A stretch of 64,000 nucleotides of DNA. Origin: the human T2T-CHM13v2.0 reference genome, Homo sapiens. A program made the position numbers and the translations under genes. Positions 1-64,000 of this stretch are shown in pieces. Numbering within the stretch: position 1 is the stretch's first letter; the number at the start of each line of letters is the position of its first letter. The notes beneath the pieces are model-generated. The model saw only the letters and a program-made list of their open reading frames with translations. It did no database searches and was not told the origin of the DNA. The stretch is from NCBI RefSeq assembly GCF_009914755.1, contig NC_060939.1; one strand, 5' to 3'.

Positions 1-490
1 TGCTGCTATAAAGACACATGCACACGTATGTTTATTGCGGCATTATTCACAATAGCAAAGACTTGGAACCAACCCAAATGTCCAACAATGATAGACTGGA
101 TTAAGAAAATGTGGCACATATACACCATGGAATACTATGCAGCCATAAAAAATGATGAGTTCATGTCCTTTGTAGGGACATGGATGAAATTGGAAATCAT
201 CATTCTCAGTAAACTATCGCAAGAACAAAAAACCAAACACCGCATATTCTCACTCATAGGTGGGAATTGAACAATGAGATCTCATGGACACAGGAAGGGG
301 AATATCACACTCTGGGGACTGTGGTGGGGTGGGGGGAGGGGGGAGGGATAGCATTGGGAGATATACCTAATGCTAGATGACGAGTTAGTGGGTGCAGCGC
401 ACCAGAATGGCACATGTATACATATGTAACTAACCTGCACAATGTGCACATGTACCCTAAAACTTAAAGTATAATAAAAAAAAAAAAAAA
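1..490 (+). mobile_element. Young LINE-1 3' end (L1PA2-like): ORF2 C-terminus, 3'UTR and poly(A); truncated by window start
   Basis: ORF 28-270 matches the L1 ORF2p C-terminus (MFIAALFTIAKTWNQPKCP...SLIGGN). G-rich 3'UTR has GATGACGAGTTAG (GAG, not the Ta ACA diagnostic). Poly(A) at ~476-490. Confidence 0.93.
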
Positions 491-872
491 GAAAATGTGG
501 CACATATAAACCATGGAATATTATGCAGCCATAAAAAAGGATGAGTTCATGTCCTTTGCAGGGACATGGATGAAGCTGGAAGCCATCATTCTCAGCAAAA
601 TATCACAAGGACAGAAAACCAAACACCACATGTTCTCACTCACAAGTGGGAGTTGAACAATGAGAACACATGGACACAGGGAGGGGAACGTCACACACCA
701 GGGTCTGTTGGAGGGTGGGATACTGGGGAAGGGATAGCATTCAGAGAAATACCTAATGTAAATGATGAGTTGATGGGTGCAGCAAACCAACATGGCACAT
801 GTATACCTATGTAACGAACCTGCATGTTGTGCACATGTACCCCAGAACTTAAAGTATAATAAAAAAATAAAC
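491..872 (+). mobile_element. Older L1PA (PA5-PA7-like) 3' end, host of the young L1
   Basis: Second diverged ORF2 C-terminus/3'UTR copy starting GAAAATGTGGCACAT and ending AACTTAAAGTATAATAAAAAAA. Confidence 0.88.
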
Positions 873-874
873 AA

Positions 875-2307
875 AGCAGCTATAACTATTCAAGTACAGG
901 TTTTTGAGTGACTACATATTATGATATCAAATGGATAGATAAAATGGAGTTGAATTGCTAAGTCATATGGTAAGGTAAGGTATGTTTAACTTTATAAGAA
1001 ACTGCCAAACTGGTTTCCAAAATGGTTGCTTCCTTTTGCATTTGTACCAGCAATGTATGAGTTCCAGTTATTCTGAATCCTTACCAGTACTTGGCATTAT
1101 CAATTAGAATTCTTTTCTTTTCTTTTTCTTTTTAGTTATTCTGATAGGCATGTAATGGTATTTCATTGTGATTTTATTTGCATCTCCCTTATGACTAATG
1201 ATGCTGAGCATCTTTAATGTGCTTATTTGCTACCCATATTTTTTTTGGCTTATTGTTTAAACCTTTTTATTGACGTTTTATTTTAATTGCTTTCTTATTG
1301 CTGTTGTTTGATACTTTTATACATGCTGTATACAAGTCCTAGATCAGATATGTAATTTGCAAGTATTTTCTCCCAGTCTGTGACTTGTTTCATTCTCACC
1401 ACGTATCTTTAGAAGAATCAAAATACTTGATTTTTAATATGTTCAGTTTATCAATCTTTTTATCTTATGGATTGTGCTTTTGGTGTTGTATCTAAGAAAT
1501 CTTAGCCTAACCCAAGTTCACAAAGATCTTCTCTCTTGTTTTTTTCCCCAGAAATTTTATAGTTTTAGGTCCATATTTAGGCCTGATTAATTTTGAATTA
1601 ATTTTTATACGGGGTGTAAATGTGGATTCTGGTTTACATTTTGTGTATGAGTATCCAAACTGTCCAGCACCATTTGTCAAAAAGATTACTTTTTCTCCAT
1701 TGTATTGCCTTTGCATCATTGTTAATAATCAATTGCCCATATATTTGTAGATTCTTAATTCTGTTCCAGTGATCTATGTGTTTATCCTTCCATCAGTACT
1801 ACACTACCTTGATTACTATAGCTTTATCATATATCTTAAAATCAGGTAGTGTGAGTCTTCCAACATTATGCTCTTTTTTGTTTTTCAAAATTATTTTGTC
1901 CATTCTAGTTCCTTTGTCTTTCCATTTAAATTTTAGAACTAGCTTGCCAATTTTTACCAAATACCCTACTGGGATTTTTATTGAATGTGTGTTGAATCTA
2001 GAGATCAGTTTGAGAAGAATTAACATCTTAACAATATTATGATTTTTAAATCCATAAATACAGTATATCTCTCCATTTATTTAAGTCTCTTTTTATTTCT
2101 TTTATCAGTGCTCTGCAGTTTTCAGTGTACAGATCTTGCACAGATTTTTGAGATGTATACTTAAGTATTTCATGTTTTTGGTGCTATTTGAAGTGATATT
2201 GCGTCTAAAATTTTGATTTTTAATGGCTCTTTAATATTTTACAGAAATCAATAGCTTTTTTTTGTATACTGATCTTGCTCAACTCACTTATTAGTTCTAG
2301 TAGCTTT
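875..2307 (-). mobile_element. Ancient L1M (L1MC-like) ORF2 fragment, left part
   Basis: Minus-strand ORFs 1507-1719 and 1799-2026 carry degenerate ORF2p motifs (RFNTHSIKIP, LTLPDFKIYDKA). Confidence 0.85.
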
Positions 2308-3669
2308 ATTTTTTAATTTAAAAATTTTAAAAAGATTTTTTAGGGCAATTTTGAGTTCACAGCAAAATTGAGTGAAAGGCACCTGAAAGAATCAACAACA
2401 AAAAAACCTCCTAGAAGTAATATGATTACAGCAAAATTGCAGACTGCAAGGTTAAAGATGTGTATAAAAGTCAAATGCTTTTCTATATTCAGCAATGAAC
2501 AAGTGAAATGTGGAATAAAAAACCACAATATCATTTACACGACCACCCCCAAAATGAAGTACTTAGGTTTAAATCTAACAAAATATGTGCAAGATCTGTT
2601 TGAGGAAAATGACAAAACGCTAATAAAGAAATAAAAGAAGAACTAAATAAATAAAGAAATATTTCATGTTCATGGATAGGAAGACTCATTATTGTCAAGA
2701 TGTCAGTTATTCCCAACTCGATCTATAGATTAAGTACAGTCCTAATCAAAATTCTAGCAAGTCACTTTATGGATATTGACAAACTGATTCTAAAGTTTAT
2801 ATGGAGATGCAGAAGGCCTAGAATAGTGAAATCAGTATTGAAGGAGAAAAACAAAGTTTGAAGACCAACACTACCCAACTTCAAGACTTACTGTAAAGGT
2901 ACAGTAATCAGGACAGTGTGATACTTACTTAATAGTAAGATACAAAACTATAAAAATCCTAGGAAATAACATAAGAGAAAAACTAGATGATCTTGGGTAT
3001 GGTGATGTCATTTTAGATAAAACACCAAAGGCATGATTCATGAAATAAATAATTGACAAGCTAAAATTTATTAAAATCAAAAACTTATACTCTGTGAAGG
3101 AGAATGTTAAGAGAATGAGAAAACAAGCAGTAGACTGGGAGAAAATATATGTAAAAGATAAATTTGATAAAATACTGTTATCCAGAATATACAAATAATT
3201 TTTAAAACTCAACATTAAAAAACCAAACAACTCAATTAAAAAATGAGCCAAATAACTTGACAGACACCTCCCCAAAGAAGATATACAGATGGCTATTAAG
3301 CAAGTAAAAAGGTGCTCCATATCATACGTCATTTGGAAAATACAGATTAAAATAACCATAAAATGCCACCACATGCCTACTAGGATGGCCAAAATTCAGA
3401 ACACTTATAGCACCAATGCTGGCAAGGATTCATTGCTGAACTCTCATTTGTTGATTAATTCCTGGTGGGAATGCAAAAATGGCACAGCTATTTTGGAAGA
3501 TAGTTCGGCAGTTTCTTACAAAACTAAGCGTACTCTTACCATATGATCCAGCAATTATGCTTGGTATTTGCTGAAAGGAGCTGAAAACTTACATCCACAC
3601 AAAAACCTGCACACAGATGTTTATAGCAGCATTATTTATAATTATCAAAACTTGTAAGCAACCAAAATG
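2308..3669. mobile_element. L1MC/MD-like insertion with 5' inversion (short minus-strand 3' end plus plus-strand ORF2 segment)
   Basis: T-rich tail and L1MC-type 3' terminus at 2308-2380. Plus-strand ORF2 remnants (MKYLGLNLTKYVQDL) at 2381-3669. Flanked by TCTAGTAGCTTT (2296-2307) and TCTAATAGCTTT (3670-3681). Confidence 0.75.
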
Positions 3670-5540
3670 TCTAATAGCTTTCTGGCAGATTCTTTGGGGT
3701 TCATCTACATTGACAATCATGTTGTCTGTGAGGAGAGAGTTTTATTTTTCCCTTTTGTAATATGTATGTTTTTATTTCTTTCTCTTGTTTTGTTATACTG
3801 GCTAGGATTCCAGTATGATATTAAATATGAATAGCGAGAATTGACAATCTTGCTTTAGTCTCAATCTTAATTTAGTCATTTACCATTAAGTATGATGTTA
3901 GCTGTAGAGTTTTTTTTAAGATACCATTTATCAGGTTGTAGAAGTTCTCTTCTATTTCTGGTTTTCTTAGTTTTTTTTTTTTTAAATCAGGAACGGGTGT
4001 TGGATTTTTTTAAAGGTTTTTTTCTGTATCTAATGAGATGAGTGCATGGTTTTCCTTCTTTGATTTGTTGACATGATAAATTACATTGACTGATTTTCAA
4101 ATGTTGAATCAGCTTTCCATTCCCTGAGATAAATTCTATTTGGTCATGATCTATTCCTCTTTTTACATATTGATGAATTCAATTTGATAGAATGTTGTTG
4201 AGAATTTTGGTATCTATTTTACTGAGGAATACTGGTTGGTAGTCCTTTCCTGCTGAATTCCCCATCTGTTCATGTATGCTGTCCACCTTTTACACTTGAG
4301 CCTTTAAAATATTAAATGTAATTATTTAGAATTTCATATCAGATAGTTCCAATATCTGGGTCATATCTGAACCAATTCTGTTAGTGGCTTTTTCTTGCTT
4401 AAGTTTCTCATAAACGTTTTTCTGTTTTTTTTTTTTCCTTTCTGGTTCTTCATGTGTCTCATAATTTTTGTGTGAAAGCTGGGTATCTTTAGGACATTAA
4501 AGGCCTGAGAAAATATATGAATGGCCACAATGGGCACCCTCTTTTATTTTCAGACCTTTAATGTGTGTTTGTGTGTGTGTGTATGCATGTGTTAGTGAGC
4601 TAGTTGAATCAGGAATCAGGAGTTGATCAGGGTTTTGTGGTTGCTATGGTTACTCTCAGTGAACCATAGTCTTCAAATTCCTGTAGCATTAATTTGCATT
4701 TAGGTGGGGCTAGGCTTCTGGAGTTTTTTTCCCTGTGCTTTCTGTTTATCCTCAGCTTTAGGCTTTCCCTGTGAATCTTTACTTCAGAGAGTTTCTCTTC
4801 ATGTTCTTGCTTCTCTGCTGTTGTTTGCTACTTGATTCTCGCTAGCCTGGTGTTGGGGAGGTGGAATGGGGAATGTTTTCTGCTTTCATGGTTTGTCCAC
4901 AGTCTCAGCCAGTCTGAACCTTGTAAGTGAGGCCTTTGGAGTAGGCCTAGGCCTTTCAATGTTAGGGGTTTCTAATGGCTTGGGCTTGCAATATTTTCTT
5001 CCTGTCTCCCAGAGATACACGTTTTTTCCTTCCTTTCTTCCAGCTGCAGTGGGTATTCACCTGTGCTGGAGAGTGACTGAGCTTGTTGCCCTTTCTCCAG
5101 CAGCTTAAAGTTTTTGCTTCATTGGCAAAATATGGGAAAAGACTCTGGGCAGGACTTCATGCCTTTCTTGCAGTGGCAACTGCTCCCCTTTTCCAGGTCT
5201 CCACCACTGAGAGTGGTTTCTCTGGTTTCCCACTCCACTTCCATTCATTTTTGTGAGCACCCTGTGAGGTCTGTGAAGAACTTGTGGTTGGTGTTGACTT
5301 CCTTTGTGTCTGTAGCTTCCACGAGTTCTGTGGTTGCTTACTCTCAGCCTTTAGCAATTTGTTAAAAATTTTAGGTGAATTCTTCTTACCAGCTTATATA
5401 ATACTCAATGTCTGTTCCAGGTAAATCAGTGGTCATGTCCTGTTTCTTCTCGGAGGCACTTGTCTTACCTTAGACTTCAGGCTACCAATTTGCCCTGCAA
5501 CCTCAGCTCTCTCATGGGTTCAATAAAAATTATAACTCGA
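3670..5540 (-). mobile_element. Continuation of the ancient L1M: ORF2 to ~4250, then L1MC-type 5' region after a large internal deletion
   Basis: Host sequence resumes in register after the TSD. 4270-4390 and 5490-5540 resemble recalled L1MC 5'-end consensus. Confidence 0.6.
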
Positions 5541-5639
5541 GTTATTCTAAACAATACAGTTTGAAATAATTTGATTTTAATAATATAAATAATTATGACT
5601 CAAATTATTGAACAATATCTGGAATTACCCTCATTGTAA

Positions 5640-6053
<414 letters not shown>

Positions 6054-7038
6054 TGCACCAAATGTTTTTAAGAATTTTATGGCCATCTTTTTAAGGTCAG
6101 AATTCAACCAATCAACAAATATGGATTAAAGAGCAAGTTTGTGTCTATTAAGGTATCAGGTGGTAGGTTTTAACCTGAAAGCCATTTCCATTGGATTGGA
6201 AGTAGTTGCCTGAAATGCTGTGTTGAAAGGATTGTGAGACAAATTTGACTTTTGTACCTAATTGATGAGGTCTGCCATGAGCACAGAGTGGCTGAGAAGG
6301 AGCTCTCATGGCATAGTTTAGCTTTTCTTGATTAGTCTCTAAGGCAATGGGGAAAGTATGGGAGAAGGGGGTGAGAAGTTTCTTAATCAAAGGAATTTGT
6401 TGTCTAGTTGGAGAGGAGTTACATGAGCTGGTAGAACAGTTGGAGGCAGTATGCAATAAAAGTTTAAACTGCACAGGTATTGCAAGGTGATAGATTTGGG
6501 GAAGGGAGAGATCCTTGTGGGATTCAGTGATCTTGGAAAGCATGTTCACCCAGGAAGAGAGCTCAGAAGCCCTGCCATAGCCAAGAGAGTGAGGTCAGTT
6601 CTGAGACTACTGAGTTCTGCGTGATGGTGCATCTTACAAGTAGAAATGTTCTATGTAGGGGGAAAGACCACAGGAGGAATGCTGGGCTGACATCATCATC
6701 AGACAATTGATAATGAAAAGCAATGAGACGACATGAGCTGACTGAGGGAGCAAGTGTATATAAAGGAGAAGGAAAAAGTGAGAACTTGGGTTGGCAGAGT
6801 GGGGAGTGATACTCTTAGGAAGCGGAGGAGGAATTGCTGGTGAAGGAGGCAAAGCTATGATGACTGCACAACAGCTGATATCTCAGACACCTACTCATAC
6901 TTCAAGCCCAAGACAATCCTTCTCTCTGTTGTGGCTTTTCAGATCTTCCTTGGGCAGAATACATTGTTTTCTCCCCTTGGTTCCCCAGCCCTTTGTTCAA
7001 ACTATGTATGGCACTTATTACATTATATTATAGTTAGT

Positions 7039-7089
7039 GGTGTGTGTGTGTGTGTGTGTCTGTGTGTGTGTCTGTGTCAGTGTGTGTGT
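7039..7089. repeat. Interrupted (TG)n microsatellite
   Basis: Directly visible. Confidence 0.9.
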
Positions 7090-9471
7090 ATTGAACTGTT
7101 ATTTTGTAAGTCATTTTTGGCTTTGGGCTGTGTCTTATTCACCACTTTTCACCATTGAATCACATTTTTTTGGCACACCATCTATGCTTAAGTAATGCTT
7201 GTGAAATTGAATTAAAAATGACATCTGACAAGGGTCAAGTGAAAACGTTTTGGGTTTGACAAGAAGGGAGTGAATGCACTTTCAAGGGAGCAGTTTCAGG
7301 ACAGTGATAGAGACTGTTCTGAAGTTCTGGTTTTGTTCTAGTTCAATTGTTTTAGGAACCATAGAGATGTGGTTACTGCTTTGAATCATATCAACTCAAC
7401 CTTTCCACTAAAGCAAAAAATGTTCACATCTATATTGAAAGTGCAGCAATTAAAAATACTAATGGCTTGCAAATTTCTCTTTAATAAAATCCCAGAGAAC
7501 ATAAGATTTTTTTTGATATGTTATGAGCAATTAGGAAAAATATTTGCAAATGAATACTAATGCATAATTGTGGAAGAAGAGAATGTGCCCTGCTGGTTAG
7601 GGTTAAGTGAGATACGGTACAAAGATTAAAATGGTTTCTAGAGGTAATTTAAACCCAAGAATTTTCTCTACTTTATGATGATTTAACCTAAGATAATAGT
7701 GTAGTCAGAGGAAACAGAGAGCAACTTTTCAGAACTCCTTCAGCTTCTCACTACACAACAACAAAATGCCACCAGGTAAAGCATTTCTTCTCCTGTATAA
7801 AACTAATTCTTCTACCATTTCCTGGTTTCTGTCCCTGTCGCCTCCTCAGGGACTCACTCTAGTGGTTATTCTCTTTCTTGTGCCTGCAATCTCTCTAGCT
7901 TTGTTGGCTTTTTTCTCTCAAGTTCCAGCACACTCATGTTTCTCCCACCTCTAAAACAAAAGCCCAACCGTCTTGGTCTTCAGCTTTCCTCCGTATCTTG
8001 TCTTTCTTTGGTCCCCCATCCAGTCAGATTCCTAGAAGTGCTCTAGACGCAATGCCTTCACTTTTTTAAAGCAAGAGAGCTAAGGAGCAGAAGATCTCAT
8101 CTATTTAGGTGATTTACTTGAGTGAAGACAAGTTACTGGATTAAATAAACCTCTCAGGGATGTTTAAACTTTACAACCTAATATATTTATAAAATTCAAT
8201 GAGCTATTTGGATAGAAAATGGTTTTTAGGAACAAATCCCAACTTAGGTAGCAACAAGTAGTCATACATATTAAAATATAAAATTTCTAAAAATCAAAAC
8301 CTTCCTGTTGTTTTGATTTTCTAGTTAGAACATTACACCTAAATTAGGCATTCAGAAGAGACACACCTAATTCAACTGGAAATCATTCTCTAGACATAAA
8401 GAGGTGTAACAGAAGTGTTGCTGGTTTAAGACATTTGCAATTACACAATTAAATTAAAGAACTTGAAAAATGGAAGCTCTTATAAGTTAATTGGTGTTGA
8501 TGGTAGAAGTGTACACAAGGAAAGACATAGAATTTGCATTTGCCAAATTATAGGGTGAAGGTAAGAGGAAGAAGTGAAAGCTGTTTGCTTGGACCACTTT
8601 CCAACAAAAACATGTATATGCTTTTTGAGCTTTAAAGAACATCACTTTGTGTTTTTCAGGACCAGAAGTGCTGCCGCCAGGACATGGTCCCAGGAGAGAG
8701 CTCCCACGCAGAATATTAGAATTACAGGTGAATTACATGCTGAAACTGGTAGGGCTCTTAACTCATGGTTTCCACTGCATCATCTTCTTTGAGATTTGCT
8801 GGGATTCGCTTTCACTTTTCCATGTCTATTAGGAATTTTACCGAAAATAATTTCTCTACTTTTTGCCCAAGTGGTTCAGAAAAATACAACTGGGCTCTTC
8901 TCAGAAAATACTTGACTGCTTTTGCTAAAATGTTTCCTGGACTGTAAGATCAGAGCCATTGTGTACAGCTGTGCAGGTTGTACACTGAACATGGCCAAGA
9001 AGGTTGAACAACTCCATGATCTAACTACAAAGATCATGTAATTAATACAACACGGTAGCTCAGCAAACGGTGTGCAGTGAAGATTCAAATGGCAGATAGG
9101 CTTCTTCGGGGTGGCCTGCTATATATAAGTGTAAAACAAAGTTCAGATCATGATAACTGCTAATAAGATTTTAATTGTCATGTAGAAGTGTTTCAAGAAC
9201 CCATTATCAACTTGATGTGGGTGTTCCTTATTAGCTCAAATGAGGAGGACAGGGAATTATCTTCAAAGTCTGACTTTAAATGAGCTGCCAGGTGTCATGG
9301 CCATCACCATTTCTTTAGTGATCATTTATTGTGTGCCAAATCCTGTGTTAGGCACGCTGAGATTTCTCACTGCAGTGACACTGTACTAAACCTGTAACAA
9401 GTTTGATTGCTTCAAGAACTGGAAAACTGTAGTAGAAGAATGCCCAGAAAAATACAAGAATTAGAGTACAC

Positions 9472-9595
9472 TAACTCACGACTGTAATCCTAGCACTTTG
9501 GGAGGCCAAAGCAGGAGGATCACTTGAGGCCAGGCGTTTGAGACCAGTCTGGGTTAGGCCGAACTCAAATGCTTGAGAGTTTGACTCCATCTCTA

Positions 9596-9635
<40 letters not shown>

Positions 9636-9820
9636 AAGAAAGAAAAAAGAAAAAAAAAAGTTAGCTGAGTGTGATGGCACATGCCTGTAGTCTTAGCTAC
9701 TTGGAAGGCTAAGGCAGAAAGATCACTTGAGCCCCGGCATTTGAGGCTGCAGAGAGCTATGATCACACCACTACACTCCAGAGTGAGACCTTATCTCTAA
9801 AAACAAAAAAGAAAAAATAA
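9472..9820 (+). mobile_element. AluJ with expanded central A-tract and a non-Alu insert
   Basis: CTGTAATCCTAGCACTTTGGGAGG left arm, A37 at 9597-9633, right arm with small deletion. Confidence 0.9.
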
Positions 9821-10389
9821 GGAATTATATTAAGATGTAAGAATTGAATTTGAAATAGCTTCATTTATATAAATGGCAATTAGTTTCTTAAGGATTATAA
9901 TTTCTATTTATCTTTTCCACATGTTCTGAAAAGGCATTAAGCTGCAGTGTAATGCTTTCTATTATCAGTAGGTGCCAAGTTGCTGAGTGAAGTAAAGCGA
10001 GCTTCTGTTCCTGTGGATACAGAGGGATGGCTGTGTGACCTCTGGAAGTCCCTTTGGTTAAGCGCTAAGGCTTAATGATTCTTTGGCTCAGGACCAAAGT
10101 CACATAATGTTCAGACCATAAGCCTCCAATGTTAGCTTTAAATTTAGCACAGACTTATGTAGTCATTATCATCCTTTCTTTGAGGTCTTAAAGTGCGGGC
10201 AATCTTTTTACCTGAGTTATAAGCTAGGAGCTCATGAAGCCCAGTTTAGTATTAGAAAAAGTAAGGCCATCAAATTATTGTGAGGTATCAAATATTTTGT
10301 GTGTTGGGCAGTTATCTTTAATGCAGAAGAAGCTCAGTTTTCTAAATAGTTAAGCTAATTTTGAAAGATTTCTTTTTTCTCTGTTGATA

Positions 10390-10960
10390 GTTCTTGAGTT
10401 TAGACTTTGAAGCTGGAGAAAACTGAGTTTGCTTTCTGACTCCACCGCTCATCAGCTTTGTGATGATGATAATAACAAGAATTATAATAATGGCTGACAT
10501 TTCTAATGAGCTTTTGTGCCAGGACCCGGGATAAGTGTTTCATGTATTATTTAATTTATTGCGCATGATGACCATAAGGTGGGTCCTTTAATTATTCCCA
10601 TTTTATAGATCAGAAAAAGTAGGCTTACAGCCCACACATAATATGCTACACTGATCCCTGGTTAGAGTACTCTTGCTTCAGTACTTCTGGGTAAGATACA
10701 GCTTAAAGCCAGATAGCAGAGCAGTTAAAAGCTCAGACTTTGGATCCAGATTGCCTGGATGGAAATCTTGTCTTAGTTACTTACTAGCTGGGAAAGTTAC
10801 TTAAATGTTTTGTGCTTCACTTTCCTTATCTGTAAAATGTGGCTAATCAGCATAATAATTTTACCTCTTAAGATAACTGAGAGATTTAACTGAAGTTAAA
10901 GTTGTGAAGTGCCAATAATCTAGTATATGAGACGTGTCCAATAAATATTAGCCACTGGTA
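10390..10960. mobile_element. Cluster of MIR fragments in both orientations
   Basis: MIR core motifs CCCATTTTATAGAT and TTCCTTATCTGTAAAATG. Confidence 0.7.
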
Positions 10961-11139
10961 AAATAGCACTCGGTAAGGCTGAAGAAGATAGCTTCTGGAA
11001 TTAGCTCCCAGTAGTTTCAAGTGGACTTGGACATTTATTATACTAAACAGTGAATGATTGGTATTGGATGGGTCTGAATTGATGTGGAGGGGTAAAAGTG
11101 CACTGTACCCCTGAAGTGGGAGGTGAAAGAAAGCTAAAT

Positions 11140-11958
11140 ATCCTTCCTCTTCTATTATCAAAAAGACAAAAACCAACAAATGCAGAGAAAAGGGACTCGG
11201 ACACCGTTGGTGGGAATGTAAACTAGTATAGCTACTGTGGAGAACAGTATGGAGGTCTTTCAGAAAACTATGAATACAAGTACCATATGATGCAGCAATA
11301 CCACCACTGGGAACTTATCCAAAGGAAAGGAAATCAGTATATCAGAGAGATAACTGGACCCCCATGTTTATTGCAGTGCTATTTACAATAGCCAGTATAT
11401 GGAATCAACCTAGGTGTCCAGCAACAGATGAATGAATAAATGAAAATGTGGCATATATACACCATGGAATACTATTCAGCTATAAAAAGTATGAAATCTT
11501 GCCATCTGTGGCAACATGGATGGAACTAGAGGACATTATGCTAAGTGAAATAAGCCAGGAACAGACAGTTAAGCACCACATATTTTCACTCATATGTGAA
11601 AACTGAAAATGTTGATCTCATAGAAGTAAAAAGTAGAACAGAGGCTACTGGAGGCTGGGAAGGGTAGGGAGAAGGGAGGTTTGGGAGAGATTTGTTAAAG
11701 GATACAAAATTACAGCTAGATAGGAAAAGTTCTCGTGTTCCATACCACAGAAGGATGACTATAGTTAACAGTGATATATTACATATTTTCAAATAGCTAG
11801 AAGGAGGATATTGAATATTCCCAACACAAAGAAACGACTGATGTTTGAGATGATGGATATACTAATTACCTTAAACTGATCACCATACATTTTCTGTATC
11901 AAAACATCGCTGTGTGCCTCATAAATATGTAAAATTATTATCTGTCAATTAAGAAAAA
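11140..11958 (+). mobile_element. L1MA-type 3' end
   Basis: ORF2 C-terminus remnant and L1MA 3'UTR (GGATACAAAATTACAGCTAGATAGG) ending TCAATTAAGAAAAA. Confidence 0.85.
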
Positions 11959-12681
11959 TTTTGGCCTGTTTTTTCTGTTACTGTCCCTCTTGTTCAGGAT
12001 ATCATTTGTCTATTTGCTTGAACTCTCCCTGGGTTGGGTCCATAGGCACCTTGCTCCTGGAAACTGGGGCTTATAGAGGGTGGTCAGGAGAAGGTGTGAG
12101 GATGTGAGCAATTGCTTTCCAGGACAGTGTGCTATGGTCATAAGGGTGGAAGGATGAAGTGAGAATCACTCTGTGTCTTCATGAATGGATTCACATTTAT
12201 TCATTGATAGGGAACGGCCTCAATCACAGTATCTTCTATTCTTTATGAATTGACTTTGTCTTCCAAAGCTTAGAAAGTAGATCTGTCTGGAACGAGAATG
12301 CTTTTTTTGCAGGGCCAGGGGAAGTTTGTGGGAGGGAGGGAGTGCATTTCCCTTTCCAGGAAGACCCTGGGCTGCCACTCTTCTTTCCTAGGAGCCTTTT
12401 TTGAGGCTCTCCTCTACTCCACGGATCAGGCATTGAAGACTGTCTGCATAGTCGTTTGGCTACTTTGTTTTGGAAAGGAAAGGGACTAATGTGTGCCACC
12501 TTTTGTGTCTCTGGAGATAGGAGAGAGGATAAAGACAACATAACCTGGGGGTAAAAAGATACCATTCACAGATTTCAGGATACTTTCTAAGGATGGCCTG
12601 GATCCTTCTTTTGTGCATTGATGGGGACCTCTAATAAACTGCAGTCCATTAGAGGTGGCTGCTCAAATGCAGAGTATAGAG

Positions 12682-12917
12682 CAGGGCTTCTCTACCTCCA
12701 CATGACTGCCATTTTGGGCAGGATGATTCTTTGTGGTGGGTGTGAGGGACTGTCTTGTGCATTGTGGGATGTTTACCAGCATCTCTGGCCTCGACCCACT
12801 AGATGCCAATAGCATTTCCCTTGGTTGTGACAACCAAAAATGCCTCTCCAGACATTGTCAAATATCCCTGGAGGTCTGGGTGAGGGGCAAAATTGCCCCT
12901 GCTGCTGAGAATCCCTG
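12682..12917 (-). mobile_element. MER20 (hAT-Charlie non-autonomous DNA transposon)
   Basis: TIR-like ends CAGGGCTTCTC...GAGAATCCCTG and internal CACTAGATGCCAATAGC / GACAACCAAAAATG. Confidence 0.85.
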
Positions 12918-14039
12918 GCATGGAGGGAGCAGCAATCCTTGATTACTTGCTCTGAGGTTTCAATGGCTTAGCATGAAATGGGCTAACTGCCTCAGTCTGA
13001 ACCTGAGAACACATCCAACAAGTTTGTTCATTCAACAGTATTTATTGAGATATTCTACTTTTGGCAAATATATGTTGGTCTCAGTCTAAGCATGTGCATA
13101 TAAAAATATGTGTGTGTAATGTATGGTGCTCTCTGGGAAGTACCTCATATTCTCAAGGGTAACAGGGGACTACAACTAGAGCTGTCCTACCTGCCTCTTC
13201 GGGCTTTGGATTAAATGTGGAAATGTGCCTGATGGAACTTTGCAAACACAAGAACAAACTATGCACAGGTGTTATGCATTGAAGTCAGGGATTGCATCAT
13301 GGATGCATTCTCTTCAGTTCTGGGTACCACATGGGCAGGTGCCAAGTCTTACCACTTCAGCAAATGCTGATTATGGTGACTTTGCGAGAAAAATAGGACA
13401 TGATCTTCTTGTAACTTATGACTCCCTACCTTTGCTCCCAGAGCACCTGCCTTCCCAGCCTTGGAGTAAGAATTGGGATATATATAGCAGTTCTCTCTGA
13501 CAGTGGCTGTAAGCTTCACTGGTCCATGGTGGCTGGTGTGGCTAGGGACTACGATTGCTGACTAGGATTGAGCCTGTGGGTATAAATGAAGGCTCTGGTT
13601 GTGGTAGGCACTGTATGCTGCACAGGACCAGATCTGACCTGGGAAGCATCAGTCAAGGGGGCTGCTGCCTGAACTGCATCTAGGGGGAACGTAATTCCAG
13701 GGGAGGTGGGGAGGTGGCAGCTAGATGTGGAGGGAGCTGGAAGGTAAGTACAAAATTGTGCTCAGGGTAAGCACAGAGCCACACAATTTAACCATCCATT
13801 TGGGTCTAGTAGCTGTGGCAGCTGTGGCAATATTATTCCAAGTTCAGAAAAACAGAGCTTGAGGAAGAGCCAGGCAGAGTGGAGGAGCAAGAAGCTTCTG
13901 GCTGGTTTTAGTGAATAGGGACAGAAATCCAAAATGTCTCTTGCAGGGTGCTGCCTGCCTGAGTGTGTCTAGAGGCCTAGAGATGGGCCAGAAAGTCTGG
14001 AATAGGAATGGGAGCTGGAGGAAATTTTCTGCTCTGACT

Positions 14040-14510
14040 ATTTTTTTCTTATTTTATTTCTTCTTCTAAAAAAAAAAAAACAGGATACATGTTCAGAATG
14101 TGCAGGTTTGTTACATAGGTATACGTGTGCATGGTGATTTGCTTCATGTATTGACCTGTCCTCTAAGTTCCCTCCCCTCAATCCCCACCCCCAACAGGCT
14201 CTGGCGTGTGTTTTTCCCCTCTCTGTGTCCATGTGTTCTCAATGTTCAACTCCCACTTACAAGTGAGAACATGCGGTATTTGGTTTTTCTGTTCCTGTGT
14301 TACTTTGCTGAGAATGATGGCTTCCAGCTTCATTCATGTTCCTGCAAAGGACATGATCCCATTCTTTTCATGGCTGCATAGTATTCCATGGTGTATATGT
14401 ACCACATTTTCTTTATCCAATCTATCACTGATGGGCATTTTCGTTGGTTCCAAGTCTTTGCTATTGTAAATAGTGATATAATAAACAAACATGGGCATGT
14501 GTCTTTATAG
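14040..14510 (-). mobile_element. L1PA (PA10-16 class) 3' fragment
   Basis: T-tail and L1PA 3'UTR. TSD-like TGCTCTGACT / TGCTGTGACT flanks. Confidence 0.87.
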
Positions 14511-14798
14511 TGCTGTGACTTTTTGATAGTAATACTTAGGGATGAGGCCCTTTATATTCATTCATTCAATCAGTCATTCAACAAACGTTTGAGTGTCTAC
14601 TCTGTATGAAGCTCAGAGCTGGGAGCCACAGCAGATACAAAGAGGGAAAAGATATAGATGGAGCAGCTGGAAGTCTAGAAAGGAAGGAGCAGCATACCCA
14701 CAAATCATGACCGTAGGACACAGCAAGTGTCAGGAGTGTCTGGAGGAGGGAGACAAAATACATAAGGCATGGAAGTGGCTCACAATGGGATTAGTAAT

Positions 14799-15137
<339 letters not shown>

Positions 15138-17099
15138 TAAAGTACTTATTGCCTGGGAAAAGCCCAGGAAGATGGACAGTGGGTGAAGGTAGTTAGGTTA
15201 ACCTACTGAAGCTCAGATCTTGTTCTTGTTTCATTTCTTAAGATAGACGGAGTTTCATGGTTTGAGGGTCCGATTGCTCATAGGTTTTGGTGGTTGGTTA
15301 TGGCCCTCCAGAAAGCACTGGCTTTCAACAGCCATGGACGGCTTATTGTACGTCTTTTTCAAAGGCCACTTTCTTCCCGGTGGATGTTTTCATCACGGGC
15401 ATCCCATTCAGGGAAGCCTCTAAAGTGTAGAGGGTGTGGACAGCCTGGGGTTTTTACAGAGACCGACCTGGGTATATTTGAGGATTTTTGTCCCAGCTTA
15501 CTCCAGTGACACATACTTTCCACACGAACTGCCCAAGAATTGGATTAAACCCTTTCTCTTAGCCCCATTCCTGATAGCATTGGTCTAGACTTCCCCTGCA
15601 ATCTCTCCACAAAATAACAAAAATATTGACAAAAATAATGGAAACGATGGCAATTAACCTGCCTCTAACCCCTCCCTGCCTTAGGTTGTCACTGCAGCAG
15701 ATAAAACCTATTTTATGGGAGACCAACCCACTGCCACAATTCCTAAAGTAAAGTTTATTTGCACAGAAAAGGAAAGGCAACTTTTTATTTGTCACCCTGC
15801 TGAGAAGAAATATGATTCCTGTCCTCTCACTTCACATTAGCTTTCCTTTTCCCCGCATGTTTTCATCCTATGGTGTCTGATCATTTTACAGAAAGGAGGA
15901 TTTCTGCTTTTGACCTTACCTCTTGCTCTTGTAACATTCCAATTTTTAGATGGTCAGTCACCATTTGCCAGTTTTTGGGGGTGGGGGTGGGAACATGTTT
16001 CGAAGCTTAAGCATACAAGGCTCTTGCCCATTTTTCAAAAAGCGTGCTGGGTAGCTGGTTTCCATGTGATAGTGGCTCCTCGGGAAAGCTATTCTTTCAT
16101 GCAGCAGCAGCGCTGGCATTGATCAGTGGGAAAGTTCAAGGCGGCAACTCATCAAGCATGCCTTCAATACCAGATTCCAGACAAGGTCTGCAATAAATAA
16201 GAGCAGTAACAAAGAATCATATTTCCTTCTTGCACAGAAAATCAGCAATGACATAGTTCTAAATTTCAGGGTTCGGGGATGGTGTCTTCTCCCTGCACTG
16301 CAAGTTGAAAGCAGAATGGCTTTTTCCTTTGAGAAGTGACATCCACGTGCATTTTAGCTGTTCTTTCCATAGAAACAGAGTCAAAATATAATTTTGAATA
16401 TGTGGGTTGACTGGGGATTTTTCAGCTTGTGTATTGATTATTGCTTGAGTTGTTCAAATAGAACCTGTATTGTTAAAAACATGTTTTGAACATATTTTCC
16501 CACATTTGTTTTAATTGACTTATCTCCCTTTCTCCTCTAATCCTTTTCCCCCAGTAATAATGTCGAGATTTTCATGTGAACATACAAAAATAACAAAATT
16601 TTGCTTTAAGTAGATAGGTGAAAATTTTTTTAAAATGGCAGTGTGATAAAAAAATATACACCCTATGAGTCCCTCACAGATTATTGCTATTGATTTCTTT
16701 CCTTGAAACGTGGAAATGTTACCAGATGGGGTGTTAGGAGTAGGTGTGTGGGTGCAAATGCAGTTTATTGCTTGTTGACTAAAAATCAGTGAAAACCTTC
16801 ACTATTTGTGTGCTTGCATTGCATGCAAAGATGAATTTTAATACCAAACCAGTCCTTATACAAAGCTTCTTGCTATGCAATGTCACATTTTTGGGTCAAA
16901 TTTATATGTGAAGGAAATAAGCTTTATGACAGACTCAAAACGCAACGATTTCAAGTGCTTGCTCTCTCTGGTTTACTGAAACACTATCGTTTTATGTTAA
17001 TGCGATCAATGAAATTTACTTATCACAATCAGATTTCTACTGTGTTTTCTCTCTTCCCCACACCCTCCCTGGGCTGCTCCTTAGAGCTTCCTCTGGTCT

Positions 17100-17790
17100 C
17101 CCTCTCAGGGCAGTGTTAATCAAATTGCTGCAGGTTTTCGGAAGCCAGGTGCCTGTGCAGCGCATGGCCACTGGGCCTGACCCCTCAGGGACGCACCCAT
17201 TAGGAAAAAAGAGGCTGACCTTCTGTCACTTTCCTTCTCCTCCCTTTTAATGATTCCTTCTCTATCCTTTTGAGAAGATCTTTCCAGCCCTTTGACCCCT
17301 GTTAGAAGAGGAAGGCTTAAACAGCTAAAACTACCCTCAATATCGAGGCTTGGCAAGGAAAGCTCCAGAGGCCTTTTAGGAAATGCCAAAAGACAGGAGC
17401 CTCAGTTTTCAGTGCATTTAGAAGGCAGATCCCAATGCAACACCATTTCCTTCCTCATTTATTTTATAGAAACAGCCAGTTTGTGTTGGCGGGGGTGGGG
17501 GGGCGGGGGGGGGGGAGCTGGGGGAGCCCCTCCTCCCACCGTCACTTGTCAGCGCCACCAGAATCCCCACGTTCCGGAGAGGCTGACTTTTAATGATAGT
17601 CCTTGGACTGTGTGAGAGCTATTGTGCTTTTTGAAAAAGAGCAAGGAGAATGTGTGTCTGGGGTGGGTCGCTAGGCTGCTGCTTTGTGAGCGCCAGACCC
17701 GGCTTTAGTTTTCATGGATAAACAACCAGCACTGGGTAGGTCGTGCCCCACCTTGAAATGGTGGGGTGCAGAGTGCTGGATCTCTGCAGG
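17100..17790. promoter_or_regulatory. Repeat-free GC/CpG-enriched block with G-quadruplex motif; candidate enhancer
   Basis: Retained CpGs, four G-runs at 17491-17524, forkhead-type ATAAACA at ~17718. Function is inferred only. Confidence 0.4.
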
Positions 17791-17849
17791 GAGGACAGTT
17801 GACAGCCTCTAGTGCCTACCTGTGCTCTCTGTATGACCTTGATTCATAA

Positions 17850-18170
17850 CAACTCAAATGACAGCTAACACTAATATAGGGTGCTCACGTGGGAGCCATT
17901 GTTCTGCATAATATGAAATGATAAGATTTGATATGTATACTCAATAATTTAACACACACTACAACTCTGAAGTAGGTACTAGGAAATTGAGGTGAAGGAA
18001 AAGAGGTGTAGTTTTACCATGATAAGAAACTTTGTATTAGAAGTTTAGCTGTGCCAGTTACTTGCTCTTTGACGTGAGTAAATTGCTTAATCTTTCTGAG
18101 CCTAAATGCTCTCATTTGTAAAAAGGGGATTGTTAATTATGCCCCAAAGGGTTTCCATGAGAATTAAATG
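17850..18170. mobile_element. MIR fragments
   Basis: GAAATTGAGG and CTTAATCTTTCTGAGCCT...CTCATTTGTAAAAAGGGGAT cores. Confidence 0.65.
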
Positions 18171-18844
18171 GGGCACTGTAGCATCCTAGGACCAAGGATC
18201 TCCACCTCCTTTCCATTCTGTCATCTCACCTCCGACCCTTCTCTGGGGACTCATCTTTCTGAGATACTGATGGGAGACAGCAAAAATGGGGTGCTTTTTA
18301 GGCACTCTGCACAGAGAAAGGGGGTAATTCTAAAAGGAGTGGCTGACATTCCTCTGTCCAGGAGAAGCTATAGATAATCTCTTATCTGTGTCACAGAACA
18401 GAATCCAAGCCTAGTTGCATCAGTCAATTATAGTTGAATTGGGAGTGGCTAAAAGGATTAGGAATTGGACTTCACATTAGAAGGTATTTGCTGCCATCTC
18501 CTCTGTAGGAAAAGGAAGAATAAAAGCAGGGTTTAAAGGTTCATGTTCTTGCTCAGATTAATCAAGTAGCCCCTTCCCCTCTTGATTTTATCTTGGAGAT
18601 GCACATACATGTGTTCACACACAGGATGTGCTCACATGTTTTCTACACTTGTGATAGATTTAGAAGTAATGGTATTTAAAGAGCTTAAAAATATTTTTCC
18701 CTGGTTACAAAAGTAATGCTTGTTTATTGTATAGACAAGTATTTGTTTGGACATATAGAAAACTATAAAGATATTAATGTCTTCACCCAGGACACAGAGA
18801 TAACCACTAAATGCATATTGGTGACTCCAAGTTTTTTCTGTATG

Positions 18845-18848
18845 CACA

Positions 18849-18899
<51 letters not shown>
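18845..18899. repeat. (CA)n microsatellite
   Basis: Directly visible, one interruption. Confidence 0.95.
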
Positions 18900-18901
<2 letters not shown>

Positions 18902-19050
18902 TAGCTTGTAGCCTACTTACAAATTTTGTTGTTTTTCTTTTAACTTTTATTTTAAGTTCAGGGATACATGTACAGGGTTGTTACATAGGTAAACTTGTGT
19001 CCTGGTGGTTTGTTGTACAGATTATTTCACCACTCAGGTATTGTCACTTT

Positions 19051-19229
19051 CCACCCCAAAACCTAATGGCATAGAACAACAGAATCATGTTTTCATTGTC
19101 TGTCATGGTTCTGGAAGTTAACTAGGCTCAGCTAAGTAGTTCTTGCTCAGAGCCTTTCATGCAGTTGCAGTCAGGTGGTAGCTTGGGCTGGTTATCTGAA
19201 GGCTGCTTACTCACAAGTCTGCCGTGTAG
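19051..19229 (+). repeat. Direct local duplication of 19568-19746
   Basis: 179 bp ungapped, 8 mismatches by eye. Confidence 0.95.
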
Positions 19230-19347
19230 ATCCCGCACTCTATACCCCACCATTTCAAGTTGGGGCACGACACACCCAGTGCTGGTTGTTTGTCCATGAA
19301 AACTAAAGGCAGGTCTGGCGCTCACAAAGCAGCAGGCTAGCGACCCA
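19228..19347 (-). repeat. Inverted local duplication of 17664-17783
   Basis: 120 bp ungapped reverse complement, 10 mismatches by eye. Confidence 0.95.
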
Positions 19348-19537
19348 TTAGTTATTTTTCCTGATCCCCTCTCTCCTCCCAACCTCCACTGTCTGACAGG
19401 CCCCAATGTCTGTTGTTCGCCTCTATGTGTTAATGTGTTCTCATTTAGCTCCCACTTATAAGTGAGAACATGCAGGATTTGGTTTTCTGTACTTTTGAAC
19501 TAGGTATTATATTCTGAGCATTTCTCTTTATCATTAA

Positions 19538-20430
19538 TGTATTGGTTACCTATTGATGCTCAATAAACCACCCCGAAACCTAATGGCATAGAACAATAGA
19601 ATCATGGTTTCATTGTCTGTCATGGTTCTGGAAGTTAACTAGGCTCAGCTAAGTAGTTCTTGCTCAGAGCCTTTCATGCAGTTGCAATCAGGTGGTAGCT
19701 TGGGCTGGTTATCTGAAGGTTGCTTACTCACAGGTCTGCTGTCTAGTCTGGAAAAGCTTAAACAGCAGAAAGTTGGAACAGCTAAGCTTTTGGACATTTC
19801 TTTCTGTGATGTGCTCTCTCCTGCATGGTGGCTTCAGGATGGCCATGTTCCTTACATGACAGCCCAGGTCCAAAAGTGCATGTCTATAAAGAAAGGCCAG
19901 GCTGATGCCAACTCACCTTTTATGTGGTGACCTAGTCTTGGAAGTCACATAGCGTTTCCTTACCACATGCTGTTCACCAAGGCAGTCTCAAAAGCCCACC
20001 CAGTTTCAAGGAGAGACATATGTCTCCCTTTGAGACATGGACCTCTCAAGTACTGTGTTAGTTTCCTATCACTGATCTAACATATTACTACAAATTTAAA
20101 GCAACAGGGATTTATTATCTTACAGTTTTGAAGGTTAGAAATCTGAAATGGGTTTTACTGGGCCAAATCAAAGTGTTGGCAGGGCTGCCTCCTCTGGAGG
20201 CTTGAGAGAGGAATCCATTTCCTTGCTTTTCCAGCTTCTAGAGGCTGCCCTCAGTTCTTGGCTTGTGGCCTCATTCTCCCATCTTTAAGGCCAGCAGCCT
20301 TGCATCTTCAAACGTCTCTCTAAATATGAGCTATTAGTTAGCCTGCTACAAATGGGAAATGGCAAGGCTTTGGAAGGGCACATGGGCCAGAAATGTTGCT
20401 GCAGTCATTTTTGCAAAGTACAGTCTGCCA
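19538..20430 (-). mobile_element. MLT1 (MaLR) LTR with a second MLT1C/D-like LTR fragment nested at ~20054-20320
   Basis: TGTATTGGTTACCTATTG and TGTGTTAGTTTCCTAT LTR termini. CCAGCTTCTAGAGGCTGCC motif. Confidence 0.7.
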
Positions 20431-20814
20431 TAATTAAATATATTCAATGATTGCATAGTATGACTGTCACCATTTGCTTAGCCTTCCTTTATTGTTAATT
20501 TTAGGTGTTTCCAATATAAATAACACTATAGGTGTTTCCATTTAGGGTGTTTCAAACATAAAGAACACTATAGTAAACAAACATTGCTATAAATAAATAT
20601 TTTTGCAAATCCCCAATTATTTCCTTAGAATAAATTAATAAGGATATTATTATATAAAAATATGAATACTTATAGATTGCTAAATCACCCTCCAGAAAGG
20701 CAACATTAGTTTTTCAGTAACATTGTATAAAAATATTTATTTTGCTATACCATCATTGATATTGAGTATAATTATTAAAAAACCTTACAGGCTGAATAGG
20801 CAGAAAACACCATC

Positions 20815-23325
20815 TTTTTTTGTAGCTTTATTGAGGTGTTAATTGATATACAAAACTGGATATATATTTAATGTATACAATTTTATGAATTTGAATATGT
20901 GCATATACCTGGGCTATCATCACCGTAATCAAGGTAGTAAACATATCTGTCATCTCCAAAAGTTACTTTGTGTCCCAATACTTTTTTGTGATATGAGCAA
21001 GAATTTAACATGAGCTCTACCTCTTAGCAAATTTTTAAGTGCACAACATTATATTGTTAACTGCAGGCACTATGTCGTACAGTAGATATCTAGAATTTAT
21101 TTATTTTGTACAACTGTAACTTTGTACCAATTGAATGACTTCCCATTTCACCTTCGCCCTATTCCCTGGAAACCATCACTCTATTTTCAGCTTCTATAAG
21201 TTTGACTATTTTAGATACCTCATATAAGTGGAATCATGCAGTATTTGTCCTTCTGTAATAGACTTATCTCACTTTGCATAATGTTTTCCAGGTCTATCCA
21301 TGTGGCTGCAAATGGTAGGACTTCCTCCCTTTTTAAGGCTGAATAATATTTCATTATATGTGTATACTACATTTTCTTTATCCATTTGTCTGTTGGTGAA
21401 CATTAGAGTTGTTTTCACACCTTGGGTATTCTGAATAATGTTGCAGTGAACATGGGATTGCAGATATCTCTTTGATATACTGATTTCATTTCGTTTGGAT
21501 ACATACACAGAAGTGGGATTGCTGGATCATACGGTAGTTCTATAGTGGTTGCACCATTTTCCATTCCCTCTGACAAAGTACAAGGATTCCAATTTTTCCA
21601 CATTCTTGCCAACACTTGTTATCTTTTGTTTTTTTGATAATAGCCATCTTAACATGTGTGCAGTGATATCTCATTGTGGTTTTGATTTCCATTTCCCTGA
21701 TAATTAATGGTGTTGACACTTTTCCATGTATCTATTGGACATTTGTATGTCTTCTTTGGAGAAATATTTATTCAAGTCAATTTCCTACTTTTTAGTTAGG
21801 TTATTATTATTATTTTGCTATTGAGTTGTAGGAGGAGTTCTTTATGTATTTTGAGAATTACCCCTTATTAGGTATATGTATTTTCTCCCATTCCATGGGT
21901 TGCCTTTTCACTTAGTTTATTTATTGATTAATTTATTTTTACTGGGAAGAAGAGTTTTAGTTTGCTGTTGTGCCCATTTGTCTGTTTTTGCTTTTGTTGT
22001 CTGTGTTTTTGGTATCATTTTCAAAAAATCATTGCCAAGACCAATTTCATGAAGCTTTTCCTGTATTTTTTCTTCTAAAAGTTTTATCGTTTCAGGTTTA
22101 CATTTAAGTCTTTAACCTATTTTGAGTTGATTGTTGTGTATAGTACAAGTTAAGGAGGGATCCAATTTCATCCTTTTGCCTCTGGGATACAGTTATTCCA
22201 TCACCATTTGTTAAAGAGTCATTTTCCTCCGTCATGTATTTTTTATTGAACATCAGTTGACAGTATATGCATGGATTTATTTCTGGACTCTCTATTCTGT
22301 TTCATTGGTCTGTATGTCTGTATTTATGCCAGTACCCTGCTGTTTGAATTACTGTAGCTTTGTAATATGTCTTTAAGTCCGGAAATATGATGCCTCCAGC
22401 TTTGATTATGTTGGTTATTCTGGGCCTTTTGTTTTTTCATATGAATTTTAGGATTTTCTTTTTCTGTTTCTGTAAGAAATGCCATTGGGATTCTCTTGGG
22501 AATATAATTGAATCTGTAGATTGCTTTGGATGTTTTTACAATATTAATTCTTCCAATCTATGAACATGAGATTTTTTTTCCATTTCTTTGTCTCTTTTTA
22601 AATTTCTTTCATCAATGTATTATAGTTTTCAGTGTACAAGTGTTTCACATCCTTGGTTAAGTTTATTTCTATGTATTTCATTCTTTTAAATGCCATTATA
22701 AATGAGACTTTTCTTAATTTTCTTTTGGGTCATTTGTTAGTATGTAAAAATGCAGTTGATTTTTTAAAATCTCAACTTTGTATCCTGCAGCATTACCGAA
22801 TTCATTTATTAGTTCTAAGAGTTTTTCTGTGGAGCCTTTAGGGTTTGCTATATATAGGATCATGTCATCTATAGACAGAGACAATTTTACATCCTTCCTT
22901 CCAATTTGGAGGCTTTTAATTTCTTTTTCTTGCCTAATTACTCTGGCTAGGACTTTTAATACTATGTTGAGCAGAAGTAAGAGATGATAGCCTGGGCTTA
23001 TTCCTGATCTTAGAGGAAAAGCTTTTAGTTTATGGGCTTTTTATATATAGCTTTTATTATAGGAGATACATTCCTTCAATACCTAGTTTGTTGAGTGTTT
23101 TTTATCATAAAAAGGTGTTGAATTTTTTCAAATGCTTTTCCTGCATTTATTCAGATGATTGTGTGATTTTTAAAAATCATTCATTATGTTAATGTTGTAT
23201 ATCACATTGATTGATTTGTGTATGCAGAGCTATCCTTGCACCCCAGGGATAAATCTCGCTTGATTATGTTGTATGATCTTTTCTGTGTGCCGTTGAATTT
23301 GGTTTGCTAGTATTTTGTTGGGGAC
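20815..23325 (-). mobile_element. L1MA (MA8/9-like) ~2.5 kb 3' portion, within older L1ME-like debris
   Basis: L1MA 3'UTR then ORF2 remnants (IELPYDPAIPLL). CCATCTT on both flanks. Confidence 0.88.
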
Positions 23326-24156
23326 CCATCTTGCTTATGTGTGCACATCCTTGATTATTGCTGAAGTTAAACATTTTTTATTATTTATTCATTTTTTGTT
23401 TATTGACTATTATTTTTTCTTATTTTTTTCTACAGGGTACTGATATATTTCTTATTTATTTATAGGAACTCTTTATATATAAAATGCATTAAAGCTTTTC
23501 ATCATTTGGTATAAATGATAGTTATGAAGTTTTATATTTTGAAAGAAAACATCTTTTTCAATGCTGTTTATTTCTTTCTTTTTATGATTAAATATTTTTT
23601 CCTTCACATAAGTCAGGTAAATATTTACCTATAATTTTTTCTTGTTGCTTTAAAATTTAACTTTAGACTTCTAGTTATGTAAGTCATATATTTTTATACA
23701 TATATACCTTATTTTTTTTTTTACCTAACAGTGTAAACAAATGGATGAGGAAAGAGAGGAGTATAAGCAGTTGATTGGATTTTAGTAGAAATAAATTGAC
23801 ATTCTATTTACTGTCCATCTGATTCAGTCAATTCCCAATTATCTATGGTAAATGAGAGCTAGGAAGAACAAGGGTAAAATATACATCTGTTGATAATCTC
23901 TCAACTATATTTCAGGACATGTCTGTGCTCAGAAACATTCTAATGGCATTACATTGAGGGCAGAGCACTTTGGTGTTTCTCCATGGTCACGTCACAGAGA
24001 TCAGTGATCTTATTGTCTATTTGGATGACCTTGTTTCCATGACAGAGAAAGTCCTCTCATATGGCATAAAAATGAGCTGCTTTTCTCCAGAGGAGTTATG
24101 GCTGATGGTGTCTCAGGTGTATATCTTGGCTTGGAGGCCATAATTTCTAACCATTC

Positions 24157-24190
24157 CTTATTCCTATGGGTAACTTATTCCTATGGGTAA
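24157..24190. repeat. Perfect 17 bp tandem duplication CTTATTCCTATGGGTAA x2
   Basis: Directly visible. Confidence 0.9.
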
Positions 24191-24599
24191 AGCCCTGTCT
24201 CTGTGGGAAGTCCTTTAAGAATAAGCCCAGGCACACCACATTGCACTAGAAAGGGTCACTGGAATTGTAGGCTTAACGTATCAAAAATGAACAAAGGTAT
24301 TACCTCTTCCTGAGAGGATGAAACAGAACAGGTTCAGATCACTGAGGAATATGGTGGGAACAAGGGAACACAGAGTGATTATAGGGTGGTCCAGAAGAGA
24401 CAGGTGGGCAGGTGCCTGTATTGGTAGGAGTATCCTGCAGGCTGGGTCAGGCCAAAGACAGTGCTACGGTGCAATAAAGCAAACAAAGAAAAAAGATATT
24501 ACATGCGGAGTGTCCACAGCTTCCCTCCCCTTCATCACCTTCATCATCATCAATTTTGCCAGTTTCTTCTTGGTCCTTTATTATGCAGAACAAGCATAA

Positions 24600-25050
24600 T
24601 GGGTGAATACCTATTTTTGAAGGCACCCTAAATGCCAGGCACTTTGCTGGGGAAACAGCAGTGAGCAAAACAGACAACATCCCCCCACCTTAATGTATCT
24701 TGCACTCCACCGAGGGGAGATAAAAGGTAAACAAAGAAATAAAATGGATAGCATGTCAGATGCAAATACATGCTACAATTATAGAGAAGGCAGGGAAGGA
24801 GGACAGGGAGTAGCAAGTGTGGGATGGGAACATGCTGTTTTCCCTGGCATGGGCTGAAAAGGCCTCACAGCAAAGGTGGCATTTGCATAAAGGCCTGAAG
24901 GAGGAACAAGAACGAACCAAGTGGGTATCCAGGTGAAGAGCATTTTAGGGCAGTGCGAGCAACAAGGACCATGAGGCCAACAGCATCTGGCTCATTGAAT
25001 AGATCCTAGGGCATTGATAGAACAAAAGGATGGAGTGCAGGGAAAGATCA
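24600..25050 (-). mobile_element. L2 fragment
   Basis: ATGCCAGGCACTTTGCTGGGGA and GAAGAGCATTTTAGGGCAG L2 motifs. Confidence 0.7.
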
Positions 25051-26277
25051 GAAGAAGGGAATCCATGGAGGCTGGATTCCAGAGAATTGTGTGGGGAGTT
25101 TAGAGGAAGAGAGAAGAAAGAAATGTTAGAGACAAGTGGGTTAAGGAGAAATGATGGTAAAAGGGATTTTAAAAAGCTTTGCTGTGTCTTATGAGTAAAG
25201 TCTTTGAGTGACTTCAGGAAATATTTAAATTGCTTCAAGCAAGACTAGACTGCAAGGTAGCTGAGCACAATATGGGCAGTATGAAGTAATCGAAGAATTT
25301 ATTATGAGATAATTTTTGGACCAGCAGAGATTGTGGTCAGGAGAGCTGAGGATGTGTATATTTGTAAGGATGAGAGTGTGGTGGTAGGACAGACTGTATG
25401 AAAACTGTAGTAGGGAGGGTCAATTCTGGGGTAGAAAATGCTGGCTGGCTTAAGAAGTTATTCCAGTATGGGCTACATGTCAGAATGGTCTTGTGGTGCT
25501 TGGTCTTAGCTGATGTACACTTTTATAGTTAAACATTTTTTCATGATTTTCTTTTTTTGTTGTTCATTGAGTAGTCATGATCTTACTGATCTTTTTCTAT
25601 CGGGTACTTATGTATTTCTTATTGATTTGCATGAACTATTTATATTTAAGATGTGATAAAGCTTTTATTTATCATTTGGCACAAATAATAATACCAAATA
25701 GTATCAGGCAACTTAAAGGTGCTGAGCTGTCTGGTGGTGGAGGAGGGATTGGGGGGTAGAGGAGGTCTTGGTGGGGGTTAGGTCTGGCAGTGTGGGATTA
25801 GATGGCAAGGTGTGCAGAAGGGAACATGCCTTCCAAAGGACCTGGAAGGTCATTGGCACAGCCTGTAAAACTTGATTTCACTGAACCAATTTTCATCAAG
25901 CATTGACAGATGCCTGTCTGGGATGACAAATCCTACCACAGTACCTAGTGCATTGTGGGCGCTCAGTAAATATATATTTTTTTCAATGGGTGAAATCAAC
26001 ATGTATTTGATAGACTAGCTTCTATCTGTTTTTTCCACCACTGGGCACCCCAACCCCCAACCCCTGTATTAGTTTATAACTATGTCCCTTCAATCCATTG
26101 CTGCCTTTTGCCACTATGACAATGTTTCCCTATGTTTTCCCTTCCATTAACTAGAGGGCAGCAGAATGGAAAGAATATGAACTTTGGAAAAAATATAAGC
26201 TTGGGTTCACATCGTAGCTCTGCAGTTTGGGTGAGTGATCTGTTTTCCTAACTGTAAAATAGAGATAATAATATCCC

Positions 26278-26744
26278 TGTGGTTAGTTTGATTATAGTTA
26301 AGCAAATATTCACTCTCCTCCCCACCTTCCCACACTGGAGAAGTAAATCTTTCCACCCTGTTGATGTTGGGCTTGGCCCTATAACTTGCTTTGGCCTCAT
26401 GGTGGGTGAGATGTCCTTCCCTGCTTGCACTTGAATCTTGGGCTTAGTTGTGTGATTTGCTTTGACAAAGACTTAAAGAAAAGGCTTAAAGTGTCTTGCT
26501 GGAGTTGTGCTTGTCTTCTCGTGCTTCCAATTTTTCGATGAGAATAATAAGTCTGGGTAGCTACTGTGTCCAAGGAGGATGGAGAGAGGCGGAGCAGACC
26601 TGAATCCAACTTGCAGCTGAGTCCAGCCAAGCCATTGCTAACCTGCTGATTTATGAGTGAGAAATAAAAATGCTTATTGTTGAATGCCATTGAGTTTTAG
26701 GGTGGTTTATTATACAGAATTATTAAACATAACTGACAGATACA
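26278..26744 (+). mobile_element. Old MLT1 solo LTR
   Basis: TGTGGT start, AATAAAAATGCTTATTGTTG...CTGACAGATACA end. Confidence 0.7.
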
Positions 26745-27471
26745 ATGCCCTGTTCCTTTAGGTTACTCAGTATTAAGTATCCTGCAAGAAGAATACCTAA
26801 TCCTAAGTAAAGCATTCTGTCTGCTTCCAATTTATCTCAAGGAAAGACTAATTTTTGTTTTACAGCTACAGATAAACTTGTATGATTTGGACCCTTTCCC
26901 TCAAATGCTCCTACAATTGAAGATTAGACAATAGCTACGTCTGGTATTTCTATGGCTACCAAGGATATCAAGTTCCATGAAATTTGGCTTACCAAATCCT
27001 AAAAGCCTTATCAAAATATTTTCTTTAAAGCTTCTTCTCTCTCCAGATTAATTCCTTATTGGCAAACAATGACTGTACTGTCTGTCTTCTGGTGAGGAGC
27101 GTGCTCCCAGGAACTAGATGGCTACAGCTCTTTCTGATATAAACCATTCCAAAATTATTCAGAAAGGGCCTTCCTGGAATATATAATTATGGAATATGGT
27201 GAAGATAACTTAAAAACAAGGTTTAGGAGCAGATATCTAAAATTGTTGTCATTTGCCTGCAATGATGCAGTGGGAACTGTGAAGGTTATAGTCTTCCTAT
27301 CTGGACAATCCCCTCAATGATTTTTTTTCCCCCAGCTACTGCCATTTCCTCTTCCCAGCCTCTAGAGCCGGGAGCACAAGTTGTACAATTACTACCTTTG
27401 TAATACTCATATACAGCCCCATTAACACTTTTTAATGGATGTGCTATACCTGGCAGATTTCTGTTTTCAAG

Positions 27472-27860
27472 TTTATATTCTTGTCAGCTGAGGCTTCCAT
27501 AAAAACATCAGAGACTGGGTGGCTTAAACAAGAGAAATTTTTTTTCTCACGGTTCTGGAGGCTGGAAGTCCAAGACCAAGGTGTCAACAGGCTTTGTTCT
27601 AGTGAAGTATCTCTTCCTGGCTTGCAGATGGGTGCCTTCTCGCTGTCCTCACAAAGCCCTTCCTCTGTAAGGGTGTGGAGAGAGATTGCTCTTTGGTGTC
27701 TCTCCTTATTAGGACACTGATTCTATCAGATCAGGGCCCCACCCTTATGGCCTCATTTTAACTTAATTACCTCCCTAAAGGTCCCATCGTGAAATATAGT
27801 CATATTTGGGGTTAGGGCTTTAACATAGAAAGTTTAGGGGTCACAATTCAGTCTATAGCA
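27472..27860 (-). mobile_element. MLT1A/B-like solo LTR
   Basis: CTGGGTGGCTTAAA, TTCTGGAGGCTGGAAGTCCAAGA, ends CACAATTCAGTCTATAGCA. Confidence 0.8.
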
Positions 27861-29152
27861 ATATCCAAGAACAGGAAATAGTTAACAAAAAAAAAAGAGG
27901 ACACAGAAGTCAGGGGATGTGGAGTCTTGTGTGGCTTCATGTGCAGTGGCTGCATATGGCTTAGTGTGAGGAATTGTAAAAAGAGGCAGGAAAGGGAAAG
28001 GGGTGGTCCCTGCAACACCCGCCAGACTAGCTATGATTTAAAATCTGACTTGGAAGAAAACCATCAGGCATGTCAGTAAGGCTGCCTCTAACCTGTCAAA
28101 ATTATATGTTTACAGCTCTCTAAAGAGGCTATGAGTTAGACCAGGCAAATGCTGAATGATGGTTCAGCTAGTAACCATTATGGTAGCCATCTGCTTTGTT
28201 AGCCATGGCATTTGGCTAATAGAGCATGGGAAACCAAGCAAGAAGGAGCCTTGAGGATGGAGGCAAGAATGGAAAATTCCCTTGATTTCCTAATGTTTTG
28301 CTTTGTGATTTTTATTTACTCTTGCCTCGTATATTAATGTACATGTCTCAGTCTTAGAAAGGGCATTTTTAGTCCCCTGGCACTGGTCAAGTCCTCCTGT
28401 AGCACTGCATTCTTACAACTAGTTTTCACTTATATTGATGGTAGTGAGATGATTGCTCATGACGCTAGCTGTTTAATGTCTAACTCATCTTCATAAATGT
28501 GAGCTCCACAAGGGCAGGTCAATGTGTGTCATTCACTATTCTATCCTCAGTGCTTGCATAATATTGTCCTAGAGGCGGTATTCAGAAACATGTGTTGAAT
28601 GAATGAACAAATGAAGGAATGAGGAGGAGTAGCCTATTTCCTTCCTCAACATGTGCTTGTGAGTTAATGCATAGAATAGATTGTTAAACCCCACTCTGAA
28701 AATCCTTTCTCCACCTTCCTCCATACCAGCATTCCATTTCTAGAAAGCTTAAATTGTTATGAGGTCTGGATGTTTGCCTGGTCTGCCCCTTCGAGGGAAG
28801 GCCGATCTTTCTCTGAATATTGATGCATTGCTCTTAGAAATCACTTGCCCTAAATGTACTAAAGGCTTTGTTAGAATGGAAAGAGTATAGGCAGTTGAGC
28901 TGGAAGACCTCTGTTGGAATTTATTTTTGTCACTTGGTGTATGTATGAACTTGGACAAGTTAAGCAATCTGTTTCCTTATCTGAGCATGAGTTTGCTATC
29001 AGGATAAATGCAATAGCATAGTGAATAGTGCTTTGAGAGCAGTGAAGTCCTTGCAGAAATGTTTGTTATTTTAAGTGGAAGTGGTATAAGTACCTCCTTT
29101 CATTGACTAGAACAGGTGTGGGAAGCTCTTATACCAACACCATTATATACTC

Positions 29153-30900
<1,748 letters not shown>

Positions 30901-31454
30901 CACTATATACTTTTTACATGGTTTTATTGTATCAGCTAAAGGGCTGCTGATCTACAAATCTCATGAAACTGCCTAATTTGGCCCAGTTTTCAATGACAAT
31001 AGTGAAACATACTGAATAATGTGGAAAATACATCAATGAAGAATCACACAGATGAATGGAAGTCATTAACTCAATTAAGATGGCCTGCTCTGAGACTATG
31101 GTACCACAGCAGTCTAGCTGGATGTATTAATGGCAAAATAAATATTTTCTGCATCTGAAATCTACTGATATCTGTTGTTTTACTAAATATATGATTTTAT
31201 TTGGGGCTGATCAGAAGGTTTGATTCTTCCTTCTGTAGTAGTGGAATGTCTAATTTAGGAGTTTTGTGCAATGGAACATTCATGAGCTTTGAAGTTACAA
31301 CTGTGAAGTTTGATCGCTGCTTTTGTGACCCATCAGCGGCCTACTCTCCTTGAGTCTCAGTTTCCTTATCTTTTAAAAGCAGAGAATGATTCTTATCTTT
31401 TAGGGATCATTGAAGATCAGATGAGATACACCAGTGCAGAGCTCAGCAAATGAT

Positions 31455-31509
31455 AATTTCCTTCCTTCTCTCCCTTCCTTCCTTTCTTTGTTTCCTTTTC
31501 TTTCTTTCT

Positions 31510-31568
<59 letters not shown>

Positions 31569-31569
31569 C

Positions 31570-31600
<31 letters not shown>

Positions 31601-31601
31601 G

Positions 31602-31687
<86 letters not shown>

Positions 31688-31713
31688 CTTTTTGAGACAG
31701 GGTCTCACTCCGT
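31455..31713 (-). repeat. Long (TTTC)n/(TC)n compound STR grown from the tail of a ~22 bp Alu 3' stub
   Basis: ~240 bp pyrimidine tract followed by GAGACAGGGTCTCACTCCGT. Confidence 0.88.
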
Positions 31714-32329
31714 TTCTTTCTTTGTGAAGTGCTACAGGTTGTAAAACATTCCCTGAAGTCTCTCAAGTCTATTTTAGGTTTAGCGTATTTAGGACTGGAG
31801 TGTGAATTTATTCTGACTCTACTCTATTTCTCTGTTACTCTGTATTGTTGATGAACCAAAAAAATTGCTTTCTGAAGAATGCTTGTTTGAGTTCTGGGGC
31901 TAAACAATGAAATATTTCTACTTGTTCAGCAAGGAGTGGAGCCAGAAGGCTAATGTGTGGAAATAAGTGCCCCATGAATGATTCTTATAATTTAGACCAA
32001 TTAGTGTTCTATGATTATTGTGAAACTGGCAGAATGCAGCACTCAAAAATCACTAGACAGATTAGAGAAGCACAGGCAGGAACGGGACAGAAAGGGGTTA
32101 GTGAGAGTTCATGAATGAATAGGAAGTAGATATATTTAATGCATTTAGGTGCCAAAATCCAACAGTAAAAATACATTCTGCAAAAATTCTTTCTAAAGGT
32201 GAGGCATTTAGTCAATGGGGTAAAAATGGTCCTTATGCTTTTAATTAGCTTTGATTCTTGCAAATTTTACTATTAGCCTTGAGCAGATCTAAGGAGGTAG
32301 ACCTTTGAAGTTGCTGTTGAGTTTCTTCT

Positions 32330-32940
32330 GTTGATGGTGTTGAATTAGAATTCAGGAGGAGCCAATGAAAATAACATGCAAACATTATGGCCATTTATTA
32401 TCATTATAAAATGTGATAATGTCATTGCTGACTTACAAAGATGATGACCTGAAAGGCCGTGACATTATGACATTACATTTTATCAATAATGAAAAATTGC
32501 TGCCTTTGCATGGTGTTTGGTGAGCTCAGGCGACCATAGAAGGAGGCTGTAAGCCTTTTTGTTTATTCTAGACTGAAAACGGAAACAAATCAGCAGTTAG
32601 AGATTCATTAGGTCGCCAAAAGAAAAAATGGCATCTTGTCTTACCCTATCCATAGGGAAAGGCGGAGGACCTCACTGACCCAAGGGGTTTAATATTCATT
32701 AGCGAGAGGCTTGCTTGCAAGTCACTTAAATGGTGCTGAAGTCTGCCTTAATAACAGGTTTTAAGGCTTGAGGGAAAATGTGCTGCCCAAAGAAGCTATG
32801 ATGTGTGAGCATCAACAGACAGTGTGCCTTTTTGGGAAGGGACCTGACAGGTGGGCTGTCATTCCACGAATAGGGCACAGCTGATGTTAAGGTGTCAATT
32901 AGCTTATTAGCTTGTTGTTCTTAGATGGGAACTAGGAAAT
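32330..32940. promoter_or_regulatory. Repeat-free block resembling a conserved non-coding element
   Basis: Dense TAAT/TTTAT, TGACA/TGTCA and GATAA motifs with retained CpGs. Inference only. Confidence 0.35.
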
Positions 32941-34010
32941 AACTTTCATGACTGCTGAAACTATTCATGCACTATTCTTCAACATTTAGAGGACACAATG
33001 GAGGTGAAAGAGTCATCCAAGATCATTCTAAACCTCATGTAGCACAGCCATGCTTTTCTGACCATAAGCAGTCATAAATCCGGTACCTGTGGATGAGCTA
33101 AAAAAACCTTGAGCCCAAATGCCACGCTGAAAGGTCCACAAAAGCTGTGGCTTTTAAAGCCCCCCTAATAACTCAGGCAGAGATTGAGGCTTTTGTGAGT
33201 CTTAGAAAAGATAATTTTCACAAAATATGAGGAAGGGGCAATGTGGTACCTCATCTATCCTGTTTTTTCCCCTTGCATTTATTCTATCAGCTGTAAAGAG
33301 TGGGCAACATATATAAAATTCCGAGTCTAGGTCCTAATATAAAAACTTGAAAGGATTGTAAAATCTTTAGATTTGAGGTGTAAAATAGATTTTCTTCCCT
33401 TTTCTCTTCTATGCAGGTGTTATGGCAGACACATAAAATACCTATTTATTTGTAGCATTTTATTTCCCTTTCACCTTATGCTTCTGCTTAGGTTTGGGGG
33501 AGTTCATGTCAATTTCAGTTTCTTTGGAGGGCAATAAATTGGCCAACCTGGGTTTTGGCTCACCCAAAGGGAACATTTCCATCTACCTCCTCTGGTGCAG
33601 TTCCTGAGGTGGATGCATGCGTGTGTGTGTGCACACATGCCCGTGGGCATTGCCCTCTGCCCAGCCTTGAGTACTGTTTTGGAGGTCGTGTTTCTGAGCA
33701 GCAGAATACTCTCCCTGTCCTGGTGTTTATCTGACTGCCTACCTCCCTGAGGGAGCTCCAGCTCAGCCTTCCAGCTGAGGCTTGCCCAGTCTGAGTCTGC
33801 AGTGCCAGTCACTCTGACCTTTCACTGGTGGACAGCTCTTCTCAAGGCCTCTTGGCTGCGTTGACTCCCACCCATCCTACAAATCTCAGCTGAAGCCTCA
33901 CCTTGAGCTACTGTAAGAATCACTGCTAGAAATAAACCTTGGGTAGCGCCCTGACCAATCCTCAAACACCTAGGGAAACCCAGAAATTCTTTCCGTGACC
34001 TAACAAGAAG

Positions 34011-34171
34011 CAGTGGTTCTCAAAGTGTGGTCTCTAGATCAGCAGCATCAGCGTTACTTGGGAACTTGCTAGAAAAGCAAAATCAGAAACTCTGATTTAG
34101 GGCCCAGCAATCTGTGTTTGAACAGTCACTCCAGGTCATTCCGACGCAAGCTCTAGTTTGAGAGCCACTAG
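34011..34171 (+). mobile_element. MER5A (hAT)
   Basis: CAGTGGTTCTCAAAGTGTGG...TTTGAGAGCCACTA terminal inverted repeats. Confidence 0.88.
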
Positions 34172-37028
34172 CTGCAGGAAATGTTTGAAGTTTTTTCTTG
34201 CCCTCACAGCATTAAGGGGGGCAACTCTTAAGTAACATCTATGCATTAAAAATAAATACGTTTCATTTTCTTATTGTTCAATTATGGTTTTCATGTCCTT
34301 TCCTTCTAAAAATTCCTGGAAGCAGGGGTAAGGCAGCATTCAGTCTGGCTTGCTTGTTTTGTTTTACTTCAACCAGGTAGGGCCTTGTACAAAGAGAAAT
34401 GGTTATTTGATATAACATAATTCAAAGAGCCACAAGAGTATCTCTCCTTTCTCGCAGAAAGGTGCTGCCTGATGTTCGATCTTTGACTACGAATCCCCCT
34501 GGTTTAAGATAGCATTAGATGAAAAATATCCCTGGGAGGGGTAACATGTTAACCTATCAGTGAAGTATACTTTTATTAAGAATGGGTTTGAGGCAAACCC
34601 CTGGTATTCCAGGATTTACTATTCTAAGCTTCGATGATTTGCAAGTAATCTCAAAGATTTATGACATTTAGAAAGTGTACCTTTTGCTGTGGAAACCAAT
34701 CATATCCCTGGTGGGTGAGCCTAAGAGACGACCCAGAATCTTTATCTTAAGGCAGCTTAAAAAAATCTTTGTCATTTTGCTGTTAAAAAAAAGGAGAGAG
34801 TATAAAACGGCATAGGCCTAACGGGGTTGTTATGAGGATTAAATAAATTAATCCATGTGCTCCATTTTACATAGGACCAGATAAGTACATCATATATGTG
34901 AGATATGATGATGACAATTGTCTCCTTGTCCCTTTAGAATTAACTCTTGTTATAGTTTACTACTGTCTTATTTGAGAAAATAGAATTTTCAAATTAGCTA
35001 TTAGATGTATACATTTAAAGACTCCAGGCTTTGAGGTGGACCCAGATCTTCTCAAAATCCACTGTGGATTCTGACTGGCTGCTAGTTTGAATGGGCAGGT
35101 GGCGGACAGGGCAGTCTGGGTACCTGGGGAGTGGGGGAGGCGTGAGGAGTTGCCAGAAGGGAGGGGCAGTACTGAAATAGGCAGTGAAACGAAGGGAGTG
35201 TTTGTGCTGAAGAGAAATTTTGCCAGAGTGAGGTAGTATTCCCATTTTTTCCAGGAAGAGCTCAAGTGGTCATTTTCCATGTTATCAGCAAATAGCATTT
35301 TGGTAGAAGGCAGCGTCAGATGAGAGGTTTGCGTGAAACCAAGCACAAAGTCCGGAATTACAGGCTGACATTTTTGAAGTAGGGGCCCAAACAATAAATT
35401 TTTCTGCACAATGTAGTTAAACACCCGGCTTGCACGGATGTCTTTTTAATAGCCACAGAATTCTTTTAGTGATGCTTAAGGATGGCTTCCTTCCTGGTGG
35501 GAGTAGAATCCCAGGATGTCTGCCAAGATGTATTACTTAATGTTCTCTGTTTCTCAAAGGTTCAGTAAGCAAAAGGGGTTATTCTGAGCAAGCTGCTGGG
35601 ACGATGACAGGAACAAACACCTCGATGTATAAATTTGAGACCTTTAACCTCTTAGCTGTCAAATTTCAATATTTCTGGTCACGATGTTAAATGCACTCCA
35701 GTATCTGTTTCAGAGAACTCTGATGGAAAAATAAAAGTTTGCTTTATATTTACACACTGTTAGTAAGTTGTTAAAAGAAGAATAAAGCAAGGTGACTGCT
35801 AGCCATATTTTGTATTCACGGCTTTACAGCTTTGGCATAATAAACCAGAACCTGTGTTTTCTCTGTAACTTACAATGCATGCCCCAAATGACTTAGTGTT
35901 ATTGCCAGCTCTGTATCCCCTACCTTTTAAGAATGATAAACACAGCATATTGAAGGTAAAGTTTAAAACCAGGGTTATGAAGGAGGTAGGGAAATAGGGG
36001 CTAAAACAGGACTTTTAAGATCTTCCCATTTAAAACCAAATGTGTGGGTGTACATGAAGGACACAGTATGAGTCTGCATAGTTTATCTCTCATTCCTTCT
36101 TACAAACATGTGTATAATAACCTAATGCATACTACTGGGATGGAAAATAGGGACTTCATATTCTGTTACATGGAGGCACTATTACCTTTTGACAGTAGTG
36201 GTGTGTTTTGTTTTGCCCTGTGCAATTCTGTAGACACATCTTCCATCATAATGACCTTTCTGACAGCGGATGGGTGGGGAAAAAATGGTTTGAGAAAACC
36301 ATTTTCCTTTCATGCAGCAAGCAATAATTACTTGAAGTGTGTGACAACGATGGAGTGGGCAGGCTTACCCAAGGACCCATATTGGAAACTTCCTTTGATT
36401 CTAGCTCTCCTTTTATTCTTTGTCAATACCCTTGTGCAGAATAGAATGTTTAAATTTTCTTTTTAGAAATCTGTGATGCTTGGGAACTCTTTGATTCCGC
36501 AGATATTTCACATATCTTTCAGGGATTCTCTAAACCAGACTGACTTGGGTCCAGGCAAGCTCTGTGTATATCCATTGTATGTGTTTCTCTGCCCCGGTGG
36601 GCACTGCAGCCACAGCACCATGGAAAGGGCCACCGTGGGCCACTGCAGAGAGAGTGGACAGTGACAAAGGAAGCTGTGCTTCCTGTCAGGACATGCATCA
36701 GAGGATTTGGGGAACATGAGTAATGACCATGTGCTGCCTGGGCCCAGGGAACTGAAGATTCCGCATCCATGCATAGTGGAACACTTGCCTATTGGCATAG
36801 AAAGGTTCCGTTTCATTATGGAAGTCCATTTTGAATACTGGTAAATTAAACTTTTAGAGCAAAAATCAATATAAAAATATGTCCAAATCTGTGACAGTGG
36901 AAATCACCCATGCACATCCTGTATCTCATAGAGAGAACAGTGATGGGGACAAGGTCTGAGGAAGTATCCTTCTTTTGCAGTGCTCATGTTCTCTTTTGAA
37001 TGTAAACAGTAGTTCCTGATAAGGATAT

Positions 37029-37392
37029 TGAATTAGTTCATTTTCACGCTTCTGATAAAGACATACCCAAGACTGGGTAATTTGTAAAGAAAAAGAGGCT
37101 TAGTGGACTCACGGTTCCACATGGCTGGGGAGTCCTCAAAATCATGGTGGAAGGCAAAAGGAAAGTCTTACAAGGTGGCAGGCAAGAGAGAGAATGAGAA
37201 CCAAGCGAAAGGGGTTTCCCCTTATAAAACCATCATATCTCGTGAGACTTATTTACTACCACCAGAACAGTATGGGGGAAACTGCCACCATCATTCAATT
37301 ATCTCCCACTGGGCCTCTCCCACAACACGTGGGAATTATGGAAACTACAAATCAAGATGAGATTTGGGTGGGGACACAGCAAAACCATATCA
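37029..37392 (-). mobile_element. THE1 (B/C-like) solo LTR
   Basis: TG...CA termini and perfect 5 bp TSD GATAT (37024-37028, 37393-37397). Confidence 0.93.
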
Positions 37393-38689
37393 GATATCAT
37401 GAGATTAAAGCATGTCCTCTCTTTTCTAACCCATGAAATACTTTTTAGTCAGCACTGCAGTCTGCTTGGTATGTAACTTCTACCACACAAACGACTTGCC
37501 ATTCACAATAGTCCATGATACCTTCTCTTCTTATATTAATGTTTCATGGGGACACATTGATAAGACTGAAAACTTCTTGATGGCACAGCCTGCTTATGGT
37601 GTCATAAACAGAGCTTCATGTTTCTGTGGATCTCCCAAAGGACTCCTGTCACCTTTTGCTTCAACCCCTGCCTCTGGTTGTCTCTCTGTCCCCACTCAGT
37701 GTTTTGCATCCTGAAGCTTCTGTCTTCTATTAGGCTCACATTGCTCCACCCGGCAATACAAGTGCTGTTGCCGAAAGCACTATCAACAGAAGATATTACA
37801 AATCAGAGACTTGGACTGATGGTTTTGAGGAATCTAAGGAGAGGAGCATCGCCGCATGGACAAGTATAAGCATTAAGTAAATATGGCCAGTATTACTGAC
37901 CTGGAATTCTCCAGTATTCTTCACACCAGGAACCTCTCTTTGGCCATTTTTTCTTTCAGCCCCTGCCTACTGCTAGACAACTTCCCATTCGGGTCACTCA
38001 TCTCCTCACTCCTCTTTTCCCAGGTCCAGGGCTCTCCATCCCCCTGTCTCTTGGGATGCTCCAGACAAATTGGAAAGGAAAAACTCAGTTACTTTGTTAA
38101 GTAGAGCAAATTAGCCCTTATTGTCTCCCAATAAGCCTCAGTCAATAAATGTGGACATAAACATTTTCAATACTTGTGGAGGTGATATTTTGAGGCAGGA
38201 GAGCATTGTGGTAGAGACCCTGTTCCACTAAGCTGAAAGCTCCTCCTGCCTCTTCAATATCTAAACTATTCCAGCTGAATTTCTCACCTCACTATTTTAC
38301 TTAGTCAAAGATTTAGGAGTTGCAGCAAAGTGACACTGGACTATCCTGTGAGTTTTTTCTCTTTATGCATGAAGTTTAGCAAAGAAGGGAGTAAGAAGGC
38401 ATGCTTTCTGAGTTGAAAGGATAAGGAGGAGGTAGACCATTTGACAAGAAGGGATTATTCTGACTTCTAATATATGTGTACATGACCATGAATATACCAT
38501 GGAATCTCTCTTATCCAACTTCCATTTAACCTACTTCTCTATTCCATCTAAAAAACATACTGACTGGGCTCAAGGCCCAGCATTGAACACCCACAGTCAG
38601 GAGGCTACTATCTGGCACCCAGGACACGTGTTACCAGGTGAGTTGATGCTTACAAAACCAGTTGGGTTTGTTCCCAAACTGTTTATGAC

Positions 38690-39190
38690 ACTTGTACTTG
38701 CTATTGTAATTACATAATTTAATTAAATATTACATAAATTGAGGAAACATGAATATAAAAATGAAAGAAAATTGGTTCTGCTGAAACTAATTTGAATTTT
38801 CTGAAAAGGCTGGATAAAATCAAGTCTCTAGAATTTTTGCTATTATATAAGATATGGATGAGATAACTGTAAATAATTGGGAAAAGCTACAAAAGTCTAC
38901 AAATTAGATGCTTTATCAGTACTTCTAAGTTTTCATTCTGCTTTAAAGAAATGGAAACTGAGAGTTGTTGAGGCATTATATGGGCCTAGTGTACATAAAC
39001 AAGACTTTACAGAACCCCAATTAGAGGGCCCACACTTAGGCCTTGGCTTTATTTACATCAAAAGATTAACAAATGAATATATGGTTGCGTATGTTTTAAG
39101 ATGAAATAGCAAAATTTAAGGTAAGAATCTGTTACTATTTTTATTTTATTTCTAACCAACTCTTTCAAATAGTCAATCCACTATGGGGTT
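38690..39190 (+). mobile_element. Ancient Tigger/pogo-like transposase remnant
   Basis: Degenerate reading resembles a CENP-B/Tigger N-terminal HTH region (KRK..., RLDK-like, PI.GP-like). Heavily decayed. Confidence 0.45.
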
Positions 39191-39784
39191 ACTGTAATGC
39201 TGAAAGGGCTTCAACTCTACGTGCACATACATAGAACATTAAATACCAGATATGGGTAGAACCTTGGTGCGCACTTGGCATTAACCCTCAGACCATCTCA
39301 CCAGAGTATCAGTGGGATTTTTAGACAGGAATATCCAGAGAACTTGTCTTTGTTCTTCTGCTTATGTGTCTTAATGTCTCAGGCTGACCCTGGCCTTGCT
39401 CTGCTCCAGATGCCTTTAGCTACATCCCTGGCCCACGTTAAACTGGCCACTCTTGTATCAGAGCTAGCACACCAGTGATGGAGAACACTGAAGTGACTAT
39501 ATTGAAAATTACTCCAAATTTAATCTTTAAGGGACAGACTTTAGGCTTATGCTACACAGGCTTATAAACTGCATTCTTAGCCTCCAAGCTATTTGTGTGC
39601 TTAATTGCTACCTGTGAAATCCATACAAATGTAAGAAGTGTGACTTTCCTTGGATGTTAACAAAGAGTTGTTGGTAAATCTCTTCAAGGACTGGGGATGA
39701 GGGACTTTATAGATTTTCTTTTATTTCATTAGATGTTTTTTGGGGGGGCAGGTATGATGTGGTTGTTTATTGTGTTTTAAAATT

Positions 39785-39980
39785 CTTTTTAATATTCATT
39801 TTTCCATATGTTATTGGCATACAGGTTCTATTTGGTTACATGAGTAAGTTCTTTAGTGGTGATTTGTGAGATTTTGGTGCACCCAACACCCAAGCAGTAT
39901 ACACTGTACCATATTTGTAGTCCCTCGCCCCCTCCCACTCTTCCCCCCAAGTCCCCAGTGTTCATTGTATCATTCTTGAT
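39785..39980 (-). mobile_element. L1PB 3' end fragment
   Basis: TTGGTTACATGAGTAAGTTCTTTAGTGGTGATTTGTGAGATTTTGGTGCACCC. Confidence 0.85.
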
Positions 39981-41690
39981 TATAAAAGGAAAAGGAAAAG
40001 GAAGTATTGAGGAAGAAACTCTGATGGGTGCTTGGGGTAAAGAGGAGACCTCCAGGAGCCTGCTGAAGGCAGCTCAACTGTTTCACATGAGAAGAGAGGA
40101 ATAGGCTGTTTGTCGCTCTAGGGAGAAAATGGAATAAGAGAAAGGAAGCGGGTGGAGGCCATGAGAGACTGGCTGGTAGGCCGCAAGTTCTCTGATGTGA
40201 CCCCTTCCTCTGACCCCACCCCAGAATCTCCAGTAAGAAGAACTCACTAAATGCTTGACTTTGAGTGAATTTTTGTGTGTATGCGTACACTGGCTTTATG
40301 AAAACTTATTTCTGGGCTGAGATTGGCAGTGAAATTTACACAAAGAAAGAACTGAGGAAGCATGTGCTGCTGGTGCATGGAGGCAGTGATGCTTGGCAGA
40401 AAGCCATGGGAACTCCAGAAGGCCACAGGGAGAACTCAGGACACCAGGAGGCATGGAACTGAGGTTGGCTCAAGTGTAACTTGCTTTCTGAGGGACAGGG
40501 GCATTCTTAGGCACCTGGTATAGAGATGAGCATATACTGACTACTACAGAGATATATATTTTTTAAAGAATAAGTCTTTGGGTGAATGGAGAAAGCTGTC
40601 TGGGTCACAGTCCCTCTGTGCTTCAAGTTAGACCTATTATCAGTTAGAAGGCAAATGAATGAAGTTTCAAGGTACGGTTCTAGGGACTGGTGCCAACCTG
40701 GTGGAGGAGCCAGTGGTGCCAGCGCAATCTCTCTACCCTCTAAAGGTGTTGTCATCTCCTTGGACTGTTAAGCCAAGGTCAACATGTCCCCAGGGCAGCC
40801 TGTCTGGCTGTTCCAGGCACCTTGAAGCACTTCACCAAGTTTTAGATGATAATTTTTCAAATATATATAAAATTGGGATTAGTGTTGGCTTTTCTACATT
40901 TAGCAGAATGGCCCAACTTTCTTGATGACTCTTCCCTATTGGCTGGTAAGAAGTGAAGTTAGCACTTTTATTGAAGAACTGACTTCAATTAGCCAAAGTT
41001 GAGACATTGTCACCTAGGAGAAGCCTTTTCTAAGGCCATTGAGTGACAGACACTCCAAAGTAGATTCAGGGGTCATAGAGTACTGGGGCTGCAAAGATAC
41101 TTAGGCGAGGTTTCCTCTTCTGTGCTCCCTGCAGTTTTTGTTCTTATTTCTTTATTGCAATCATCACATCATATTATATGTAATTATCAGAGCCATTTGT
41201 CTCAATTTATTGGAAGCCCGTTGAGAACAGTGACCAAATTGTATTCATCTTTTTAATCATCAGTACTTTGGACAGGGGCTTAGACTATGAAACATGCTTA
41301 TTAAAATGTAGTGGAACGAATAAATGGATAGATGGACATGATCTTATTTTCAGATGAGGACACTAGAACTTTCCCAAGGACACAGAGCGAGTTGGTGGCA
41401 GAGTTAGAACCAGAAAACTTCCGATTTTAGCATCTTTCTTATATTTCTCCTTTCAAGAAATTTGCTTGGGTTGGGGTCCATGCCTTCCATGTGCACTGAG
41501 TAGCACCTAGTATAATTTAGGATGTTTCTGAAGAGGTAGGACCACTTGTTGCCTAGGCAACTGGAGAAATGTAGGAAGGTGACAATTGTCTGTTGGCAAC
41601 AATGGCCTCAGCCAAGAATCTGAAAAGTGGCTCTCTTTGCTCATCCCTGAACAACAGCCTTGAGGGAGAAGTGTGTTAAGAGATAAAATG

Positions 41691-41999
41691 CAGCCAGGCA
41701 CAGTGGCTCATGCCTGTCATTTCAGAACTTTGGGAGACTGAGGTGGAAGGATTGCTTGAGGCCAGGAGTTTGAGACCAGCCTGGGCAACACAGCACAACC
41801 CTGTCTCTAAAACTAAAAATTAAAAAAAAAAGTTACCCAGGCGTGGTGGCACATGGCTGTAGTTCCAGCTACTCAGAATTGAGGCAAGAGGATTGCTTGA
41901 GCCTGGAAGTTCAAGGTTACAGTGAGCAATGACTGTATCACTGCACTGAAGCCTGGGTGAGAGAGTAAGACCCTGTCTCTAAAAAATAAAAAATAAAAA
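41691..41999 (+). mobile_element. AluJ
   Basis: Full dimer, GGATTGCTTGAG in both arms, A-tail. Confidence 0.93.
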
Positions 42000-42224
42000 G
42001 GAAGTTAAATGCTTCTCTAAAGCCGTGAAAATTTCACTCCTTCTCTAAAGCAGTGCAAACTCTGGAACCATTTTTTGACATAGAGAGAGAAATTCCAATG
42101 GGGTGAAAGGCAAGGGAGGCAAGAGGCTCTCTTGCCCATGTCTGTCCCACTGGCAGGCTCTGAGGTTGCTGTCAAGGCTGGTTGTCTGAGCTCTTCTAGG
42201 TGGGCACCTTGTCCCCCTTATAAG

Positions 42225-42576
42225 CCATTTTCTCCACAGCAGCCAGAATCATCCATTCAAAACGCAAGTCCAATGTTGTTACACCTCTGTTCAAAACACT
42301 GCAATGGCTTGCTCAGCATAAAAGCCAGGGTTTGACAATGGTCCACAAAGCCCTACGTGATCTAGAGGGCAGCCCTGCCTTTACACTGACAATCTCTTCT
42401 TCCTGGTGTACTGTTTCCCCAGTTAGATGCATGGTTTTCTTCCTCACTTCCTTTAAGGCTCTACTCAAATATTTCCTTCTCAGATTCTTCCTGGATCACC
42501 TTATTTAAAATAGCAGCTGCTCAGTCTGACCACCTTGTTATTCTCTATCTTACTGTATTTTATTTTTATTTAATTC

Positions 42577-42625
<49 letters not shown>

Positions 42626-42812
42626 GTATCTATCTATCCATCCATCCATCTATCTGTCTATCCATCCATCTATCTATCTGGTAGCTTTTCCCACTAGAGT
42701 GAAGTTTTATAAGAACAGAGGTTTTTGTCTCTCTTGCCGTGTTGCTAGCACCTGGAACAGTGCCTGATCCACAGCAGTACTTAATGAGTATTTGTTGAAT
42801 TAATTGAATGAT
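42225..42812 (+). mobile_element. L2 3' portion, interrupted by an STR
   Basis: Ends ACAGTGCCTG...GTATTTGTTGAATTAATTGAATGA. Confidence 0.75.
42577..42680. repeat. Compound tetranucleotide STR (TCTA)12 plus TGTA/TCCA/TCTG variants
   Basis: Directly visible. Confidence 0.95.
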
Positions 42813-42857
42813 TTAGATTATGTGGGTTCAGGGAATGCAAAATAATTCAATACAGCC

Positions 42858-43267
42858 GATATTAGTCCATTTTGCTTTGCTGTAAAGGAATATCTGAGGC
42901 TGGGTAATTTATAAAGAAAGGAGGTTTATTTGGCTCACCATTCTGCAGGCTGTACTAGAAGCATGATGCCAGCATCTGCATCTGGTGAGGGCTTCAGGGA
43001 GCATCCAGTCGTGGCATAAAGGGAAGGGGAGCTGGCATATCACATGTGAGAGAGATGCCAAGAGAAAGATACCAGTCTGTTTTAAACAACCAGCTCTTTT
43101 GTGAACTTACAGAGCAAGAACTCACCCATTACCATGGGGAGGGCAGCAAGTCATTCATGAAGGATCTGCCTCAATGATCAAAACACATCCCACCAGGCCC
43201 CACCTCCAACACTGGGGATCACATTTCAACATGAGATCTGGAGGGGACAAACATCCAAACTATATCA
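42858..43267 (-). mobile_element. MST (MSTA/B-like) solo LTR
   Basis: TATTAGTCCATTTTGC...GGGGACAAACATCCAAACTATATCA, flanks CAGCC / GAGCC. Confidence 0.88.
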
Positions 43268-46200
43268 GAGCCTAAGTTTAACATTCATAGTAGGGTACAT
43301 CTGTGGCAGAGTGCAGCATTAGAAAGTGTAGCTCTCTGCCTACCTCTTAAACTGGCTCCCCTCTGAATATGAGTGAGTGGCATTGAGTAGACTGCTGCAT
43401 AATTATTGTTGGGTTAAGGCCTCTGTGCAGTCAGTTTTAGAGGTGGATGTCACTGAAAGCAAAGTTGAATGTCAGCTTACCCTTAGTCTTCATAGACCAG
43501 CAGCATCTGCAGAAGATGGATGATTTACCTTCTTTTTTATTATAATTTTTTTGTATGTTTTTTGGTCGTTCTGGTACAAAGTGTCAAGTAGCAAATACCA
43601 CTGCTGACAATTTTCCTATACACTGCATACCAAGATGGGTGGTTGATGGAGAGGACCTGAAGCCCCAGGGATAGCCTGGAGGGAGTGGAAACAAAAGCTG
43701 GATGGAAGCAGGTTTGTGAAGAGAAAGTTACTTCACCTCTCTGCCATTCATACCTGATGGAGCTGTAGATGGGAAGGAATTGCCCAAATTCTGTCCTCCT
43801 TTCTCATTCCCTGTCTGGTTGTAGTAGACGGTTGCTCAGTTCTTTGCTGGTGGCTTCCACAGCTGTCAGGCCACGTGGCTCATTAAGTGGCTGTAAAAGC
43901 TGTTGAGGATCCTTTGGAAGAGAGGGTGGGAAGACTCTGGCAGCTACAGTGCACCCACACCTTACTAGCTTATCCAGACAGACTGAGCTACGGTTTGGGG
44001 TCAGACACAAGGAGGCTTCCCTAGCATCATTACACAGGGATAACTGGTGAGTAGGTGCAGGCATTCTCATTGTCCCTTTTGCTTCCATCCCTAAAACCTC
44101 TCAAGAGTCTAGTCTTGATACTTATACAAACCTAGTTTCTAGAGCTTTGTTGAGTTCATTATACTGTCACCCATCAGTTAAATTTGGTCTTCATATGAAA
44201 ACAGGGGGATATTATTAAAGGGTAGCTGAATCAGTATCTTTACACCGTATACATAAGCAGCCAAAAGTCCTATCGTCCAAATTTATTTTAGCAAACCATG
44301 AGTCTTCAGTACTTTATGACCACAACATTGGGATGATATATCCCAATCATTGAGGTAATTAAATTAATCCATGAGTTTTTGTTTTATTTACTTATTATAT
44401 GTGTCTAATACTGTAGTAGGAACTTAGTATCCATGAGTATCCTCATTCGGCAAAGAGGTTCTTAGAGCTTCATGAAACTTGCTGTATCCACCTCTGTAAT
44501 AAGGTTAACTGACATAAGGTTAACCTCTGTCCCTTTGTATAACTGAGAGAATACATGCACCCACATTTGTGCCTTTGTTCTTACCACTTCTTTTTGCAGA
44601 GAATGCACTTTCTCTCTCTTTTTCTCTGGCCTCCAACAGAGATATACAAACAGTCATTAAAATTGAATGTTTTTCAAGAGCTAGGTCAAAAACTTCCTCC
44701 TCTTGAAAGCTTTTCCCAGCATTTCAAGTTGGTTATCTGAATGAAGATACTAGGACTGGCCCCTCCTCAAGGCCTGCAGGTAATTTAACTATGTGACAAG
44801 TTAAAACCTTCAACACACTCTTGGGTGATGACCAAGGCAGGTGTTACCTGTTAGGGTTGTCGCCTGGCCCTACAGGTCAGGCCAATAGGGTTCAAAGTCA
44901 GCTGAGTTGTTGGGCATGTAGAGAGACCCAGGGATTCCCATGAGAATGTAGCTTCTTGGAGGTATTCTTAGTACTTCCACACAGAACCGTAATCTTTTGA
45001 GCTCTGATAACATTTTGTGTCTCTATCATAAGACATTTCAGCTTCAGGTTAATCTCTTCCCTAGTGGATCAAGACCTCCTTGAGAAGAGGCATAGTTTCT
45101 AATGTTCTTCTTCTTTATAGTGTTTTATACATAGTGCACACTCAATGTTTGTCACAATGTGCGTAAATATGGTTGGGATCCAGTGGTCTGCTGAGGTCCC
45201 ATGGTGTCCCTCTTAGATGGCTGAACACATCTTATGGCCTGGGCTGTGTTAAAAAGACCTGGAAGTGCTAGAGCCATTGTGGAGTTGATTCTGGGTACAG
45301 TGCTGAGGCAAGCTTGCGAGGGATGATATTATCTTCCTTTTTAGAAGTCCAGCTTCGGAGGTTGTACCTTTGAGTTTGAAACTGGATTCTGAATAGGAAA
45401 TGGGGGCCCATCAAGAGTGAAAAAAAATCAATGATCTAATCAAGACTTAGACTCAGGACCATGAAATCAAGATTGGTTCCAAATATAACCTCCAGGCACC
45501 TTTAATGAGGTAGTTCCAATATTTTGGACAGATTTAAAGAGACCTTCTATAATAGCTAGAAAAGAATGTCCCATTTCTTTGATGACCCTGGACACCAACT
45601 CACTGAAGTTCAGATCTTCCGGGGCCCTTGCTGTTCTCAAATCAGAATTCATCACTTCTTCTGTTCTTCCATACCACTTTGCAGCTCTGTTACAGCCTGC
45701 TGTATTTTGCTCCACCTCAATATTCATTTTAGCTCCTGTAATTGTCCCACTTATATGAAGTACTGGAGGAGGACTCAGTCCAACATGGGAAGAAATGACT
45801 TAGCCAAGGTCAGGAAGCATCTCAGACCAGAACTCACAGGTCCTTAATTTTGATTCTAGTTTTCTTCTTCTTTTTTTCTGATATGGACTTCCTTGATGCG
45901 CTTATTGACTCTGGGTGCTGTTCCCAAGGGTCTTAGGGTTTTAGGTAACGCACGTATAATTCTTTGACTTGTGGCTTTGGATAAACTTCTGGGGTCATGT
46001 GTTGAAAGAGGAAGAACAGAGGAGAAACAATGCCTCTTCCTTGGTAATCCCAAATGCCTAAAAAATAAAGGTAAATGACTGAGAAGTCAAATCCTAACTT
46101 TGTACAATTCTTGTTTATTTAATTAAAAGTCAGCTATTGAATACCTTACAAATAGGAATGCACTTCGTTAAAAGAACTTGCTGATTTTTCAATGCAGCAA

Positions 46201-47794
46201 AAGTGGTGTAATATTACATTTGTTGTTTCTATCTGCATCCTGAATAAAATATTTCTTCATGCTTAAGTAGGTTCTGCCCATAGATTTTCAGAGAGGCCTG
46301 CTTCTCTGAAAAGGGCTGTTATTTTGTGTGTGGGCTTTGCCCTGTTGATGAACATCTTGTATTCTGTGTTCAACTTTAGAGCAGAATGTATATATTTGTT
46401 TTTTGAAGATCTCCCTGGGACAGAATTGCTTCCTGAGCATATGCATTTAGCTGAAAAGATAAATGTGTGGTCAGAGGCCCTTGCCCACCTCTGATTAAGA
46501 GTTTTTGTTAATGGTGCTCCAGGTAAGGGTCCTGTGTGCTTCACGAGCTCTTATCACTACTTAAAAACTAACAGTAGTAGTTGTCCATATGGAAAAGGCA
46601 GGCTTTGTTGATGAGTACGTTTGAATGAAGATGCATGTTTATCACCCTCTCTCTTTCCCCTTCCTCCTTTAATGGCTCATTGAGGTGTATTAGCCCAGCT
46701 CTTCAAGACCACCAATAAAGTTATTCTGGACTCTTCTCTCACCGTGGGCTCCTCTGAACCTTTCTGTGCTTTTCTATGGGCTCGTATAATTGGATCAGAC
46801 ACATTGCAAAGACCTCTTGTCTTTTTTTTTTTTCTGAAATGCAAAATATGTTCATACTCAGATACCTGCCTACATGTATGGGTTGATTAAGCAGCAAACT
46901 GGGAGTATGACTGACAGACCACAGGGAGCAAAGCCTACTCCAACACCCCGTTTGGATGCATCAGGTCAGAGCACTCCAGGTAGAATTTGTGGGCTCTCGA
47001 ATGCACTAAAGATACTCAGGACATCTTCTTTTCCTTCCCCAGTCTCTTTCCAGAGGTGAAATTATACTCAGAGGTAAGATTATAATAGGAAAGTCTTTGG
47101 AGAAAGGCCCTCAAAACAATCATTCAGAAGGTCAAACTAAAGTAAGTAGTTCTGAATTCTAATTACTATGATAATAAAACATTTATGAAGTGACTACTTG
47201 CTCATGTCAATGTGCTGTGTTATATGTCTTCTAGAAAGACTGCCCGGATCCTTGGAATTTCACATAGCCCATTGCCCTCCTTTCCCCTTCCAGAAAATAT
47301 CTTTACTCCTTATTATTACAAAGTCGTGATACCATCTTCTTTTATTCTCATAGGTATCGAAACTCTTTGTTGAGACTTGTTTGGTGGTTTGTGTCTGACT
47401 TGAATTATTAATTCCTGCAAAGAAAGTTTACCTTAGGACCTCAACTCTGTATTTTAGCAAGAGAATAGATTTAGCTTCCTTGAACTGATGCTTTCTCATG
47501 CTGCAGGGCAAGTGCAAATTTGATGGCAAATTACTGAACTATCAGAAAACAAGTTTCTTTGGGAACATTTATCATCACTTCTTTCCCTTGATACAGTCCT
47601 AATTCTCTGTATACCTATTGAATTGGAGGCCTGTATTTAACAGCATGTTTCAGATATGTTATGGGGCCTAATGCATTAAGTGTCACGAACAAAAGTTGAA
47701 ACTAGGCATATACTCATGTGTACAAACAAGGCCTTAAGACCAAGCCCCTGTCTTTTTGGATGTTGCATAGTACTAAAAATTATGACCAAAAAGT

Positions 47795-48640
<846 letters not shown>

Positions 48641-48820
48641 ATTATTATTACTAATAGAGCCCTTGGCTTGGAAAGTGAAGATTTAACATTGGGAACAGGA
48701 CTGAACTCTAAGCTGCCTGTGTAACCTAGGTGGTAGGAAAGGGACATTAGCTTCCTGGCCCCCAGGAAAGCCAAGACTTTCTCAGCAAAAAGCCAAGACA
48801 GCCTAAAGGAGAGTTTACAA

Positions 48821-48968
48821 CTGTGGTTCTCAATGCTGGATCCACATAGAATCATGTTGGGAACTTTTAAAACTCTCGATGCCTGGGATCTCTAGGGCTG
48901 GGACCATGGCACCAGTATCTGTCAAAGCTTCCCAAGTGAATCCAGTGTGCAAAGTTGAGAGCTATTTC
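48821..48968. mobile_element. MER5-type hAT element
   Basis: GTGGTTCTCAA...AAGTTGAGAGC ends. Confidence 0.65.
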
Positions 48969-49758
48969 CAGTGACTGAATGATGATTCCAGATGCTCTCT
49001 TTCAGAAACAATGTACCCCACACACATGGGGAATGTAGGACTTAGGACAAACATGGGGAATGAGGCCAAACAGGGCTGAAAGTAATAACAATTATAGCTG
49101 TTTTAGGTACTCCAAATATAACCTCCAGGAACTTTTAGTCAGGTAGTCCAAATCTCTTGCAAAGATTTTATCCAGTGATACCACTTAGCGATGCTGTGCT
49201 CTGGATGGGGAATTCAAATAAAAATAGCTAGATTATTAGTCCCGTTCTATGTTTCCAAGTTTGAATGTATTTTATGACATCTTGGGGCCTCAGTTTCTCT
49301 AGTAAAATGAGAATAATAATGCCTGGGCTGCCTAAGCAAGTATTAGCCAAGTTTACTGGGTTTCTACAATGGGGAGGGGATATTTACACTCATCTGGTAT
49401 CTACTTCCTAGATTCTGCCCCAGGAAGAAGTAGCTAATAAAATGATTGATCCGAGTCTAGGGTTTTTATTGAGCCATGTTTTCTCTGGAGGAGGGAGTTA
49501 CTGTGTTACAGAGGCAGAAATCTAAGCTTCATCTATTCTTTACTACTTCCTGCTCCCCCGCAGGAAGCACTTAGGTATAGGCTGTGCCTCTGTGAGCCTC
49601 TCTGTAGTCCTGACGTCTCTAGTTGACAGGCAGTAACTTAAGCTGGGGGTGCACAGTGTATCCCAACTTTGAGTACTCTGTTTTCCATGTAGCTACTGTT
49701 TGTGTCATAGCTTTCCCTGGAGGGAACCAGGGAGGTGGGGTTAATAATAGGATTATCC

Positions 49759-50171
49759 AAGTGGATAAAGAAAATGTGGTACATATACACCATGGAATAC
49801 CATGCAGCCATGAAGAAGAATAAGTTCATGTCCTTTTCAGGGACATGGATGAAACTGGAAGCCATCATTCTCAGCCAACTAACACAGGAACAGAAAACCA
49901 AACACTTCATGTTCTCACTTATAAGTGGGAATTTAACAATGAGAACACATGGACACAGGGAGGGGAACATCATACACCGGGGCTTGTTAGGGGGTGGGGG
50001 CAAGGGGAGGGAGAGCATTAGGACAAATACCTACGCATGTGGGGCTTAAAGCCTAGATGATGGATTGATAGGTGCAGCAAACCACCACGGCACATGTATA
50101 CCTATGTAACAAACCTGCACATTCTGCACATGTATCCCAGAACTTAAAGTAAAATTAAAAAAAAAAAAAAA
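49759..50171 (+). mobile_element. L1PA (PA8-10-like) 3' fragment
   Basis: ORF2 C-terminus (WIKKMWYIYTMEY), poly(A), TSD GATTATCC (49751-49758, 50172-50179). Confidence 0.92.
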
Positions 50172-50223
50172 GATTATCCTACACCAGCTTGGAACCTATG
50201 ATATTATTGTACTAGGAGGTGCT

Positions 50224-50307
50224 TTCTCTCTCTCTATCCCTCTCTCTTGCGTGAGCACATGCATGCTCTCTCTCTCTCTCTTTCTCTCCCTCTCTCTCTG
50301 TGTGTGT
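50224..50307. repeat. Interrupted (CT)n/(TG)n tract
   Basis: Directly visible. Confidence 0.8.
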
Positions 50308-50649
50308 AGGGGGATAAATATGAAAGAAACAGAGTTTAACAGAGACGAGAAGGCAGGCACAAAAATATTCGTAGTAGAATGTAGGAAGTGATGACAAAAC
50401 CAGGGGACCAATTAGAGCTTTTAGACTCCAAATCTTCCACTTTCATCAGGCTCAGACAGTATCCCTGTGGCCACAGATGCCTCAAAACTGCCCGGTTTTG
50501 TCTCAAACATGGTGCCCTGGAAGGCATCTATTCTGGAGGAACTCTCTGTTAGTGCAGCCTGAGTCTCTTTGTGGAAAGCAGGTTATATGGGAAGGCTCTT
50601 GCACATGTAGGAGCATTGTAATGAACAGCCAAAAGAAATAGCTTCCCAG

Positions 50650-51770
50650 ACTAAAGATTTCTACAAGGGCCAGATAAGGAATAGAACCGAGTGAAGAGGG
50701 TCAGGTGGGGACTGTGTTGTCTTGGGGTGTGCGTGGCCCTATGGATGGGCAGCCACTCCTCCAGCTGTTTGCTGCTGTGTTAGAACATTGAGACCAGGGT
50801 AGTCAGATTGTCCACTTTCTCAAGAGAGGCCAGACTTTTATATTTCTTTGTGGTATTCTTTATTTCTAAATGTTTCCAACTGATTCCAGTTTTATGGTAC
50901 AGACTTCTATACCCATTGATCCGTTGAAGTCTTCCTGTTCTAATGGCTTTTGAAAAGTTTTACCACCTTTTGGCCACCTCCCTTTTTTGGTGAGTGTATA
51001 AATGACATTTTTTTTAACCTTACACACACTACATAAGTGTGTTAAAAGAAGTGATATTGTTACATTATGGTTTTAGGCAAAAAAATACTTACTCATGTAT
51101 CCAACAGCAGATTCAGTCAAAAATATTATAAAGAGAGAATTTGAATTGCATGCTATGTTTGGATAAACTCAAATGTTTTGCTTGTTTATGAATGTCAAGT
51201 ACCAGAGATGAAGAGGTAGCAGCTTCTCATGACTCTGCAATTGCATGTGTGTGCTATTTCCACATTTTGAAGCACTGTCCTGTTTAGCTTTTATTTTGCC
51301 CTGAGGGTGTTTTTCTGTGTTATAACTTTATTTTCAAGTGTAGTTTGAGTGCAAAAATAACCATGAGTCCCCAGAAGGTTGAAAAATTGATGAAGAAAAT
51401 GATGCAGAAAGAAGAAAAAAATGAGTACCATAAATTTTAATCACATTGCATTTTATGTGCAAAACTATATTTATGGACTTTAAAGTTGTTGTTTATTACC
51501 TATACATTTATTTTCATTGTTCAATTGGTATAACTTTTTTATAATCTGAGAAAACAGTTTAAGTATCTTGGTTTGGGATGAAATACCTCATAATTTTTCC
51601 CATTCAACTGAATGGAAATATTTTTCATTTAATGGTTTTTCTCTTTGCAGACAGTTTTTCAGGAATGAATGGAAGTCCCTCATGAGGGATCAATGTGTTT
51701 ACCTGTGGGCCAACACAAAGCATGTCTGTGAACTGCATTTGGCCAGCAGGATGCTAGTTTGTGAAATTCA
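50650..51770. mobile_element. MER102-like hAT element split by an ~800 bp AT-rich Tigger-like insert (50900-51705)
   Basis: CAAGAGAGGCCAGAC left half and TGTGGGCCAACACAAAGCATGTCTG right half. Insert has inverted CATTGATCC / GGATCAATG near its ends. Confidence 0.55.
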
Positions 51771-53571
51771 GTGAAGAAATGGCCTCAAAAGTACTGTAAA
51801 AATGTTAAAGTGCTGAATGAGAATAAAAGGTCATTATTTTAGCCCCCTTAAGGTCCAGGGAGGGGGTTGTCAGTGGTTATATTCCTTAGGGTCAAGCTGT
51901 TTTTCATCCTCATCCCTTTGCCCATGGATTTTCCATCCCTGCCCTCCATAATGCACAGGGACTGGAATCAAATTTGGACTTTCTGTTCATTTCCTGGTGA
52001 GGTCAGTCAGCTTCACGAGCCTCTTGGTCAAGCCAGGAACCTGGACATAGGCTTGTTAATTGCCTGGGTACTGTGTGGCAGTGGAAAGGATGGTGACTTG
52101 GGAGTCAAGAGGCCAGGGATGGGCTTTGGCTTTGCTGCAGATTCATGATGTGACTTTGAGCTTTGCTGTACTCAACAAATATTTACTATTATTATCATAG
52201 TCACTAGCAGTATTTTCATGGCCTTAGGCTAGACTAGAAGACCACAATGTTCTTTTCCAATTCTAATTTTCTGTGGGTCTAGAAACAATCCTATAAACAT
52301 GCATATATGTTTTCATAGAAGCAGTGCCCTCCAAAGTCGGGCATACTGTTCTTACCACCAGCATCTGTTTATTCGTCTATTGATTCGTTCTTTCAACATA
52401 TATTTATCAGGAGCCTACAGAGTGCCAGGCATTGTTCTAGTCACTGAGGGTTGAGGAATTAGCAAGCAGACAAAATCCTTGCCTTCACGAAGCTTACATT
52501 CTTGTGGTTCCATCAGAGATCATATTTCCTCCTTGTTTAATACATTTGACTACCTGGATAAATAAACTCTGATACTTCATAGGGAACCATATAAATGTTA
52601 AGGAAATAAGGCATTCTCAATGGCATAAAAGAATCGAAAGGAAGTATTTTGAAAGTTCAACGTGACCCTATTTGAGCTTGCAAGGGAGGGTGATTGGAAG
52701 GTCTGAGACATCACCTTTGTGAATTGGTCTGCGCTCTGATAGTGTTTATAAGATGCCACCATTCACAGATGGACCACTAGCATCAGGCCCAAGCAGTATT
52801 TTCACATCCAGCCATGTGGTGGCAGACAGAGGAGTCAGGCTGGCGAATAAAACAGTCATGCACGTAACCACATCTGAAGTTGAAACTGGTCATATCACAG
52901 AGAAATCAGTAGTGTCTCATTTATGGCCAGTTATATCTTTTCCTTCTCTCTATGTCCGTTCTCTCTCTTTCAGGGAAGCTTGGCAAAACATCTTTCCTTG
53001 GTGAAAATAGTCCTTCTTTACTCTTGCCTTGAAGGTGCCCTAAGTTACCTTGGGGGCTTTGCCTTTGAAGTATTTTGGGAGCATTTATCTCCTAGTCCTT
53101 GTAGTTCATCTTCTTTCTCCTCTTCTTCTTTTTTTCTTCCTTCCCCTTCTCTTTGCTCTTCCTACTTTTTCTTTCTTCTTTCTCTTTTGTTTATCTCTTC
53201 CTGCTTCCCTTCTACTTTGTTCTTCTCTTTCTCCTCCTTCAATTAAATAGAAAATCATTACAAGGATCTGTGATAAATTAATGTCTTCATGGGGATGTAA
53301 AGGATAACTTTTCTAAAGACCTCCAGGAAAGCAAAGGCTGCCTTGACATAAAGGGACCTGGGCATCACATCGGCTTTTCTAAATATGAAAAGACCACAGC
53401 TGCCTTGAAAAAGAGCTGATAAATGCACCTGTGTTGCTTTAAACAAAGCCAATACCCATTTGAAGCTAAGAAAGGTAAATGCCTCCTAGCCCCTAGAAAT
53501 CGACAATCATGAGGGCAAAACTGGTCACAGCTGTTGGGGCTGTCTTAATGGCCCATTGTCAAAGGGCCAGA

Positions 53572-53625
53572 CAGCAACAAGAACAACAGCAGCAGCAGCA
53601 GCAACAACAACCACAACGACAACAA
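53572..53625. repeat. Mixed CAG/CAA trinucleotide tract
   Basis: Directly visible. Confidence 0.85.
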
Positions 53626-54177
53626 TGAAATCACTCAGATTGTCAGGAATTTGAGCAAAAGCTGTAATCGAGAAATGGCAGCCACTTAGTCAAGATCTCT
53701 TGGGTGAGATACAATTGAATTTCATCTTTTCTTCTCTCACTGTGGACGTACTATTGCCTTAACAAAGTCTCTCTATAATTTCACTGAGGCCCTCTACCAG
53801 AAATGCCCTGGTTAAAGTTATTCCTGCATTTACAGTAAGAATGCTGCTGAGAACATTGTGACTACATCTTGCAGTGCCTCCTATAGAAGTTTCATGTGAA
53901 AATTTTCTTTCTTCTTGTTAAGTGCTTTGTGCTTCTTTTAAATAACTATTTTTAGGCACGCTATGTTTTTGATCTATTAGAGAAACAAGCACTATCCATG
54001 TTTATGTTTTTTCTTTGGCTTCTAGGATGCTCAGAGCCAAATTTGAGCCTCACCTGTAACAACAACTGTGCGGATCTTCATGGTTTGCATATTTTTTTTG
54101 TGTGTGTTTATAACAATATTTATTAAGCATTTGCTATATGACAGATATTGTATCAGTGTGATACATGCATTTTGTCT

Positions 54178-54562
54178 TTATTTATTTATTTATTTTTTAA
54201 ATTTTATTATTATTATTTTACTTTAAGTTTTAGGGTACATATGCACAATGTGCAGGTTAGTTACATATGTATACATGTGCCATGCTGGTGTGCTGCACCC
54301 ATTAACTCGTCATCTAGCATTAGGTATATCTCCTAAAGCTATCCCTCCCCCCTCCCCCCACCCCACAACAGTCCCCAGAGTGTGATGTTCCCCTTCCTGT
54401 GTCCATGTGTTCTCATTGTTCAGTTCCCACCTATGAGTGAAAATATGCGGTGTTTGGTTTTTTGTTCTTGCGATAGTTTACTGAGAATGATGATTTCCGA
54501 TTTCATCCATGTCCTTACAAAGGACATGAACTCATCATTTTTTTATGGCTGCATAGTATTCC
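54178..54562 (-). mobile_element. L1PA3/4-like 3' fragment
   Basis: Young-type L1 3'UTR reverse complement with (TTTA/TTA)n tail. Confidence 0.92.
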
Positions 54563-55954
54563 CTCCCCATTCTCGGTCTTGCTTTCTCCTCTTATTTGAA
54601 TTTTAGGTCTGGTCTGAAATTCTTTAACCTTCTTCTTCCCTCATACACGCTGCTATGTTTTCATAAGGGACAGCCTTAAATTTTTTGTGAAATTCCTGTC
54701 TTTCCATCCACACTAGTATTATCTGAGCTCAAGTCTCAAGTTCTCATTTCTCTCATAATGGTTTCTGTAGCAGCCTCATATTTGAGCTCCCAGCCTCCTG
54801 CCTCATCTTCCCTCCATCTATTCTGCTGCAGTTCCCTACATGGAGCTCAAATAGAAGCATGGTGTGCCCATGCTTGAAACCCTGCCAGGAATCCCTCCTC
54901 CCCATCTCTGTGGGCAGACCAAACCATCTATGATCTTCCCTTCCTCAGGACTCTAGTCTTAATATAATCTCCCTTTCATATATGCCATACTTCTATACAT
55001 TTTGTTGAATGAATAATATATTAATGTAATCATTATAATTTTCACAGCACTAATTTTTATTTACAGTAGCATGGGAATTTGGCAAATTGGTAATAAAGAT
55101 GAGTACCACGTCCATCTACCTGCAATGAAAGGAAGAAAAGATGGGATTCAAGAATGGGAAGATTGTCAATCTGCTGAAGCCAACTGGTATCAGTCCAGCA
55201 ATGTAGTCATATCTAGAAGTGAATTTACTACCTTTCAAATCTGGTAACCTAGTATTTTCTAGCTCCCCATCCCAAACTCTTCCACTCTCTCAAAACAGGA
55301 GGGAACTAAGAGCATAAATGGCCCCCTACCAACCTAATTTTTTTGATCCCAGCTTCTTCCCTAAACCTCCCTGTCACTTTCTTTCGGGTAGATGCAAGAT
55401 AGGTTTTACATATTATAGTCCAGCTAGAGTTAAACTTTTTCATATTCTCTGAATTAAGCCCCTAGTGAAATATGACTGACAGGTGATATGGAGGTGTATG
55501 GAAGATGCTGTGCTGTATGAGTGTAGACTTTTGGGGAAGAATGTGGGGATTAGTTTTGGCCATGTTGTAAACTATGTCATCGTGAGTGATTTAGGTCTTA
55601 GACTTGTGGATAAAATAAGAATGTTACATTGGATTGCCTCAAACTATCCTTCCAGCTCTGATTCTAAATATAATGTTCTTGGAATTAGCAAAGATATCAG
55701 ATGTCCTTATTCATACATTCATTAGGAAATATTTATTGAACACCTTTGTATGCCAAACATTGTGCAGCCTATGGGATGCAGAGAAGACCCAGAGTTCAAG
55801 AAAAAAAATATTTCACCATGAGAGATTGCAGTTTAATTAGGGAGTTACAGAAATGTCCACAGCGCAAGGTGGAAATAGATTGACACCATCAGAGACATGC
55901 AGGTCATAGAGATGTGGTGTCAGGGTGAGGGAACCTCAGATATAATTTGGACTC

Positions 55955-56250
55955 TGCCTCTCAAAATGTGCCCATGAACCAGAAGCTTCAGCCTCACCTG
56001 GGTGGAATTTTAAGCCCTGCTTTATACTCACTGAATCAGAATCTGCATTTAAATCAGATGCCCAGGTGATTCATATTCCCATGAAAACTTGAGATGCACG
56101 GATCAGTACAACTCCCTCATTTTGCAGGTGAGAAAATAAGCCCTGAAGGATGAAATGACTTGCCTGGTTTGAGTAGAGAGTTAGGACTTAAACCCAGAGC
56201 CCCTGATTTTTGGTGGGGTATATCCACACTGTGTCACCACTTATTATGAG
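55955..56250. mobile_element. MER5-type element followed by MIR
   Basis: CTGAATCAGAATCTGCATTT...CCCAGGTGATTC and CTCATTTTGCAGGTGAGAAAAT. Confidence 0.7.
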
Positions 56251-57707
56251 GTGCTATGGGATTTCAGAGAAAAGCAGTGAATGGAAACTATCCTTAGTTC
56301 ACTTACAGCATGTGCCAATAAACTTAAACTTTGAAACTCAAGCCAGGTTGTGGGATCCAGCCTGTTGTACATAGGTCAGATTGTTTTAACTACTGTGTCT
56401 CACTAAAAAATCAATGTTGTTTCTCATCCCAACACTCTAAAATGCAGAAATGTTGGCAATCACCAAAGAGGAGAGGAAGCTTCCTGTTCCTGCAAAATAA
56501 ATTCCCCAACTAGGCTTAATGCTTGATCATAAAATCCATCACCACCAATGGGGAAAAAAATCCAAAGACCTCCAAGCACACACCCTACTGAGAGAGGGTC
56601 ATGAGAGGCATGTTCCTGCATGTGCAGCCTGTGGAATGGATTCCCTAAAATGATCCTGTAGGCTAAATGGAAGGCATGAAAGCGAAATGAGATTCCAGTT
56701 TCTCAGTGAGCTTTTCTATGTTCTAACGTGTGGAAATAGTTTTATCCAGCAATGGTAGAGAATTCACAGGGTTAATGACTAAAGAATGGAGTTCTTGTAA
56801 TCAATATAGTCCTCTGGCTTTATTGATTAGAATCACCTGCTTATTTTGCAGCTAAGGTTTTTTTTTTTTTTTTTATCCCATTCAAAACAAAGACACCCTA
56901 GGGGACCATTAAGTAAATAGGCATTTAAGACTTTTTTCATTGCTAAGAATGTAGTTAATTATTATTAGTGCCTAAAAGTCTCAATTTAGACAGAACACCT
57001 GAATGAACATGCTACCGAAATGGTAGTGACATGATTCCTATGAAGGGATGCCAATTTTCAGTTTAGTGAAAAAATGCTGCTTCCTCCTTAGAGTTGTGAG
57101 GAGGGTTGTGACTACACATTTAACTCCTGAAAAAAAAAAAAAAAAGGCTTGGCAGAGCCCTTCTTTAAAGGAACTAAGGTGGAGTAGTTTTTCCAAATAT
57201 CGCATGTTCCTGGTGGACGCCATTTTTGTACACACAGGCTATTCACTCCTGAGCCTGTCTAAAGAAATAGATTGACCGTATGGAAACCCGTTAAAGATAT
57301 CAGGTCAATTTTATTTTATTTTAACAACACATTCATTGTTTTGCTTCAGGAAAACAAATCAAATGCAGACTTATGGTATTCACTGAGTAACATGCTTCTG
57401 CTTGTTAGGAAAAATGCTCAGGATTTAATACCACTTAATAATCTGTTTCTTTTCTTTTTGTTTGAAAATTACACAAATCAACCAGCATACATATCTTCAC
57501 TGAGCACCTATTATGGGTAAGAAGTTGTGCTTAGTGCTTTTGAAACATGATGATAATACTTAGAGCTTATTAGTGTTTTAACATTTACAAAATATTTGAT
57601 CCTTTTTATATTTGATTCTTATTTTTATATTTGAGCCTCTTGGGGCTCACAGGGCAGGGGACTACTTCCCACATTTTACAGATAAATATGTAAATTTAAC
57701 AAAGTTC

Positions 57708-58747
57708 TATAAGGAATCTGAACAGCTCTATGGCAAAAAATACCAAATAATCTGATTGAAAAATGGGCAAAGGACCCGAGTAGGCATTTCTCAAAAGAAG
57801 ACATACAAATGGCCAACAGGTATATACAAAATGCTCAACATCCCTAATCATTAGGGACATGCAAACCAAAACCACAATGGGATATCATCTTACTCTAGTT
57901 AGAATGGCTATTATCAAACAGACAAAAAACCCCACAAAAACCCAGAACACACCAAATGCTGGCAAGGATGCAGAGAAAAGGAACACTCATACACTGTTGG
58001 TGGGAGCATAAAGTGGTGTAGCCACCATGAACAACAGTATAGAGGCTCCTCAAAAAAAGTAAATAAATAAAAATAGAACTACCATATCATCCAGCAATCC
58101 CACTGGGTATTTATCCAAAAGAAAGGAAATCACTATATCAAAGACTTATCTACACTTCCATGTTTATTGAAGCATTATTCACAATAGCCAAGATATGGAA
58201 CCAATGTAAGTGTCCATTAACAGACGAATGGAAGAAAACGTGGTGTATATACACAGTGGACTACTATTCAGCCATAAAAAATGAAATCCTGTCATTTGCA
58301 GCAACATGCATGGAACTGAATGTCCTTATGTTAAGCGAAATAAGCTAGGTACAGAAAGACAAATATTGTATGTTTTCACTTATATGCAGGAGGTAAAAAT
58401 GTGAATCTCATGGAGGCAAAGGGTAGAATGGTGGTTACCAGGAGCTGGGAAGGGATTGGAGTAGGAGGGATCAAGATATGTTGGTTAAGGTGTACAAAAA
58501 TACAGTTAGTTGGAAGAAATTATATTATTCAATAGTACAGTAGGGAAGTTATAATTAACAATAACGTTGTATATTTCAAAATAACTAGAAGAGAAAAATT
58601 GTAATGTTCCCAAAGCAAAGAAAAATAAGTGTTTTTGAGGTGATGAGTATCTTAAATGCCCTGACTTGATCACTACACATTATATAAAGGTCTGAAAATA
58701 TATGTACCCCCAAATTAAGTACAACTATTATATATCAATTTAAAAAA
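57708..58747 (+). mobile_element. L1MA-type 3' ~1 kb
   Basis: ORF 58160-58348 is an ORF2p C-terminus (MFIEALFTIAKIWNQ), followed by L1MA 3'UTR. Confidence 0.88.
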
Positions 58748-58754
58748 GTGCTGT

Positions 58755-59333
58755 GAAACATAGAGTGGCCATATGGCCCAGAAATTCCACTTCTAAGTAC
58801 ATGCCCAAGAAAACTGAAAACATCCTTGTTCACACAAAAACTGATACATGCCTGCATGCTCATAGAAGCATTATCTATAATAGCCCAACAGTGGAAATGA
58901 GCCAAATGACCATCAATGGATGAATGGGTAAATAAATTGTGGTATATCTGTACAATGGGATAATATTTAATAAGGAATAAAGTACTGATACATGCTTTAA
59001 CATGGATGAACCTTGAAAAGATTATGCTATGTAAAAGAAGCCATACCAGAAAACCACACTTTGTATGATTACATTTATATGAAATGTTCAGAATAGGCAA
59101 ATCCATAGAGACAGAAAGCAGATAGGTTAGTGATTGCCAGGGGCTGGGAGGGGGGATATGGGAAGTGACTGTTAATAGGTATGGAATTTCTTTTTAGGGG
59201 TGATGAAAATGTTTTAGAATTAGGTAGTGGTGATCATTGCACAACCTTGTGAATATACAAAAGCCATTGAATTTTGTACTTTAAAAATGAATTGCATGGT
59301 ATATTAAGTCTATCTCAATTAAAAATAAAAAAA
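58755..59333 (+). mobile_element. L1MB-type 3' end
   Basis: GGCAAATCCATAGAGACAGAAAGCAGAT, GGGGTGATGAAAATGTT, ending TATCTCAATTAAAAATAAAA. Confidence 0.85.
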
Positions 59334-59699
59334 GTTTTTACCAGTGACTCACTCATGGCAGAAATGGGTATGCTTTTTGAATTCCAAGCCAATGTTCAGA
59401 TTCAGGTTCAATGTTGGTCCAAGCTTCAATGTCAGGTTCAGGTTTTCTGGTGTCTGACTAATGAACATTTCCTGAATTAAAATGAGGGTATAGTCCTTAT
59501 CCTCAGGGAACTTGCATATATGAACAAGAAAAGATAAAATGCTGGGTAATAAAGAGTACATTAGAATGAGTGATATGAATGAAGAGTCTTCAAAACCAGC
59601 TCTCAAAGTGAGATTTGTGGGATTCAGTGGGTCTGTGTTGTATTCCTGGGACTCTATACTTTTAAAAAGAACTTTAGATGTGGAGGAGACTCATCTGTA

Positions 59700-60095
59700 T
59701 CCTGTTGTCTTCTTCTCACCACTTGGGAAAGCTATACTCCCCCAGTCACTTCCAGTTGGGTGCATTGTGTGACTGGTTCTGGCTAGTGGGTCAAGAATGG
59801 GAATTACATATGTCACTTCTGGGTTGAAGCATTTAATTGACAGTGCCAGATCATTCAGCATTTTCTTCCATTACTGTGTCAGTCATGGAGGTCCATATAT
59901 TCCACATAGTTCAGGTATGGAATGGTAGAGTCTTCATTGGCCTGGGTCTCTGAATCATTGCATGAAACAAAATGGTGCTGGTAAGTTTCCCAGACTTGCA
60001 GTGGGCTTTGCATTAGTAACAGACTGTGCTGTGTTAAAGCATTGAAATATTGGAGTGTTCGTTGCTGTAGTATAACCTAGCTTATCCTTAACCAG
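59700..60095 (+). mobile_element. Old MLT1 LTR fragment
   Basis: TGTCACTTCTGGGTTGAAGCATTTAATTG and TAACCTAGCTTATCCT. Confidence 0.6.
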
Positions 60096-61635
60096 GGGAT
60101 TCTGATGATCAACCAAATTTGCAAATCAGTGGTAGAAATAACAAATTCTAAAAATTGGGGAATAAGAAAAATCAGGAAAAGCTTAATAAATGAATTTTAG
60201 CTGGGCCTTGGGTGATAGTTAAGACTGGGATAGGGAGGAGTAAATAGGAAATTTTGGATGGGAGACATTTATGAATGATATTAAGGAAACACCAAAATAA
60301 TAGTTCATCTAATTTTTTCCCTCGAAGATGAATTAGGGCTTTTATTTTTTAATATGGTGAGTGGGCAGATGCTTCAACTCCTTATTTTCTAGCTGGTTAT
60401 ACTGGAATAACAACCCATATATAGTATCATGCAATGAATCTTTCAACAAACATTGAATCATTTCAGTGTTTCATTTGTTCTGATGGACAATTGTTCTGAA
60501 TTCTCCCTGTGGCGGGAATGTAAGCACATGTTTGGTGGAATTAGAAAAGGTTAGCTGATGCAAGACTTGAAAGCCAGGCTGAAGTTCTCCTCCTCTACCA
60601 CACTGAGAAGAAAAACCAGCATGTTTTCATTGGATATTAATATCCAGGTGATGCATTATTATTTTCATCTTTGAAACAGTAAGCTCTGCTGCCAGCACGC
60701 TCTCATTCCACCCAATTGTTCTTGTCCTATTTCTGTGTATTGTTAGCTTCCCTCCCCACATACTCTAACCTTTTAGGATATGAGATCAGTGAGGGGGAGG
60801 AAATAGGAACTAATACTTACCCAGTACTAGGTGTGTACCGCACACATGCTTGACCTCTTCTTACCTAATCCCTGAAAAGCACTGTTTTCCCCATTTTTGT
60901 GGATGAGAAGGCTGAAGCTAGTAATTAAGGGGCTTGTTCAGAACTAGATAATTAGAAAGTGTGGAGCCAGGACTCCAACTGAGGCCTATATGGTTCTGAT
61001 GTCCTTTGTATGATACCACAGTGCCCTCAGTGGGCTGCGAGTACTGCAGTTTATTAATCTGTCTTCCTTTGCGCCAAATTACATAGGCTATAGGCTATTT
61101 AACTGGAAAGAAAGGGTTCTAGATGTAAATCTTCCCATCTCTCACAATGTATGTGCAATCTTCCTCAAACCAGTCTTATTCTATATAGCAAGAAATTCCT
61201 AAAGGAAAGGGGATGCTAGTAAAGCTTGAGTCTGATAATTTCTGAAACTGCTTTTTCATTAAGAGTAAATAAATGAATATGAGACATTCAAACATTAACA
61301 AAAAGGCTCTTGCCCTATTTTAGGTCTTGAAGAATTGAGTAATTATGGCACTCTCGTAAGTATACAGAGGATGACTTAGGTGGATCATCAATAGTTTATA
61401 TCTGGTTGAAAATTTTGGGGCAACAAAAAGTCAGACCAAACAATCTATGTCATACCCCGGGGATCATTCATTTGTTTGCTCATTCCACAAATATTTATGA
61501 AGTGCCAAAAATGTGCTAGGCCTGGTTGTACGTGCTACTGATACAGTAAGTAGCTAATAAGGCAAAGTCCTGGCTTTCCTGGCATTTATAGCCTGTTGGG
61601 ATCAGACAATAAACAAGAAAAAAGTTATTGTCATA

Positions 61636-62140
61636 TGTAGTAGACAGAATCATGGCCCCTAAAGATGTCCACATCCTAATTCCTGGTACTTGTGAATATG
61701 TAACCTTACATGGCAAGAGAGATTTGGCAAATGTGATTAAACTAAGGACCTTGAGATGGTGGAGATTATCGAGGATTTTCCCGGTGGACTCAATCTAATC
61801 AGAGAGATCCTTAAAGGCAAGAATGTTTCTTGGCTGTGGTTGGAGGGAGATATGACTATGGAAGAATGGTCTGAGAAAGTGAATGTTGCTGGCATTGAAG
61901 TTGGAGGAAGGGAGTCATGCACTAAAGAATGTGGATGGGCTCTAGCAGCTGGAAAAAGCCTAGAAAAAGATTCTCCCCTAAGGTCTCCAGAAAGGAACAC
62001 AGCCCCTGCAGACCTTGATTTTAGCCCAGTGAGACCCGTATCAGACTGCTGAACTACAGAGCTATAAGATCATAAATTTGTGTTGTTTTAAGCCACTAAG
62101 AGTGTGGTAATTGTTACAGCAGCCATAGAAAATTAATACA
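61636..62140 (+). mobile_element. MLT1D-like solo LTR inserted in a minus-strand L2 (~61463-62400)
   Basis: TG...CA termini and perfect TSD TCATA (61631-61635, 62141-62145). Confidence 0.9.
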
Positions 62141-62437
62141 TCATACTAATGTATTTTATAAGAGTCATAATTACTCTGAAGAAGGTAATAACAGGAGAAG
62201 GAGATAGCTGGCAAGTCTTTGTGGGATGGTGTATTTTCCCCCTCTGATATTGTGTTCAGGGAGGGCAACTTGGAGGAGATGGTAATCAGCAGAAACCTGA
62301 ATGAGAAGGTGGAAATCTGGAAAGACAGTGTTGGAGGCAGAGGAAATGCCACAGCAGTCATGAGGGAGCTGCCCAGCGTTTTATGCTTGTGATTTAATGC
62401 CAAAAGGACTTGGTATGAGTTTATCAGAAACAAGACA

Positions 62438-62590
62438 TTTGTTCGTTCGTTCGTTCATTCATTCATTCATTCATTCATTCAGTATTTTGTTCATTAATCA
62501 TTTATTCATTCAACACATGTTTATTGAGTGGCTCTAATGTGCCAGGCGCTATTTCAGGTATTCAGAATATCACAGTAAACAAATCATTTC
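62438..62590 (-). mobile_element. L2 3' end with (TTCG/TTCA)n tail
   Basis: TTCA repeats then TTTATTGAGTGGCTCTAATGTGCCAGGC. Confidence 0.8.
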
Positions 62591-62669
62591 CACACTAGTC
62601 TGTCCCTCAAGGCTTGGTTTCACCTGTATGTAGAATTCTTGATTCCAGAAGAAGGCACCAGATGCTCTT

Positions 62670-62976
62670 TTCTTTTCTTTTCTTTCTTTTTTTTTTGAGA
62701 CAGAGTCTCACTCACACTGTCACCTAGTCTGGAGTGCAGTGGCGTGATCTCGGCTCATTGCAACCTCCGGCCTCCCGAGTTCAAGCGATTCTCCTGCCTC
62801 AGCCTCAGCTGAGATTACAGGCACCTGCCACCAGGCCCAGCTAATTTTTTTGGATTTTTAGTAGAGACAGAGTTTCACTATATCGGTCAGGCTGGTCTTG
62901 AACTCCTGACCTCGTGATCCACCCACCTTGACCTCCCAAAGTGTTGGAATTACAGGTAGAGCCACTACGCCCAGCC
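62670..62976 (-). mobile_element. AluS
   Basis: Full dimer, TSD CAGATGCTCTT (62659-62669, 62977-62987). Confidence 0.94.
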
Positions 62977-64000
62977 CAGATGCTCTTCTATTAAATGTTC
63001 TCCTTTGATCCTGGGGAGATCATTGAGACTGTTAAGGTTCATATGAATCTACCCAAAGCGGGTGTGTTTGCCCTTCTAGATACTGGGTAGTGTCTGGGAA
63101 GTTCTTAACTCTGAAAATTTCTAAAAGGGACCAGTGCAAGAATAATCTTGTGCAATTAAAAAATTTAAATCCATCTTGTTCCAAAACAGTTACTGTATTG
63201 TCATAATAATATTAATAACAATCCATCACACACTTTTAATGTTTTGCATTGGTTTTTGGCACCTAATATGCCAGCATGATTCATCCCTTAGATGACTTGA
63301 AGTTTCCTGTAAAGTCGGAAAATACTTTATCTGTGCAGCCTTAGACACACACACACAAAATGAGTATTTCATTCAAACCTTTTGATCCACGCAAATATTT
63401 TTTACTTGCCAAATCCCTGAAGTTTTTTTCTTCCTGTTATAGTTAAATTTACTAATTTAGTCAGTGAGAAAGATAAGCAAGAATGTATTGGCGAAGTCAC
63501 CTATCTCTTCAAACAGCTGATGTTCTCGCAAATCAGAATTGATTTGAATTAAGGTGAATGATAAACGTGCACTGTCAGACCACTCCTGGGAGTCGACAGG
63601 GTGAGTTTTCAGGGTGAATTTTCTTTGTCCTCCTGGCCTCAGGCTGACTCTAGGTCTGTCTTTCTCTCCTTACCAAAGCTGACTTTATCTCTCTCTACCT
63701 CATTCCCTTCATCCCATTTCCAGCCCCGGCCATTGAGGTGGATGAAAGCTGAGCCTTGCTGCGCCAACTTGAGTCTCGTTCACCCTGAGCAGTCACAGAT
63801 GGGTCTTGTCTTTTCAGATGCTCCACGAGGCCATTGTCACAATTCCAAGAGCCTGCTGGGTGAGTCTGGGTCTGTGGGGAAACACTTGCAGGGACGTGGA
63901 CCCCTGAGATTCTGAAATGTGGGCGAGCAACTCTCCACATGTGGAAGTGTTGGCGGGACCCATTCATAGATTCCTGCTGTGTTGAGCAGCAGAAATCGCA

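What the first reader, a model, noticed from the sequence alone, without database searches (positions are those of the whole stretch)
19043..19347. Composite templated insertion stitched from two neighbouring loci in opposite orientations
Seen: an L1 3'UTR breaks after CAGGTATT, followed by an 8 nt filler (GTCACTTT), a 179 bp direct copy of 19568-19746 (8 mismatches), a 120 bp inverted copy of 17664-17783 (10 mismatches), and then L1 again. The two copies share AG at their junction. The donor end AGCCTAGCGACCCA resembles the recalled L1 consensus AGCCTAGTACCCA, so almost no L1 is lost. There is no poly(A) or TSD. Known: serial microhomology-guided template switching is the signature of FoSTeS/MMBIR or polymerase-theta repair. 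Inference: a germline repair event; 4-8% divergence suggests it is old but later than the L1 insertion.
Basis: partly seen in the sequence, partly recalled or inferred. Interest (0 to 1): 0.8.

Follow-up and report, generated by a model that had tools for sequence, protein, structure and literature searches.

The report
Old patchwork repair insertion inside L1
A 305-base patch copied from two or three nearby stretches of the same chromosome was stitched into an old L1 fragment by a DNA copying machine that hopped between templates; it is a clean fossil of a known kind of germline mutation.

Summary
Bases 19051-19229 are a direct copy of 19568-19746 (171 of 179). Bases 19228-19347 are an inverted copy of 17664-17783 (110 of 120). 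The two copies overlap by AG. In the whole 64 kb window these are the only local repeats of this quality, and they abut.

The 120-base segment has only these two copies in the genome. The L1 halves are contiguous in 28 of 29 real genomic L1 copies.

The copied end of donor 2 (AGCCTAGCGACCCA) mimics the next 13 L1 bases (AGCCTAGTACCCA, exact in 10 of 29 copies). So the return to L1 was guided by imperfect homology, and no L1 sequence was lost. Donor 1 lies inside an older dispersed repeat that runs through both copy ends, which fixes the direction of copying. The 8-base "filler" may be a third snippet, from 17225-17232 (p about 0.05).

Divergence is 18 of 299 between insert and donors, against 6.7-8.3% on the L1's own branch. 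This dates the event well after L1 integration.

Best reading: one germline, DNA-templated, microhomology-guided chain of template switches (MMBIR/FoSTeS-like, or SDSA with switches). Multi-template germline insertions of this kind are already described. It is a new member of a known kind, of modest interest.

The parts
18921..19042 (-). L1 fragment, poly(A)-proximal part. The L1 is antisense to the window, and its T-rich tail remnant is at the left end. This part ends in CAGGTATT.
   Evidence: It aligns to 28 of 29 genomic L1 copies, in 23 of them up to window 19042, and to 5 other L1 3' ends in the window.
19043..19050 (+). 8-nt 'filler' GTCACTTT, possibly a third templated snippet.
   Evidence: The 11-mer spanning 19042-19052 recurs exactly at 17224-17234. 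An empirical null gives 4.6% for a match this good within 2.5 kb, so this is only suggestive.
19051..19229 (+). Direct copy of donor 1 (19568-19746).
   Evidence: 171 of 179 identical, no gaps. The next best genomic match is 78%.
19228..19347 (+). Inverted copy of donor 2 (17664-17783). It shares AG (19228-19229) with the preceding copy.
   Evidence: 110 of 120 identical, no gaps. These are the only two copies in the genome.
19334..19347 (+). Return junction. The donor-2-derived end, AGGCTAGCGACCCA, stands in for the L1 bases AGCCTAGTACCCA.
   Evidence: Alignment with 29 L1 copies. The motif is exact in 10 of 29 copies. Only 7 sites within edit distance 2 exist in 128 kb of window sequence (both strands), and one of them is exactly the end of donor 2.
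19348..19494 (-). L1 fragment, continuation towards its truncated 5' end.
   Evidence: It aligns to all 29 genomic L1 copies, from window 19334-19348 to about 19490.
19568..19746 (+). Donor 1, an internal piece of an older dispersed repeat that spans about 19538-20010.
   Evidence: Family members align across both copy ends (19538-19783 and 19930-20010). 30 genomic matches were scored; besides the insert itself and its donor, the other 28 are 71-86% identical.
17664..17783 (-). Donor 2, unique sequence copied in inverted orientation.
   Evidence: No Rfam family matches here.
17224..17234 (+). Candidate template of the filler. It shares 1 nt (T) with the L1 end and 2 nt (CC) with the start of donor 1.

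Best explanation
A single germline event, well after the L1 had integrated, interrupted DNA synthesis or broke the DNA between L1 bases 19042 and the next one. The free 3' end of the + strand was then extended on a series of nearby templates.

1. Possibly 8 nt from 17225-17232.
2. 179 nt from 19568-19746 in direct orientation, then about 220 bp downstream of the break.
3. After a switch on a 2-nt AG overlap, 120 nt from the opposite strand, 17783 down to 17664, about 1.26 kb upstream.

Synthesis on the last template produced a 3' end, AGCCTAGCGACCCA, that could pair with the L1 bases just beyond the point of departure (AGCCTAGTACCCA). The strand returned there and normal synthesis resumed. The net result is a 305-nt insertion with no loss of L1.

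Shown here: the copies, their direction, the junction overlaps, the L1 contiguity and the relative date. Inferred: that it was one event, the left-to-right polarity, and the pathway. The pathway would be MMBIR/FoSTeS-like replication template switching, or synthesis-dependent strand annealing with several invasions. The tracts of 120-179 nt are long for polymerase theta, judged from recall of that enzyme's usual products. The insertion has no evident function.
For: - Copies and junctions.
- The two pairs are the only local repeats of this quality in 64 kb, and they abut with a 2-nt overlap. This argues for one event.
- Direction of pair 1: the old repeat family aligns through both ends of 19568-19746 in the donor, so the donor is native and 19051-19229 is a truncated internal copy.
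- The L1 is contiguous across the insert in 28 of 29 genomic copies.
- The return junction coincides to the base with one of only 7 near-matches to the L1 13-mer in 128 kb (3.4 expected in shuffles). That is about 5e-5 per position.
- The insert keeps the donor's CG at 19341-19342 rather than the L1 base. This fits a nascent strand that carried donor sequence into the annealing step.
- Date: 18 of 299 mismatches (95% interval 3.6-9.5%) against an L1 branch of 6.7-8.3%, which predicts 40-50 mismatches (P 8e-5 to 2e-7).
- Changes lie on both copies. The donor changed at 19607 and 19687 and the insert at 19203 (paired with donor 19720), polarised with 8 family members. So the divergence is at least partly age rather than only sloppy synthesis.
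- Known class: about 100 germline templated insertions of 25 bp or more per person, 33 and 26 of them multi-template, most with microhomology or interrupted 'microhomeology' at junctions (PMC8421209, section 10 part 1).
Against: - No orthologous empty site could be examined, because no other primate genome is held. Insertion rather than some more complex history therefore rests on L1 contiguity alone.
- The direction of pair 2 has no outgroup and is inferred from pair 1 and parsimony.
- The two segments differ in divergence (4.5% against 8.3%), although not significantly (Fisher p 0.22).
- The first junction has no more than 1-2 nt of overlap, and the filler template is only suggestive (4.6% under the empirical null).
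- The 29 L1 copies were the best matches to this copy among 2065 candidates, of which 40 were scored. This biases the L1 branch downwards, which is conservative for the dating claim but makes the number rough.
- Nothing in the sequence separates a replicative mechanism from two-ended break repair.
Confidence: 0.8

Rival explanations
1. Two or more separate insertion events hit the same spot: one segment first, and the other later, exactly at its border with the L1.
For: The divergence of the two segments differs nominally: 8 of 179 against 10 of 120.
Against: The difference is not significant (p 0.22). The second event would have to land exactly at the segment/L1 border. These are the only two such local repeats in 64 kb, so two independent events at one base are improbable.
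Confidence: 0.07
2. The L1 reverse transcriptase jumped templates during the original integration. The cDNA, which is the window + strand synthesised left to right, left the L1 RNA, copied nearby chromosomal DNA or RNA, and returned to the L1 RNA by the 13-nt homeology.
For: The polarity fits: the L1 is antisense, so first-strand cDNA runs 18921 to 19494. Keeping the donor's CG needs no heteroduplex repair under this model. That L1 reverse transcriptase switches templates is recalled, not checked here.
Against: Under this model the insert would be as old as the L1, with 40-50 mismatches expected and 18 seen (P 8e-5 or less). From recall, known L1 chimeras join other RNAs at the 5' side and are not there-and-back internal patches.
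Confidence: 0.04
3. The direction of pair 2 is reversed. The stretch 19228-19347, including 14 nt of genuine L1, is the original, and 17664-17783 is the copy.
For: The last 14 nt resemble L1. Some L1 copies align from 19334 onward: 4 of the 29 fetched copies and 6 of the 39 other L1 matches in the table, which start at 19333-19334.
Against: It leaves 19230-19333 without any source in the genome and the L1 interruption unexplained. It needs an extra event. It also needs the L1 to have first acquired the CG change that both copies share. Pair 1, joined to pair 2 by a 2-nt overlap, runs from donor to insert.
Confidence: 0.04
4. A double-strand break was patched with reverse-transcribed RNA, as in class 2 templated sequence insertions.
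For: The region lies in an intron of the lncRNA LOC107983981 (hub annotation), so sense RNA of donor 1 may have existed. There is no target-site duplication and no poly(A), as in class 2 (PMC5110952, abstract only).
Against: Class 2 patches are described as coming from distant regions (same abstract). Here all templates lie within 1.8 kb in cis and on both strands, so an antisense transcript would also be needed. No known small RNA lies at the donors.
Confidence: 0.04

Closest known systems
Complex (multi-template) germline MMBIR-type templated insertions, 'MMB-TI' (Osia et al. 2021, PMC8421209)
   Same: The insert is copied from several nearby templates, in both forward and reverse directions, with short microhomology or interrupted 'microhomeology' at the junctions. 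It is carried in the germline without a larger rearrangement (section 10 part 1 read).
   Different: Those events were found in short reads as variants of 25 bp or more. This one is fixed in the assembly, old (6% diverged from its templates) and has long tracts (179 and 120 nt). I did not see that paper's tract lengths or template distances; its supplements were not opened.
FoSTeS / MMBIR complex rearrangements of genomic disorders (Lee 2007; Hastings 2009; recalled, cited within PMC4937565 and PMC8421209)
   Same: Serial template switches guided by microhomology, with mixed orientations.
   Different: Those involve kilobases to megabases and copy-number change. This is a 305-nt patch whose templates all lie within 1.8 kb.
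Short-range template switches in great-ape genomes (Walker et al. 2021, PMC7954356; abstract only)
   Same: A transient switch to a nearby alternative template, fixed during primate evolution.
   Different: Those are events that look like small mutation clusters (per the abstract; that they are single there-and-back switches is recalled). Here there are three or four switches and about 300 nt.
Polymerase-theta end joining with templated inserts (recalled; discussed for meiotic breaks in PMC7615360, passages)
   Same: Templated insertion at a break with microhomology at the junctions.
   Different: From recall, theta-templated inserts are mostly tens of nt, are copied from the immediate flanks and are often accompanied by deletions. 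Here the tracts are 120-179 nt, the templates were 0.2-1.8 kb away and nothing was deleted.

Membership tests
MMBIR/FoSTeS-type templated insertion (complex MMB-TI) | The inserted sequence matches a template nearby in the same genome. | tested here: met
   171 of 179 and 110 of 120 identical, with templates then 0.22 kb and 1.26 kb from the break.
MMBIR/FoSTeS-type templated insertion (complex MMB-TI) | At least one template is copied in inverted orientation. | tested here: met
   Inverted pair 17664-17783 / 19228-19347.
MMBIR/FoSTeS-type templated insertion (complex MMB-TI) | Microhomology or interrupted microhomology at the junctions. | tested here: met
   AG at the junction of segment 1 and segment 2. 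At the return to L1, the donor's 14-nt end lies within two edits (one substitution, one inserted base) of the 13-nt L1 motif. There may also be T and CC around the filler.
MMBIR/FoSTeS-type templated insertion (complex MMB-TI) | Several templates are used in one event. | tested here: inconclusive
   The abutting copies with a 2-nt overlap are the only such repeats in 64 kb, and their divergences do not differ significantly. No orthologue was available to show joint presence or absence.
MMBIR/FoSTeS-type templated insertion (complex MMB-TI) | The event arises in replication or break-induced replication. | not testable with these tools
   Sequence alone does not separate this from two-ended break repair.
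L1-mediated insertion (retrocopy, class 1 TSIP) | Target-site duplication, poly(A) tail and a TTTT/A target site (PMC5110952 abstract). | tested here: not met
   No A-run in or beside the insert, and no duplication of the L1 flanks.
Class 2 TSIP (RNA-derived patch) | The template lies in a distant genomic region (PMC5110952 abstract). | tested here: not met
   All templates lie within 1.8 kb in cis.
L1 reverse-transcriptase template-switch chimera | Formed at the time of L1 integration, so as old as the L1. | tested here: not met
   18 mismatches seen against 40-50 expected.
Dispersed repeat or segmental duplication | Further copies of the composite or of the 120-nt segment elsewhere in the genome. 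| tested here: not met
   Only 2 places for the 120-nt segment and for 17500-17900. The 179-nt segment has old relatives, but at 86% or less.

The most novel reading that the evidence does not exclude
The patch is a fossil of a single chain of four switches in the primate germline. Long-tract synthesis (120-179 nt per template) ended only when the nascent end happened to mimic the 13 bases just beyond its point of departure. In other words, the return step was a homology search against the exposed original template, which explains the zero net loss. In addition, part of the 18 mismatches, of which 8 lie within 15 nt of a junction, would be scars of error-prone synthesis rather than age, so that such events are younger than their divergence suggests.
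Probability: 0.25. Interest if true: 0.4.

Novelty: new member of a known kind. Interest (0 to 1): 0.3.

Why it matters
It is a clean, fully resolved natural example of serial template switching in the germline. The interrupted L1 supplies the sequence before the event, so every junction can be read to the base, including a long interrupted homology at the return step. Fixed fossils of this kind could be mined genome-wide to measure tract lengths, template distances and junction rules of this mutational process over evolutionary time. In itself it changes no current view, and there is no sign that the insertion does anything. It lies in an lncRNA intron, with no RNA family and no annotated element.

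Tried and rejected
- An Rfam scan of 16500-20500 at E up to 1 gave only two sub-threshold matches, both on the CA microsatellite, and nothing at either donor. The donors are therefore not known small-RNA genes.
- Clustering of mismatches as a mark of sloppy synthesis is weak. Three close pairs in the 120-nt segment are not significant (p 0.15). Three of 8 mismatches in the last 14 nt of the 179-nt segment give p 0.02 for one end. Eight of 18 within 15 nt of any junction give p 0.02. All of these were chosen after looking.
- The filler template at 17224-17234 looked strong against shuffles (0.01 expected). A null drawn from the window's own sequence gives 4.6%, so I keep it only as a possibility. 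A 7-nt match at 17541-17547 was dismissed as chance.
- A tandem duplication of a 517-nt unit is ruled out: nothing beyond the 179 nt is shared.
- A literature search on L1 chimeras failed on a term that was too short and was not repeated. Statements on L1 reverse-transcriptase switching are therefore recalled.
- I did not name the L1 subfamily or the old repeat family, because no repeat library is on hand. From recall the repeat resembles a MaLR-type LTR, and the L1 part covers the 3' UTR plus the last bases of ORF2.

Full report
**1. What is in the sequence**

I read 17400-20100 and compared 16000-21500 with itself.
- One direct pair was found: 19051-19229 and 19568-19746, 179 nt, 96% identical.
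- One inverted pair was found: 17664-17783 and 19228-19347, 120 nt, 92% identical.
- BLAST of 19043-19347 against the whole window gave the same two matches and no others: 8 mismatches with E 3.6e-80 and 10 mismatches with E 2e-45, neither with gaps.
- Neither homology extends past the stated ends. The two copies overlap by AG at 19228-19229.
- A self-comparison of all 64 kb, with low-complexity filtering, found these two pairs as the only repeats of 50 nt or more at 88% or more that lie within 6 kb of each other.

So two rare features sit base to base. This is the main argument that one event made both.

**2. The interrupted element is one L1, contiguous across the insert**

The flanks match other L1 3' ends in the window. 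The window's genome is held, so I took the 29 best genomic matches to 19325-19495. These came from 2065 candidates, of which 40 were scored and 30 returned as loci, one being the window itself.
- In 28 of 29 copies the left flank also aligns, in 23 of them up to window 19042. One copy, L030, had no left match.
- The right flank aligns from 19343 in 20 copies, from 19334 in 4, from 19345 in 3, from 19348 in 1 and from 19343 or 19359 in one locus that holds two L1s.
- In the typical copy only 9 bases separate the two alignments.
- The alignment shows the family reading ...CAGGTATT AAGCCTAGTACCCA TTAGTTATTTTTCC...
- The window reads ...CAGGTATT [305 nt] TTAGTTATTTTTCC...

The insert has no A-run and the flanks are not duplicated. 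From recall of L1 structure, the break lies in the 3' UTR about 120 nt from the poly(A). The L1 is antisense to the window.

**3. The return junction**

The last 14 nt of the insert are AGGCTAGCGACCCA. The donor reads AGCCTAGCGACCCA (reverse complement of 17664-17677).
- The L1 13-mer AGCCTAGTACCCA is exact in 10 of the 29 copies.
- Within edit distance 2 of it there are 7 sites in the window's 128 kb (both strands), against 3.4 in shuffles. One of the 7 is exactly the end of donor 2.
- A coincidence to the base has a chance of about 5e-5 per position. The switch back was therefore guided by this interrupted homology.
- The insert keeps the donor's CG (19341-19342) where L1 has T. Donor-derived sequence therefore runs to within 5 nt of the resumption.
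- This fits a + strand that grew from left to right and annealed by its new 3' end. It fits less simply a strand that invaded donor 2 with an L1 end.

**4. Which copy is the source**

- The 179-nt segment belongs to an old dispersed repeat. All 30 candidates were scored. After the insert itself and its neighbour at 96%, the other 28 are 71-86% identical.
- In the donor, the family homology runs from about 19538 to 19783 and again over 19930-20010. It therefore passes through both ends of the copied piece (8 loci examined).
- The donor is thus native, and 19051-19229 is a truncated internal copy.
- The 120-nt segment has only the two local copies. So does the 401-nt stretch around its donor.
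- That search scores only the best candidates and skips very common words, so old, diverged relatives cannot be excluded. The segment is nevertheless not a dispersed repeat at BLAST sensitivity.
- Its direction has no outgroup. I infer it from pair 1, to which it is joined by a 2-nt overlap, and from parsimony.

**5. The filler**

The 11-mer that covers the last L1 base, the 8-nt filler and the first two bases of the copy (19042-19052) recurs exactly at 17224-17234 on the + strand.
- Shuffles predict 0.01 such matches.
- The window's own sequence is a fairer null. Of 3000 random 8-mers, 4.6% have a covering match of 11 nt or more within 2.5 kb.

A third template with 1-nt and 2-nt overlaps is possible but not established.

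**6. Date**

- Insert and donors differ at 18 of 299 sites, or 6.0% (Poisson 95% interval 3.6-9.5%).
- The two segments do not differ significantly: 8 of 179 against 10 of 120, p 0.22.
- The L1's own branch is 6.7% by a star-tree estimate from pairwise distances, and 8.3% (20 of 241) against the column majority of the 29 copies.
- The copies were chosen for likeness to this one, so these figures err low.
- If the insert dated from L1 integration, 40-50 mismatches would be expected. P of 18 or fewer is 8e-5 to 2e-7.

Polarising pair 1 with 8 family members gives mixed results.
- The donor changed at 19607 and 19687.
- The insert changed at 19203, the partner of donor position 19720.
- The other five sites are ambiguous.

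The divergence is therefore at least partly time. With recalled rates of 1-2.2e-9 per site per year, 3.0% per lineage is about 14-30 million years, with wide error.

**7. Mechanism**

The anatomy is a chain:
1. L1 up to 19042;
2. perhaps 8 nt from 17225-17232;
3. 179 nt from 19568-19746;
4. an AG overlap;
5. 120 nt from 17783 down to 17664;
6. a 13-nt homeology;
7. L1 again.

All templates lie in cis, and before the event they were 0.22, 1.26 and 1.8 kb from the break. They lie on both sides and on both strands. Nothing was lost at the target.

This is what microhomology-mediated template switching predicts, whether at a stalled fork (FoSTeS/MMBIR) or in synthesis-dependent repair of a two-ended break. 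I cannot separate these two. Tracts of 120-179 nt and distant templates are, from recall, unlike the usual polymerase-theta products.

Mismatches are somewhat enriched near junctions: 8 of 18 within 15 nt, where 21% of positions lie (p 0.02, chosen after looking). Adjacent mismatches in the 120-nt segment are not significant (p 0.15). Error-prone synthesis, as argued for germline structural variants (PMC4937565, abstract), is therefore possible but not shown.

**8. Comparison with what is known**

- Osia et al. (PMC8421209; passages, section 10 part 1) report 103 and 99 germline templated insertions of 25 bp or more in two people. Of these, 33 and 26 are 'complex' events built from several templates in both directions. 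The discussion passage says up to five templates.
- In that study, 138 of 155 and 135 of 148 resolvable junctions carry microhomology, and interrupted 'microhomeology' is also noted.
- Walker et al. (PMC7954356, abstract) show that short-range template switches are widespread in great-ape evolution.
- Hinch et al. (PMC7615360, passages) find template switching and microhomology in germline indels and structural variants at meiotic hotspots.
- Templated insertions of classes 1 and 2 (PMC5110952, abstract) differ. Class 1 needs a target-site duplication and poly(A). Class 2 draws on distant regions.

The finding is therefore an instance of a described class. I ran no literature search for this particular locus, so I make no claim about whether this event is in print.

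**9. Verdict**

Observation confirmed and interpretation supported. The event is a fixed, old, exceptionally legible templated insertion. It is a new member of a known kind. Interest 0.3.

Noticed in passing
window 18845-18899: A long (CA)n microsatellite lies just left of the L1 tail, about 145 nt from the break. It could have hindered replication, but this is speculation. It also causes two sub-threshold Rfam matches (mir-297, SCARNA7).
   Followed up: no
window 17488-17515: A G-rich tract of runs of 5, 7 and 11 G lies about 150 nt left of donor 2 and between it and the candidate filler template. It is a possible quadruplex former. No test was done.
   Followed up: no
window 20498-20573: Two 34-nt copies at 85% identity, 42 nt apart: a small local near-tandem duplication.
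   Followed up: no
window 215-510, 595-885, 14085-14300, 49880-50185, 54190-54480: Five further L1 3'-end fragments that match the flanks at only 68-84% identity. None has an insert at the corresponding site.
   Followed up: partly
window 17664-17783 with 19228-19347: The event created a 120-nt inverted repeat (92% complementary, 1444 nt apart) within an intron of the lncRNA LOC107983981. In the transcript it could pair as a long stem. No evidence that this matters.
   Followed up: no
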